The notes under the pieces: generated by a model
The model's input: the letters and a program-made list of their open reading frames with translations, nothing else
Database searches by the model: none
Told to the model about the DNA's origin: nothing
Program-made: the position numbers and the translations under genes
Shown here: in pieces, positions 1 through 64,000 of the stretch
Position numbering within the stretch: position 1 is the first letter of the stretch
Layout: every line of letters starts with the position of its first letter
NCBI GenBank assembly: GCA_964106645.2
Contig: OZ067039.1
DNA: 64,000 nucleotides
Direction: 5' to 3' (one strand)
Source: Podarcis pityusensis
Lineage: Eukaryota

Positions 1-181
1 CTAGGCTTCTTTATCACCCTGTTTATGTGGAGATGCAAGTGGAAGGAAAGCTGTTCCAGGAAAGGGGTCATTGTGGCAGATGGGAGGAGACAAAGGGGCC
101 AGCAGGAGATCAGCTTTGGCAGGATACATAAAGCAAATTACATTCATGGATAGGAGTTAGAGAGGATCAACCGCTAGGTAC

Positions 182-339
182 CTGTTTTTTCTTTTCCACC
201 TCTGCTCGCATCCTCTCCATTTCAGCCTTCTTCACTGTTCTCTTCATCACAGCAATATCATCGCGAACGTCTTGGTCCATGTTCTGCATGTAGAACAGGC
301 GCAGGGAGAGACTTTCCATTTCTGTCTGCATGGCTGAAA
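182..339 (-). CDS. CCDC40: CCDC40 coding exon 9 ([29 protein letters not shown]...EKKKQ); gene continues left of the window
   Basis: cttag|TT...AAACAG|gtacc; 158 nt; matches human LFYMQNIDQDMRDDI. Confidence 0.95.
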
Positions 340-523
340 CTAAGAAAACCGGAAGGAATACACATATATATTTCCATAGCCTGGGCCAAAACTGTGGTTA
401 AGAGTATAGTAAGGGGAAAGCAACAAACCATGTAAACTAGATGGCTTTCTCTAAAGTGAAAGGATGTCAGGCCTGCAACTCACAGGCTGCCCAACTGGGA
501 TCTACTTGATCATATCTCTAGAG

Positions 524-718
524 CAGGAGTTGCCAATACAGCACCCATGGGCAAACCTTCTCCGACACCTACCGGGGTCCCTTTCACTTCTGAAATTAGG
601 CCTGAAATAAGAACAGGTTGTAGTGTGTGTGGCTGGTTGCAGAGTGTGGGTGGATGCCCATGACAGTTTCTCTGATTTCCAGATGTGCCTATGGCCCCCT
701 GAAGGTTAGTGATTCCTG
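524..718. mobile_element. Non-autonomous hAT (Charlie-like) element, degraded
   Basis: CAGG...CCTG ends flanked by ctctagag / atctagag 8-bp TSD. Confidence 0.55.
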
Positions 719-1194
719 ATCTAGAGGCATGTGTATATGATACTAAAAATATCCAGATTTCCTACCAAGGGAATGTTTTCTTCCACCCCAAAACTGGAAT
801 ACTGTGGCCTCAGTAAATCATGCAAATTAATCACATGCATTAATCTTGTTTTGCATCTTTTAGTCTCCTTCTCTAGCCAGAAGAAAAGAACCAGGAGCAT
901 TACATAAAGCCAACCCTTAGCCCCAGCTTTGTATTCAGCAACTCATCTGATAGTTGTAGGTGACAGCAAATTCCACATAAGTCAGTGGAAGAAGAGGCAA
1001 TCTGGAGCAATCCATTCCTCCTATTTAAAAAGGCCCATTTAAAAGGTTGCTTTGTCCACCAAAAGTGCTGCTTATGGCTCTTTGGCTTCTGTTGTACGTA
1101 TGTGTTTTAAAAAAATAAATAATAGTCATAAAGTTAGAATGAAAACTGAAAATGGAAGTTGGGATTCTCAGAATGCTGAATTTTATGTCCAGAA

Positions 1195-1409
1195 CAGTGG
1201 TACCTCGGGTTACAGACGCTTCAGGTTACAGACTCTGCTAACCCAGAAATAGTACCTCGGGTTAAGAACTTTGCTTCAGGATAAGAACAGAAATTGTGCG
1301 GCAGCAGCGGGAGGCCCCATTAGCTAAAGTGGTACCTCAGGTTAAGAACAGTTTCAGGTTAAGAACGGACCTCCAGAACGAATTAAGTACATAACCCGAG
1401 GTACCACTG
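1195..1409 (+). mobile_element. Tc1/mariner (Tigger-like) MITE, family A
   Basis: TIR CAGTGGTACCTCGGGTTA...TAACCCGAGGTACCACTG followed by TA; multi-copy in the window. Confidence 0.85.
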
Positions 1410-1726
1410 TATCAGCTTCTGACTTTGCAGTACAGAATACACATACCCTCCGTAATATCACTTTTTACATTGGCCTGATGAATAGAGCAACTATAAACAC
1501 AATGGAAGAAAATTCACTGACCACCAACTATGTCTACATGCAGTTGACCCAACAGTCATACTATATATAATTCAGGAGTCTGATAGAAGGAGGCAAAACT
1601 AGTTAGGTTGTTGAAATATTTGTAGCCCCTGAATACTGGAGCTAAAGCTTACAAAGTAAGCATGTGATAGGTTTAATCTCACAATACGGAAAGGGTGAGG
1701 GACAACATAGCAGCAAAGAAGGTCAC

Positions 1727-1946
1727 CTTTTTTACGTTCGCTCTCAGTGCCCTGGCATGTCTTCTTATACATGCCCCTGAGGTCTTGCAACTCTTCCTCT
1801 AACTGCCGGCGTGCCATGGCAATCTGGGAATGGTGATTGTGGTTCTTCTCCAGTACCATCTGCAGTTGGGCCAACTGCTGCTGGACCCCATACAAGATCA
1901 CGCCGAGTTCTTCCCTCTCAGTCTTTGCAGTCTTTACGCCTGCTGT
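1727..1946 (-). CDS. CCDC40: CCDC40 coding exon 8 (TAGVKTAKTEREELGVILYGVQQ...ESERKK)
   Basis: 220 nt, gcag|ACA...AAAG|gtgac; coiled coil matching human RQELGVNLYEVQQ. Confidence 0.95.
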
Positions 1947-2038
1947 CTGCAATCAGGGGAGGGACAAAGTGACCATGCACACTCCAGTGTGAATGGACAA
2001 AAAAGAAGAAACAGAAATTCAAAGCAAAGATACTGTAC

Positions 2039-2122
2039 CAATTCCCGAAACTCTTCAGTCAGCTTTCCTATCTGTTTATTCAGGTAGTTCTTGAGAGCAG
2101 TTTGGAATCTTTTCATCAAGGG
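2039..2122 (-). CDS. CCDC40: CCDC40 coding exon 7 (PLMKRFQTALKNYLNKQIGKLTEEFREL)
   Basis: 84 nt with AG/GT ends; matches human [21 protein letters not shown]. Confidence 0.95.
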
Positions 2123-2899
2123 CTATAGAAAGAAGCAAGAGCAAGTTAATATATCATCCAAGGGGTCAACATTTGTCTTCTACGACTGCTACAATTTCTG
2201 CCCTGCCTATCTTGGGTAAATTTCAGTACAAAATATGGGGACAACCTGATTTCATGATAAAATTTTAAAGAGAAGATCATCACATATAGCTTTACCAAAG
2301 GTCCATGCTGGGCATCCACCCTCCTTTCCAACTTTCCACTTAGGACACACCTACAGACCGGCATTCAATAAATGCCCCAGACATTTATCTCATGTAAAAC
2401 AATAGAATTAATGGAGGAGAATCATGCCAAAACAAAAAGCTTTATGGTAATTTTGTTTGCTGACTGAATGGTTCGGTGAACAAGGAAGGCGAGGGGGAAA
2501 TGGAAGGCAAAAGGGGAGGAAGCAGAGGCACAGCTGGGGAAACTGGGGTCAAGGTGGGGATTTGTAATTATAGAACGCAAATGAGAAAGGAAGTCATTGA
2601 GAGTAAGGGATCTTGTGTGAAAATTGGGAGGCTGGTGGATTGAATATATTCATGAAAAAACTCGGAGCAACAAGGGTGAGAGAGCAAGTGTGGGGAATCT
2701 TAGAACTGGGGGGGGGGGGAGACGGACATTGTTATAACTTGCAACCCTGATTTATCTTTGTGTGAGAAGATCTGCTCAAAAGAGTCAGCCGCTTTGTATT
2801 TAAATATCACAAATTTCATCAATATCTTTTACTATCTGACTTTCTGTTTTCATCCAGCTGCCGACATGACAGCTCTCTTAAGCTTTGGTCTTTTCTTAC

Positions 2900-3078
2900 A
2901 TGCTCTGGGTCCAACACAACAAGCTCAGCTTCTTCCTCTGCCTCTTCGCTACCGAGATCACCCTCAGCAAAAGGCAACGCTTCCTCCTCTTCCATGGGCC
3001 CAAGCATACTGGGTTGCAGAGACAAAGGCTGAAAAACAGCCTCAGTAGACTCAGGGAAGATGACTGTCTTAGAGGCAC
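2900..3078 (-). CDS. CCDC40: CCDC40 coding exon 6 (...EEEAELVVLDPEH)
   Basis: atatag|GT...GAGCAT|gtaag; 179 nt; LVVLDPEH matches human LVVLDPDH. Confidence 0.92.
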
Positions 3079-3797
3079 CTATATGTGGAGAAGAGATGAG
3101 TAGCATCAGCAACAGAAAATGCAAGGTAGCAAAGACTTCTTTATCACATGGAAGGTTTACTGTGACCTTCTTGGGGCACAGTGCTTCATAGAAAAGCAGG
3201 GTATAAACTGAACTGAACTGCAACAAAAAGCCACTAAACTAAACCAACACCTCTCACCTGATACTACTGGGCAGCACATTATTAAGGATATTCCCCCAGT
3301 TCCATCCATTTACTGCCATTTTTGTGCTATTTTATCTATTTTATAGTTCTCTTTCTCTTCTGCTAACCTATTTTGATTCTATTTAACTTCCTATAAATTG
3401 ATTGTTGTTTCTATAACTTTATGTAAGTTGTTTAGAGTGGTGTGGCCTGAGAAGTGGTATACAAGTACTATAAATAAACAGTGTTGTTATTGCCATTATC
3501 CAATCTCGGTTCTACAAAAATCTCTTCCATCCAATCTATTTAATGTCATCTCCATTAATCACTGTTTAAAATCCTTGTTTCTATTATCCAGATCCTCTGG
3601 ATATCCACAGCATGTTCAAATGACTGTGGCAGTGCTATAATGATAACAACCAGGCAGAAAACCACAGTGGAAAATACAGAAGTCGACTTAGTATTGGCAC
3701 CAAACATTTCAAATGCAAGGTTTCTCCATCACCAATTGGATTCAAAACATGCTTCAGTGGCAAGCAAAGTCCTCATCAATAGGATGGCGACTGATAC

Positions 3798-3918
3798 CTG
3801 AAAACACACGGCGTCCCAATGGCGTATCCAATCTCAGACTACTGGTCCCTGAAGATACAGGAGACAGTACTTGCCCACTGGGCAATCTGGAAGGCAGGCT
3901 GAATGTGTCAAACCCTTC
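3798..3918 (-). CDS. CCDC40: CCDC40 coding exon 5 (EGFDTFSLPSR...RVFSG)
   Basis: tttatttcag|GAA...TTTTCAG|gtatc; 121 nt, phase 0 to 1, supplies the phase needed by the next exon. Confidence 0.75.
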
Positions 3919-3993
3919 CTGAAATAAAGGCTATTGTTAGAAGGGAGCTGCCGAAAAGGGTGTTGATGCTTAGAAAGACTTGAATTGGTAATA

Positions 3994-4227
3994 CAGTCAT
4001 ACCTCGGGTTACAGACACTTTGGGTTGTGTGATTTCAGGTTGCGCACTGCACTGAACCCAGAAGTGCTGGAACGGGTTACTTTCGGGTTTCAGCGCTTGT
4101 GTATGCGCAGAAGCACTAAATCGTACTTTGCACATACGCAGAAGTGCCAGATTGTGACCCACGCGTGGGTCCCGGGTTGCGAACGTGCCCCCCGCATGGA
4201 TCACGTTCGCAACTCAAGCGTCCACTG
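3994..4227 (+). mobile_element. Tc1/mariner MITE, related family B
   Basis: TA|CAGTCATACCTC...CCACTG|TA; similar to the copy at 51104. Confidence 0.75.
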
Positions 4228-5061
4228 TAGCAAAATACGAATGAAGCTACCTCACAACGACCCTAGGAAGCAGTTTAAAGACTATAACTGGGGTGGATAG
4301 CAGATAGACACAGATGCTTGTTGGCATCCTATGAGAGTCTGCATTATTTTTTTTTTAAAAAGCTACCTCGTGTGATTGCAAAGTAAAGACTGGAAACATC
4401 TTGCTAGTGCAACCTTGGGAGAGTACAGCTCATATTCCTTCTCTCTCTCCCTGCCCCCCCCCATCACACACAGACACACATAGAGCACTCAGCCTTTCTT
4501 CCCCAAGTCAGGATGAGGGGCTCTAAAAACCCATCTCCCCCTAGTGTTGAGATGGGTAGTGAGGAAACACATCTTCTTCTCTAAGCAGTAGGCAGAGGGC
4601 TTTATTTCCCCATCTCAGTGCTGAGTGCTACAGCACTCCGATTGTAAGATAAAGCTGGAGGGGGCTGACAGGTCACTTCCTGTGAAATGCTGAGCTGGAT
4701 TTGGCTGTGGTAAATCAACCCTGCCTTGGACAAAATAATAGTAAAAATTGACTCATGGATTTAATCAGTCCCTTCCCCCCCCAAAATTATCCACCTGCTC
4801 CTCCTTCTCACATTTTATTCATTTAGACTCAACCACATTTTCAACAGGACTGCTTCTTGATAGAGACCTGACATTGTATATACAACAGAATGGCCTAAAT
4901 CAGATATAACACAAGACTATGGGAATAAGCCTGCTTGAGCCTAGGGCTTTAGAACTCTCCTGTCTTCCTCTAGTGTGGTTTAGCAGTATTATATCCAAAT
5001 GAGGCCAACATGACCTAGGGAATAAAAAGCTCCTTTGTGCCACATTCAGTGTCACACTCAC

Positions 5062-5418
5062 CAGCAAAAAGGAGGGGGTGCCACTCTCAGGAAGACCTGG
5101 CATTGGTGTGCCGGGCTCACCCATCACTCTTGAGAGTATCTCTTCCAAGATTTCCATAGGAGCACCTTTTGCCCCTTCCTCTGTAGCAGCTGCAGGACCA
5201 CCTTCTGCCCCTTCCTCTGTAGCCACTGCAGGAGCACCTTCTGCCCCTTCTTCTGTGATCGCCGCAAGAACACCTCCTATCCCTTCCTCTGTGGCTGCTG
5301 CAGGAGCACCTTCTGCCCCTTCCTCTGTAGCCACTGCAGGAGCACCTTCTGCCCCTTCCTCCATGACTGCTCCAGAAGCACCTTCTGCCCCTTCCTCCAT
5401 GGGATTATTTTTTCCTGG
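5062..5418 (-). CDS. CCDC40: CCDC40 coding exon 4, acidic tandem-repeat exon (PGKNNPMEEGAEG...TPSFLL)
   Basis: ttttgcag|CCA...TTGCTG|gtgagt; 357 nt, phase 0 to 0, inside ORF 4900..5424; acidic low-complexity N-terminus typical of CCDC40. Confidence 0.8.
5146..5397 (-). repeat. Coding minisatellite, 7 x 36 bp (EEGAEGAPAVAT-type)
   Basis: Seven consecutive 12-aa units starting EEG are visible in the translation and the DNA. Confidence 0.9.
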
Positions 5419-6167
5419 CTGCAAAAATTAGAATGAATCAACACTACCTGAACACTAGAAAATAATATGAAGATATTTCACGTTTCATCCTCTAGAAAGC
5501 ACAGAAACTTGTCTTAATTCAGCCAAATGTTAAAGGACATGCTTAACCATCCTTTAGATTTGAGTGTGATAATTTGAGAATCCAAAGTCTAAAGACAGTT
5601 AGAAAACAAGTTAGATCTGTATTTTTCTTCACTGATTTGTAGCATGGTCTTTGGCAATGACTGTGTAATGTTTATTTTCAGCAAAGGTTTAGATTTAGAT
5701 TCTTTTTTTAAAAGTGAAAACTGGAACCATGTTATAATATCTGCTGGACTGGAGACAAGAGTGCAGTAGCAACCTGTGGGGGGAGGTGGAGCAGCCCTCC
5801 AAACACTGATGCTACCTACCTGGATGGGGCTGGGGTAGGTTAGGGTGGCAGCAAAGTCAAGGCTACATGGGGATGTCAGCAGGGCCAACCCAGTGCTCCC
5901 ACCATTGTACCTGTGCAGCCCCAAATTCACAGCCACCCTGCCCCATCCAGGTAAGCTGCAAGGATGCTGCTGGCAGTGGGCGAGCTCTGCTGCTCAACCT
6001 CATCATGTAAGCTGCTACTGTAAGAGCAACAGCAAAGCACTGATAGTGCTAGAAAAGAATCAAAATAATTTGTCTACTGAATACCAGAAAAAGGAAGCAG
6101 CTTTGCTCTTCTCAAACCATTTAAATTAACTGGATTGTTTTCCTACTGAAGAATCATGAATACCTAC

Positions 6168-6224
6168 CTCTGTGGTCACCCCATCATCTTGATTTTGGCC
6201 ACTTGTATCTTGCAGCTGCTCAGT
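6168..6224 (-). CDS. CCDC40: CCDC40 coding exon 3 (TEQLQDTSGQNQDDGVTTE)
   Basis: Pyrimidine tract then aatag|ACT...ACAGAG|gtagg; 57 nt, phase 0 to 0, open frame. Confidence 0.6.
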
Positions 6225-6876
6225 CTATTCAATACAAAGAAAAGGGTAAGTGTGTGAAACATAGACATAGAGGAAAATAGCATTCTATTTATTTATTTTT
6301 ATTTCCAATATTTATAGACCACTTTTCATCATTGATGGTCACAAAGCAATTTACAGAACAATCAATGAAACAACTCTTCAGTCACTTAATATGGTGTTTA
6401 AAACAAACAAAAACCACAGGTAAAAAAACATAAATTCACAAATAAGCATAAAATGACATACTTAAAATGCCTGCTGGAATAGAAAGGTCTAATGACAAGC
6501 ATCCAAAGTTCAGCAGGGAGGGTACCTGTTGCTCTCAGCTGGGAAACAGTTCCACAGAGTCTGACACATAATACTGAATGCATGGCTCCTGGTGGACATG
6601 AGCCGTGGATCTGAGTCATGGGGCACTACAAACAGGGAATCCACCCTCAGTTAATGGGTTGGGATATAATGATCCTTAAGGCACCCTGGACTCAAGTTCT
6701 TAAGGGCCTTGTGAATTAATACAAATATACATATTGCAATAATTCAAACCAGTGCTAGTGAGTTCCTCAGTTCAAACGTGTGCAGTTCAAGTGAAACTGT
6801 GTCTTTAAAGCAGTGGTTCACTTTCTATATATAACTTTAATTCTCCAGCACATGAAAATCCTTGCATTTATATTAC

Positions 6877-6943
6877 CTCTTCATCTTTTGCAAGCAGCTC
6901 TTTTTTCTCATCTTCTGCAATTTCTCCATGCTGCGATTCAGCA
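6877..6943 (-). CDS. CCDC40: CCDC40 coding exon 2 (AESQHGEIAEDEKKELLAKDEE)
   Basis: aaataaag|TGCT...GAAGAG|gtaat; 67 nt, phase 2 to 0, acidic, keeps frame with neighbouring exons. Confidence 0.65.
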
Positions 6944-7118
6944 CTTTATTTTAAATTTAGAGAAAATAAATTATTTTAATAACATTACAATCATATGTTG
7001 AAAAAGCGGTTTAGATTTTGGTGAATTTTATATTCAGGCCAGTTTGCAAGGCAGGGCACCAGTACAGAATGACAACAGTAGTAATTTGCCTTTGTTTCAT
7101 TTTGGCAAACCCAATTTG

Positions 7119-7153
<35 letters not shown>

Positions 7154-7280
7154 TTATTATTTGTACCCCGCCCATCTGGCTGGGTTTCCCCAGCCACTCT
7201 GGGCGGCTTCCATAGAAACAAAAAATACAGTAAAATATCACAGATTAAAAGCTTCCCTGAACAGGGCTGCCTTTGATATC
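7119..7280 (-). mobile_element. L2-type LINE 3' end with (ATT)n tail
   Basis: (AAT)n followed by the same 3'UTR sequence as 17243-17670. Confidence 0.7.
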
Positions 7281-7491
7281 TTAGTGCTACAGATTTATAC
7301 TGTACTAGGTCTAACTGTGCAATCCTATGCATGCCTACTCAGAAGTTGAGTTCAGTGGGACTTCAGTCCAAACAAGTTTATATAGGGTTGTTGTTGTTTG
7401 TTTGTTGTTTATACTCTACCTTTTTTACTGACAAGACTCAAAGCAGCTTACAGATAAAAATAAGAAAAAGGGCGGGCATTAAAAAACAATT

Positions 7492-7525
<34 letters not shown>

Positions 7526-8351
7526 TTACAGCCATAGCAATGGTTGCAGTCCAAAAGTCCTGAAGAGTCAAGAGGTAAATGAATAATATCATCAATGTGA
7601 ATGACAATCTAAAGAGGAGAAAGAGTTCTGTGTGGAAGGTGATACAGCTTCCACAATATTCTTTGCTTCTTATTACTGCAAGTTCTAATGATGACTTTAG
7701 CAGTAAGTTTCAGATGCAAATGTGCAGCTTGGTTGACTAGAACAGACAACAAGATGAAAGGTGAGAGCTATGTTTCTTTTAATAATGCATGCGTGCTGAA
7801 TCAGTCTAAATAGGAAGTGGATGAATGGAGATTCTGGGTTCACAGGAGCAGGTGGTGCTAAAATAGGGAAGGGAAACTGGGAGCTCTGGATTACAATAAA
7901 TTGATGGAAATAAATAAGGATAACAACAGCCCAACATTTGAGAAGAGAAAGATACAAAATGCAGTTGTTTGAGAGGCTGGAAGTTGTGAGGAACTGAGCT
8001 TTTAGTGATTACATAAACAGTGGTGAAAATGGTCTTGAAACCCTAGGAAGAGAGCTGAGATGCAAAGTGTGAGGAAATATGAAGTAAGGGGACTACAAAG
8101 CTGATGACAACAACTAGAAAGTATCTGGGCTTGTGCATAGGGAGAGGCTCTTGGTCTTCCTTGAGCAAAGACCAGATGGGAGGACAAGTTACACAAAGTA
8201 ATGTTTGAAATGGATATCAGGCATGGGGAAATGAGGGCCATGCAGTTCACCCCAATGCATGTCAACTCAGAAATAAATTCACTGGGACTAAGTAAGCACA
8301 CATAGGATTGCAGCTGGCGGGAGGGGGGCAGAGTAGAGGTTTGGGAGATCC

Positions 8352-8427
8352 TTGTTGTTGTTGTTTAGTCGTTTAGTCATGTCTGACTCTTTGTGACCCC
8401 ATGGACCAGGCACTCCTGTCTTCCACT
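8352..8427 (-). mobile_element. Short BovB/RTE 3' end
   Basis: (TTG)n-TTTAGTCGTTTAGTC terminus as at 41828. Confidence 0.7.
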
Positions 8428-9044
8428 GGGAGATCCTAGAAGCTGGTAATATGGGGGGACTGAGGAGAAAAGTAAAGGGCATCAGCATCAGGGATGTCCC
8501 AACAAAGCGCCTTTTGGTCAATTGAGTGGAATGGGGTATTTGTTGACTGACTGTTTGCAATGGGAGGTGGAATATTGAGAAATGGAGGGTGGAGCTGGTG
8601 GGTAGGGCAAACAAGGAGTGAAGCGGCAGGGGGGGAAGCAATGGTCTGTCTTATGGGGCTCCTTTTCTTCACCCACTAACAACAGAAATTCCCATTCACA
8701 TATATGCCCATTCTCCCTTGAATTCAAGCTTTCTTGATATACGATCACAGCCCTAGATTTTAGTAGCTGAATGGGGGCGGGTTGGGGGGTGCTGTTAATG
8801 AGGGCACAGCAATGTAGATCTACAACCAGAAATTCATTTTATTTTATTTTATTTAAAAGGAAAAGTGGGGGGGGGCTGTCCCCCCCCCCCCCAAGAAGAG
8901 AGATACTAAAAGGGCTTAACTAATGCAATACACTGAAGGGCAGCAGCCTTTTCTGGGGCACCCTTTCCCCTCATCACAATGCACCCCTGTGCCTGCTCCC
9001 TCTCTAACCCAAGTGCCTTGAACCCGCTCCCTTTAAGCGCTCAC

Positions 9045-9064
9045 CGGCTGCCGCTCGGCTCCAT
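9045..9064 (-). CDS. CCDC40: CCDC40 coding exon 1 (MEPSGSR, phase-2 end)
   Basis: Minus strand reads GGAGG-ATGGAGCCGAGCGGCAGCCG|GTGAGC. Short phase-2 first exon like human MAEPGGAAGR; RFX box just upstream. Confidence 0.8.
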
Positions 9065-9072
9065 CCTCCTCC

Positions 9073-9085
9073 GTTGCTAGGCGAC
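9073..9085. promoter_or_regulatory. RFX X-box-like element at the CCDC40 start
   Basis: GTTGCTAGGCGAC resembles the X-box GTTGCCATGGCAAC and lies 8 bp from the CCDC40 ATG. RFX control of motile-cilia genes is established. Confidence 0.65.
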
Positions 9086-9556
9086 GCTAAACACATCCAG
9101 CGCTCTCTCTTCCTTTCCCTTTCTCTCTCTCTCTCCTGCCCCGCCCCGCCTTCTTCTCGGATGATACCACTTGCGGGGAGAGAGAGGGGGAAATGGAAAT
9201 ATGGTCCGAACCATTTCTGTGCTTCAGGCGGTCGTGCATGGACTAGGCTTTAAGAGACATGCATATCGAGCGACAGGAGACAAAGACAAATGAAAAAGTG
9301 TAGAGTGACACGCTGCATGAACTAAAGATAATTTATCTCTTGAAATACATCATTGGCTGAGCTTCTCTATGGTCGCAGAAACTGTGTCAATTAGGTGTAA
9401 TCTAGATTTTTTTGCAGTAAACGTTAGTGGGGGAGGAATACCAGCACAGTTTAATTTTAATCTATGGAGAACTTTGTGAGTCCACTCTTCTTTTTCCTCT
9501 CTCTATGGCCAACGAACCTGTTCGTCTGTTTCTGGTTTTTTAAAAACACCTTCAAC

Positions 9557-9625
9557 TCTCGCGATATTACTGGAAGGCTCCGCCGGCCCGTCATCCTTTT
9601 CGCGACGTGAAAATTGGCGGGAAAG
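9557..9625 (+). promoter_or_regulatory. RMI2 proximal promoter: BANP/CGCG motif and E2F sites
   Basis: TCTCGCGATA at 9557-9566 (reverse TATCGCGAGA), TTTTCGCG near 9597-9604 and TTGGCGGGAAA near 9614-9624, in CpG-rich DNA. Confidence 0.6.
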
Positions 9626-9636
9626 AAGGCAGGGCC

Positions 9637-10071
9637 ATGTCGGAAGACTCTCGCCTCGCGCAGTCGCTGCCGCCGCCGCTGCCGCCTGTGAAGGTCCTGG
9701 CCGCGCACCTGAGGCGGTGCCGCCGGGTCCCTGGCGGCCCGTGGCTGCTGGACCGGGAGGAGTACCGGCGCCCCGCTCTCGCCGTGTCGCTGGTGTGGCT
9801 TCAGGGCACGGTGCTGGCCGTGGAGGAAGGTGGCTCGACGGTGCGGCTGCGGGACGACAGCGGCCCTTTCGTGGCTCAGGGCGTGGAGAAGATCCCCAAG
9901 GGGCGGCCTTGCCTCAGCGCCGGGAAGTACGTGATGGTGATGGGCCTGGTGGTGTCTTGCAGCCCAGAGCCCACCATCCGAGCTGTGAAGATGACGGACC
10001 TTTCAGGCAACCCCCTGCACAGGGACATGTGGCAGCTGGAAGTGGAGGATTTGCATAGGCACGTTTTGTGA
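9637..10071 (+). CDS. RMI2: RecQ-mediated genome instability protein 2 (OB-fold subunit of the BLM-TOP3A-RMI complex), single exon, 144 aa
   Basis: GCC-ATG start. Motifs PPVKVLA, VWLQG, RLRDDSG, PKGRPCL and GKYVMVMG..CSPEP..AVKMTDLS.NP.H..MW.LEVEDLHR match human RMI2 along its length. No stops, frameshifts or intron. Confidence 0.95.
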   Translation: MSEDSRLAQSLPPPLPPVKVLAAHLRRCRRVPGGPWLLDREEYRRPALAVSLVWLQGTVLAVEEGGSTVRLRDDSGPFVAQGVEKIPKGRPCLSAGKYVMVMGLVVSCSPEPTIRAVKMTDLSGNPLHRDMWQLEVEDLHRHVL

Positions 10072-10655
10072 TGGGAACAGTTTGTCAAAACTGCTTCTCA
10101 AAAGAACCCTGGAGGCTGAAGAAGCACCTTTGGAATTTTTTAATTTTTTTTTATTTTGCTAAATAAGGTTCCTCTTGAACTTCCTTTAGGAGAACTTGGA
10201 TTAACCAGCGGAATTTGACCTTGATTCATTTGCTGCAGGTGTGACAGAGCAATGGCGATGGAAATGCTTGCATCCCAACCCCCTTTTTGTCGCTGATTCC
10301 CAATTAGTCAACTTGGGTCAAGTAACGTTAGCTTATCCAGTGGAGAATGCAGTTGTCACTGCTACGATAAAACATCCACAGTCAAGAATCTGGTTGCAGA
10401 ACTTTGGGCTCTTCTTTCGGCCTGCACTTTCTCTGTATTACAACGCATCTAATGTTGAGTTGCCGATTTCACTACCAGTTGCAGTCCAGACATCTGACTT
10501 CAACTGTAACTCCTTGAACTGAACTGCTGCATGAAGTCCATGCTGCTTTAAAATACTGTTTCCTCTGCCCCAGGACATATTTGGACTAATGGAGTTTCTG
10601 GACAGCTATACACATCTGGCTTCAGGGAGACACTTGCAAGATGGACGAAAGTTAC

Positions 10656-10661
10656 AATAAA
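10656..10661 (+). terminator. Candidate RMI2 polyadenylation signal
   Basis: First AATAAA seen downstream of the stop; further AATAAA near 10892 and 11571. Confidence 0.35.
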
Positions 10662-11025
10662 AACCTGAGCTATTATCATCTTGATCATCTATGCTGACCA
10701 TTTTCTGACAGGGGTCAGTGGGGTTCTTAATGGCTCGTGTTTCATGGAATTCAGCATCACAGCTTATGCATAATTGATGTGCCTTGTTTTGGAACTTGCC
10801 TTGTTTACTAATGTGTGACTATTGTGAGGTGTGGAGGTAGCTATTAAATAATCCACAATCTATTCCTGATTTTGAGGTAGCACTTTTTCCAAATAAAAAG
10901 AATGCAGGGTAGTTGCTGATGCATGCTGCTCTGGGGCATATTGTGTTTCAGCATAGAAGCACATACTAAGCACACATAGTATTTCTACATTGTCCAAATA
11001 TTAAAGAATCATCTCTTGCCAACTA

Positions 11026-11267
11026 CAGTGGTAGCTCGGGTTACATACGCTTCAGGTTACATATGCTTCAGGTTACAGATTCCGCTAACCCAGAAATAGT
11101 GCTTCAGGTTAAGAACTTTGCTTCAGGATGAGAACAGAAATTGTGCTCCGGCGGCGCAGCAACAGCAGGAGGCCCCATTAGCTAAAGTGGTGCTTCAGGT
11201 TAAGAACAGTTTCAGGTTAAGAACGGACCTCCGGAATGAATTAAGTACTTAACCCGAGGTACCACTG
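11026..11267 (+). mobile_element. Tc1/mariner MITE family A
   Basis: TA|CAGTGGTA...TACCACTG|TA. Confidence 0.88.
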
Positions 11268-12149
11268 TACTGGATTTAGTTATGCATAGTCCCTCTGGTT
11301 TGCTGCGACTCAACAGCATATCATGGAATCGAGTTTCCTTTCACAAAACAAAAATGTTTATATTAACAGGTTTGGAATTGCTGAGTACTATTAACATACA
11401 AAGTGGTGGTCAGAGGATACTAACTCAATTTTCTGCAGATTCAATTTCCCAGTTATAGGTTGCACGTGCGTATTTCTAGATATATACTTGGGTTAAAAAA
11501 AGAAGAATTCTGGAATAACTCAGTCACAGCATGAGCACTGAATAGTATGGAACAGAAATACAAGTTTTCCAATAAAGGTATACTCAAAATAGAGGACATG
11601 AAATCTAGTTGCATAGTATTCAAAAGCGTAATCTCTAGGAGATGCAGCTATGCTGTAGTCCAAAGAGATGTGTATAGATTAACTTTTTAGTGCAACCTTT
11701 AACTAACAGTTCACCGTGTATTATCACTATTATTCTGAGCAGACTGCAGAAAGAGAAGCATGAAACCCTGGCCAAGGCAATCACACTGAATGTATTTAAG
11801 TTCATGCAGTAGGTTTCTTTTAAAATGCTCAACTGCTGTGTAATTTAAGGTGGAACTTTATAATGTGCGTGTTTCTCAAATATAACTTTGAATATGGAAG
11901 AAATATAATACAAAAAATCCAATTTGTCATTTTCTATAAAACCTCTTACAATTTTGGGTTGCTGAAGGCGCTTATTTTCTCATGCATCCTTGTTTTTGCA
12001 GCCCAGTGCTGTTAATCATTCTTAGGTTTTTCAAAGGACAGCGTAGTGTCTACAGAGTATGTTACATATTTTTAAAAATAAATAAATAAATGGCCCAGGA
12101 CGAGAAAGTCCACTTCAGTCTGCTCTTTACACTGAAGCTCCTAGCTCTT

Positions 12150-12750
12150 GCAGCAGAGATGCAGAGGCGGGAAACGGGAGCGGGGAAAGGGTTGCGTATA
12201 TTGTGCAGCAAAGCTTTTCCAGGATGCGAACGCAGCACGTCCCTGGAAACCGGACATATGACAAAAGTCCCCCGTCTCCACGCGATGCCCTTCTGCCCGC
12301 CTAAGTATTTGCTCTTTCTATCCTCTAAGCCCGGAGCGGATCCGGGAAGGAAGGCTCTGTGGGCAGGGATAGGCAGATAGGGTGGGAGTGCCTAAGGGTA
12401 GCCGCGCCCACCTTCCCGCAGACCCTCCTCTCGCGCGGCGAGGATTTAGGAGGCGGCAGCGGCGGTGGCCTCTGGGTGAGAATTTGCCCTGCTGGGCTTT
12501 GGGGGGCGTGGGCGAGGCTGCTCTCGCGGTCTTTGCTCGAGGTGTGTATTCCCTGGGAAATAATAGCTTACGAGAGGTGGGGAGCCGGTTCGATTTTGGG
12601 GTGGGGTCTTCATTCAGGCCCTGCGGTGGGTGAGCGGGGTGAATGGGATGTATTGCGGTGCTGGAGGAGGCGAGGTCGCGATGGGTTGATTCTGGGAAGG
12701 AGCTTCATCTCTCGGGGGTTCGCCCTTAGGGGGTGGTCTCCATCCTCTTG
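12150..12750 (+). promoter_or_regulatory. TBC1D16: CpG-rich TBC1D16 promoter with probable non-coding exon 1 ending at 12475
   Basis: Local CpG/GC enrichment; donor TCTGG|GTGAGA at 12475/12476; GGCGGGAAA at 12166. The first coding exon has an acceptor upstream of its ATG, so an upstream exon is expected. TSS not determinable. Confidence 0.65.
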
Positions 12751-13633
12751 TAGGTTACCTGCTCAGGGCGCATGTGTTTTGACACTGGTATCTATGGGGA
12801 AATTATGGTGGGAAGCTTGCACTGTAAGTGGCTGTATAGACACTAGGGGTTGACCCTGAGGTTATATGTGCAGAGAAGCCAGTTGTTATACTAGCGAGGC
12901 AGGGAACTGAAGAGAGCCTAGTATTGTGAGCAGGGATTGGCCATTGGGTATTTGAAAGCTGCACACCATAGTGCTCTAGACAAGGGAAATGTAGTCTGAA
13001 GAGGAAGGAGATGAGTGTATGTCACTGTAGAAGGCTTATGATGAATACATGGGCAACATGCTTTCCTTTGGGGTAACTCTCCTAGGTACATCTATTTATA
13101 TGTACTATGGTTCATATGTCTTTTTTGCAGTGCATTAAGCATATCCTTCTGTTATGTGACTGGCAGAGGAATGAATGTTTTTTTCTTGTTTTTTAATGTA
13201 CCTCTTCAGTCACACTAGATTACCCTGGGCTGGTATGCCAAGTTCCTTGGTTGCATTTGTATGTGGCATTTTTCTTTCACTGATTAACACTTAGAAATAA
13301 TTCATCTTGGCAGGGAAAGGGTGGGGAATGACACACAATACATGGTATTCTGGTGCAGAAAAGCTGTGAGTTAGACACGATCTCTCCCCCCCCAATCCCC
13401 CCCTTCCTGGAACACAGTGGTGAAATTGGAACCTTTACTCGCTAGTTATTTGGCAGGATGTAGCAGCAATCAGTTTCTAAGAAGACATATGTAGCATGCC
13501 TGATGAAGATCCTGCTAGGTGATCCTCATGTTTTGTGTTATGCTTATTTTAAAAGCTTGCCTTGGCAGTTGTGTCAATATGTAAATGTCATGATTGGGGT
13601 GGGGTGGGGCAGGGAGAGCCCTTATGTGGAATA

Positions 13634-13962
13634 AAAAAGATAAAGGGACCCCTGACCATTAGGTCCAGTCGTGACCGACTCTGGGGTTGCGGCGCTCATC
13701 TCGCTTTATTGGCTGAGGGAGCAGGCGTACAGCTTCCGGGTCATGTGGCGAACCAGAGCAGCGTACAGAAACGCTGTTTACCTTCCTGCCAGAGCAGTAC
13801 CTATTTATCTACTTGCACTTTGACGTGCTTTCGAACTGCTAGGTTGGCAGGAGCAGGGACCGAGCAACGGGCGCTCAACCCATCGCAGGGATTCGAACCA
13901 CCGACCTTCTGATCGGCAAGTCCTAGGCTCTGGTTTAACCCACAACGCCACCCGCATCTCAT
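13634..13962 (-). mobile_element. Sauria SINE
   Basis: Sauria SINE body; TSD ttatgtggaata at 13622 and 13963. Confidence 0.85.
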
Positions 13963-14316
13963 TTATGTGGAATAGTAGCCTATTAATCCTGTGTAGAATT
14001 GGGCATGCTTAACTGCATAGGATCAGGCTATTGATGAGCAGACCATTCTGCTCACTTTTTGATTTACAGAGCTTCTGCCAGCAGTGGAAGAGGTTGTGGC
14101 TTTCCTTTTCTCCCCACAACCTGAATACAATGAATAATTCATATTAGCCCGAGAGGCCATAAAGTATGGATCTCATAGCATATGGGGTCAATACCAATGT
14201 ACAGTTGAGTCCCCAGGCTCAGAGCATAAAAGGCCACAAGCATAATAAGAGACATAGTCTCTCCTTTCTACCTAGTATAATTCGATTTTTGTGTAGTCAT
14301 GTCCCATGTGTAGTTA

Positions 14317-14542
14317 CAGTGGTACCTCAGGTTAAGTATTTAATTCATTCTGGAGGTCCGTACTTAACCTGAAACTGTTCTTAACCTGAAGCACCACTTT
14401 AGCTAATGGGGCCTCTTGCTGCTGCCGCGCTGCCAGAGCCCGATTTCTGTTCTTATCCTGAAGCAAAGTTCTTAACCTGAAGCACTATTTCTGGGTTAGC
14501 GGAGTATGTAACCTGAAGCGTATGTAACCTGAGGTACAGCTG
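14317..14542 (-). mobile_element. Tc1/mariner MITE family A
   Basis: TIRs and TA TSD; reverse orientation relative to 11026. Confidence 0.85.
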
Positions 14543-17064
14543 TATTTCTTCCTTCTCCAAACTTCTATGTTTAAATAACACGGTAACTGAGGTGTTTCAA
14601 TGCATTCAGGATATTACCAATGAAGTTTATTTTATTTAATATTTTATTAATTGAATTTATATTGCCTATACCCGGGGGTCTCAGGGTGGTTCACAAAATA
14701 AAAAGTTACAGCAACGTATGTCTAACAAGCTAATAGTCTTTTGGTCATGCATGCATTCTCTTGGAAGGCAGTTCCCTTTGGAAAGGGGAACAAAACCACT
14801 GGGAGCCATTCTCTCCTATTCATGCAGTACATAACATTCTACAGTAAGTATAGATTTGGCACTAGGAATCGGAATGGTTCTTCCGTTGTCCATATACTTG
14901 AAATAATAACTTCTAAGTAAGCTATTATTTAAAATAAGTCTTAAAGTACAGTTGATGGTGGAGAAGGTGTTAAAAGACACAGTTGCTCTTCCTGTTACTA
15001 AGACATGCACAAAAAAATCCCACTAGGGAAGTAGTTTGAAGGGGTGATGTGTCAGGAAGGAAGGTTTTAAAAACAAGCATGACTAGCCTGCGCCAAAAGT
15101 ACAGTGTAAAATTGGGTAGATATAAAACCATGCTTGCTAGTATGTTAAAGGGAAAAGGCTGGCAGCAAAGTCCTTTGAGTTTAGGTGATGGTTTAAAAAA
15201 GGTTTTTCAGCAAGGAGCAATGCAAAGTTGCAAGAGGATTTCAGTTGAGGTGGAACCACAGCTGCAACATAGTTGTTGATGATGACAGGGCTGTAGCATG
15301 TGGCGTGTAGATTTGGAACATCAGAGAACCTGCTTACGCTGAGCAGAGGAGTTAGGCCCCTAGGAATGCACCTGTAAATACCAGGGCTGGGCTGAGGCTT
15401 TAGCACAGATTAGTCTTTGACGTACACGTTATAGGAGTTCGTCTCTCGCTTTGCACACAGGCCAGTAATCAGGAGATCAAATGAGATGGTGGTTTGGTGA
15501 GTAGGAGATGAGCAAAGGCTTTTGACTCGGAAGACCAAGAAGTGGTACTGTATACTTAAGCAATCCCCAATTAACTTTTAAGTAGAGGAAGGGTGTTGGT
15601 GGTTTTAAGAGTTGGGAATGAAGTTAAGGAAAAGGCCAAGACCAGCTGAGGTACAGGACAGGAGTTGGACAGAGATTGCTGCGCACACACACAAGTGCAC
15701 GATTCCAGGACAACTTGTCCAGTGAATGTTCTAGGTGGGAGGAAGCTTCCTCATACTTTCTGCCAAGATTACAGTGGTTTTTGGAGGTTTGAGCCACCAG
15801 GCAGAAGCAAGCAAACAAGCAGTTAGGAAACATCACAGAGATCTCACAGGAGCAGGAGTCAAGAATCCAGCAGTGGTTGAACTGGTGAACTGGAAGCAAT
15901 AGATAGCCAGACTCAACAGGAGGCAAAGAGTAGAGATAGTCTGGATGAGGTGGGGTGCTGTGTTCCATTAAAGTTAGCAAACCAGGCATTCAAAGTTGTT
16001 TTCAAGCTGAGGATGTCAGAAAGACTGTCACCAGTATTGTGGTTGTAATATTGGTGGCTGTTTAATAGTTGCATGAGCACCTAATTGTGGAATAGCACCT
16101 TACAGAAAAATGGAACGCTGGTTTATATCCCTGGGTAGTTTTGAAAATAAAAGTATGTGAGTTTTGTTGCTGTGGACAGTTTAAGGCAGTGTTTTTAAAG
16201 TTTGTACTTTCATAAAACCTTCTCCAAATCTATGTGCCTTTGGGTATCTGCCCAGAACCCCTGTGTATTGGGAAGGGTGTTTCACCCCAGAACACATTCA
16301 TTTGGTGGTAACTGGTCAGACTTCTTGGGCCTTGCCATCATCCTGAGTGAAGGAGAAATCACCCCAACCTTCTTTACAGCTGCACATTTCAGGGCAAGAT
16401 TGGTAATGATGCATAAGCCAACTTTGTAAAGAATCTTAATGTCCTAGAAAGCCCTGATAAGCGTCCAGGAAGCTCCAGGATTTCATAGAACACAGCTTGA
16501 AAACCACGGTGCTGAAGTGATGTGGAAGGTTTGTCAAGTGGTAGGTAAGCTGATGGCACTGCTTGGACCAGATAATGAGAGCTGAGCTGGGGAGAAGTGC
16601 TGTGCTGATCTTCTTGCGTAAGAGCTCAGGCCTGACCTAACAAGGAAGTTTACTTAGCAGAGCAAAAGTTGATAACGTTCCTTCCTTAAAACATGATTTA
16701 ATCAGCTTCCAGTGAGCTCATTCTTTTAAAGGACTTACTCATTTCTTTGAGTCATTTATTTGTACATGATTCTGGGCTGTGAGGTGCACGTTCACTGCAG
16801 TGCCAGAGCACTGTAGCTGGTCTAGAATATGTTATGTTTTGTAAATGGGTGATTGAGAAGCTATTGTGCTCAGCTCCTCAGGGTGTGCTCCTAAGAAGCA
16901 GAAATCCCTTGGGGGAATATTCTTCTCAAGAGGCTTGTCTGGTATGCCTCAAAAGGACTCTTGGATATCTGCTTGCTTGCTTGCTTGCTTGCTTGCTTAT
17001 TTATTTATTTATTTGATCTTCTGCCCAATGGTTATAAGAGAACTCTCTTAGAGATGCTCTAAGA

Positions 17065-17686
17065 TAGGCATGTCCAAAGTCCATTTGGGGGTCCTCATCT
17101 GGCCCTGTGGCCGGTTTCATCCAGCCCGTGTGGCAGTTTATTTATTGGGGTCAAATCCTTAATAAAGCTCAACAAGTTCAATCCTCAGCAACTTTGATCA
17201 GCCCTCATGCATGTTCACTTCATCAAATCTGCCCCTCTTTAGTAATAATAGTAGTAATAATAATAATAATAATAATAATTTATTATTTATACCCCACTCA
17301 TCTGCCTGGGTTTCCCCAGCCACTCAGGGCGGCTTCCAACTGAATATTAAAAACAATACAACATCAGACATTAAAAACTTCCCTAAACAGGGCTGCCTTC
17401 AGTTGTCTTTTAAAGGTAAAATAGTTGATTATTGCCTTGACATCTGCTGGGAGGGCGTTCCACAGGGCAGGCGCCACTACCGAGAAGGCCCTCTGCCTGG
17501 TTCCCTGTAACCTCTCTTCTCGCAGTGAGAGAACTGCCAGAAGGCCCTAGGCGTTGGACCTCAGTGTCCGGGCTGAACGATGGGGGTGGAGACGCTCCTT
17601 CAGGTATACAGGACCGAGGCTGTTTAGGGCTTTAAAGGTCAGCACCAACACTTTGAATTGTGCTCAGAAACGTTTGGGCACCCCTT
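17065..17686. mobile_element. hAT non-autonomous element carrying a nested L2 3' fragment (about 17243-17670, minus)
   Basis: 8-bp TSD ctctaaga at both ends; ends similar to the 39334 element. Insert reads RAFSVVAPALWNALP on the minus strand (L2-clade C-terminus) and has an (ATT)n tail. Confidence 0.8.
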
Positions 17687-18039
17687 CTCTAAGAGGTCTG
17701 TAGATTATCTTGAGAGAGATTGTCCATGTTTAAACTTCCTCTGGAGTGAATAACCACCAGTTATTGTGCACCAGAGATAATATATATATATATGCAAGGT
17801 TTCTTTCATCCTTTACTTCACAAAGTACATTATAATCTGTGTTCAGTCTTGCAACCACCCTTGTGAAGTAGGTAACTTCTGATCCCATTTTACAGGTGAC
17901 ACTGTACAATGAGTTGTAGCTGCTGTGATCGATGCCAGCGGAAGCACAGTCCTTTGCACGGCTTTGGCACTCTCTTGGGCAAGAGAGGTGAGTAGTGCTT
18001 ACTCATGCTGCTGTTTCCAGAAAACCTCCCCTAAGTTGT

Positions 18040-18305
18040 GTGGTGCATAGTATTAAAGGGGTGGTGGTGGATCTGGACCACTGTACTAAAGCCACTGTAC
18101 TAAAGCCAGTGTGGAGACTGAGCTACAATTCAGTCTCTGGTTCTAATTTCATCCCAGTCACAAACTCACTAGGAGACCCATCTCCCCATCTGCAGCATGG
18201 GAATAGCAAGGCTGTCCTACCTTGCAGGGTCGTTGCAAGGGTTACCGCAAGATAATGTATGTCAAGTGCATTGCTGAGCACCCATAAAGTGCTGCGTAAA
18301 TACTA
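18040..18305 (+). mobile_element. Old MIR/CORE-type SINE
   Basis: Core-like ccccatctg...atggg...cctacctt.cagggt.gttg.aagg and gataatgtatgt.aagtgc. Confidence 0.5.
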
Positions 18306-20855
18306 ATTGAAATTCTGCAGCTGTTTCTTCCCTTGCAACAATACAGTTACACTTTGCAAATAGCAATAGTCAATATTTGGATTTGCCCCGTCAGAAACTT
18401 GATTAGCTGAGGGCAGGGACTGAAGGCGTGTAGGGGTTAGGATCTTCCAGATACCGTCCCAGATGGGAGTGCCCATTGTTTTAACAGTTCCTGGGAAGTA
18501 AGACTAGCCGCCCCCACCAAGAAATATAGTCTCCTCCTTGGCACTGATGCTTTCCATTGTCGTGTTTTCTCTCCTTCCCTCCCTTTTTTTTTTGTTTGCC
18601 TTGCAAATATAGCAAAGTACTTTGTGAATTCAGAAACAGTGCCTACTTGAAAGAGATGAAATTGCCATGGTTGCCCCTTGTTTTAGTAATGTCTTTGGCT
18701 GCAATCCTAAACCCACTTACATGGGAATAAGCCCCATTGAATTCAGTAGCACTTATTTCTGAGTAGATATGGTTAGAATTGAATAGTTAGTTGGATTACT
18801 GTAATTCCTTATATGTGAAGCTGATTTTGGGGGGGAGGAAAAAGTCTTGGGAAACTTGAATGATCCAGCCGTAATATAGCTAGTCCTTAAACATCTACAC
18901 TAGCTTCTGGTGTATATGGGATGTAATTCAAAGTGCTGTTTTTGACCTTTAAAGTTCAAAGCACATTGGTGTCAGGATATCTAGAAGACCATTTTCTTCT
19001 GTATGAACCTACCTGTTAGCTGAGGTCTTCATATTGGGCCCTTCCCATCTTTGAAGGTCAGGCAGCTATCTATTGAGGAGCAGGGCTTTTTTGTGGTGGT
19101 GCTATATCTATGGAATATCTTCCCAAATGAGCTCTTCTTTGGTGCCTTACTTATTGGCAACAGGTTAAAAACTGTTTTATCCTCTCATTGTTATGGGCAG
19201 TCATACTTTGCCCTTTTTTGCTATGATTTTACTGGTTGCTTTCCACTGCTGCTTCTTTTGTTTAGTCTTTTGTGCATTTGCTGTTTATAAGCTACCTGGA
19301 TTTCATCGTGTTTTAAATTGTATCCCTTGGATGCCTGGAAAGCCATTTGCTGAAAATGCAGGATATAAATATTTGTGTGGTTTTTTTTAAGGAAACAAAT
19401 AACTAAAGAAGGAAGTGTATTGCATACTTGAGTTTTAGGTTCTTCATTTTCTTGCACGTGATGTTAGAGGAAGCACCGACTATGCTTTCGTTGCAGTTAC
19501 AGTAAGAACTCAAAAGTTCTTGTATGTAACCTGTTAAGTCCCCCTCCCCTCACAACCAGCAATGAAGCCAGGCATCCCAGTTCCTGCTGCATCCATCTTT
19601 TGATACGGGACCATTCTTCCGCACACTTGGCTTGTAGCAAAACTCTTAATCAAATACAGCTCCCTCTTCTGAATATGCCTTTCGATTCCATGGCAGCTCT
19701 TGGGACCTCTGCACTGCTGCAGTAATTTCTATTGTGTAATTTTAATGGTATGGCCACACTCCTTCGTCTTGAATAGAGAAATGCAAAATAAATTGGTTTG
19801 CAATATTAATTCTTTGTGTGCGATTGAATCTTCTGCTTATACCCATCTGCCCCCGTGCTTTTCACAGTCCTTTTTATCTTTTCTCTTACTGTTCTTTGTT
19901 TCTGTGCTAATTTTGTAATGGGGAAATTTCAAGAAGAGCTGTGCATATCTATATTTCCCATTTCCCATCCCCCCCCCTTCTGACTTTCCCATAGTTGGCT
20001 GGGGCATTGCATAAATCTTCAGTGCTTTGCTGCAGGGAGCATGCTGCCTTGCATGCCTTTCAAACATTACTGGGTTCTTGTAACTGTGCCAAGTCTTCAA
20101 TAAGAAATCCATCCTCCCAGCCAGACCATTCCCAAAAGCCATTCCTCTTTCTGATAAAGAAGAAACGTGCAGCCGGAGCAAGTGAGCAGCCCTGCCAACA
20201 GGATCTTCGGCTGTTTGTTCAAAAGGGATGGGCCTTAGAAGAAAGCAGCCAACTGTTTCTGCTGGCCCAGGCACTTCTTTGCTGATGAGAAGGCCTGGGG
20301 GTTATCCAGTTGCTGCCTGCCTCCAGGGGCATTGCCCATGAAAGTAGCCAGTAGCTGACTGGAAGTACGCTGTGGGCTGCAGCGCAGGTGTTCAGCAGTA
20401 GCAGCAGCAGCTGAGTGTGGGAGGAAATTAATAGGGCATGAGCAATTATTATTTTTTAAGGCAGCTGGGATTTTATTTCACCGCACATGATTGCATCACA
20501 GGTGGGGGAGAGCACTGAAGGGCCAGCTTCACAAATTGCTTGCTGTTTCCAAACATGAGGAACTGGACTCTCCAAACCTGAAATTTCTGCAGTACGTGAT
20601 TTAAAACAGGAATTGTTTTAGAGCGTGATGCCACAGCACTAATCTCCTGTCTGCACCAAGGCCTTGCATCATGTTTACTTGGGAATATGCCCCAAGAAGT
20701 GTCTGTCCTCAGAGCCTGCAATGTAGGCATGCTCTGCGCATTACTTGGAGCAGTGCGGTCGCTTCCATGTTACTCTGGGGTTCCTCCTACACAGTTCAGG
20801 TGAACTGTGTGCCACTTACATTGTTGACATGCTGTGCACCTCCCAAAAGAGAATA

Positions 20856-21096
20856 CAGTGGTACCTCAGGTTAAGAACTTAATTCGTTCCGGAGGTCCGT
20901 TCTTAACCTGAAACTGTTCTTAACCTGAGGTACCACTTTAGCTAATGGGGCCTCCCGCTGCCGCCTGCCACCAGAGCACGATTTCTGTTCCCATCTTGAA
21001 GCAAAGTTCTTAACCCGAGGTAATATTTCTGGGTTAGTGGAGTCTGTAACCTGAAGCATATGTAACCTGAAGCGTATGTAACCCGAGGTACCACTG
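20856..21096 (-). mobile_element. Tc1/mariner MITE family A
   Basis: TIRs and TA TSD. Confidence 0.88.
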
Positions 21097-21098
21097 TA

Positions 21099-21943
21099 CC
21101 ATACTTTTCCATGTATAAGATGCCTCCATGTATGTGATGACCCCTATTTATTTGAACCCAAAATTAAGAAAACAAAACCCTAAACCAGAAGTGAAAATTT
21201 GGATGAGCGGTGGCAGCAAGTTGTTGATCTTTTTTTGGGCGATCACCCTCAAAGTTTCCAGCATGAGGTGCGCATGCAGTGCTGCTCCGTGGTGCAGAAT
21301 CAAAGGCAGCAGTTGGGGCACCGCATGTGGCAGCTGCTGCTGCAGGGAAGCGAGGGGAAGGAGGCTCCCAAGCAGAATACCAAGGAAGAGCCAGGGGAGG
21401 GCAGCGCCCACTGTGGGCCAGGCTAGGCCGTCAAGCAAACTGAGCTGAGGAAGGTGGTGAGTGGGCTGGGGGCAGGGTGGGAGTTTGAGAGGGGAAGCGG
21501 AAAAAGAGGAAAGAGCAAGGAGAGGCAGCTGTGATATTAATGCTGCATTCTTATTTTTAGATTTTGATTCATGTGGAAATTGTTTTCCACTTGGTTGTGT
21601 ATTTTTTAGATGTGGTTTATTTATTGTTTATGACTTTTTAAAATTATGTAAATCTTGTCATGTTGTAAGTCGGCTTGAGCATTGTTTTTAACTATGGAAA
21701 GGCAGCATACAAATAAAATGATGATGAGGAGGCAGTTTGCAGTGGCAGCTGCTCTCGCTCCGGTGGTCGAGCCAGCGAGCGCTTCAGGAGGCAGCAGGAG
21801 GAACTGCCTCAGCCCGCCCAAGCCAAAATCCCGGATATATGCTTAAATATTTAAAAAAATCCCTCCAGATGCCCATGTTCTGTGTACAAGACAACCCCAG
21901 GTTTTTTACTATTTTTTAAAATCTTATACACGGAAAAATACGG
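21099..21943. mobile_element. Non-autonomous Tc1/mariner (Tc2/pogo-like) element with GC-rich interior
   Basis: TA|CCATACTTTTCCATGTATAAGA...TCTTATACACGGAAAAATACGG|TA imperfect TIRs. Confidence 0.7.
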
Positions 21944-22568
21944 TACGTTGCTTCTGTGTTTTGTAAACATGATGCACGTCTGAGCCATGTGGAAAGAAGG
22001 TTATACATTGCTGGGATGCAGTGGCATTAACCATAGAAGCAGAGCAACCATGCTGTGCCCACTGATACATTCATAGGAGCACAGGAATCTGCTTTACACA
22101 GAGTCGGACCATTGGTTTACTTAGCTCCGTGTTGCCTGTATCAGTATTCCCCAGCCTCCAGATGTTGGTGGACTGCAACTCTCATTGCCCATGGCCATTA
22201 AGCTATGCTTTTTTGGACTTATGGGAGATGGAGTCCATCATGTCTGAAAAGCACCAGGCTGGGAAGGCTGGTCTACTGTAGCAGGCAGCAGCTCACCAGG
22301 GTTTCAGACAGGGGTCTTTCACCTGCCCAAACTAGAGAGACCAGATTGAACCTGGGACCTTCTGCAGGAAAAGCAGGTGCACTACTGCTTATCTGTGGCC
22401 CTAATGGCTTGGGATTGATGCAACCACTTTTCTCCTCCCGGCCTGATAAGCCCTGTGTTCTCTGAAATGTAGTATTCATGTCATATGCTGTCTTGGGTTT
22501 CCCAAGCACTGTCATTCAGAGGTTCTTATGCCTGTTGAACAACACCCTTTGTGTGTAGAGATCAAGTT

Positions 22569-22830
22569 CATAGAATCATAGAATCATAGAGTTGGAAGAG
22601 ACCACAAGGGCCATCGAGTCCAACCCCCTGCCAAGCAGGAAACACCGTCAGAGCACTCCTGACATATGGTTGTCAAGCCTCTGCTTAAAGACCTCCAAAG
22701 AAGGAGACTCCACCACACTCCTTGGCAGCAAATTCCACTGTCGAACAGCTCTTACTGTCAGGAAGTTCTTCCTAATGTTTAGGCGGAATCTTCTTTCTTG
22801 TAGTTTGGATCCATTGCTCCGTGTCCGCTT
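22569..22830 (-). mobile_element. CR1 LINE 3' fragment
   Basis: (CATAGAAT)n terminal repeat followed by typical CR1 3' sequence. Confidence 0.8.
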
Positions 22831-25003
22831 CAGTGTAGGATTAGTTCAGTGTAGGATTAGGTGGCATGTTTGTTTGCTTTTAGATCCTCATCGTGGGCAA
22901 AAAACCAAACAAAAAAAACCCCTTTTCATGTTCAACAGCTGCTTTGCTTTTGCTCAGCAAAAGCTGGTGATAATGCGAGGCTGCTTTTCATTCCATAAGG
23001 GGGTCAATCTACTGCTGCTTCAGGCCCCTGGAGAAAATAGCTGGGAAAACATGTGAGTTTGTGCCTGAGCAGGCCAGATTCCCCCCCCCCCCACCTCTTT
23101 CTTCCAGAGGAAATGCTGCCTTTGCATTTTCCCCCTCTGTGGATGCATCTGCTGCTCCCTGACTCTGCCAGTAAGACGCTACTACATCATGACACTGTCA
23201 CACAAGCTCAACAATACACAAGGCGTGCTGCACAATACAGGGGAACAACATGGCTGCAAGCAGTTTTGCTTCTCTTTGCATCTTCGTTTTGTCTGCGTTT
23301 TTCAGTGAGACGAGAGATATACATGGATCAAGAACTTTTGAGCCTGGTTTGACCTGGAAGTGTGTGTTTGGCAGTAGTGGAGAGTAGCATGTGAAATTTC
23401 AAAGATGTCTTGGTGAAATAACCGGGTCACCTTATCAGAATGTTTAAGGAATATACTCCTCCATAAGGATGATGGGATGCACTTTCTGAAAACCAGCATC
23501 TTAAGAGCTGCCCTCTGGCAAATTACTCTCAAATCTGTGTAGTTCCTTAACATGCTTCCTCACTTGAACCCTAGTAAGGAAGTGCTGCAGCCATTGTAGT
23601 GCCAGGTGCATGGTACAGATGGAATAGGCTTTAATTCAGGAGTGGCTAACCTGTTTTGGCCTGAGGACCGCATTGGAGGTGCATGCCAGTGGTGGGCATG
23701 GCCACTGTATGTTCATTTTCATGTTTGCACACATACATATCGCAACTGCATTCATGCATATACAGTACACACACAGACGACACATGTAGCATGCATACAT
23801 ATCAGCAGGCAGATGAACACATTCTATCTGTGTGTGGAGATCATACCACTAGGGAAGGAGGAGGCTGTCCTCCCTGCCCAGCACTGCAAAAATGTACTGC
23901 CTCTGCTTTAATATAGAGGAGAAGTATGCCCTGCCTCCCCTCCCATGGTACATACATGCTGCTGCAGTGGAGGAAAGGAAAACCCATGTTCTCTAGGTAA
24001 TGGGGTTGGCAGAAGGTGCAAAGGGAGATGTTCTAGAAGGAAAGGGGGAAAGCCATAATTTTAAGAACAGGTAGAAAGTGAACTATTTGTGTGTATAAAT
24101 AGCTTCTTGGCTTTTATATAGTGTGATTTTTAGGTCTGTTGCTATTAGTGCCTCTGCCTTTTTTTGTTTCCTCCTTCCTTCTCTCCTTTGTGCATCTCTG
24201 ACTGTCTCTCTCCTGTATCTGCATGTGTTAGCTTATACATGCATTTCCCCCGGTCTGCTTTCCTGTTAATTATTTAGGGGGACAGGCACACAGTAAGGTT
24301 TGATCTAGGCTTGCTTGCTGATATTTCTCTTTCTTTCATTTTCTACCTGTCTTTTCATGCACAGACTAAAAGCACTTGAATCTGGCATTGCAGCGGATGC
24401 CTCACCTGGTATATCCAGGTGTTGTTACAGGGACCATAGAAACCAGACCAGGTTAAGCTGACCCTGTGAACAAAGAGTACTGACTAAAAAGGAACAACTG
24501 TGCTTGGAGGGGAGGCTTTGAGTGGGATCAGTTTTCCCATGGCTTGTTTTTTTCTGGTGGACCTTTGGAGCCAGTTCATATCTGAAGCTGGTGATGGCAG
24601 GAATGTGTTGCTGGACAAGCTCCATTTTCAAGAGGAGTCAGAGGCTATGTATACAGAGGCTTGTCACTATGCTACAAAGGAAACAATAGCCACGGCAGTT
24701 CCCAAATTGCACTCCTGGGCAAGGTGTTCCCAACATCACTCTGCAGAGATCCAAAGGAAATAAGTGATGATGGCAGAAATGCTTATTGAAAATACCTGGT
24801 GCATTCTCAGCTAAAATTCATCCTCCTTTTCAGACAGCTTCTGTTCCAAAATGTGATTGCATAGCTCTTGAAGAAAGTCCCTCTGTTGTTACATATTAAG
24901 GTGGTATGGAGAGGGAAAGAGGATGGGGTTTTTTGGGAGGGGGTGTTCCCTCATTTTTTCTGGGCCACCTCATCTCTCTGTTGAACGGCAGACAAGAACT
25001 CTA

Positions 25004-25245
25004 CAGTGGTACCTCGGGTTACATATGCTTCAGGTTACATACGCTTCAGGTTACAGACTCCGCTAACCCAGAAATAGTGCTTCAGGTTAAGAACTTTGCT
25101 TCAGGATAAGAACATTAATTGGGCTCCGGTGGCGCAGCAGCAGCAGGAGGCCCCATTAGCTAAAGTGGTGCTTCAGGTTAAGAACAGTTTCAGGTTAAGA
25201 ACAGACCTCCGGAACGAATTAAGTACTTAACCCGAGGTACCACTG
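25004..25245 (+). mobile_element. Tc1/mariner MITE family A
   Basis: TIRs and TA TSD. Confidence 0.88.
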
Positions 25246-25767
25246 TAGTGTTAAAAGTGACACTGGAAATCTGTGACCAAAAGCTGTGAATTTAGAATCC
25301 AGTATCATTTATTTTTAATACTTCGGAATGAGAAAAAAGAAACTCCAAATTACAGGTTCCATTTCTGGTGTTGCAAGAAAACCAAGCGTAAGCCTTGTGG
25401 TCCCACAAATATTTAACCAATCTGCTGTGGCAGCATACACTTTTGTGGTCCACAGCTCATTTTTCTAGAAGTAGTTGCCTAAACTACTGTTGGAGTGGGG
25501 TTTGTTTGTTTTTTAACAAAGACTTTCTTATTCTCTCAAGTATTGTATTATTTTCCCCCACTAATCTCATGTGACTGAGACAGTGTCATACTGCACTCAA
25601 GGTTTCACCTCCTTTTGCATGAAGGCAAGCAGTATGTGTCTTTCTGTCCATTCTACCTGTTGTTGTTCTCTTTCTGACACTTTCTCTCCTTTCCCCCTGG
25701 GCAGACTTGACTGTCTGAATTAGGTGCTTAAGTGGAGTCAACAGAGAATGGAAACACTCCCTTGGCA

Positions 25768-25951
25768 ATGTCTCTGGGAAGACTCCTCCGACGTGCCTCT
25801 TCGAAAGCATCTGACCTCCTGACCTTAAATGCCAGCAGCAGCAGCGGTGGCGGCTCGTCTTCCGTCTTGGATGGGGGGATTATCTACTCCAAGAACAATG
25901 TATGTGTCCATCCACCTGAGATGCTGCAAGGCATCGTGGAGCATCACCCAG
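25768..25951 (+). CDS. TBC1D16: TBC1D16 first coding exon (exon starts about 25705; MSLGRLLRRASSKASDLLTL...EHHPG)
   Basis: N-terminus matches human TBC1D16; acceptor ggcag| at 25704, donor CAG|gtgag. Confidence 0.95.
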
Positions 25952-26057
25952 GTGAGGGCAGGCTGGAGACATGGGTTTGTTGTGTTGGTTTATCTCATTT
26001 TGTTTACGAGTCTCTCCCCATGAACAATCTTGAAGCAATTTAACAATAAAAGCTTCA

Positions 26058-26429
26058 TTAAGAAATTCTTAGAAGTAACAGATTAGGCTGAGGGATGGAA
26101 AAAGATTAATAAATAATGAATATTATGGATTACAATAGGAAGCAAAGATTAGAAATTCGTAATTGAAAAAAAAGAGATATTGGTGTTATAAAATATGAAA
26201 TTGGGAACTGCTAAATATGTGATATGATGAAATTCGGATTGGAGGGTGTCGAGGAAGTCTTTTAGCAATGTAAATATACTAGGAAATAAGAAGAAATAAT
26301 TCTTCTTTTATTATTTTGCTTTTATTGTTGTTATGTTTTTATGTTGTGTTAAGTGTAATGTTTTTCTTTTGTATTTATGTTTTTGTGTTATAAGAGAAAA
26401 CCAATAATTTTTTTAAAAAAAACAAACAT
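26058..26429 (+). mobile_element. AT-rich retroposed insertion (L1-like 3'UTR) next to an old L2 remnant
   Basis: 15-bp TSD acaataaaagcttca at 26043 and 26430; A-rich tail. Confidence 0.6.
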
Positions 26430-27978
26430 ACAATAAAAGCTTCAATAATGAAACAGCTATTAAATGTAGTTTCGGGTTCAAAATTGGGATAAAAATGTCC
26501 ACTTGAAAGGTTTGTTGGAAGAGGAAAGTCTTCAACGGGTGCCAAAAAGATCATAGGGATAGCATGTGTCTGACAGGTAATGGAATTCCAGAAGGTGGGT
26601 GCCGTAACACTAAAGGCTCCGACATTGTATGGAATGAATCTCATGATGAGATGGTGCCTGCAGAGCATGGTGATCAGTTGCATATACACGGGGTGAGATG
26701 ATATTTTCCGTATCGTGGTCCCAGGCGGTATAAGGCTTTGCACAGCGGTATCAGCACCTTGAACTTTTATGCTGGACTTAATGTTAAGGAAAGTTCTATG
26801 GGATACACTTTGCACACAGAAGAGTCTCTCAGTAAGCATTAATTGTTCCATAAAACCTCTCCCTTGACTTCTTACCTCTTATTCTCAATCCCGTTTCAAA
26901 GTTGCTATGGAGGGTCCACTTGGTATTCCTTGTTCTTCCCTTCTCATCTTCCTAATGTTTTATTATTTCTTACGTAAAACATCAGAGTGTCTGTGGTGGT
27001 GAATTAATAGATTTTTTTTTAAAAAAAGACCCTCCTCTTAGGGCTAAACTGCACAGGATGCAAGATTGGAATTCCCAATATTTGTTAAAAGCTTAAAAAA
27101 CAAGGGGAGCTCCCCCTTTTCCACCAGAGTCTTTTTCCCAGTTAAAATTGCATCTCTTCTCATTCCTCCAAAAAGCTGCTGGTAACTATGCTGGGGCAAG
27201 AAGAAAACAGCGTAATAAAGGAGCCAATCCTTTTCTACTCCCTACCCCACACTAATAGGGATATTTTTTTTGAGGGGGGTAGTATGATTAATCAACGTTT
27301 GCCCCACCCCTGCTTTAGTAACATCCTGAAATTCAACTAGATTCCAGCCTGACATGAGCTCTGGAGGAGTAAGTGATCTTAGGAAGTTGCCTTAATACCA
27401 AGTCAGAGTCAGTGGTCTGTCCAGCTCAGTATTGTCTAGTCTGCATGGCAGCAACTCTCCAGGGTTTCAGGCAGGAGCTTTTCCCATCAGGGATAGAACC
27501 TTGGACCTTTTGTAATCAAGGCAGATAATCCATAACCGAATGGTGGCCTTTCCTATTTTGATTTTCTAGGACTGGCATCCTTATTCTTTGGGTTGCAGTT
27601 GGCCAGAAGAGTGCTCTGGTGTTCCCTCTAGCAGATGTGAAAATGACTTGGATGTGCTGATTGAGTTGGCTATGTTTTTGCCTCTAATGCCCTGTTGGAT
27701 CCCAAACCGAGCTATTGTAGATACTAGCTGGAAAGTAAAATGCAGTCAAGAACGATGCTCAGTCAACCAAACATTGCTCCAGTGGATGAAGCAATTGGGT
27801 CTGGTTAGGGGAGGAGGAAGAAGTTGGGCTTAGGAGAGAGCTGCTCAAGAGGCAAGTGAGTGATGGGAGGAGTCCCAGTGGTAGCAGGAAACTGGAGTGC
27901 TCAGCACCCTTTCAGGATACCTGCCATTCATGAAGTTGGGGCTTGGTTGTAACTCTGGGGCACTGTGTTCTTTCATAG

Positions 27979-28606
27979 GCTATTTGTGCCTGTACATGGA
28001 GAAAGATGAGCTGCTTGGAACCACGCTTATCTTGGCCTGGGTCCCAAATTCCCGAATTCAGAGGCAGGACGAGGAGGCCCTCCGCTACATTACACCAGAG
28101 AGCTCCCCGGTCCGCAAGGCCCCCCGCAAGCGTAACCGCCATACTCAGGGTTTTGGCGCCACTATGCAGGCTTCCCCCTCCGAGCAGAAGCGAGCTGTGA
28201 CCCCAAAGGATGAAGAAGACATTCTGACCGTGTCGCAGCTGGTTAGGGATGTGGCTCACGTCAGCTGCCCTTCGGAGGAAGGGGAGAAGCTGTCCCAGGG
28301 TTGCCTGGCAACCGACAGCATCCACAGCTCGGCTCAGCCTGCCCACAGTGACTCAGGTATCTTATCGACAATCAGTTCTCTGGAGGAGCACAACCGGTTG
28401 GAGGAGTCAGTGGAAGAAGGGCTGGAGACCCACCTGGAGACTGGAGAGGACGACGAGGGCTCTTTGGAGTTGTCTGCCGATGATGTCAGCAGAGACAGCA
28501 CATTTGACTCGGACTCTGATGCCTTCTCTTCTCCATTCTGCCTCTCACCCATCAGTGAAGCCCTGGTGGAGAATGTTGGCTCCATGTTCCTGGTTAATGA
28601 AAACAG
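27979..28606 (+). CDS. TBC1D16: TBC1D16 coding exon 2 (YLCLYMEKDELLGTTLILAWVPNSRIQRQDEEALRYITPESSPVRK...)
   Basis: tcatag|GC...AACAG|gtgag; 628 nt, phase 1 to 2. Confidence 0.95.
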
Positions 28607-29968
28607 GTGAGTTTATGTTCCTTTTCTCCTTTTACGGAGTAATCAAGGAGCAAGATTATCCAGTTGTAGAACAACTATTTGTCCGGTTTTTGCCCCTGCT
28701 GAGGGGCATTCACTCTACTACTCTCAGCAGTGTGATTTTATGTATGTCTACTCAGAAGTCCTACTGAGTTCAGTGTGACTTGCTGCTGCATAAGTGTGTA
28801 TAGGATTACAGTCTATTCTTTTGCGCCTCAGAGGTGAAGGCCCTGGATTCCACTAGCTGTCCAACTGTGGTGACATGCGTTGACAGTAGTCGCTACATAT
28901 GAGATCCCATTTGGTCATTGAGATGGTAGACCCTGCTTGTTTTGAGATACCCGCTGCAATGGAGGTGTAGTTGCAAGCCGTGGTATAAGTTGCTTTGATG
29001 ACCAGGGTGTTACTTAAATATGGATCTGAATGTATGTACCTGTCTTTTTTATTAGTATTCATGTCATGTAAGGAATAGCTTTTAGCTGGCTGACAACATC
29101 GCCTTACAGCAAGTTGCTTCTTTCAGTTTGGGGGCACCTCTGTTTGATGTTATCTACAGGCAGCGACCGTTTTAGCCGTGTCCAATTGACATGCAGTTGC
29201 CAACGCATTGGTCCATTTGGACCTGGAAGAAGACAGAATGGGGACTGAATGGCTGGCAGGGCAGAATGGAGGCAGGGCACATTTATATGGGCTTTGCTGA
29301 TGCACACAGGGGCTGGGAACAGAACCCTGGCACGAAATGGTCGTCACCTGTATATCCAAGACAACTTTTACCTGTCTGAAAGATGGATGAAAGAGGAGCT
29401 CAGTTGTGTGCTTCAGTACCCTGGATATAGTCTTGGAGCTTAGGCTGGCTGTGCTACTATCCATGTAATTTAGGTTGCCAAGATTATAAATTGCCAGGCT
29501 GATTTTTCTCTCTGCTTTCCTCTAGTGCTGTTGTGCAGGAGTGGCTTGCCATGTCTTCCTGTTCCTGCGCTTCAAAATCTAGATCTTATACAACTTACCA
29601 TTCTGTGACAAACTGCAAGGCTGATTTTCTAGGGTGAAGATTTACACTTTATCAATAAAATGTGACTGAAGCCACAGCTCTCCAATTTAGTACAGTGCAC
29701 ACTGTTTTGCCCGCTCATTGTGTGGGGAGGGTGCCCTCGTGTGGCCTTTCAGTTATATTGCAAATTGGCACATGAGAAAATATTTAAAATTGCAGAAGGC
29801 TGGTTTTCAAAGCTGTTAACTTTGCATGGTTCCAAGATCCCGTGTGCTTTTTGATGCTTACTTGTCAACAGGCAGCATTCCTGTTCTGTGGGCTGTGGTT
29901 TATAGAATAAAGGCAGTCAAGGATTTCTCTTTGTTTCCAGAAGATGTTGCTGTTCAAGACATGCCTAC

Positions 29969-30108
29969 TGGATAGCCGAATTGGTTAAAGTGTGGTGCTG
30001 ATAATGCCAAGATTGCAGGTTCGATCCCAATATGGGACAACTGCACATTGCTGGTTTGGACTAGATAATCCTCAGGATCCCTTCCAACTCTACAGCTCTA
30101 TGATTCTG
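29969..30108 (+). mobile_element. tRNA-Ile-derived SINE with CR1-type tail (diverged)
   Basis: A/B-box head plus ttccaactct...ctatgattct tail; homologous to 52506-52657. Confidence 0.65.
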
Positions 30109-30232
30109 TACTGCAATCTGTGGATGTTATTCTTAGTAAACACGTTTGGAGGATTACACAGAGTAGCTGAGGTCTTTCAAGCTGTGGGATGGTGGGAGTG
30201 GGTAGGTGGTTGGGAGAGTTGTTTATTGACAT

Positions 30233-31027
30233 TGTAGCAGGAACCCCCCCACCCCAATCATTCAGTTTGTACGAACTTCACACACTCACACTCACACACT
30301 ACATATGCCACACTTCTGTTATAAATTCATAGAAAAATCAATCATACATTGGATTTGCACTGTTCCATTATTATTTTACTCCATATGACAAGGACTATCA
30401 AAGGGGGGTGGCTTGGTTCTGGTCAGCCATAATCCCTTCACCATCCCAGCACATCCACAGGAGCTCTGCCCAGTTGCTATGCCAACCCTGATGGTCCTAG
30501 ACAGAAGACCATCAAGATCACAAAGAACTTGCATATGGGAGTGGATTCAGCATGGACTGAAACAAAGGACAATGATCAGATCTTCCCTCTGGGGGCAGGA
30601 AACTGCCAACTCCCCTTTGTCTCCTGGAAGTGACTCATGGGGGGGGAAAGGAGGAACCAGCCAGGTGACAGGACACTCAGGTTACCACCACAACTCCTCC
30701 CTCAACCCCTCCTTTCTGTAATGTATGCATGATGTCAACTCCTCCTTTCTGTAATGTATGCATGATGTCAACTCCTCCTTTCTGTAATGTATGCATGATG
30801 TTTCTGGGGGTGGGCTTGACCTAGAGGATGGGAATTTCAAAGTTTTTATAAGGTCTTGCACACCATTTTTCTGGGTCTTTCCTCTCTCCTGCAAGTGAGG
30901 GGAACACCCTGTTGCAACAGTCTTTTCTTCAATAAAGACCAAGCCTACTGGCTGCTGATTTGCTTCCAATTGCTCTGGTTGGTGTCTTTGTTTTTGTCCA
31001 AGGGAGCCCTCAGATTTTCCGTTAACA
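30233..31027 (+). mobile_element. Solo LTR
   Basis: TG...CA ends, 4-bp TSD acat, AATAAA near the 3' end, internal 33-bp tandem triplication (about 30703-30801). Confidence 0.75.
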
Positions 31028-34000
31028 ACATAAAACGATTCGAACTCACTTTTCTGAAACGCTCCTTCCTTAGAATAAAAAATACAGTTAAAATAAATTG
31101 TACATTAGCTTCTTTTTTTAAGCCCCAACAAGCTTGCCAGAGAAATCAGCCAAACTTGAGTTGAACTAGGTTTTGCATTTATTAGACACCATATGCAAGG
31201 CTCTCCCAGGTTTTTCATCAGGCTTCGAGGGTCTCAGCTGAAACACAATACGGTTTTCAGGCTGCACAGATGTCTGCATCTACAGACTGGCAAGAAAGGA
31301 CTGAAGTAAAAAGATAACATCTTTAACACTTTTTCAGTTGTCCCATTCCTTTCTAGCATTGCACAATGACGCATCTCTCAGGGCTGAAATGTCAAAATCA
31401 CTTCTGGTTTACTTCACCTTTTATTCACTTTACTTTTTATTGTTATAAATGTGGTTAAAGGTTTTTAAAAATTAAATATAAGTGACTTGATCGTTCTCTT
31501 TCAAGCTCGTATACAAATCCCTGCTTCAGTAAATGTTCTTGAGCCCATGGCAAGTCCAGTAAAATTGGACAGGATGATGATGATGATGATTTCAGGTCTT
31601 TATTAAAACACAGGCTTAGATACCTTTCCAGGCCTGAAGTTTGAAATCCAACAGTGAGTTAAATATTGCTGGACTGCACTGAGAGGCTGCTCAGAGGTAA
31701 TCTCCAAAAGGAATGGTGCGTGGATGAAAACAGCTGGACGTTCATGTAATTTCAAACCTAGATCCTCTTGCACTGAATTAACTTCAACATTTGGTTGTTT
31801 GATAGTCCAAGCTATTGCTTCCAAGTGGATCTGTCAATAGGCACACAGGGTGTGGTTGGTGCTTTGCAAGTGGAGTTTTGTTCACGCCATGCTCCCAAAA
31901 TTTCAGGCGGCAGAGGGACTCCCAACCCTCCAAAGTAGATTTTGAGGGTGCAGGGGCGGGGCTATGGGGCAGGGAGGAAGGAGAGGAAGGGAAAGTCCTG
32001 TTGCACAATTGGGAGTCTGTTGCGTGCGCAGAACAGCAGGGTTGGATGCTGAGAGACATCCTTTCCCCATAAATAGCTACAGGGATGTCATCAACACAAA
32101 TCAGCAGTCCCCTGGTGCCCACCCCCATTTATTTTTTGTACAGAATATCATCTTCCTTTGCCCTGGTTTGGAAAGAGACTACGTTATTGCAGTCACCAGG
32201 GGGGCGGGGGAGATTTCATATATGAGCTGGATATGCCACACAGTCCATATGCATGAGTCTCCCTCTTCCAGTCCTTTGCTGTTACTGCTATTAAGTGAGG
32301 AAGATACTTAATCCAGGCCTCCACATATTTGTGTGGGTGTGGATTGCCCAGTTTACATATTGCTTCTTTCATGCAGCTGAACATACGAGCCAGGATGTTG
32401 TCCTTAAGCCTTGTCCGTCTTGATTCTAGGGCCTTATTAGGAGATTCCAAGAGGAAGGAAAGGGTCTTTGCCTCTGCAAGGATGTAAGGCTCCAGCTGAG
32501 AGGCCCCTGGGCTGCTCCTATCTTTCTCCTTTGTGACCTTCATGGCAGGATGCAGTTTATGTTTTCCAGTTGTATCCTGTCCTTGTTCATTTTATATTGT
32601 TCTGGGTTTGCAGGGGGCAAGGATCCTCTAAAATTCTGGGTGCCAGATTCTCCCAATTACTCTCTGAAATTACTGAATGTGGCGTTGGCTCAATGGATTT
32701 AGCAGGGCCTTCACAATAAGTCAAGGCAGCTTTCTCAGGAGATTGGCTGAGAGAGGTGCCATGAAAGCACTAAACAGATGATGGCACTGACATTACCCTG
32801 ACGAAAGGCGAGTCATTGGGACATTCAGTGTCACAAAAGAAGGGTGGGGGGTGGAGTCCCTCCCCCAGCTACTTGTTAGTTAGCAAAAGACAATAGCAGA
32901 GTTGGGAAGGGGAGGTTGCCAGGGTTACAGGGGGCATGATGTCACCACAGGAAAAAAATGTCCTTTTTGCATGAGGCTTGGGTTGCATTTTAGGAAAGGT
33001 TTTGGGCAGAAAGAAGGATGGAGCCAGTGGCCATGCAGGCTGACACATGGAGAAGCTGTGTGGAGATACAGATGACATTTGGGCTACCTTTGTACCAGGG
33101 CTGCACTGACGTGATGAGCGAGCCCCTCGTGAGATATGATGCTCGGAACCCTCTCTCCGTCCAGACTCAGATGTAAATATTTGTAAATAAACTGTATTTC
33201 ACAAAGATACTGAAGTCTCCACTATTCCTCTTTTCCCCAAAGGAAACACGGACACTGGTAAAGTGCCAAGACCCCTGGAATCTCAAACTCTGCAGTGGAG
33301 ATTGGGGTGGCCAGAAGCTATATATCTCTCTACTTATATCTATACCATCTATATCTATATCTAGCTATCTATGCCACCTTCCAGGACAAAACCCTCCCAA
33401 GGAAGTAGGCATCAAAACCATGATGCACAATATCTCAGATGATGACTCAAACTGCAATCTAAAGGAAAACATTACAACATTAAAGCAGCAGTTGCTTGTT
33501 CCATCATATGTAGGTTGATCCTTGTTTTGTCAGCAAGTTATTTTTGGAGTGGCCGCATTATACCCCTTTATGCATCATATATGAAATTTCTGGCATTCAT
33601 ACACAGTGAGAGGAGGTAGCTCATCAACTCCCTTCTCAGCACTGGCCTGCTGCTCAGTTTGGTAGCTAACCATTGGCATATGTCCATGTTTAAAGGTTTA
33701 TCCTGTATGTTCATTGTATGCACAGAGGTGGAGCCTGTCATATAGCAATCTTGGATTCTTGGGATGGTTTTTGTGTGTGTGTGCAGTGCTATGAGACACC
33801 CTTTGGTTTTCTGGTTCTCCTCCAGACGCTGCCTGGCCCTCTGGTTTGTTATTTGAACAAGGACTCCCCTTAATAGCATGTGGAGTACAGAAAAGCACAA
33901 GACCAAATAGCACACATTGCAGCTACAGAGCTGGTAAACCTGGGTTCAAAATAAACTTCCACCTGTCTTTTAACAAGCGGGGCTGCAATGTGTAATCAAG

Positions 34001-34335
34001 TTAAAATGCTGGCCACTCAAAAATGTGACCCCTGTTAATTGAACATCTGATTGTCTTTATTAAAAAAGATAAAAGTACAGTTCGTAAAATTGGAGGTGGC
34101 TTTTTAGAAGCATTTTTCTTCTAAAAGGAAAATAGATGCCTGCCAGAACATGCACTGCATTTCTTTAAAAGAAAGAAAGCGTGCTTTGTGTTTCATGCTT
34201 AGTGTGTTGTTCATCTGCAGAGTTAGTGGACTGGCTAATCAATTTATTGACAGTAATATTATTGATTGGTCAGGCAACAGCCCTAGTAGTAAGTAATATA
34301 GCTCTCCCCCCCCCCCCCGTTCTTTCTAGTGGCAG

Positions 34336-34470
34336 TGTTGCAGGAATTGGGAGTCCTGTCGTGACACTCTTCAGTAAAGACCAAGCCTACTGGCTGCTGT
34401 TTTGCTCTGGTATTCCTGGCTGGTGTCCTTGTTTTTTGTCCAAGGGAGCCCTCAGATTTCTCTGTTAACA
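34336..34470 (+). mobile_element. Internally deleted solo LTR of the same family as 30233
   Basis: TGTTGCAGG...TTAACA with TSD gcag; its 3' 100 bp is homologous to about 30930-31027. Confidence 0.7.
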
Positions 34471-36943
34471 GCAGGAATTAAGAAATGGGACGGGAGGGAT
34501 GCATGTGCCCAGGAAAAACGTGGAATCCTCAAGAGGCAGCTTCTGCGGGGTTTGGCTTGATGCAACGCTTGCATATTTCTTGCCCTTTCTGTTTCGACTC
34601 CTTTCTAGGGAGCTGGTGATTAAATTGCTTTCTTGTCCAGTTGTGTTATTGGGCAGGGAGTGTGCAAGTGTCTGTGGGACTGCAAGCAGTAACTGAGTCT
34701 GGGATGTTTCATCATGCTGTTGTGGCAATTCACCTAGGAGGCTGGTGCTGGCTGAGATCTCTGTAGAATTAAGCAGGAGATGAAATTACTGGCAGAGCAG
34801 TTGTGAGCCATAGGTATGTAATGGATGGAGAAGCAAGTGTAGGGAGCAGGGAATACCAGGCTTTCGAAATTGGCTTCTGCTGTATGATGGTGACATGGGA
34901 TTTACTTCATGCAGTCTGTGTTCCTTTGTGTTCTTTTTATAGAATCGGATTATCTCCAGCGTTGTCACCTATTCAGTCAGCATATTGATTGAAATAAAGC
35001 AATCCACAGTTCCAGAAAGGTAGCTGTGTAGGACTAATATATCGAAAACAGAGAGCCCAGGGGTACATTTGGCATGCCAAACTTGCAAACCAATCCTAAT
35101 TGCCCAATCTGTCCATAGGCTGCATTTTAAGTCATTTTAGCTCCATCCTTGCTATGTGACCCAAGGTGAGTGAGGTTAAAATAACCAGTTGATTAAGGTC
35201 CCAACGACTGTGTGTGCGCGTGTGTGTTTTTACACCAGGCAGACTCATTGACTCCTTTGTATGTCTTTGTCAATAGCTTGCCTTGCACCTACTGTAGAAT
35301 TAAGGACTGAGTTGGATAATAGAATACAGTAACAGGCTGTCAAATGTACCAAATGGGCCTATTTCAGTGAGATTATAGGGCTATGTCAGAAACAGAGAGA
35401 GGCACATCTGCATCATCAAAGGCACCTGTAAGACAAAATAAAAATCCAGGAAGGAAGTGAAGCTAAGGGATTGTACCATCTCCCCACCCCCAGGAAGGTG
35501 GTAAAATTTAAGATCAGCCACCAGTTCTCTAAAAGAACATTCCTTACACGTATCAAATAGGACAATTGGAGCAAGCTGTGCAGCAAAAATGATCTTCTTT
35601 CACCATTTCCATTTTGTTAACAATAGTGGAAGGACAATCCATCTTAAGGAGCACAACCTTGACATAAAGCACAAAGACAGAATTTCTATGTACACCTTCC
35701 TTTTTATTATGGTTTTATGCATTTACTGATGCTTCTGTTGTGCTTAACTGATACTCTATGCCTTTGCCTGTGTCAAAACTGGCTTATAACCCTAAGTAAA
35801 GATTTGATCTGATTTCTTTGTCTGTCTGTTGCCAGCAGAGGCCTGTGAAAGGAGAGTAGCTTTGTAGATGGGAGGCGATGGTGCCTTAAGCAACCCCTGT
35901 GAGGAACTGGGATCAAAACAGGAAATGTCAAAGGTATGAGCTGCCTAGCATTGTGTCAATGTTTAAACAGCGGAGAGGGATTATTTTAGATAGGCTCTGT
36001 TTCATATGGGCTCTTCCTATTACCTAAGACAAGGGAGCAGTGGTGGCTTTTGATGGATTGTTGGCAAAAGATGCAGGGTGATTGGGAATGGAAATTAATA
36101 GATTTCTATTCTTTTCAAGGTGAGACATATCCAAAGTAGACCAGTATAAGAAACAAAGTCAGTTTTGAAGGTCCACGGATTTGTCTCCCGTCTGGTGCTT
36201 TCGCTGTAAATATGGTCAAGGTCTTCTGGAAAGGAATAAGGCAATGGAAGGAGCTTTGAATGCATTGTGACATCTCTCTCTTTGTCCTCCTCCCTCACTA
36301 CCTCAACAAACCAATATGGCCCAATAGCGCTTTCTCTGCTCTACCCCATAGCCCAGTAGAATTTTTTAGCTCTCCACAGATCAGAGCTCTATAAGCATCC
36401 CTGTGAATGAATGAGAGAGAGGAAAAGATTGTCCAAATAGAAGGGACACCACACAGGGACATCACACGCTGCCTTGAGATTATATACCCTTAACAAGGTA
36501 TATAATGTGTGAGCACCTCACTTTGTCATGAAGTAGGTGGAAGTAGTTGTATCTGTTATCTCTAGAAGCTGTTCTATTTGTACAAGAGAGATGATGCAGT
36601 TCTTTCTCCAGAAGAGAAAACCTAAGGGGTTTGGTAACATTTTCCTATCAGAAATGTAAAGGTTTACTATGGCCCGGTTTGCAAGCAGTGCTAAGGCAAA
36701 CCATGGCTAAGTGTAAACAAGCAAGCACCTGAGTACGCAGAGTGAAAATTGTGGCTTTTTTGCTCCTCCACAAGCAGTAAGCCAAGAGCAAACCTTTGTT
36801 ACATCTCATGGTTTGTCTGGAGCAAAACAAATCATCAGCTCTGGTTTGACATAACACTAAGTCAGATCATGGCTGGTTCCCTGATCTAGAAACCATGGCT
36901 TTTGCAACAGGAGTGTTCTGTTGTGACTTGTAGTACAGGGATT

Positions 36944-36981
<38 letters not shown>

Positions 36982-37227
36982 ACACACATTCAACTTGTGT
37001 GCAATCAGCTTTACGCACTTAGCAAAAATAAAAATAAAATAAAAAGGGTTTGGGAATGGGGGCGGACATCTGGGAAATTCTTCAGTCCCACCCGCCACTG
37101 AACCCAATGGTGTTTTGACTATACACGATTTCACGTTTACGCCCGGTACCCAAGAACGTAACCCCTGCATAATTGGGGAGACACCTGTATCTACAGACTT
37201 CATACCCCAATGTAGCTGTATCGTTAG

Positions 37228-37571
37228 GTAAAGGTAAAGGGACCCCTGACCATTAGGTCCAGTTGTGGCTGACTCTGGGGTTGCGGCGCTCATCTCGCTT
37301 TACTGGTCGAGGGAGCCGGCGTACAGCTTCCGGGTCATGAGGCCAGCATGACTAAGCCGCTTCTGGCGAACCAGAGCAGCGCATGCAAACACCATTTACC
37401 TTCCCGCCGGAGTGGTACCTATTTATCTACTTGCACTTTGTGCTTTCGAAAGTTGGCAGGAGCAGGGACCGAGCAACGGGAGCTTACCCCGTCGCAGGGA
37501 TTCGAACCGCCAACCTTCTGATCGGCAAGTCCTAGGCTCTGTGGTTTAACCCACAGTGCCACCTGCAACCC
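37228..37571 (-). mobile_element. Sauria SINE
   Basis: (ACCTTT)n tail; 15-bp TSD tagctgtatcgttag at 37213 and 37572. Confidence 0.9.
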
Positions 37572-37665
37572 TAGCTGTATCGTTAGACTGCACCTAAAAG
37601 CTAACTGTTCCAAGGACAAAGGCATCAATAGGTGCATTCTTTCATTGCTAACATGATACTGGGAA

Positions 37666-37858
37666 AGGGGTGTATTTCAGTGGAAGAGCATTTGCCTTGC
37701 AAGCAGAAGATCCCAGGTTCAATCCCCAGCATCTCCAAATAGGGCTGGGAGAGTACCTTGTCTGAAAACCTGGACAACTGCTGCCAGTCAGTGTGGACGG
37801 TGTTGAGCTAGATGGACCAGTGGTGTTGACCTGGTACAAGGCAGTTTCCTGTGTTCCT
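37666..37858 (+). mobile_element. tRNA-derived squamate SINE (Squam3-like); older copies at about 22075-22380, 27380-27550 and 56400-56565
   Basis: A/B-box head (ggttcaatcccc) plus ctgctgccagtcagtgt...gagctagatggacca body. Confidence 0.6.
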
Positions 37859-39333
37859 AACAATGGTTTTGTACTGCAAGGCATTCCGCCCTTGCAGTAA
37901 TGGTGGAGTCTGCTTTGCCAGTGTACTCGTGGGAGAAATTTAAGTAGAACGGGGAATAATTTTCAATGAAAGGTTAGAGCTAATGTGATCAAGTCAAGTT
38001 TGTCCGCAATTACTGCACTCTAAGTAAGTTCCCAACCAGTGTAAATACAAAACTCTGTAACTATAAAGCTTAGTACAACAAAGAATACATAATAAAAACC
38101 GCACTGTCTCCGTGCAAACCATTTCAGGAATCAATACAATACTAAATTCTTAACAATTTATTATACTAGAACAAAAAAGCACAGCTATGGCGGTGGGTTT
38201 AAAATAGCAAGTCACAGTTCATTTTGTGGTTGGCTTATTGGGCTGGTGGATAAGTACAAGACTAATAGCACAGTCTAATGCATATCTACTTGAAAGAGAG
38301 TCCCATTGAGTTCAAGGGAGCTTATTCCTGGAAACTGGGTACAGACATAACACCCCCCCCGACCTGTATATGTGTGGCGCTGGGAAATCAATCAATCGAT
38401 TTAAATAAATTCAAATCTGGAAATGGCAGGACAGAGCTGGAAAGTCCTCATGGCTTGTGAGGAGACCCTCCCCAGAGCCCGATGTTTCAAAGACTTTTAA
38501 AACAAGAATTTATAGGCTCCAAAATGGCTTGCGGGGATTATCACTGCTGCTGCGCTACCCCTCTCAACAGCCATTGGACGGGAAGCTACATTGCAGCAGG
38601 CTTGGACACACTTTTCCCTGCTCTTTCTGGCAATCTGGAGGCAAAGGAACAATATGGGTTGCTTTCTCTTACGTAGGGTTCCGAAGAGCTCTGGCCTGTT
38701 TTTGTTGTAAAAGAAGAAAGAATCACCCTAGTTCCCTGCCGTGACGAGGCTCTCCACTTACACACATTTTGCTTATGTGCACGGGGGCCCAGAACGTAAC
38801 CCCCGCGTAAGTGGGGAGTCACCAGTATAGGATTGCACCCACCACTGCAGTCCTATATAGCAACCTTCCCCAACCTCATCCCCTGCCATACGTTTTAGAC
38901 CACAAATTCCATCATTGCTGGCTGGGGTTGATGAGAGGTGTAGTGCCAAACACCTGGAGCAAACATGGTTGGGCAAGGCTAGGAGTAAGTCTCATTGCAC
39001 TTCATGGGACTTACAGCACAATCCACTGTGTATCTACTCAAACAAGTTCTTTGTTCATCTTTGCTTTTTCCCACTCACCACATCACAGCACCAGCATACA
39101 GAGTGTTTCGTCCTCTTTCCCTTATCTTCCACTTCCTTTTACTTTATCTTGTATTTCCCGCTTGACATATAACACTAAGCTAAGTGTGAACACATGAGTA
39201 TATGGGTAAAGCAAAAATTGCATCCACTTCACTCCACACCCAGTCATCCTGCTACCATGCTACCTGGAGTTAAGCCCTGGTTTGGTTTAGCGTTGCTTCC
39301 AAACTTAGGCTTCTGGTTTGCCGGGCTCTAGAG

Positions 39334-39585
39334 CAGGCATGTCCAAAGTCTGTTTTAGGGGCCCAATCTGGCCCGCCACTTGGTTTAATCCAGCCCCTGT
39401 GGCAATTTATTTCCTGTGGTAAAATCCTAAAAAACCCTCAACAACTTAAATCCTAAAAAAAGGTCAACAGCTTTGGGGTAAAATCATAAAAAAGGTCAAA
39501 AACCTTGGTTGGCCCTTTGGTCGGCCCTCACGGCCCTTCACTTCATCAAATCTGGCCCTCTTTGAAAAAAGTTTGGACACCACTG
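39334..39585. mobile_element. hAT non-autonomous element
   Basis: Perfect 8-bp TSD ctctagag; CAGGCATGTCCAAA...TTTGGACACCACTG. Confidence 0.85.
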
Positions 39586-39600
39586 CTCTAGAGTCTAGGC

Positions 39601-39735
39601 CAGGCATCCCCAAACTCGACCCTCCAGGTGTTTTGGGACTACAATCCCATCATCCCTGGCCATTGGTCCTGTTAGCTAGGGATGATGGGAGTTGTAGTCC
39701 CAAAACAGCTGGAGGGCCAGGTTTGGGGATGCCTT
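39601..39735. mobile_element. Palindromic hAT MITE
   Basis: TSD gtctaggc; long internal inverted repeat. Confidence 0.85.
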
Positions 39736-41827
39736 GTCTAGGCAAACCATGAGCAGTAAACCAAGGACAAACCTTGGTTACAAATTGTGATTTGTCTGGA
39801 GTACCCACGTTCAAATGAACAAGGTTTCATGGAACTGCTGTACAATCTGGTTTGGGCTAACTCATCCCATGACCAGTATTGTGTTGCATTTTCCCACTGC
39901 CATCAAGCCTCTTGATTTTGGGAAGATTAATAGGTTGGGTCCTTCTTTTTTCCTCCCTTGCCCCTCTCCCATTCTGTATTCAACACATTTTCTGTGCTTT
40001 CGAAAGAACTAGCAATCAGAGGTCATCTCTTCATGCGTCCAGTAGATGGCACACTTTTCTCAGCACAGCTTTGGATAACCAAAGGAACACCAGAGACATC
40101 TAAATTTAAAGCTGGGTGGAGGCTGTCCCAACCTTCTGCTTTTCTTCAGAAGAAAATTCTATCATTGATCCTTCTCGGGAGATAACATGCCCTTTTCTTG
40201 CTATATCATCTGGGCTAGCAACTAATCAAACTCTGCCATTTATTGCCTGCCTTACATTTTGGCAGGCATAGCTGCTGATGGACCTACTTGCCTTCTGAGT
40301 GCAAAATCATCACTGTTCCTCCCCTTGCAAGTAGCCCATCTTGATCCTTGTGCCCTTCAGTTTCTTCCAGGAAGGTTGCATGGGCAGGCTGCTTTCTGGT
40401 GATTAAACAATTTGCTGCTGCTGTGCTGTGATTGGCTAACATCTTCTTCTCTAGGGACATGGCCTCTGACCTCATGTCCTTGGAGAGACAATGATTGAGA
40501 GAGCTGAAGTGTGTGTGTGCCTTCAAATAGAGGACAATGCAGAATCCATCGGTTTCCTTTTCTCCCATGGAAGCCTGGATGAAAGATGACCTAAAACATG
40601 AAGGTTTTAGGAGAGTGATATATGTGCATTTTAATGGAGAGTTCTGGCAGGAAGGTCTTAATTTTGCATGCCATTGATGTCTGTAATGCAAAATGTAGTT
40701 GCTGCCTCAGATTCCTGTGTTGCTTTTTCCATTCATGCATCGAAAAGAACCAAGTTTCTAGTCCTTATGCTTGCTGACAGAAGTTACCTTTGAAAGCATT
40801 TGTGCAGCGTTTGCTAATCGCATGAAATCTTGTTGGGTTTTGAAGCGCATTCCACATTAAGTAGAAGATCAGGAGGTAAAACTGCTACTGGGCTGTGCAC
40901 TATTTCAGACTGTAGGAAAACGGGTAATAAATGTTAGGTTGCTCTCCGGTGTTGAAATGATATCTACACCTAGAAAACTAAAATTCTGAGGCAAAGGAGA
41001 TTGGGAATGCAATTCATTCAGTTACTTAACATCCCTAGAAAGAATCTGATTCCATCAGTATTTTGGAAACTGGTAGTTTCTGTAATCTCTTTGTCTCCTG
41101 TGGCTGTTCCTTACCAGTAATGCAATATTCTAGTATCCCACCCTAGTTCCACCCTACAATTTTTGCAAAAAGGCATCATCACAAAACCTCTAGACATGTG
41201 CCTGGAGGTCACCGTGACTTAAATTAATCGAGAAGAGTGTTTGATGGTTATATTGCCAGAAATCTTAGGAAGTAGGTAAGTGGTCAGATTGGGGTAATGC
41301 AGGCAACTGGTTTAACAAGTGGTTGCATGTACATGCTCTTCTAACTGGTTCCCCTAGTTTTTTTATTGACCAAACTGGAAAGCTCACTGAAAGCCAACCC
41401 CATGATTTAAATATCTCAAAAGAGGAAAAGTTGAGGGGAAAGCAAGAAAAAAGGCTTGTTCATTCCATGGAACCTATCATGTACTAAATCCAGGATTCAG
41501 CCATTCCTGTTTCCAGCTCTAAGGTGCCAGTGAAAAAAACAACATTATTTTATTATCTTAGCATAAACTATGCTAAAACCAGCTCTGTTCACTGCTAGCT
41601 GTACATGAGCTTGCTCCCATGCATTGAATGTGATGTCTATTGAGGCACCCCCTCTTCTTCCCCATACCAGGAAGCTTTACCTGTGCATCTTTTTCACCTG
41701 CCACCACTCATGTTCCTCTTAAATTCAAGAGAGTATTTTTTTTTCTTTAGAGAGCATCTTAAGTATACAGTATGCACCAGTACTGTAAAGAGGAGGTGCA
41801 AAGCAACATTTTGATTTTAGATACATA

Positions 41828-42342
41828 TTGTTGTTGTTGTTTAGTCGTTTAGTCGTGTCCGACTCTTCGTGACCCCATGGACCAGAGCACGCCAGCCACT
41901 TCTGTCTTCCACTGCCTCCCGCAGTTTGGTCAAACTCATGCTGGTAGCTTCGAGAACACTGTCCAACCATCTCGTCCTCTGTCGTCCCCTTCTCCTTGTG
42001 CCCTCAATCTTTCCCAGCATCAGGGTCTTTTCCAGGGAGTCTTCTCTTCTCATGAGGTGGCCAAAGTATTGGAGCCTCAGCTTCATGATCTGTCCTTCCA
42101 GTGAGCACTCAGGGCTGATTTCCTTAAGAATGGATAGGTTTGTCCTTCTTGCAGTCCATGGGACTCTCAAGAGTCTCCTCCAGCACCATAATTCAAAAGC
42201 ATCAATTCTTCGGCGATCAGCCTTCTTTATGGTCCAGCTCTCACTTCCATACATCACTACTGGGAAAACCATAGCTTTTACTATACGGATCTTTGTTGGC
42301 AAGGTGATGTCTCTGCTTTTTAAGATGCTGTCTAGGTTTGTC
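41828..42342 (-). mobile_element. BovB/RTE LINE, 5'-truncated
   Basis: ORF 41841..42302 (VKAMVFPVVMYGSESWTIKKADRRRIDAFELWCWRR...) is the RTE/BovB C-terminus; (CAA)n tail. Confidence 0.93.
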
Positions 42343-42416
42343 TAGATAGATATAGATAGAACCAAAAACAAGCTTTAAGCTGGAAAAAAAGTGTATGAGT
42401 GGGATCCCCAGTGTAG

Positions 42417-42769
42417 ATAAAGGTAAAGGATCCCTGGACATTTATGTCCAGTTGAATTTGACTATGGGGTGTGGTACCAGCATTTGTCCATAGGCAGCTT
42501 TTCTGGGTCATGTGGCCAGCATGACTAAACCACTTCTGGTGCAACGGGACACCGTGACGGAAGCCAGAGTGCATGGAAACGACGTTTACGTTCTCGCTGC
42601 AGCAGTCCCTATTTATCTACTCACACTGGTATGCTTTCAAACTGCTAGGTTGGCAGGAATTGGGACAAAGCAACGGGAGCGCACCCCCTCATGCAGATTC
42701 GAACTGCTGACCTTACGATGTGCAAGCCCATGAGGCTCAGTGATTTAGACCACAGCGCCACCACGTCCC
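42417..42769 (-). mobile_element. Sauria SINE (more diverged)
   Basis: Homologous to the other copies, with taaaggtaaagg tail. Confidence 0.75.
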
Positions 42770-43428
42770 TTACCTCAGTGTGGCACCCATGGGTGCCAGA
42801 GTGCCCCTTGCTGCTCCTGACTTTTTTGACATTACAGGGTATTTTTCCCCCTGGTCAGGTGGGTTAGAGGCAAAAAAAAGAGAGGCTTTTTAAAATCACT
42901 GTCTGATGTTCTGATGTCTGATGAATCACTGGGACATGTTGTGGTGCTACCCATGACATATTTCCCCTGGTCCAAAAAGGTTGGAGGAGTCTGGTGTATG
43001 GGATATAGAAGGGAGGAGATTCTGGTGCAACCCCAGCTCCATTGGAAAGGAGCAGTTCTTTTACAGCTACTGCAGCAGCAGCCCCCAACCCTATTCCAGG
43101 ATTGCTTTTTGCTCTTTTAGCAGTGGGGAAATGGGCAAAGTTTCCTGTTTCCTCCCACCCTGGAGGTGAAATTGACAACGGGTTTATCCAAGAACTCTAC
43201 AGAAGAAGAGAGCAGGACAGAAGCAAAAGGGGATAGCGAAGCTGGATGGCAGAAAGGCAAGCAGGTAACAGAGAGAGGTAGGGTTTACACACAGTCAGTC
43301 ACCAGCCCTATCAAGGATTGCAACCTCCAGACCACATGAGGCAGAAGCATTATATGAGTTCGTGCCTGAAAGGACTCTTCTGCAATTGCGATGGAAGCTC
43401 AAAAATAAATAAAATCTACAGTTTTTAA

Positions 43429-43777
43429 GGGACGCGGGTGGTGCTGTGGGTTAAACCACATAGCCTAGGACTTGCCGATCAGAAGTCGGCGGTTCGAATC
43501 CCCGCTACGGGGTGAGCTCCCGTTGCTCGGTCCCTTCTCCTGCCAACCTAGCAGTTCGAAAGCACATCAAAGTGCAAGTAGATAAATAGGTACCGCTCCT
43601 GCGGGAAGGTAAATGGCATTTCCGTGTGCTGCTCTGGTTCGCCAGAAGCGGCTTAGTCATGCTGGCCACATCACCCGGAAGCTGTACGCCGGCTCCCTCG
43701 GCCAATAAAGCGAGATGAGTGCCGCAACCCCATAGTCAGCCATGACTGGACCTAATGGTCAGGGGTCCCTTTACCTT
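43429..43777 (+). mobile_element. Sauria SINE
   Basis: TSD tacagtttttaa at 43417 and 43778; ACCTTT tail. Confidence 0.9.
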
Positions 43778-45592
43778 TACAGTTTTTAAAGACTGGAGTG
43801 ATGCTTATATAAGGACAGGAATGCAACAGTTCGGGAGAGGTGTCATTTGGGCTATTGTAAATCAATGGTTCCCATGCCAGATAAAAAGACTAGTGTGGTT
43901 TCTCGACCACCATTCAGTCTGGCCCCTTTGACATTGCTGCTCCCCACCCCACCCTTTTAGTCTTGTAACTACCATCCATTGTGCATCTTTTTTCTCACAT
44001 GCTCATAGCAGCACAACCTGCCCCTTGCAAGAGCAGGAATAGCTACCATGATGCCCTCTAGGGGTTGCAGACTCTCAACTCTCGCCATTCCTGGCCACTG
44101 ACCATGCTGCTGGGAGTTGAGAGGGAACCATGTCCTGCCTTTCAGCCTTTTCAGTTGATGCCATTTCTTGCTGCTATCTTCTGATGGCTAAACCAGGTTT
44201 TAAGAACATGGATTGATAATGACCACCGTTCTTGTTTCTTCGATATTCGCATTCATCTAACCTTGCAGACAATTTGACAAAAGTTACTATGCAGCAACAA
44301 TACTTACTGGTCTGCTTGCCTTTTTTCTTCTTCCTTTTTTGCATACTCCTGCGAGCCGTTTTTGGCTCTTCCAACTTTAACAAGAAATTCCCTGCCTGGC
44401 TGCCTGGAGGCAATTCCTACTTGTTATAGGCAGAGTGGCTGTTTTTGCAAGCCAGCATTAATCCCAGCATCGATAGGCCATATGTTCTCCTGCGCTGCTT
44501 TACGACGAGCGCTTCATTGGCGGCTGCCTTAACAATGCACTTATTGCTAATATTTAACAAAGAGCATCCTTTCTTGTCCTACCTGCTCACTGCCTCGCTC
44601 TGTCTGTATTCTGTACTCTTTTGTTCAGAACAGAATTCTCTCTCCCTCCCTCTCTTTCCTTGCAGCTCATGCAGCGAAAATTGCCTGGCTTGGTTCCCTA
44701 ATCCCAGCCCTTGAAATAACAATATTAAACACTCTTGGTAACCCTTCTGGTCAGCTCTCCCCATTCCTGCCCCCTCCCTGGCTGTGGAATGTTATGCCAT
44801 ACTCCAGTGGGTTTTGAACAGCGGTGCCAATCTCTTTGGGTGGTGCTGGCTGGGCAAGTGTTGGAGTTCTCAGCAGAATATAAATTGGTGGTGGGGGGTG
44901 CTTTAATCTGCCAGGCAAAAAAAGGACCCTTTGAGATTCTCTGCTCATTGCTAATATGCTAAGAATCTGAGAACAAGAATCTTTAGGTGTTTCCAGTGAC
45001 TTAGTTTTTTTTTTTTTAAAGGCTTGATTGTAATTAGCATAATGAGTTCTGACTTTTATTTTTGCATGGATGGATAGGGAGGAGGGAGGCAGGGAAAGCG
45101 TTGCAAAATGACCCATTGATTCTTTTTTTCAAAAATAAAATAAAATAGAATAAACAAGGCTAAGAAAACTCTCCTTTTCCAGGCTGGACCAGCTGGAAGG
45201 TAAACATTTCTCTTCATGCTGTGCTAAGAAATCACATTTTCCGTCTCTAGGATTTGGGGGGGGGGGGGGGCGAGAGAAGTGTTACATGTCAATTGATTTA
45301 TTAACAAGCTGAAGCCCAGGCGCAAAGGACCCCCCTCTTCTGTACAGAATGTAAAGACGTATCTTTTGGCTTTTGCAATACTTGCCTTGTTTTAAAAGGA
45401 AGGTCAGGTTCATGTCCACGCCTGCCTCTCAATGGTTAGCTGTGTTAAGCTGCAGAGGGGTGTGTGACTGTGTTTATTCATAAGTGTCAAACGACTAGAC
45501 CTGTCACCGCTAAGCAACTGTAACAACAAAAATGTTGAGGAAAATCCTTTCCTTGGATTTACCGAAGCATGCCTCACCTGTTTAGCAAGTAC

Positions 45593-45629
<37 letters not shown>

Positions 45630-47489
45630 GGGAGAGTGAGCGCACTTATACATGAATGTACAACTTGCATTTGACTGGCTAAAGCAGATTAAAGCACATG
45701 GATTATTTCGTAGCAAACTGCTAACAGCTTCTTCTTCTTCCTTTTTGCCATTCCCATTTTAAATTAAGCTGTTTATCCTCTTTGCATCACTTATAGTAGC
45801 TAACAAACCTTTTTAGTGGAGGAATCGTTGGCCATGCTTCTGTACCAGAATCCTGAAAATATCAAGCTCTTTGTTGCTTAAATATATTGGAATATGTTGT
45901 ATAGATTAAAATATGCAAAGTAGGCGAAATTGCATCAGTTTCACTGAATGGCTCTTTTGGGCCAGTCACTGACTGGAATGTATATTGGGCTAGAGGGGCA
46001 ACAAAACAACAAAACAACAAAACAGCAACAAAAAAGAGGAGTGGGGAAATGTGCAAAATGGACACTTCCTGCCTGCTAATGTGCCACATGATCACCTCTG
46101 GCATCTCTCTATTATTAGCAGACTGTATTTTAAGAATCATGGCTAATGAGGACATGCATTTTCTCTCTAAATTAAAAATTAGGAGGCCTATCAGAACTGG
46201 TGTAATATAAAAAGACTTTGTGTATTAACGGATTCCATGCTGTGCATAGCTGAACACTGGCCAGGCAGATTCAGAGGAATATCTAACCTCCACTTCAGGC
46301 ACAGCCCTGGCTGTGAAATTGCCCTGGAAATTGTCTCTTTTCTCTCTTCCCTTCCTCTCCCTTTTAATATGTTGGAAATGAAGTGGGGTTCTACAAAGGA
46401 TCTCTCACTCACACACACAACTGTGTCCTTGTGTTGAGCCAGAGCAGTAAGGGAGCTCGCCTTTAATGCAATGATAGGGTTTCTAGAACGAGCTATAATC
46501 CTGACCTTTTCTATTTCCTATTTTATTGTTATTAAGCGTCCCACTAAAGGAGTGTGCTGTACTAAACATGGTTTAGTACACAACTGGGTTGAGTACACAA
46601 CTGGGTATTTTCATCTTGGATCAAAATGCCAAACAAAATAACTTGTCTGAATCCTGTTTTGTGTGTGCACGCTCACGTGTGCACACATGCACAATTTTGG
46701 ATTCTCTGAGAGAAGAGTAAAGGTCTGATACGAAAGTTTCCCATATAGCATTAGCATGGATACTGAAAATGACTGACATTGCTGCAAGCATCACTCAAAA
46801 GGGCTTTTGTTTTCTATTTCCCCACTATTTGATGAGGAGCAGATGCCAGCACAGACAAAATATAAACAGTCTGGGCTTTGAATATCTCCGTAATCCATTT
46901 TTAAGAGAGGAATATCTGTTAACCGATAAACTCAGAAGAATTATTAGCTTATATATATATAGATTGTTGAATCCGCTACCTAACGTTGCATGGAAATTTC
47001 ATGTAAGCATTGCTCCCCCCCACCTTCCATCTTTTCCATTGTGCGTAGCTAGGCAAATTTGTCTGTAGCAGGAATGTTCCTAATGCAGTCCCTAGTGACC
47101 TTTGTGGCCATGATTGGCAGGCTGCTGTCAAGGTAGAACTTTTGCCTCAGTGGTGGGAAGGAGCAGAACAAATGCCAGAGGACAGCTCCAGCTCCCTTGG
47201 GGAACTGGGCTAAAAAGGTGAAAGAATCGCAATTACAGGAGGTTTTCTAGCACAGAAAGTTAATTAGCTACTTAAATAGCATTTAGTGGCACTTGCTAGG
47301 GGGAAATGGACACATAACAAAGGTCTGTGTGCATGTGCATGAGAGAGAGAGAGAAGGAGGGAGGGACCCATGCCAACATTCTGGCATTGGGGGCTACAAC
47401 ATTTCCAGAAGTCAGTCTTTCTCAAGAATAATGGGACGTACTTGGTTAGTGGAAGGAAAGGGAATTTAGACTTTGCTACAGTCCTGGAC

Positions 47490-47933
47490 TGGATGCGGGT
47501 GGTGTCCCAGTATCATGTTAGCAATGAAAGAATGCACCTATTGATGCCTTTGTCCTTGGAACAGTTAGCTTTTAGGTGCAGTCTAACGATACAGCTAGGG
47601 TTGCGGGTGGCACTGTGGGTTAAACCACAGAGCCTAGGACTTGCCGATCAGAAGGTTGGTGGTTCGAATCCCTGTGACGGGGTGAGCTCCCGTTGCTCGG
47701 CCCCTGCCAACCTTCGAAAGCACGAAGTGCAAGTAGATAAATAGGTACCACTCCGGCGGGAAGGTAAATGGTGTTTGCATGCGCTGCTCTGGTCCGCCAG
47801 AAGCGGCTTAGTCATGCTGGCCACATGAACCGGAAGCTGTACGCCGGCTCCCTCGACCACTAAAACGAGATGAGCGCCACAATCCCAGAGTCGTCCACGA
47901 CTGGACCTAACGGTCAGGGGTCCCTCTACCTTT
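47490..47933 (+). mobile_element. Chimeric Sauria SINE containing a 93-bp copied flank (47505-47597)
   Basis: TSD tacag(t/g)cctggac at 47477 and 47934; see findings. Confidence 0.85.
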
Positions 47934-48738
47934 TACAGGCCTGGACAAACAAAAATTGAAGATGCAATCGCCTTCATTTTTGTCTAAAGAATATTGCACT
48001 TAAGGTAAAACAAGGGATGTGCAGTTTCTCCTCAATCCCTGCTCTCCACCTAGATTTTATATTAGAAGTTCTTTGAAGCAGGAGCCTGTGTTTTTGCTTA
48101 ATCTGGAAAGTGGTGTATGCATGCTGGTGGTTCTATAGACATAAGTCTAATCTTTGAATTTGAAATTCTGCCGCAGAGCTGTTGTCCTATTGCTGAATCT
48201 AGTGGGGTTTTTGCTGTTGTAGAAATATCTAATCCACTTTCAAAACAAAAATAAAACTGCAAAATGCAGCAGTCAGTTCCAGAATTTAAATTGTAGGTGT
48301 TTTTTTTAAAAAAAGTTTTCTTAAATTTTCACTTCCAGAAATTTCAATTTAAATTGTTGAACAGGCAGAGAAATCTAGGCCTGCATTTGGAGGTGGAGCT
48401 CTTAATATCATGGCTTGTTGCCTTGTATGGCTGGTCAGCAGATCAGCGTAGACAAAGGAGGAAGCCAAGATGTAGATGCTTTGATGAGCTTATTATTTGG
48501 TGTGACTGCTAACAGAAAGGCCCGCAAAGCAAGGAGGCACAGAAGGAGCCCCTTGGAATTGGCTTAGTGTTTCAAAGCGGGCACGATACAGCACCACACA
48601 CAATTACCCCGACTCCAGTGGAAGATTTGCCACTGGCTTCATTTCAAGCTTCACTAGATACTAGATTATGATTTTTAATTGCTTTATTTAGACCCTGAGA
48701 CTGAAAGCGAATCCTTTCATTCAGCTTTTGCTCTAGAT

Positions 48739-49534
48739 CAGGGGTGGCCAACTCCCAAGAGACTGCGATCTACTCTCAGAAGTAAAAACTGGCAGTGATC
48801 TACCCCTTTTTTTGGGGGGGGGGTTCAGGTCAAAATTGTTGAGCTTTTTTTAGGGAGGAGGAAACCCCCGATTATTCAAAATACAAGCCTAAGCTCAAGG
48901 GAAAAAGGGGAACAACCACTCAGCAACAGATCACTGCGGGGAAACAAACAAACAAACAGCCTCCCTAAGTAAACTCCGTCTTCCATTATGCAGATCGTGC
49001 AGCAATGGAGGCCGGGACAAGGGGGCAGGGCTGGAATCTATTTTACCAACACTAAGGAAAGGGATTGCCAAAGAATTGATGCTTTTGAATTATGGTGATG
49101 GAGGAGACTCTTGAGAGTCCCATGGACTGCAAGAAGAACAAACATCCATTCTTAAGGAAATCAGCCCTGAGTGCTCACTGGAAGGACAGATCGTGAAGCT
49201 GAGGCTCCAATACTTTGGCCACCTCATGAGAAGAGAAGACTCCCTGGAAAAGACCCTGATGTTGGGAAAGATTGAGGGCACAAGGAGAAGGGGACGACAG
49301 AGGACGAGATGGTTGGACAGTGTTCTCGAAGCTACCAGCATGAGTTTGACCAAACTGCGGGAGGCAGTGGAAGACAGAAGTGCTTGGCGTGCTCTGGTCC
49401 ATGGGGTCACGAAGAGTCGGACACGACTAAACAACAACAACAACAAAGGAAAGGGATCCAGCAATCAACTGTGATCTACCAAAACCTCATGGGGATCTAC
49501 CAGTAGATCGTGATCGACCTGTTGGACATCCCTG
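48739..49534. mobile_element. hAT non-autonomous element hosting a BovB insertion
   Basis: TSD ctctagat at both sides; CAGGGGTGGCCAAC...GTTGGACATCCCTG TIRs. Confidence 0.85.
49066..49445 (+). mobile_element. BovB/RTE LINE 3' fragment
   Basis: KLRLQYFGHLMRREDSLEKTLMLGKIEG; (CAA)n tail; TSD aaggaaagggat. Confidence 0.92.
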
Positions 49535-51103
49535 CTCTAGATTGCTAAACTACATGGTTGTCCCTTATGCACATAACAGGAAAATCAACAATGGCACATC
49601 TTTATCCATGGGTCTCTGTGTTAGGCACAGTACCACATAAACACAAAAAAACTAGGTTCCAATGCCTGTTCTCATTGTACCCAGGCAGATACCTATGGGA
49701 AACCCGCAAGCAGAACCCAAGCACAAGAGCACTTTCCTCTCCTGTGGCTTCCAGCTACTGGTATTTGTTCTAGCAGAACAAACAGAAATTATATATGAGT
49801 TATGTACACTTCTTTTAATGAGTTACCAACTACAGGAGCATCACGACCTGGTTAAAACCTAGATTACGACTGTTAAATTACACAACTCATTTTCATTGCC
49901 AATGTGGGAGTTGAATGCCCAATATGATATCTGGTTTTAGATGTAAATATAGGTCCCTGTGGTCAGTCCTCAGTCTAATTGGATATACTTGTAATTATGT
50001 CCTGCATCTTATTTTATAAGTGGATGTTGTCAAATTAGTACGTTAATTATCATGTGATGATGTAAGCACTATGGTATAAGGATTGCCTAAACTAAAAGGA
50101 AACTGTATTCACACCATCCTTTGAAGGAACTCCTGAGAGTCAACAGATACTTCCAAAGGGTCCTTGGCCAGCAACGAAGAAAACATCTGAATGACTTACC
50201 AGCTACTTTGAATATGGAATCTTTGCAAACTGAGAAAGTTAGCTTAATTGATGTAGCAGCACAGACTAGTTTGGAGTGAGTAAGCTGCCCCTATCCTTCA
50301 CAGCTTCCATGGTCACTTTTTAATTTTTAAATTTTTAATAATGTTCTTTGTTTTGGAAGGTAGTTGAACCCTAGCCTTGAAATACTTTTGGGGAAAATTC
50401 AGTATGTATCCTTCACCCCAACTCTTCTGTTGGGCTCCCCAAGGAAGTAAGCTCTTCTCTTACCTTCACCTGTCTTCTTCAGTCTTTCTGACAAAAGGCA
50501 GATCACCAGTTCTTCCATGGTTACCTAACAAAACAGGATTCTGGGCCTATTTTTTGCTTGTTTGGACCAAGTTAACTGCTCTTTCCAGTATGCAATCTGC
50601 TCAGTCTCGCAGCTGCTTTGGGAGTCAAGATGGTGGTTTCCCCAGGGCATTCAGAATGAAATAAGATTTGAGTTTTAAGTTTCCAGAAATCTTGAGGACT
50701 TGTGGGTAGTGGATTTTAAAAAGATGGACCTGTGCAGGAACAGCTGTTACGCTATTTCCACTCCCCACCTAGCTAGTCGCTGAGCTGCTGTTCTGTGCCA
50801 GAATGTTCAACAGATGTGTTGATTTTGCTTCTGTCTGTTGCATAGTTTTGATAATAGGTGCACTTTCTGTGAGACGGAAGTCATTTTGGAATAAGGAAAA
50901 CCTCTTTTTTATGGGGCAGAAATGGTGGAGCTGAGGTGGGGGGTAACGGGGTGAGAGAGCTTGGGAGGCAGGAGACCCAAGAAACGGAGAGCCCAAACAG
51001 CTGTGAATTACTTATCTATGATCACTGAAGATGTGCAAATAAAAGAACTTAAAAGCAAATTTGGAGATGGTTAGAATATTTCTGTTTAAAGAATTAGCAT
51101 GTA

Positions 51104-51356
51104 CAGTGGTACCTCTGGTTGCGAGCAGGGATCCGTTCTGGAGCCCCGTTCGCAACCTGAAAGGAGCGCAACCTGCATCTGCGCACGCGCTGGTTGGGAT
51201 TCGCTGCTTCTGCGCATGCGCGTGATGTCATTTTGCGTGTCTGCGCATGCACAAGCGGCGAAACCCGGAAGTAACCCTTTCTGGTACTTTCGGGTCGTTG
51301 CAGGATGCAACCTGAAAACATGCAACCTGAAGCAAACATAACATGAGGTATGACTG
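51104..51356 (-). mobile_element. Tc1/mariner MITE family B
   Basis: TA|CAGTGGTACCTC...GAGGTATGACTG|TA. Confidence 0.8.
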
Positions 51357-51401
51357 TATTTAAATTTGAAATGTTTCTGGTAGTAGATCATTGGGCTCTA
51401 C

Positions 51402-51457
<56 letters not shown>

Positions 51458-52505
51458 CAGACAGAGAAACTGACTTCAAGCTGTATTGCTGAACTTGGTC
51501 TCTCCTGCACATCAGGGGAGGGGGCTCTGTTAACAATGGAGCCCTCAGCTTGGCTGTCTAGGGAATGTGTATTGGAATGCAATGACCCAAACCACTGGTG
51601 AATGCTAAAAATAAGGCTCTTCCAGTGGTCTAGTTCAGTCTGTGGCCCTGGTTTGGGGGGCACTGTTTTCAGGATAGGAAAGCATGCTGGTGGGGATGTT
51701 CTGCACAGGCATGCTGAGTGTGTGATTTCTTCAGCGTTCAGTGCCTACATTGTTCAATAAGCGGATTAGAAAACACTGCATAAAGTGGCTTTTCAGGGGG
51801 CTGCTTTTATACCTGCTCCTTGCCTTGTTTTGCAAACCATGATTTCACAGTAGAGCCCATTCAGGCTGTTCAAATGGATTGGCCTTTTCAAGATCTCAGA
51901 GGTCACAGTTTCAGATTCACTTATTTCCCAGAGCACTGCTGTTTTTCTTGGGGCAGGAGGGAGGATGATTTCATAGGGGAGGGAAGGAGTTACTTTCTGA
52001 AATCCGGACCCTATTTGGGGGGCAATATATCTCCTGAGTTCAGTTGCTTAACATGCCGAAAAGCTTTGTCTGGCTTGTTGTCCCTAGTATTTTGTGGTTA
52101 AACAGCTGTGCAGCCACTTTGTCTAAAAATGAGATGTGTGATGCTACCAGCTGAGTTTCTATGTGGTATCGTATTTTGCATTCCTAGAGTAAGGGTGCTG
52201 AAATCCTGTTCCTTGACTATTCGTTTGAGGGAAATATGCCACGATATAAGCAGGGAGTTATTCTTACATTTGAAATGGTTCCTCTAAAGGGTTAGTGTGT
52301 CTTCTGATTTGCATATATTTCAATTTGAGATGTGATGGGAAGTAGGTGGTTTTTGTCTGCAGAATGTATACATGCAGACTATGGAATTTCATTCCTGTTA
52401 TTTCTGGAGAAATGTGGCCAATGTCACTACCAAACATTTCTCTGTGATTAAAGGACCTAAAGCCCTTTCCCTTCCAAGGTTCTTTTTCTACCACAGAATA
52501 GCCAG

Positions 52506-52657
52506 TAGAATCATAGAATCATAGAGTTGGAAGGGACCCTGAGTGTCATCTAGTCCAGCCCTCTTCAATGCAGGAATATGCAGCTGTCTCATACGGGGAT
52601 CGAACCTGTAACCTTGGCATTATCAGCACCACGCTCTAACCAACTGAGCTATCCATA
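52506..52657 (-). mobile_element. tRNA-Ile-derived SINE with CR1-type tail
   Basis: Minus strand reads GGATAGCTCAGTTGGTTAGAGCGTGGTGCTGATAATGCC...GGTTCGATCCCCGTA followed by a CR1 3' end (ATTCTATG)n. Confidence 0.8.
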
Positions 52658-54461
52658 CTACTGTTTGTATGCTAGCCATTTGAGGTATATTTGTATAAAT
52701 AGAAGAGGCCTGCTTGGGAAGAGATTTTAGAGCAATGGTCGCCAACCTCTTTGGGTCTGGGGGGCACTTTTGGAATTTGAGAAGGTTCCTACTGCCAAAG
52801 GTGTGGCTTAGCACTAAAAAGCTGCTGACTGCAAAAGAGCAGAAAAAGAAAAGAGATGGGAACGTAAAATGTTTCAAATATGGAAAAAATATGTTCAGGT
52901 GTTGATTTTGTTTTGTTTTTGGTTCACAAAAAATGTTTGGAAAACTCCCTTCTTTTCTGGACACAGTTAAATCTTGGTTGTTATGTTCCCCCTGTTGCTG
53001 GTTTGCTGCTGTGGAATAGAGCTGGAAAATAAAGATAACTGAATGCAGAAATAATTTTGAATTACTACAGCCAGTCATACATGCACAGATACACACACAC
53101 AGAGAGACACACACACACACCATTCTTAATTCTGGCTGGCGAGTGTTTTTTTTAAAAAAAAGATATTTAGGGAATGGAAAAGAATAGAATACAAACACAA
53201 GGAAAATACATGAAAAATGCATAAAATGAGCTTGACTCGAACAATACTGGCTCATACTGGTATGATGTTTAAGGCTGACTATCATCTGCAAGCTTCTCAA
53301 AATTAGGGCTGTATGAGGAGAGAACAAGGATTATGCTTCTGCCTTTTCACTGTGCTGACTCTCCCCAAACAGCTTTGGAACAATCCATGCTGTGGACCAG
53401 GCAGAGGTAAAGGTGATAACGGTGATGCCTTTAAAATGGGTGTCCCCCCAAAACAACAACAACAAAATTGGAACAATCAGGAAAAAGGTGGTGATAATAA
53501 TGACAACGACAACAAAATGTCTTTGGTAACAGGTCTGGACCTCTGCTTAAGACTTCAGGGTTCCATTGATAGGGTGAATATTGCAGTACTGAGCTAAATA
53601 GACCAGTGGCCTGGTTCTGTATAAGGCAGCTTGCTACATTCACATGTTCATGTGACAGGCTGACACTGATGTAGAAAGTGCTTAACAGTTTTTTTCTTTG
53701 CCCTGCGAGAGAGGCTGCTGCATCTGTTTTACAAACTGGAAGCTGTGGTCAAGAGAGGGTCAGTGCCCGGCCACCCAGTGGGTCTGGCAGAAATGGAACT
53801 CAGAGTCAAGTGGTTTCCCGAAGTCCTTTCACAGCACAGGAGCCACAAGCCTTTTAGCTGCTTCCACTTTGGCCAGCATGCTTGAAACATTGCTTGCTTC
53901 TCTCTTTTTTTAAATATTGTCCTCTCAGCATTGTTGCACTTTGAGGAAACCTACCTGCTCTGCTCACCAGCCCTATCTGGGAATCAAGCACAGACATTGG
54001 TTTGAAGCTGGTGTTGGCCAACCAGTGTTGCCTGTTGGGAATTCATAAACCTGCTGAAGTGAGAATGAGACATTAGGGTTACTGACTTGAAAAAACATGC
54101 ACACAAATTTGGACTTTTCTCTAATGCCACTTTGCAACTTGGGGAATGCTGTGCCTTCTGATTAAGTGAAGCTTAATGAAAACAGTTGGCGTTTTTTTTT
54201 TTATACTTCCAGCTTTCTTTTTCTTTTGCTCAGAGCATTTTATTCTTGCAGCAATGGATAAAGGTTAGACTGAGTTGATGGCTTGCCCAACACCACAGAG
54301 TGAGCTTCATAGCCAAGTGGGGTTGAGTCTGTTTCCCACATCAAAATCAAGCCCTCTAGTTCCTATACCGCACTGGCTCTTGCAGTTTGTAATTTTCAGG
54401 TAATTTTTCCTGCCTTCTTCCTTTCTTCCTCTTTTGGTGCCACTCTCTCATGGTGGTGTAG

Positions 54462-54659
54462 CGAACCGTGCGAAAGCCACATGACTCGCTCAGCCAGCTC
54501 CAACTCAAGCCTTGATCCCAACTCCCAGTTCCAAGAGAATAACGTTCAAGTACAGACCTCCCGGTGGGATGAGCAGCAGAAGGTGTTTGCCTTGGAACAG
54601 ATCTGTGGTGTCTTCAGAGTCGACCTGGGACAGATGCGGTCTCTTCGCCTGTTTTTCAG
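54462..54659 (+). CDS. TBC1D16: TBC1D16 coding exon 3 (...ALEQICGVFRVDLGQMRSLRLFF)
   Basis: gtgtag|C...TTCAG|gtagg; 198 nt, phase 2 to 2. Confidence 0.9.
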
Positions 54660-55181
54660 GTAGGATAATTCCTTTGGAGATGGTCTGACATGCCTTCCCT
54701 TGCCCTGTTACCTAGGAGAGTGACACGGCAGCAGGACCAGGGTGAATTTCCATCTTTCATTGTTCTCTGAGTGGAAGCCCACCTAGGAAGTTCTAATGGT
54801 ATCAGGTGTTCTTTGTGAATGGTGGAGTGCTCCTCTGCGTCCGTCTTTCAGACAGCAGATTACCTGTACATCCTCTATGCATTCTGAACCAGTGAGCCAA
54901 GACTTACTGTCTCTATTTCTTCCCACTCCCACCACCTTTTTTGAGAGGGGATTTTACTGGGCTGGCAAAAAAATATAATGTGGTGATTTAGTAGTAGGCC
55001 AGATTCTATATATCCATACAAGTGGCTCTTCCTACCCAGCTTGGAATCCATAACTTGCATAAAACTTGGCTTCCTGAGGCTGGGGCTACACATTACCTCA
55101 GCAAACATGGATGTCTGCCAAGGTAATATGTAATTTTAGCCTGGGAATTTGCTTCTGTTCCAATTTCCCCCTCCACCTCCA

Positions 55182-55422
55182 CAGTGGTACCTCGGTTTAA
55201 GAACAGCCCTGTTTATGAACTATTTGGTTTACGAACTCTGCAAAACTGGAAGTAGTGTCCCGGTTTGCGAACTTTACCTCGGTCTAAGAACAGAAGCCGA
55301 ACGATGGAAGGGCACCGGTGGCAGGAGGCCTCATTAGGGAAAGCGCGCCTCGGTTTAAGAATGGTTTCGGTTTAAGAGTGGACTTCCAGAACGGATTAAG
55401 TTCGTAAACTGAGGTACCACTG
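55182..55422 (+). mobile_element. Tc1/mariner MITE (family A relative)
   Basis: CAGTGGTACCTC TIRs. Confidence 0.8.
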
Positions 55423-56042
55423 TACCATGGTTTCAAAGGAAAGGTTTAAAATGTGAGGCAGTGAAGGTATTATAAAACTGTTGCCACATACCATTTTCTT
55501 GTGACACAAACTGAGCGAACATAGTCTTTCAGTCTGGCTGAAGGTTACACACCACTCTTTCTCTTCATGCTCAGGTAGCTGTGGAGCCCTGGGAGAACAT
55601 AGCTGCTAGGGAAGATGCCTGAGCTTATGGAAACCTAACTTTTCCATCCTGATCTGTTCAGACTCCCCAGGCTACCTAGGAGAGCCTGAAACATTTTGGA
55701 GCATGAACCCAGAAGGAAACTCCTTTTGTTTCTTAAACCCCAAGGCAAAACGCATTGAGTAACTTGAGGAAATAATGGTTTTACACTGAAAGGAGGAAGG
55801 TAGCCTTAGCCAGTGTTTGAAACTCCCATTGATCTAGGCACATTTTGTGACAGGGAATTTCATTAGCGCGAGCTGTTTCTGAGCTCTGGGCGCAGTACTG
55901 CGCCTAAGATTTCAGACAAAAACTGCAGAGTGGAAGAAAAGGAGGACCCTTTTCTGCCTCCCCACTTCCAGCTACTCTCTGAAGACTGGAAAAGAGACCC
56001 TCTTAAGAATATTAGGGGGGGTGGGCAGGGGAAGGACTAGTC

Positions 56043-56178
56043 CAGGCATGGCCAAACTTGGCCCTCCAGCTGTTTTGGGACTACAACTCCCATCATCCCT
56101 AGCTAACAGGACCAGTGGTCAGGAATGATGGGAATTGTAGTCCCAAAACATCTGGAGGGCCAAGTTTGGCCATGCCTG
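56043..56178. mobile_element. Palindromic hAT MITE (same family as 39601)
   Basis: Near-perfect hairpin; TSD gactagtc / gactagac. Confidence 0.85.
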
Positions 56179-56576
56179 GACTAGACCATGTGAAAAATGA
56201 ACATAATGTTTTAGCTGCAGTTCATTCATTTTCAGCTTTGCATTCTGGTTATAAAAAAGCGTGCCTAGACATTCCGTTGTTGCGCCCATAACTAGGATTA
56301 AGGTGTGCCATTTAGCTCCTAGCTTTCATATCTCAGTTTCTAACATTGGCCTTAGCATAGGAAATAAATGAAAGGTGAAAACAAACACTAAAAAAAAAAG
56401 GAAACTGCCTTACACCTAATCAGATCATTGGCTCACCCCACTTGATGTTGTCTGCATTGATTGGAAGCAACCCTCCAGGGTTTTGGGGATTCTTTCCTAG
56501 ACATGGATACGCCAGGGGTTGAACGTGAGACCTTTTTTATGCAAATTGCATGCTCTACCTCTGGACCTTTAATGGG

Positions 56577-56620
56577 TATAGTATAGTATAGTATAGTATA
56601 GTATAGTATAGTATAGTATA
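56577..56620. repeat. (AGTAT)n microsatellite; others include (AC)n at about 7494, 36945, 45597 and 63315, (TG)(AG) at about 51402 and (TTTC)n at about 63067
   Basis: Directly visible. Confidence 0.9.
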
Positions 56621-58032
56621 GATGAAAATTGACATTGAATTATGGGACATAAATATGGGCATGCACCTACTTTATACACCAGTTGGAAATCTTGGAACGT
56701 GCTCAGTTTATGGCATCTGAAATGTATGTCCGTACAGTCCTGTTCCTTCAATGTAAATTCATGAAAAAGAGCTTCCTTCCCAGTGGCAAAGAGCAGTGCG
56801 ATGGAGCCTGGCCTTTAAGCCCTTGCCTAAGCCTCTGCATGCCTTTTTACGGCATATTTGTTGATAGTGCTTCAGCAACCAAGGCCTCTGGAAGTAACTC
56901 AAACCACTTCCCAAAGCAGCAGCACTCGCCATAGTGTTTTGAACCCACTTACAGAATCCCGCTGAAAATGGATTTAAAGTTTAAAGTGTGTGGTTTTGCA
57001 CCGAATTGTTGCAGTAAGGTGTTTATGACATTGGCACCCCAGATGATGTATGGGATTATCCCATTTTCTTCTCACAGATAAGTGTGTAAGGTAGCATTAG
57101 ATAGTGACTAAACCAAGCTCACTCAGAGACCTCGTGGGCATGTTAACACTAAGCCAAACCATGTGTCCCACTGCATTTGAGGCACTCCCTTGGCCTTACA
57201 CCAGGCATAGGGAACCTGTGGCCCTCCAGATATTGTTGGACTCACAACTGCCCAGCCCCAGCTGGCAGCCCCAGCCGGCATGGCACAAGGTTGAGGGCAA
57301 TGAAAATGTCAGTCGAACAACATCTGGACAGCCACAGGTTCCTCACTCCTGCTTACATCATATTTTGTATATTCTGTAGCTCACTCACTAAATTGCCTCT
57401 TTGCACATCCTCTTTCCTCTTTGGTTCTGATTTTTAGGGCCTGTAACTGTTGAGAGCATAAGTTTTTCTGGGGTCTTTGCTGTGTAAACAGGAAGTATGC
57501 ATTTCTTCTGTTCCATAAAATTCAGCTCCTTTTCAGGCTACCAAGTGGGATGGGGGGTGGGGAACAAGAGGAAGTCTCTTCATTTAGAACGGGGAGAGCT
57601 GAAGGGCTATGGCTAATTATCCTATTAATCACAGGTAAATTAACAGGATTTGCATATAATTTTCATAAACATGACAGCTGTTACACTTATACAGCAATTA
57701 TTTATTTATATGTTTTCCCTTTTTTTAAAAAAAAAAATTCCCGCCTTTATAGCGGGTACACATCATTCCAAGGGAGATTTTCAACAAATGTGTCACAATT
57801 TAACAACGAAACCCCCAATAACAATGCAACATACAGTCAGATACAATATGAGGGTTGTTTTTCTGCTGTTGCTGCCCACAAATACAAAGTTGTAATAAAT
57901 AAAAAAAATTCCAGTAGCACCTTAGAGACCAACTACATTTGTTCTGGGTATGCACACTTTTTTATTTATTTTGACTGCGTCAGACCAACACGGCTGCCTA
58001 TCTGAATCCACAAATACACAGATAGCTAAATA

Positions 58033-58274
58033 CAGTGGTCCCTTGGTTCTCGAACTTAATCCCTTCCGGGAGTCTGTTCGACTCCTGAAACTGTTCGAAA
58101 ACCAAGGTGCAGCTTCCGATTGGCTGCAGGAGCTTCTTGCACTCAAGCGGAAGCCTCATCGGACGTTTGGCTTCCGAAAAACGTTCGCAAACCGGAACAC
58201 TTACTTCCAGGTTTGCAGCACTCGGAAGCCGATTTGTTTGACAACTAAGCCGTTCGAGAACCAAGGTACCACTG
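58033..58274. mobile_element. Tc1/mariner MITE (third subfamily)
   Basis: TA|CAGTGGTCCCTTGGTTCTCGAAC...GTTCGAGAACCAAGGTACCACTG|TA. Confidence 0.8.
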
Positions 58275-59669
58275 TATCTGAAATGTGTATTGATTTATAG
58301 AACAACGTTGACATGAAGCGATGAAAGGTTGGAAGCCCTTGACAAGCTAGCTTTGTTTGTTTCCTCCATTTCAGTCCTTGAGCTGCCTCTGTTATTTAGC
58401 TCCTGTTTTTGGTTTTTACAGTTCCAAGTGGTGTATGAATAACAATGAGGACTAGAGAACATGGAGTTACAAAGGAAAGCCGGGGTTCTTGGTTGTGGGG
58501 GAGGGTTATATTATTTATTATAACACATTCAGTGTTTTATGTATGTGTGAGAAAGACAGAGAGAGAGAGGGCTTTGTGCCTGTCCGGTGAGTGTGCGTTG
58601 TTTATGTGGGGAATGTGTGAGTGTGTGGTCTCTGCCTGTGCAGGATATTTTTGTGTGTATGTATATACATTGGCCATACCCACTGGTGGCATGTGGCTGA
58701 ACATCCCTTGGGCTGGAAAAGGTTAGCCACTGCTGATTAACGCCATGAGTCCTGGAGTTCATTTGAGAAGCAAACTGGTCTTGGCAGCCGACTCCTTTGC
58801 CCAGGCCTTCACGATCTACTGGCTGTGGGGGGCGGGCACTGTTCCACCTGATACTGCTTTTGTTTGTACAGTGCCTAGCATACCAGGACTCTGGTTGATT
58901 ACCATAAACAACCTGGTAAGTACTGCCAGATGTAAGCAAAAAATAAAATAAAAAACCCACCCCAATCTTTTTTTGGGTACCAAGAAAAGTGCAGTGTTCT
59001 CTGCACTGTGAGACCTCACAAGCGCCAATTGGGCCATGAAAGCTCATAATCAGAGCAGTGTGTGCTCTGCAGGGGGCGAAATGAAAATGAAAAGCAACCT
59101 CTACACCCGGGGTGGGGGGGAGGAGAGGGGGAAAGCAAAGTATGTGCTCAGAATATATTATGCAAACTAAGGTCAGATGATTTGCATAATTCATTTTGAT
59201 TGCAGTTTGGAGTTTTCAGAGAACTTGCCATTTCGGTCCTTGCAGATACATTCTATGGGGAAGGGGGGGACCGAGAGAGAGAGGGAGTGCAATGGAGGAG
59301 GAAGGAATTGGGGTGCTTGAAGCTTGGGAAATGATGTAGAAAAAGATGGCTGTCGATGCAAGGCACAGACTTCTGATTCCTGGAAATGCTCCCTAAATTG
59401 GTTTGGTTTTTGAGTCTTAAGAAAGCATATGCTTCAATGAGAGGTGCCTAAACCGCATTAGATTGTGTAGTGCGGTTCACATTTCTTTGGAAGAGTGCTG
59501 TATATATTCTCAGCACAGCCATGCAACATGCATGCAGGACTCACAAATGTTGTTTGCGCTATCTGTATTTGAACAACGTCCCACCCCCTAGATGTTCCGA
59601 CCAGTAAACTGTGCTCTTAAGTACATATTCCCCCTTTTCTTTCCCGGTCCCTCCACCATTTTCCTTCAG

Positions 59670-59817
59670 TGATGAGGCATGCACCAGTGGGCAGCTGGTT
59701 GTTGCCAGCAGGGAAAGTCAGTACAAGATTTTCCACTTTCACCACGGCGGCCTGGATAAACTTTCCGAAGTGTTTCAGCAATGGAAATACTGCACAGAGA
59801 CCCATCTCAAAGACCAG
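59670..59817 (+). CDS. TBC1D16: TBC1D16 coding exon 4 (DEACTSGQLVVASRESQYKIFHFHHGGLDKL...KDQ)
   Basis: ttcag|T...CAG|gtaag; 148 nt. Confidence 0.95.
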
Positions 59818-60495
59818 GTAAGCTGTTATGTCCAGAGTAGACCTGGGGAGCCTCCACACACCCTCTCCACCCCTAGTAGATGTGGTCTGTGGATTTCTAG
59901 CTAGAAATGAAGAAATGTGAGCAGCATCTCTTCTTGTTTCTGACATGTCTGGAAAAGTGGTGGCAAGTGCCCTGGAAGGCTCAGAGGCCAACAGTAGATA
60001 GAGCCAGAGCTAACCTACCAGGCCAGGTTCAAAGCTCTTGTATTGATATGCAAAGCCTTGGGCAACCTGGGTCCAGAATACCTTATATCACTCTGGAGGA
60101 GGGAGGTTAGTTGTGCCCCTGTGCTACAGAGGCCCAATTGGCCGCATCCAGAAGTCAAACATTCAGTGCTGCCAGTCTATGCTGTGGATCACTCTTCTGG
60201 CAGAGACTCAGCAGACAGCCTTCCTTTTTATACCAGGCGTCTCCTGAAGATATTTTTTGTGTGTGTGTGCTGACAGGTTAAAAAAAGAAGAAGATCGAGA
60301 AGATTATTTTGTACTGCCTTTACAGGCTTTTGTACGTTGCTGATGTTTTCTGGGAGGGCAGTTTATAAATACTATTATAAGTGAATGAATGAGTAACAGA
60401 GCCAACCAATTCTAGTTTTATCCCTTTCCTCCTCCCCCTCGACTGGTTGAAAGTAAGAAGGCAAGGCAGGTAAGGGCTGGATGGCTGCCTGGCTG

Positions 60496-60757
60496 AGAGC
60501 CAATGTGGTGTAGTGGTTAAGAGCGGTGGACTCGTAATCTGGTGAATTGAGTTCGCTTCTCTGCTCCTCCACATGCAGCTGCTGGGTGACCTTGGGCCAG
60601 TCACACTTCTCTGAAGTCTCTCAGCCCCACTCACCTCACAGAGTGTTTGTTGTGGGGGAGGAAGGGAAAAGGAGATTGTTAGCCGCTTTGAGACTTCCTA
60701 GGGTAGTGATAAAGCGGGATATCAAATCCAAACTCTTCTTCTTCTTCTTCTTCTTCT
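60496..60757 (+). mobile_element. tRNA-derived SINE with (CTT)n tail
   Basis: tggtgtagtggttaagagc A-box, MIR-like gggtgaccttgggccagtcac, microsatellite tail. Confidence 0.65.
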
Positions 60758-62043
60758 GAGGTTGGTGGGGCTGTGCCCCATTCTTGCTGGCAGGCCAGCT
60801 TCCCTGCTTGTCTGAAGAGCTGCCAGGGGTTTGTAGACACTGGTGATGCACTTCCCTTGGTTTGTTCTTTCTCTTGCTGGAGAAGGGGGCCATCCAAAGT
60901 ATTTGTTTAATCCAATATTGGGGATTAACGAGGAGCAGGCTTACGTAGGTTATGTAAGCTCCTGGCAAGGTGACACTGGGTTAAGAAATTTTAGCCAAAC
61001 AGGAGTTTCGAATAACGGAGGATTTGCTTTATTGGGCAGAGTGTTCGCCTTTATAAACCTCTTCTGCAACTAGAAGATTTGGGCCTCGTTTCATTTCCTT
61101 TGCTTCTTGTGGCCTGCGGCAGCCTTATAAAATAGGCCAGCTGTTTATATAAACGGCGAAACCACAGATCTAATTCTCTCAGAGTTCTCTTCTGTGCGTT
61201 ATGTGTCCAGTATGAGCACAGGGTGAGTCCACAGATCGGGTGGAATTTGAACTCCAGTCCAGGATGCAGCAAGTGTCCTGACTTGCCCATCCTGTCTCTG
61301 CAATTAGGCTTGTGCTGAGTGTTCAGTCTATGACTTCTAGCCGTCTGTATTCAAATGATGTTTTGACAAGGCCTATTGGCATATCTTGCTTCATTCTGCA
61401 CAAAGGCCTTGCAAAGGCCGTAATTATATGTTTAAAGATACTAGAGATGCTTGTTAGAAACAGTGATTTCTTCATTCCCTTCCTTCTCCCCAGCCCCCCT
61501 CCCCACTTCTTCCCCTGCTGCTTTCCCCTCATTATAGTACCATGGGGGCTTCCATCTGTGTTGAGTAACCTTTTGATTTTTAAATTAAATGTCAGCTGCA
61601 GTTTTCACCCAGGAATGGCAAGCGTCCTCGGAGAGCCTGGCACCGCTGCCTTCTCTCCTTCGTAACAGCAGCCCTTTTGTATGTGGCCAATCAGATGTAA
61701 TTTATTGCGTGCATTCCTGGGCAGGCTCACGATATTGCTGCAAGCCGTGTTAGCTCTGATCTTGGGCAGGGGAGGGTGGGAAAGGCAGCCAGCCGAACCA
61801 AGCAGTGCGTCATGTCGCTCTGATCCTTAATTACTCCCAATTACGCTTGCTGGCTTGGGCTGGAAGTCTCCCCAAACTTCCAAGGCTTTGCCGCCCTCCC
61901 AGGACAGTCTCTCTCCAGACAAAAATCATCTTCTTTTTCCGCTGTGGCGACCTGGATATAAGATGTCCAAGCCATGGGAATGGGAGGTCAGGCTCCTGCA
62001 GCTATTGCTCTAGCCCTCTGTCCTGGTTTTGTCTCCCAATTAG

Positions 62044-62211
62044 CAGCTCACTGACGTGAAGACCTGCATGCAGTTCTCCATCCGAAGGCCCAAGCTGCCC
62101 TCCTCGGAGACCCATCCAGAGGAGAACGCTTACAAGCGCCTGGATGTCTCTGCGTGGCTCCATCATCTAAATGAGGCTGGGCAGGTAGAAGAAGAGTACA
62201 AGCTGAGGAAG
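62044..62211 (+). CDS. TBC1D16: TBC1D16 coding exon 5 (QLTDVKTCMQFSIRRPKLPSSETHPEE...YKLRK)
   Basis: tag|CAG tandem acceptor, AAG|gtgag donor; 168 nt. Confidence 0.93.
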
Positions 62212-62865
62212 GTGAGAGAGAAGACACAGTGGCATGTTTTGCTCTGCTGGTTCCAAGAGAAGAAAGGTCTCCCAAGTGGAGCGTGGAGCAGTTGTGCTTA
62301 TTTGGCCTCCAGGAACCTTTGCACGTCTTCCCAGCCTTTGGCAACGGGGAGGCAGCACCTGTCAGCTCCCTGCAGGCTAACGTAGCAACTCTCTGGATCT
62401 CTGGTTTGTTGCTGCATTGATTGCCCAGCAGTTTGGGACACGAAGACCAGTGAGCATTTCTAGGGGTGCTTGCACAGTATGTGAAGGCCTATAAAAGCAA
62501 TTGAGACTGTCTGGCTTTAAAATAATTAAGGGCTTTGGGGTGGGGGAGGCGGTATGTGAGTCTGGGTCCAAGTGTGAAGTTTCCAAGATTGGGGATTAAG
62601 CAGTGACGTGAGAATGATGTGTTAATTGTATAGCCTCTCCAGGGGGGTTATTGACATTGAAATGAGTTTGATTTGTGTCTCCCCTGGGAAAAGGGGGGGG
62701 GGGCTCTGCTTTCCCTCTAAACATGTGCAGATTGTGGGGCTCCTGAATCTCAAGGCGTCACTTGTCAGAGGAGGAGAGCAAAAGAGGTCCAGTTTCAGAA
62801 ACTGTGGCATTTTCCTCTGTTGCAACCTCTTTATCATTTCCCCTCTGCCCTCCCTTCCTCCCCAG

Positions 62866-63014
62866 GCTATTTTCTTTGGTGGGATCGATGTCTCCATCCG
62901 TGGTGAGGTCTGGCCTTTCTTGTTGCGCTACTACAGCTATGAATCCACTTCAGAGGAGAGGGAGGCGCTCCGAGTGCAGAAGAGAGAGGAATACTTTGAG
63001 ATCCAGCAGAAAAG
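62866..63014 (+). CDS. TBC1D16: TBC1D16 coding exon 6, start of the TBC/Rab-GAP domain (AIFFGGIDVSIRGEVWPFLL...)
   Basis: cccag|GCT...AAAAG|gtaat; 149 nt. Confidence 0.95.
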
Positions 63015-63067
63015 GTAATGAGGGGTGGCAGTGGCTCCAACTCCAGACTTTCAAGGTTTACATATTT

Positions 63068-63115
<48 letters not shown>

Positions 63116-63311
63116 TTAATTACTTTTATAAATGCTGAACTACTTTGTTCTGTAAACCTCAGTCCTAAACCCCAGATCTGCTGTGTGGAAGGTTAGGATG
63201 GGGAGGGTGAGGGAGTCAGCACATCACATTTTCCTGCAAGTGTAAGGACTTTAGTCCTTCTGCCTCTCAGGGGAATGGAGGGGACTTTGAATCCAGCAGG
63301 TACATACCCAG

Positions 63312-63353
<42 letters not shown>

Positions 63354-63751
63354 GTGTGTGTGAGATGCCTCTTTCTCCCCACCCTCCCTTCCTCAGCCAT
63401 TCTTCTTTTAAATCTTCCCTCCCTTGGCAATTGAAACAATGAGGGGGGAATTAACTATCCCCAGAAAATGAACCTTCACAGTAGGTCCAATGTCACATTT
63501 TGGGTGGGACGTATACAGAAGAGAGGCAACTGCTCTGTCCTCCCCAACTGCCCCAGATCTCCTTTATTTTGACCCTTACCTGAAAGTACTCCCAGGTCCA
63601 TTGGCATAGCTGTCAACATTTCCCTTTTTTAAAGGGAAATTCCCTTATTCCGAATAGGATTCCTTGCAAGAAAAGGGAAAAGTTGACAGCTATGTCCATT
63701 GGCAGCAGTGGGTGGTTTGGGAGTGCACTCATGTTGTAATGTGGCGCCTAG

Positions 63752-63886
63752 GCTCTCCCTGACACCGGAGGAGCAGAAGGCATTCTGGCGGAATGTGCAG
63801 TTCACGGTCGACAAAGATGTGGTGAGGACGGACCGCAGTAACCAGTTTTTCCGAGGAGAGAACAACCCCAACGTGGAAACAATGAG
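63752..63886 (+). CDS. TBC1D16: TBC1D16 coding exon 7 (LSLTPEEQKAFWRNVQFTVDKDVVRTDRSNQFFRG...); gene continues right of the window
   Basis: cctag|G...ATGAG|gtgat; 135 nt; contains the DxxRT arginine-finger motif of TBC domains. Confidence 0.95.
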
Positions 63887-64000
63887 GTGATTGTTGTAAC
63901 CCATTAGTGCCCCCCAAAATACACTGAGAACCTTGCACCCACTTGGAAAGCCCAGATGCATCTGTGTTTTGGACACCCAACCTCATACGCTTCCAGGTAA

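What the first reader, a model, noticed from the sequence alone, without database searches (positions are those of the whole stretch)
9637..10071. Intact intronless RMI2 between CCDC40 and TBC1D16: probable retro-relocated genome-stability gene
Seen: a full-length RMI2 ORF with a GCC-ATG start and no intron; CLSAGKYVMV is contiguous. Recalled knowledge: human RMI2 has two exons on 16p13, while CCDC40 and TBC1D16 are direct head-to-head neighbours on 17q25. Inference: RMI2 reached this site as a retrocopy in a squamate ancestor and is functional (no lesions, CpG-rich, own E2F sites). It may have replaced the parent gene. No poly(A) remnant or TSD is visible, which suggests an old event.
Basis: partly seen in the sequence, partly recalled or inferred. 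Interest (0 to 1): 0.8.

Follow-up and report, generated by a model that had tools for sequence, protein, structure and literature searches.

The report
Intronless RMI2 retrogene in a lizard
This lizard's apparently only copy of the DNA-repair gene RMI2 is an old, still-constrained processed (intron-free) copy lying between CCDC40 and TBC1D16, a site shared by non-gecko lizards and snakes, while geckos carry a sister intron-free copy elsewhere.

Summary
Observation confirmed. Window 9637-10071 (+) is a complete 144-codon RMI2 gene (Pfam PF16100, E 1.6e-40; human RMI2 structures, E about 1e-42). It has no intron. Shark, turtle and bird RMI2 each have one phase-1 intron inside CLSA|GKYVMV, exactly where the lizard ORF is continuous.

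The neighbours are CCDC40 (minus strand, start codon about 570 bp upstream, head to head) and TBC1D16 (plus strand, CpG island at 12.3-12.7 kb). Both were verified.

The same order holds in Zootoca, a skink, Anolis, a rattlesnake and one unidentified squamate contig. Two geckos differ: their intronless RMI2 lies between a torsin gene and SH2D3C. The two kinds of locus share only a transcript-sized block: the coding sequence, about 450-500 nt of 3'UTR, and perhaps 30 nt of leader.

The gene is under purifying selection (ML omega 0.20; 2dlnL 192 against neutrality). No squamate in the protein search shows a second RMI2.

Verdict: a functional, probably orphan retrogene, predating the radiation of non-gekkotan squamates. 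I found no paper reporting it.

The parts
9637..10071 (+). RMI2 coding sequence, 144 codons plus stop, single exon
   Evidence: ORF. Pfam PF16100 at E 1.6e-40, full model. Solved human RMI2 at E about 1e-42. Continuous where shark, turtle and bird have a phase-1 intron. Omega 0.20 across squamates.
9607..9636 (+). Short leader, possibly the retroposed 5'UTR; holds the E2F-like motif TTGGCGGGAAA at 9614-9624
   Evidence: 21-24 of about 33 positions match the gecko loci at the same offset from the ATG. This is at the top of upstream control segments, but those reach 23, so it is suggestive only. Motif position. Conserved in Zootoca, Tiliqua and Crotalus.
9516..9606 (+). Promoter-proximal block conserved among non-gecko squamates only; holds ACTCTCGCGATAT at 9555-9567
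   Evidence: Window-Tiliqua local alignment spans -121..-1 (z 12); window-Anolis spans -88..-15 (z 19). No similarity to geckos, turtle, bird or shark. Alignment; motif. The promoter role is inferred.
10072..10530 (+). 3'UTR block homologous to the 3'UTR of the gecko RMI2 retrogene at a different genomic site
   Evidence: Against Eublepharis, Smith-Waterman z is 39 with 74% identity over 381 aligned positions (10092-10529). Against Heteronotia, z is 25-30. Beyond about 10600, z is 0.2-0.3. The multiple alignment A3 suggests conservation to about 10565.
10656..10661 (+). First canonical AATAAA after the stop codon; candidate present-day poly(A) signal
   Evidence: Pattern scan. Zootoca has one at the matching offset of +589. 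Use of this signal is not shown.
9001..10000 (.). CpG island spanning CCDC40 exon 1, the 570-bp spacer and most of the RMI2 coding sequence
   Evidence: CpG observed/expected is 0.74-1.03 in 200-bp windows, against 0-0.26 just to its left.
9044..9064 (-). CCDC40 first coding exon (start codon at 9064-9062, followed by a GT donor), head to head with RMI2
   Evidence: Read from the sequence. The Zootoca gene call of a CCDC39-family protein of 1184 residues ends at the matching place. The region is conserved in Crotalus and in contig L011.
1602..1952 (-). Open frame holding a CCDC40 coiled-coil exon
   Evidence: Matches solved CCDC40 chains at E 2.9e-17 and 1.7e-14, residues about 300-387.
12331..12700 (+). 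Second CpG island; probable TBC1D16 promoter and non-coding first exon
   Evidence: CpG observed/expected 0.6-0.9. Conserved downstream of RMI2 in Anolis, Crotalus, Tiliqua and contig L011. The role is inferred from position.
25768..25950 (+). TBC1D16 first coding exon (approximate 3' end)
   Evidence: Open frame with the start methionine. 88% identical to the start of a Gekko kuhli partial TBC1D16 model.
27984..28607 (+). TBC1D16 large second coding exon (within this open frame)
   Evidence: Named homologues (TBC1 domain family member 16) in birds at 72-78% identity, E down to 5e-90.
63687..63887 (+). TBC (RabGAP) domain exon of TBC1D16
   Evidence: Weak matches to the GAP domains of TBC1D15 and TBC1D17, E 4e-4 to 4e-3.

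Best explanation
The ORF is the working RMI2 gene of this lacertid lizard. RMI2 is the small OB-fold subunit that pairs with RMI1 in the BLM-TOP3A-RMI1-RMI2 complex. The gene arose by retroposition of a spliced RMI2 mRNA consisting of a short leader, the coding sequence and about 0.5 kb of 3'UTR. The copy landed about 0.5 kb from the CCDC40 start, in the opposite orientation, between the CCDC40 and TBC1D16 5' ends. This happened before non-gekkotan squamates radiated. The gene has been kept by purifying selection ever since. It is probably transcribed from the CpG island it shares with CCDC40, helped by a conserved E2F-like site just upstream of its ATG. The intron-bearing parent gene appears to have been lost, making this an orphan retrogene.

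Shown: gene identity, absence of the intron, synteny, the transcript-sized block shared with the gecko locus, and selection.

Inferred: promoter use, loss of the parent, and protein function.
For: - Identity: Pfam and solved-structure matches. The lysine that corresponds to human K121 is kept in every squamate sequence. Mutating K121 breaks the FANCM-BLM complex link (PMC5167996).
- Ancestral intron: present at the same phase-1 position in shark, turtle and bird, absent here.
- Ancestral locus: the bird and turtle genes have no CCDC39-family neighbour within 10 kb.
- Shared site: the order CCDC40 / RMI2 / TBC1D16 island recurs in Zootoca, Tiliqua, Anolis, Crotalus and contig L011.
- Transcript-sized block: the gecko loci lie between a torsin gene and SH2D3C. 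They share with the window only the coding sequence plus 450-500 nt of 3' flank (z 25-39). There is no similarity further out on either side.
- Selection: pairwise dN/dS is 0.10-0.45, with upper bootstrap bounds below 0.7 for the deep pairs. ML omega is 0.20, lnL -2180.9 against -2276.8 with omega fixed at 1.
- Copy number: one RMI2 protein per squamate species among the 120 best hits, and intact ORFs in well over 30 named squamate species.
Against: - No poly(A) remnant or target-site duplication remains, so the classical scars of retroposition are missing.
- The squamate 3'UTR shows no detectable similarity to turtle, bird or shark 3' flanks (nhmmer). Its derivation from the parental mRNA is therefore inferred, not shown.
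- Parent loss rests on annotated proteins only; no genome-wide search of this genome was possible.
- The closest pair (window and Zootoca) is too similar to give a useful dN/dS (0.49, interval 0.14-2.2).
Confidence: 0.85

Rival explanations
1. The gene is an extra retrocopy, and an intron-bearing parent RMI2 still exists and works elsewhere in this genome. It would then be a retrogene, but not an orphan.
For: No genome-wide nucleotide search of this genome could be run. Parent loss is inferred from annotated proteins only.
Against: None of the squamate species in the 120 best hits has a second RMI2 cluster, although a parent-type protein should score like turtle RMI2 (E about 1e-56) and be listed. 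The lacertid cluster holds one locus per species. Omega of 0.20 over roughly 170-200 million years (age from memory) fits an indispensable single copy.
Confidence: 0.08
2. The intron was lost in place, for example by recombination with a cDNA, and the gene was then moved by DNA-level rearrangement. No retroposed insertion was involved.
For: There is only one coding intron to lose, and no poly(A) tail or target-site duplication is left to prove retroposition.
Against: Two different squamate sites each hold the gene between gene pairs that are, from memory, direct neighbours in human: CCDC40-TBC1D16, and a torsin gene-SH2D3C. The sequence shared by the two sites stops at transcript-like boundaries, with z falling from 39 to 0.3 past the 3'UTR and no clear similarity more than about 35 nt upstream of the ATG. 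A DNA-level move would be expected to carry promoter or flanking sequence.
Confidence: 0.05
3. An intronless RMI2 beside CCDC40 is the ancestral reptile or amniote state, and birds and turtles moved the gene and gained an intron.
For: None found.
Against: The same phase-1 intron is present in a shark, a turtle and a bird, so the intron predates amniotes. Geckos do not have RMI2 at this site.
Confidence: 0.01

Closest known systems
Vertebrate RMI2 (human C16orf75; solved structures 3MXN, 3NBH, 4DAY, 9DHK)
   Same: Same family and length. About 55% identity to human over 91% of the protein. The full Pfam domain is present, and the lysine equivalent to human K121 is kept.
   Different: The coding region is a single exon, whereas shark, turtle and bird have two coding exons. 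The genomic neighbourhood is different.
Orphan retrogenes: retrocopies that outlived and replaced their parental gene (concept of PMC3548309; abstract seen)
   Same: Intronless copy at a new site, under purifying selection, with no second copy seen in the lineage.
   Different: Found in squamates rather than in the human-chicken comparison. The same gene sits at two non-orthologous retrogene sites in sister lineages (geckos against other squamates). Parent loss is not yet shown at genome level.
Retrocopies that become expressed by landing beside a CpG-island, bidirectional promoter (general knowledge; compare PMC4772013, abstract seen)
   Same: RMI2 lies head to head with CCDC40, 570 bp between start codons, inside one CpG island. 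The gecko copy likewise lies head to head with a torsin gene, 1.2 kb away in Eublepharis.
   Different: Promoter sharing is inferred from position only. A conserved E2F-like site lies in the leader that may have come with the mRNA.

Membership tests
RMI2 protein family | Match to Pfam PF16100 above the curated cut-off, over the whole domain | tested here: met
   138.4 bits against a cut-off of 29.4; model positions 1-132 of 132.
RMI2 protein family | End-to-end similarity to experimentally solved RMI2 | tested here: met
   E about 1e-42 to human RMI2 chains; query residues 13-143 align with chain residues 18-146.
RMI2 protein family | Conserved lysine (human K121) needed for the link between FANCM and the BLM complex | tested here: met
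   Window K118 aligns with human K121. The lysine is present in all squamate sequences examined. Its role is described in PMC5167996.
RMI2 protein family | Physical association with RMI1, TOP3A and BLM | not testable with these tools
   Needs co-immunoprecipitation or complementation.
Processed retrogene | Lacks the intron(s) of the parental gene | tested here: met
   The phase-1 intron between CLSA and GKYVMV is present in shark, turtle and bird. The sequence is continuous in the window and in seven other squamate loci.
Processed retrogene | Lies at a site other than the parental locus | tested here: met
   The window gene lies between CCDC40 and TBC1D16. Bird RMI2 lies beside a vitellogenin-like gene carrying Pfam LOC400499, and turtle and bird RMI2 have no CCDC39-family neighbour.
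Processed retrogene | Homology confined to the transcript (UTRs and coding sequence, no promoter or flanks) | tested here: met
   Between the two squamate sites, the coding sequence plus about 450-500 nt of 3' flank are similar (z 25-39), and nothing beyond. Against the parental-type genes of turtle, bird and shark, only the coding sequence is detectably similar.
Processed retrogene | Poly(A) tract at the 3' end | tested here: not met
   There is no A-rich tract after the conserved 3'UTR. This is expected to have decayed at this age.
Processed retrogene | Target-site duplication | tested here: inconclusive
   None is visible, and the insertion boundaries are known only to within tens of bases.
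Orphan retrogene | Parental gene absent from the same genome | tested here: inconclusive
   Only one RMI2 protein per squamate species appears in the database. No nucleotide search of the genome was possible.
Orphan retrogene | Purifying selection on the retrocopy | tested here: met
   Omega 0.20; 2dlnL = 192 against omega = 1; pairwise dN/dS 0.10-0.45.
Orphan retrogene | Transcription | not testable with these tools

The most novel reading that the evidence does not exclude
RMI2, a core genome-stability gene, was replaced by a retrogene twice within squamates. This happened either as two independent replacements (one in geckos, one in all other squamates) or as a retrogene that retroposed again and superseded its first copy. 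In either case the mobile unit carried its own E2F-like leader and a strongly conserved 3'UTR. Both surviving copies settled head to head beside another gene's CpG-island promoter.
Probability: 0.35. Interest if true: 0.7.

Novelty: new member of a known kind. Interest (0 to 1): 0.5.

Why it matters
RMI2 stabilises the BLM-TOP3A-RMI1 complex, which dissolves recombination intermediates. If the reading is right, this essential function is encoded in a whole order of about 11,000 species by a processed copy running on a borrowed promoter, and the original gene is gone. That would be a clean, very old case of gene replacement by retroposition outside mammals.

Pipelines that need a parental gene in the same genome (such as the one described in the VGP preprint) cannot detect such cases. 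The existence of two alternative sites, in geckos and in other squamates, offers a natural experiment on how a retrocopy acquires regulation. The 3'UTR is conserved across two unrelated genomic sites, which points to post-transcriptional control of RMI2 that could be tested.

I found no paper that reports this.

Tried and rejected
- Tuatara: its RMI2 protein (P0019) is not on record with a contig, so its intron state and site remain unknown.
- Empty-site test in a gecko: I fetched the 5' end of a partial Gekko kuhli TBC1D16 model. The 10-kb flank has no CpG island, no CCDC40 exon and no RMI2 trace, and does not reach the promoter region. It is uninformative.
- Parental 3'UTR: an nhmmer profile of the squamate 3'UTR found nothing significant in the turtle, bird or shark loci.
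- 5' leader: the roughly 30-nt similarity between gecko and non-gecko loci is only suggestive, because control segments reach similar match counts.
- TBC1D16 naming: the protein atlas search on the large exon gave meaningless hits, and Pfam found nothing on single exons. The word search then settled the name.
- NCBIfam gave nothing for RMI2 or for the torsin exon.
- Earlier scan notes hold nothing on RMI2 or LITAF in this genome.
- Ancestral-state rival: rejected by the shared intron in shark, turtle and bird.
- Handling of spliced genes: CCDC40 and TBC1D16 were checked exon by exon, by reference. The only joining was an in-script check that exon 1 plus exon 2 of the shark, turtle and bird loci translate to the database protein, done to place the intron.
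- Human material: no human contig was fetched or compared, and the human proteins in the hit list were not used.

Full report
THE OBSERVATION

Window 9637-10071 (+) is an ATG-started ORF of 144 codons plus stop, in a GCC-ATG context. It matches the Pfam RMI2 family over the entire model (PF16100, positions 1-132 of 132, E 1.6e-40, 138 bits against a curated cut-off of 29.4). It aligns end to end with solved human RMI2 chains at E about 1e-42. The nearest database protein is Zootoca vivipara RMI2 at 95% identity. The window's own protein sits in a 90% cluster with Podarcis and Lacerta RMI2, so the window comes from a lacertid lizard. The ORF and its upstream 600 bp form a CpG island: GC is 0.67-0.72 and CpG observed/expected is 0.74-1.03 over the ORF.

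IS IT REALLY INTRONLESS RELATIVE TO THE ANCESTRAL GENE?

I fetched RMI2 loci from a shark (Stegostoma, L010), a turtle (Carettochelys, L002) and a bird (Apus, L003). In all three, the annotated protein is reproduced only by splicing out one GT-AG intron. The introns are 9822, 1406 and 1025 nt long. Each is in phase 1 and falls exactly between CLSA and GKYVMV. The window ORF is continuous across that point (residues 92-101). So are the RMI2 genes of Zootoca (L004), Tiliqua (L008), Anolis (L005), Crotalus (L006, L007), two geckos (L001, L009) and an unidentified squamate contig (L011). The Tiliqua gene model adds a short alternative N-terminus from an exon 10 kb upstream, but the homologous coding sequence has its own ATG and is one exon. 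The intron is therefore ancestral to jawed vertebrates and is missing in squamates.

NEIGHBOURS

To the left, on the minus strand, open frames at 170-397 and 1602-1952 hold coiled-coil exons. The second matches solved CCDC40 chains at E 2.9e-17. The first coding exon of CCDC40 (start codon at 9064-9062, then a GT donor) lies about 570 bp from the RMI2 ATG, head to head. The Zootoca gene call ends at the matching position.

To the right, on the plus strand, there is a second CpG island at about 12.3-12.7 kb. It is followed by the first coding exon of TBC1D16 at about 25768 and a large exon within 27885-28607. That large exon hits proteins named TBC1 domain family member 16 at 72-78% identity. 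A later exon weakly matches the GAP domains of TBC1D15 and TBC1D17.

HOW WIDELY IS THE SITE SHARED?

Zootoca, Anolis, Crotalus and Tiliqua all have RMI2 next to a CCDC39-family gene of about 1100-1180 residues on the opposite strand. DNA comparison shows three blocks conserved in the same order: CCDC40 exon 1, RMI2, and the 12.3-12.7 kb island. This order holds in Crotalus, Tiliqua and contig L011. Anolis keeps the RMI2 and island blocks in that order, but its CCDC40 exon 1 gave no DNA match. Bird and turtle RMI2 have no such neighbour within 10 kb. The bird gene lies beside a large vitellogenin-like gene carrying the Pfam family named LOC400499. A quail model fuses RMI2 to CLEC16A. From memory, both fit the human 16p13 neighbourhood.

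THE GECKO TWIST

In Heteronotia (L001) and Eublepharis (L009), RMI2 is also a single exon, but it lies between a torsin-family gene and an SH2-RasGEF gene. One exon of the latter matches solved SH2D3C at E 4e-33, against 1e-7 for BCAR3. From memory, TOR2A and SH2D3C are direct neighbours in human 9q34, just as CCDC40 and TBC1D16 are at 17q25. Each squamate RMI2 therefore looks like an insertion into an otherwise conserved gene pair. In Eublepharis the torsin start codon is 1.2 kb from the RMI2 ATG, head to head, in GC-rich sequence. This is the same kind of arrangement as RMI2 and CCDC40 in the window.

WHAT THE TWO KINDS OF LOCUS SHARE

Local alignment of the 800 nt after the stop codon gives z = 38.5 (window against Eublepharis) and z = 29.5 (window against Heteronotia), measured against shuffled sequence. 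Both exceed the scores for the window against its orthologous loci in Tiliqua (16) and Crotalus (13). On tighter windows, the Eublepharis match covers window 10092-10529 at 74% identity over 381 aligned positions, with z = 39. The next 1.6 kb gives z of 0.2-0.3, and the 1 kb upstream of position -40 gives z of 1.4-3.3. The multiple alignment shows the same conserved 3'UTR blocks in lacertids, geckos, skink and snake, out to about window 10565.

Upstream of the ATG, about 30 nt (from 9607) resemble the gecko leader, with 21-24 matches in about 33 positions. Control segments occasionally reach 23 matches, so this is only suggestive.

The shared unit is therefore about 0.9-1.0 kb: a short leader, the coding sequence and the 3'UTR. 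That is the size and shape of a processed mRNA. No poly(A) tract or target-site duplication survives. A profile of the squamate 3'UTR finds nothing in the turtle, bird or shark loci, so the parental origin of the UTR is inferred rather than shown.

SELECTION

Pairwise Nei-Gojobori dN/dS between squamate lineages is 0.10-0.45. Bootstrap upper bounds are below 0.7 for all deep pairs. The window-Zootoca pair is too close to be informative. A codon model on eight squamate sequences (134 codons) gives omega 0.20 and kappa 3.8, with lnL -2180.9. Fixing omega at 1 gives at best -2276.8, so 2dlnL = 192.

The lysine that aligns with human K121 is kept in every squamate sequence. The K121A mutation uncouples FANCM from the BLM complex (PMC5167996). 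Intact RMI2 ORFs are annotated in well over 30 named squamate species, including about 18 snakes.

In a protein tree the squamates form one clade (support 90/73). Geckos (100/99) are sister to the rest, as in the species tree. Tuatara falls, weakly, with turtles and birds.

PARENT LOSS

Among the 120 best hits (E down to 1e-37), each squamate species appears once. A surviving parent-type protein should score like turtle RMI2 and would have been listed. This supports replacement of the parent, but it is annotation-level evidence only. I had no tool to search this genome at nucleotide level. The scan's earlier notes hold nothing on RMI2 or its ancestral neighbours.

REGULATION (INFERRED)

Non-gecko squamates share a block from about -121 to -1. 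It contains ACTCTCGCGATAT at 9555-9567 and the E2F-like TTGGCGGGAAA at 9614-9624. Each occurs once in the window, which is no more than chance would give, so the argument rests on conservation. The E2F-like site lies within the leader that may have come with the mRNA; in geckos the matching position has drifted from the consensus.

The most likely mechanism is transcription from the CpG island shared with CCDC40, with cell-cycle input through the E2F-like site. The conserved 3'UTR points to post-transcriptional control.

HISTORY

The evidence requires two insertions. It cannot tell apart three histories:
- independent retropositions in geckos and in other squamates, each followed by loss of the parent;
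- one early retrogene that retroposed again and was then lost at its first site in one lineage;
- two early copies followed by reciprocal loss.

Tuatara would be decisive, but its protein is not linked to a contig. My attempt at an empty-site test in Gekko kuhli did not reach the promoter region.

COMPARISON WITH WHAT IS KNOWN, AND VERDICT

The protein is an ordinary RMI2. The gene is a new example of an orphan retrogene, a known kind (PMC3548309, abstract). Its unusual feature is two non-orthologous sites in sister lineages. I found no paper linking RMI2 with retrogenes or lizards. Retrocopy pipelines that require a parental gene in the same genome would miss it.

This site dates to the ancestor of non-gekkotan squamates at the least, not demonstrably to the squamate ancestor.

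No human contig was fetched or compared.

Noticed in passing
L001:10001-10417 and L009:10001-10420: Gecko RMI2 is also intronless, but it lies between a torsin gene and SH2D3C, head to head with the torsin gene (1.2 kb between start codons in Eublepharis). About 330 nt upstream of the ATG is conserved between the two geckos (z 34), and just before the leader there is a pyrimidine tract ending in AG that looks like a splice acceptor.
   Followed up: partly
window 5158-5397 (within the minus-strand open frame 4903-5427): There is a 36-nt tandem repeat, 6.7 copies at 81% match. In the minus-strand frame it encodes a repeated acidic 12-residue unit (TEEGAEGAP-like). By position and strand it is probably an expanded repeat in the N-terminal part of CCDC40.
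   Followed up: partly
window 49115-49471 (+), 8291-8650 (-), 41845-42342 (+): These open frames look, from memory, like the C-terminal end of RTE/BovB-type LINE ORFs and associated repeats. They lie inside TBC1D16 and CCDC40 introns. No tool was used to identify them.
   Followed up: no
window 13553-13909 and 37273-37518 (+): Two copies of a dispersed element share the same translated motif. The first also matches two places in the Anolis locus L005. It is probably a squamate SINE.
   Followed up: no
L008:10001-20393: The Tiliqua RMI2 gene model borrows a 13-residue N-terminus from an exon 10 kb upstream. The retrogene has its own in-frame ATG at 19986. This is either an annotation artefact or a recruited 5' exon.
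   Followed up: partly
L005:10454-11800: In Anolis the conserved 3'UTR block is not found directly after the stop codon. A weak match (nhmmer E 0.023) lies 1.3 kb downstream, which suggests insertions or turnover in the Anolis 3'UTR. Anolis and Sceloporus also have the longest protein branches.
   Followed up: no
protein P0019 (Sphenodon): In the protein tree, tuatara RMI2 groups weakly (80/60) with turtles and birds rather than with squamates, and its N-terminus resembles the turtle one. This would fit a parental-type gene in tuatara, but the support is weak.
   Followed up: partly
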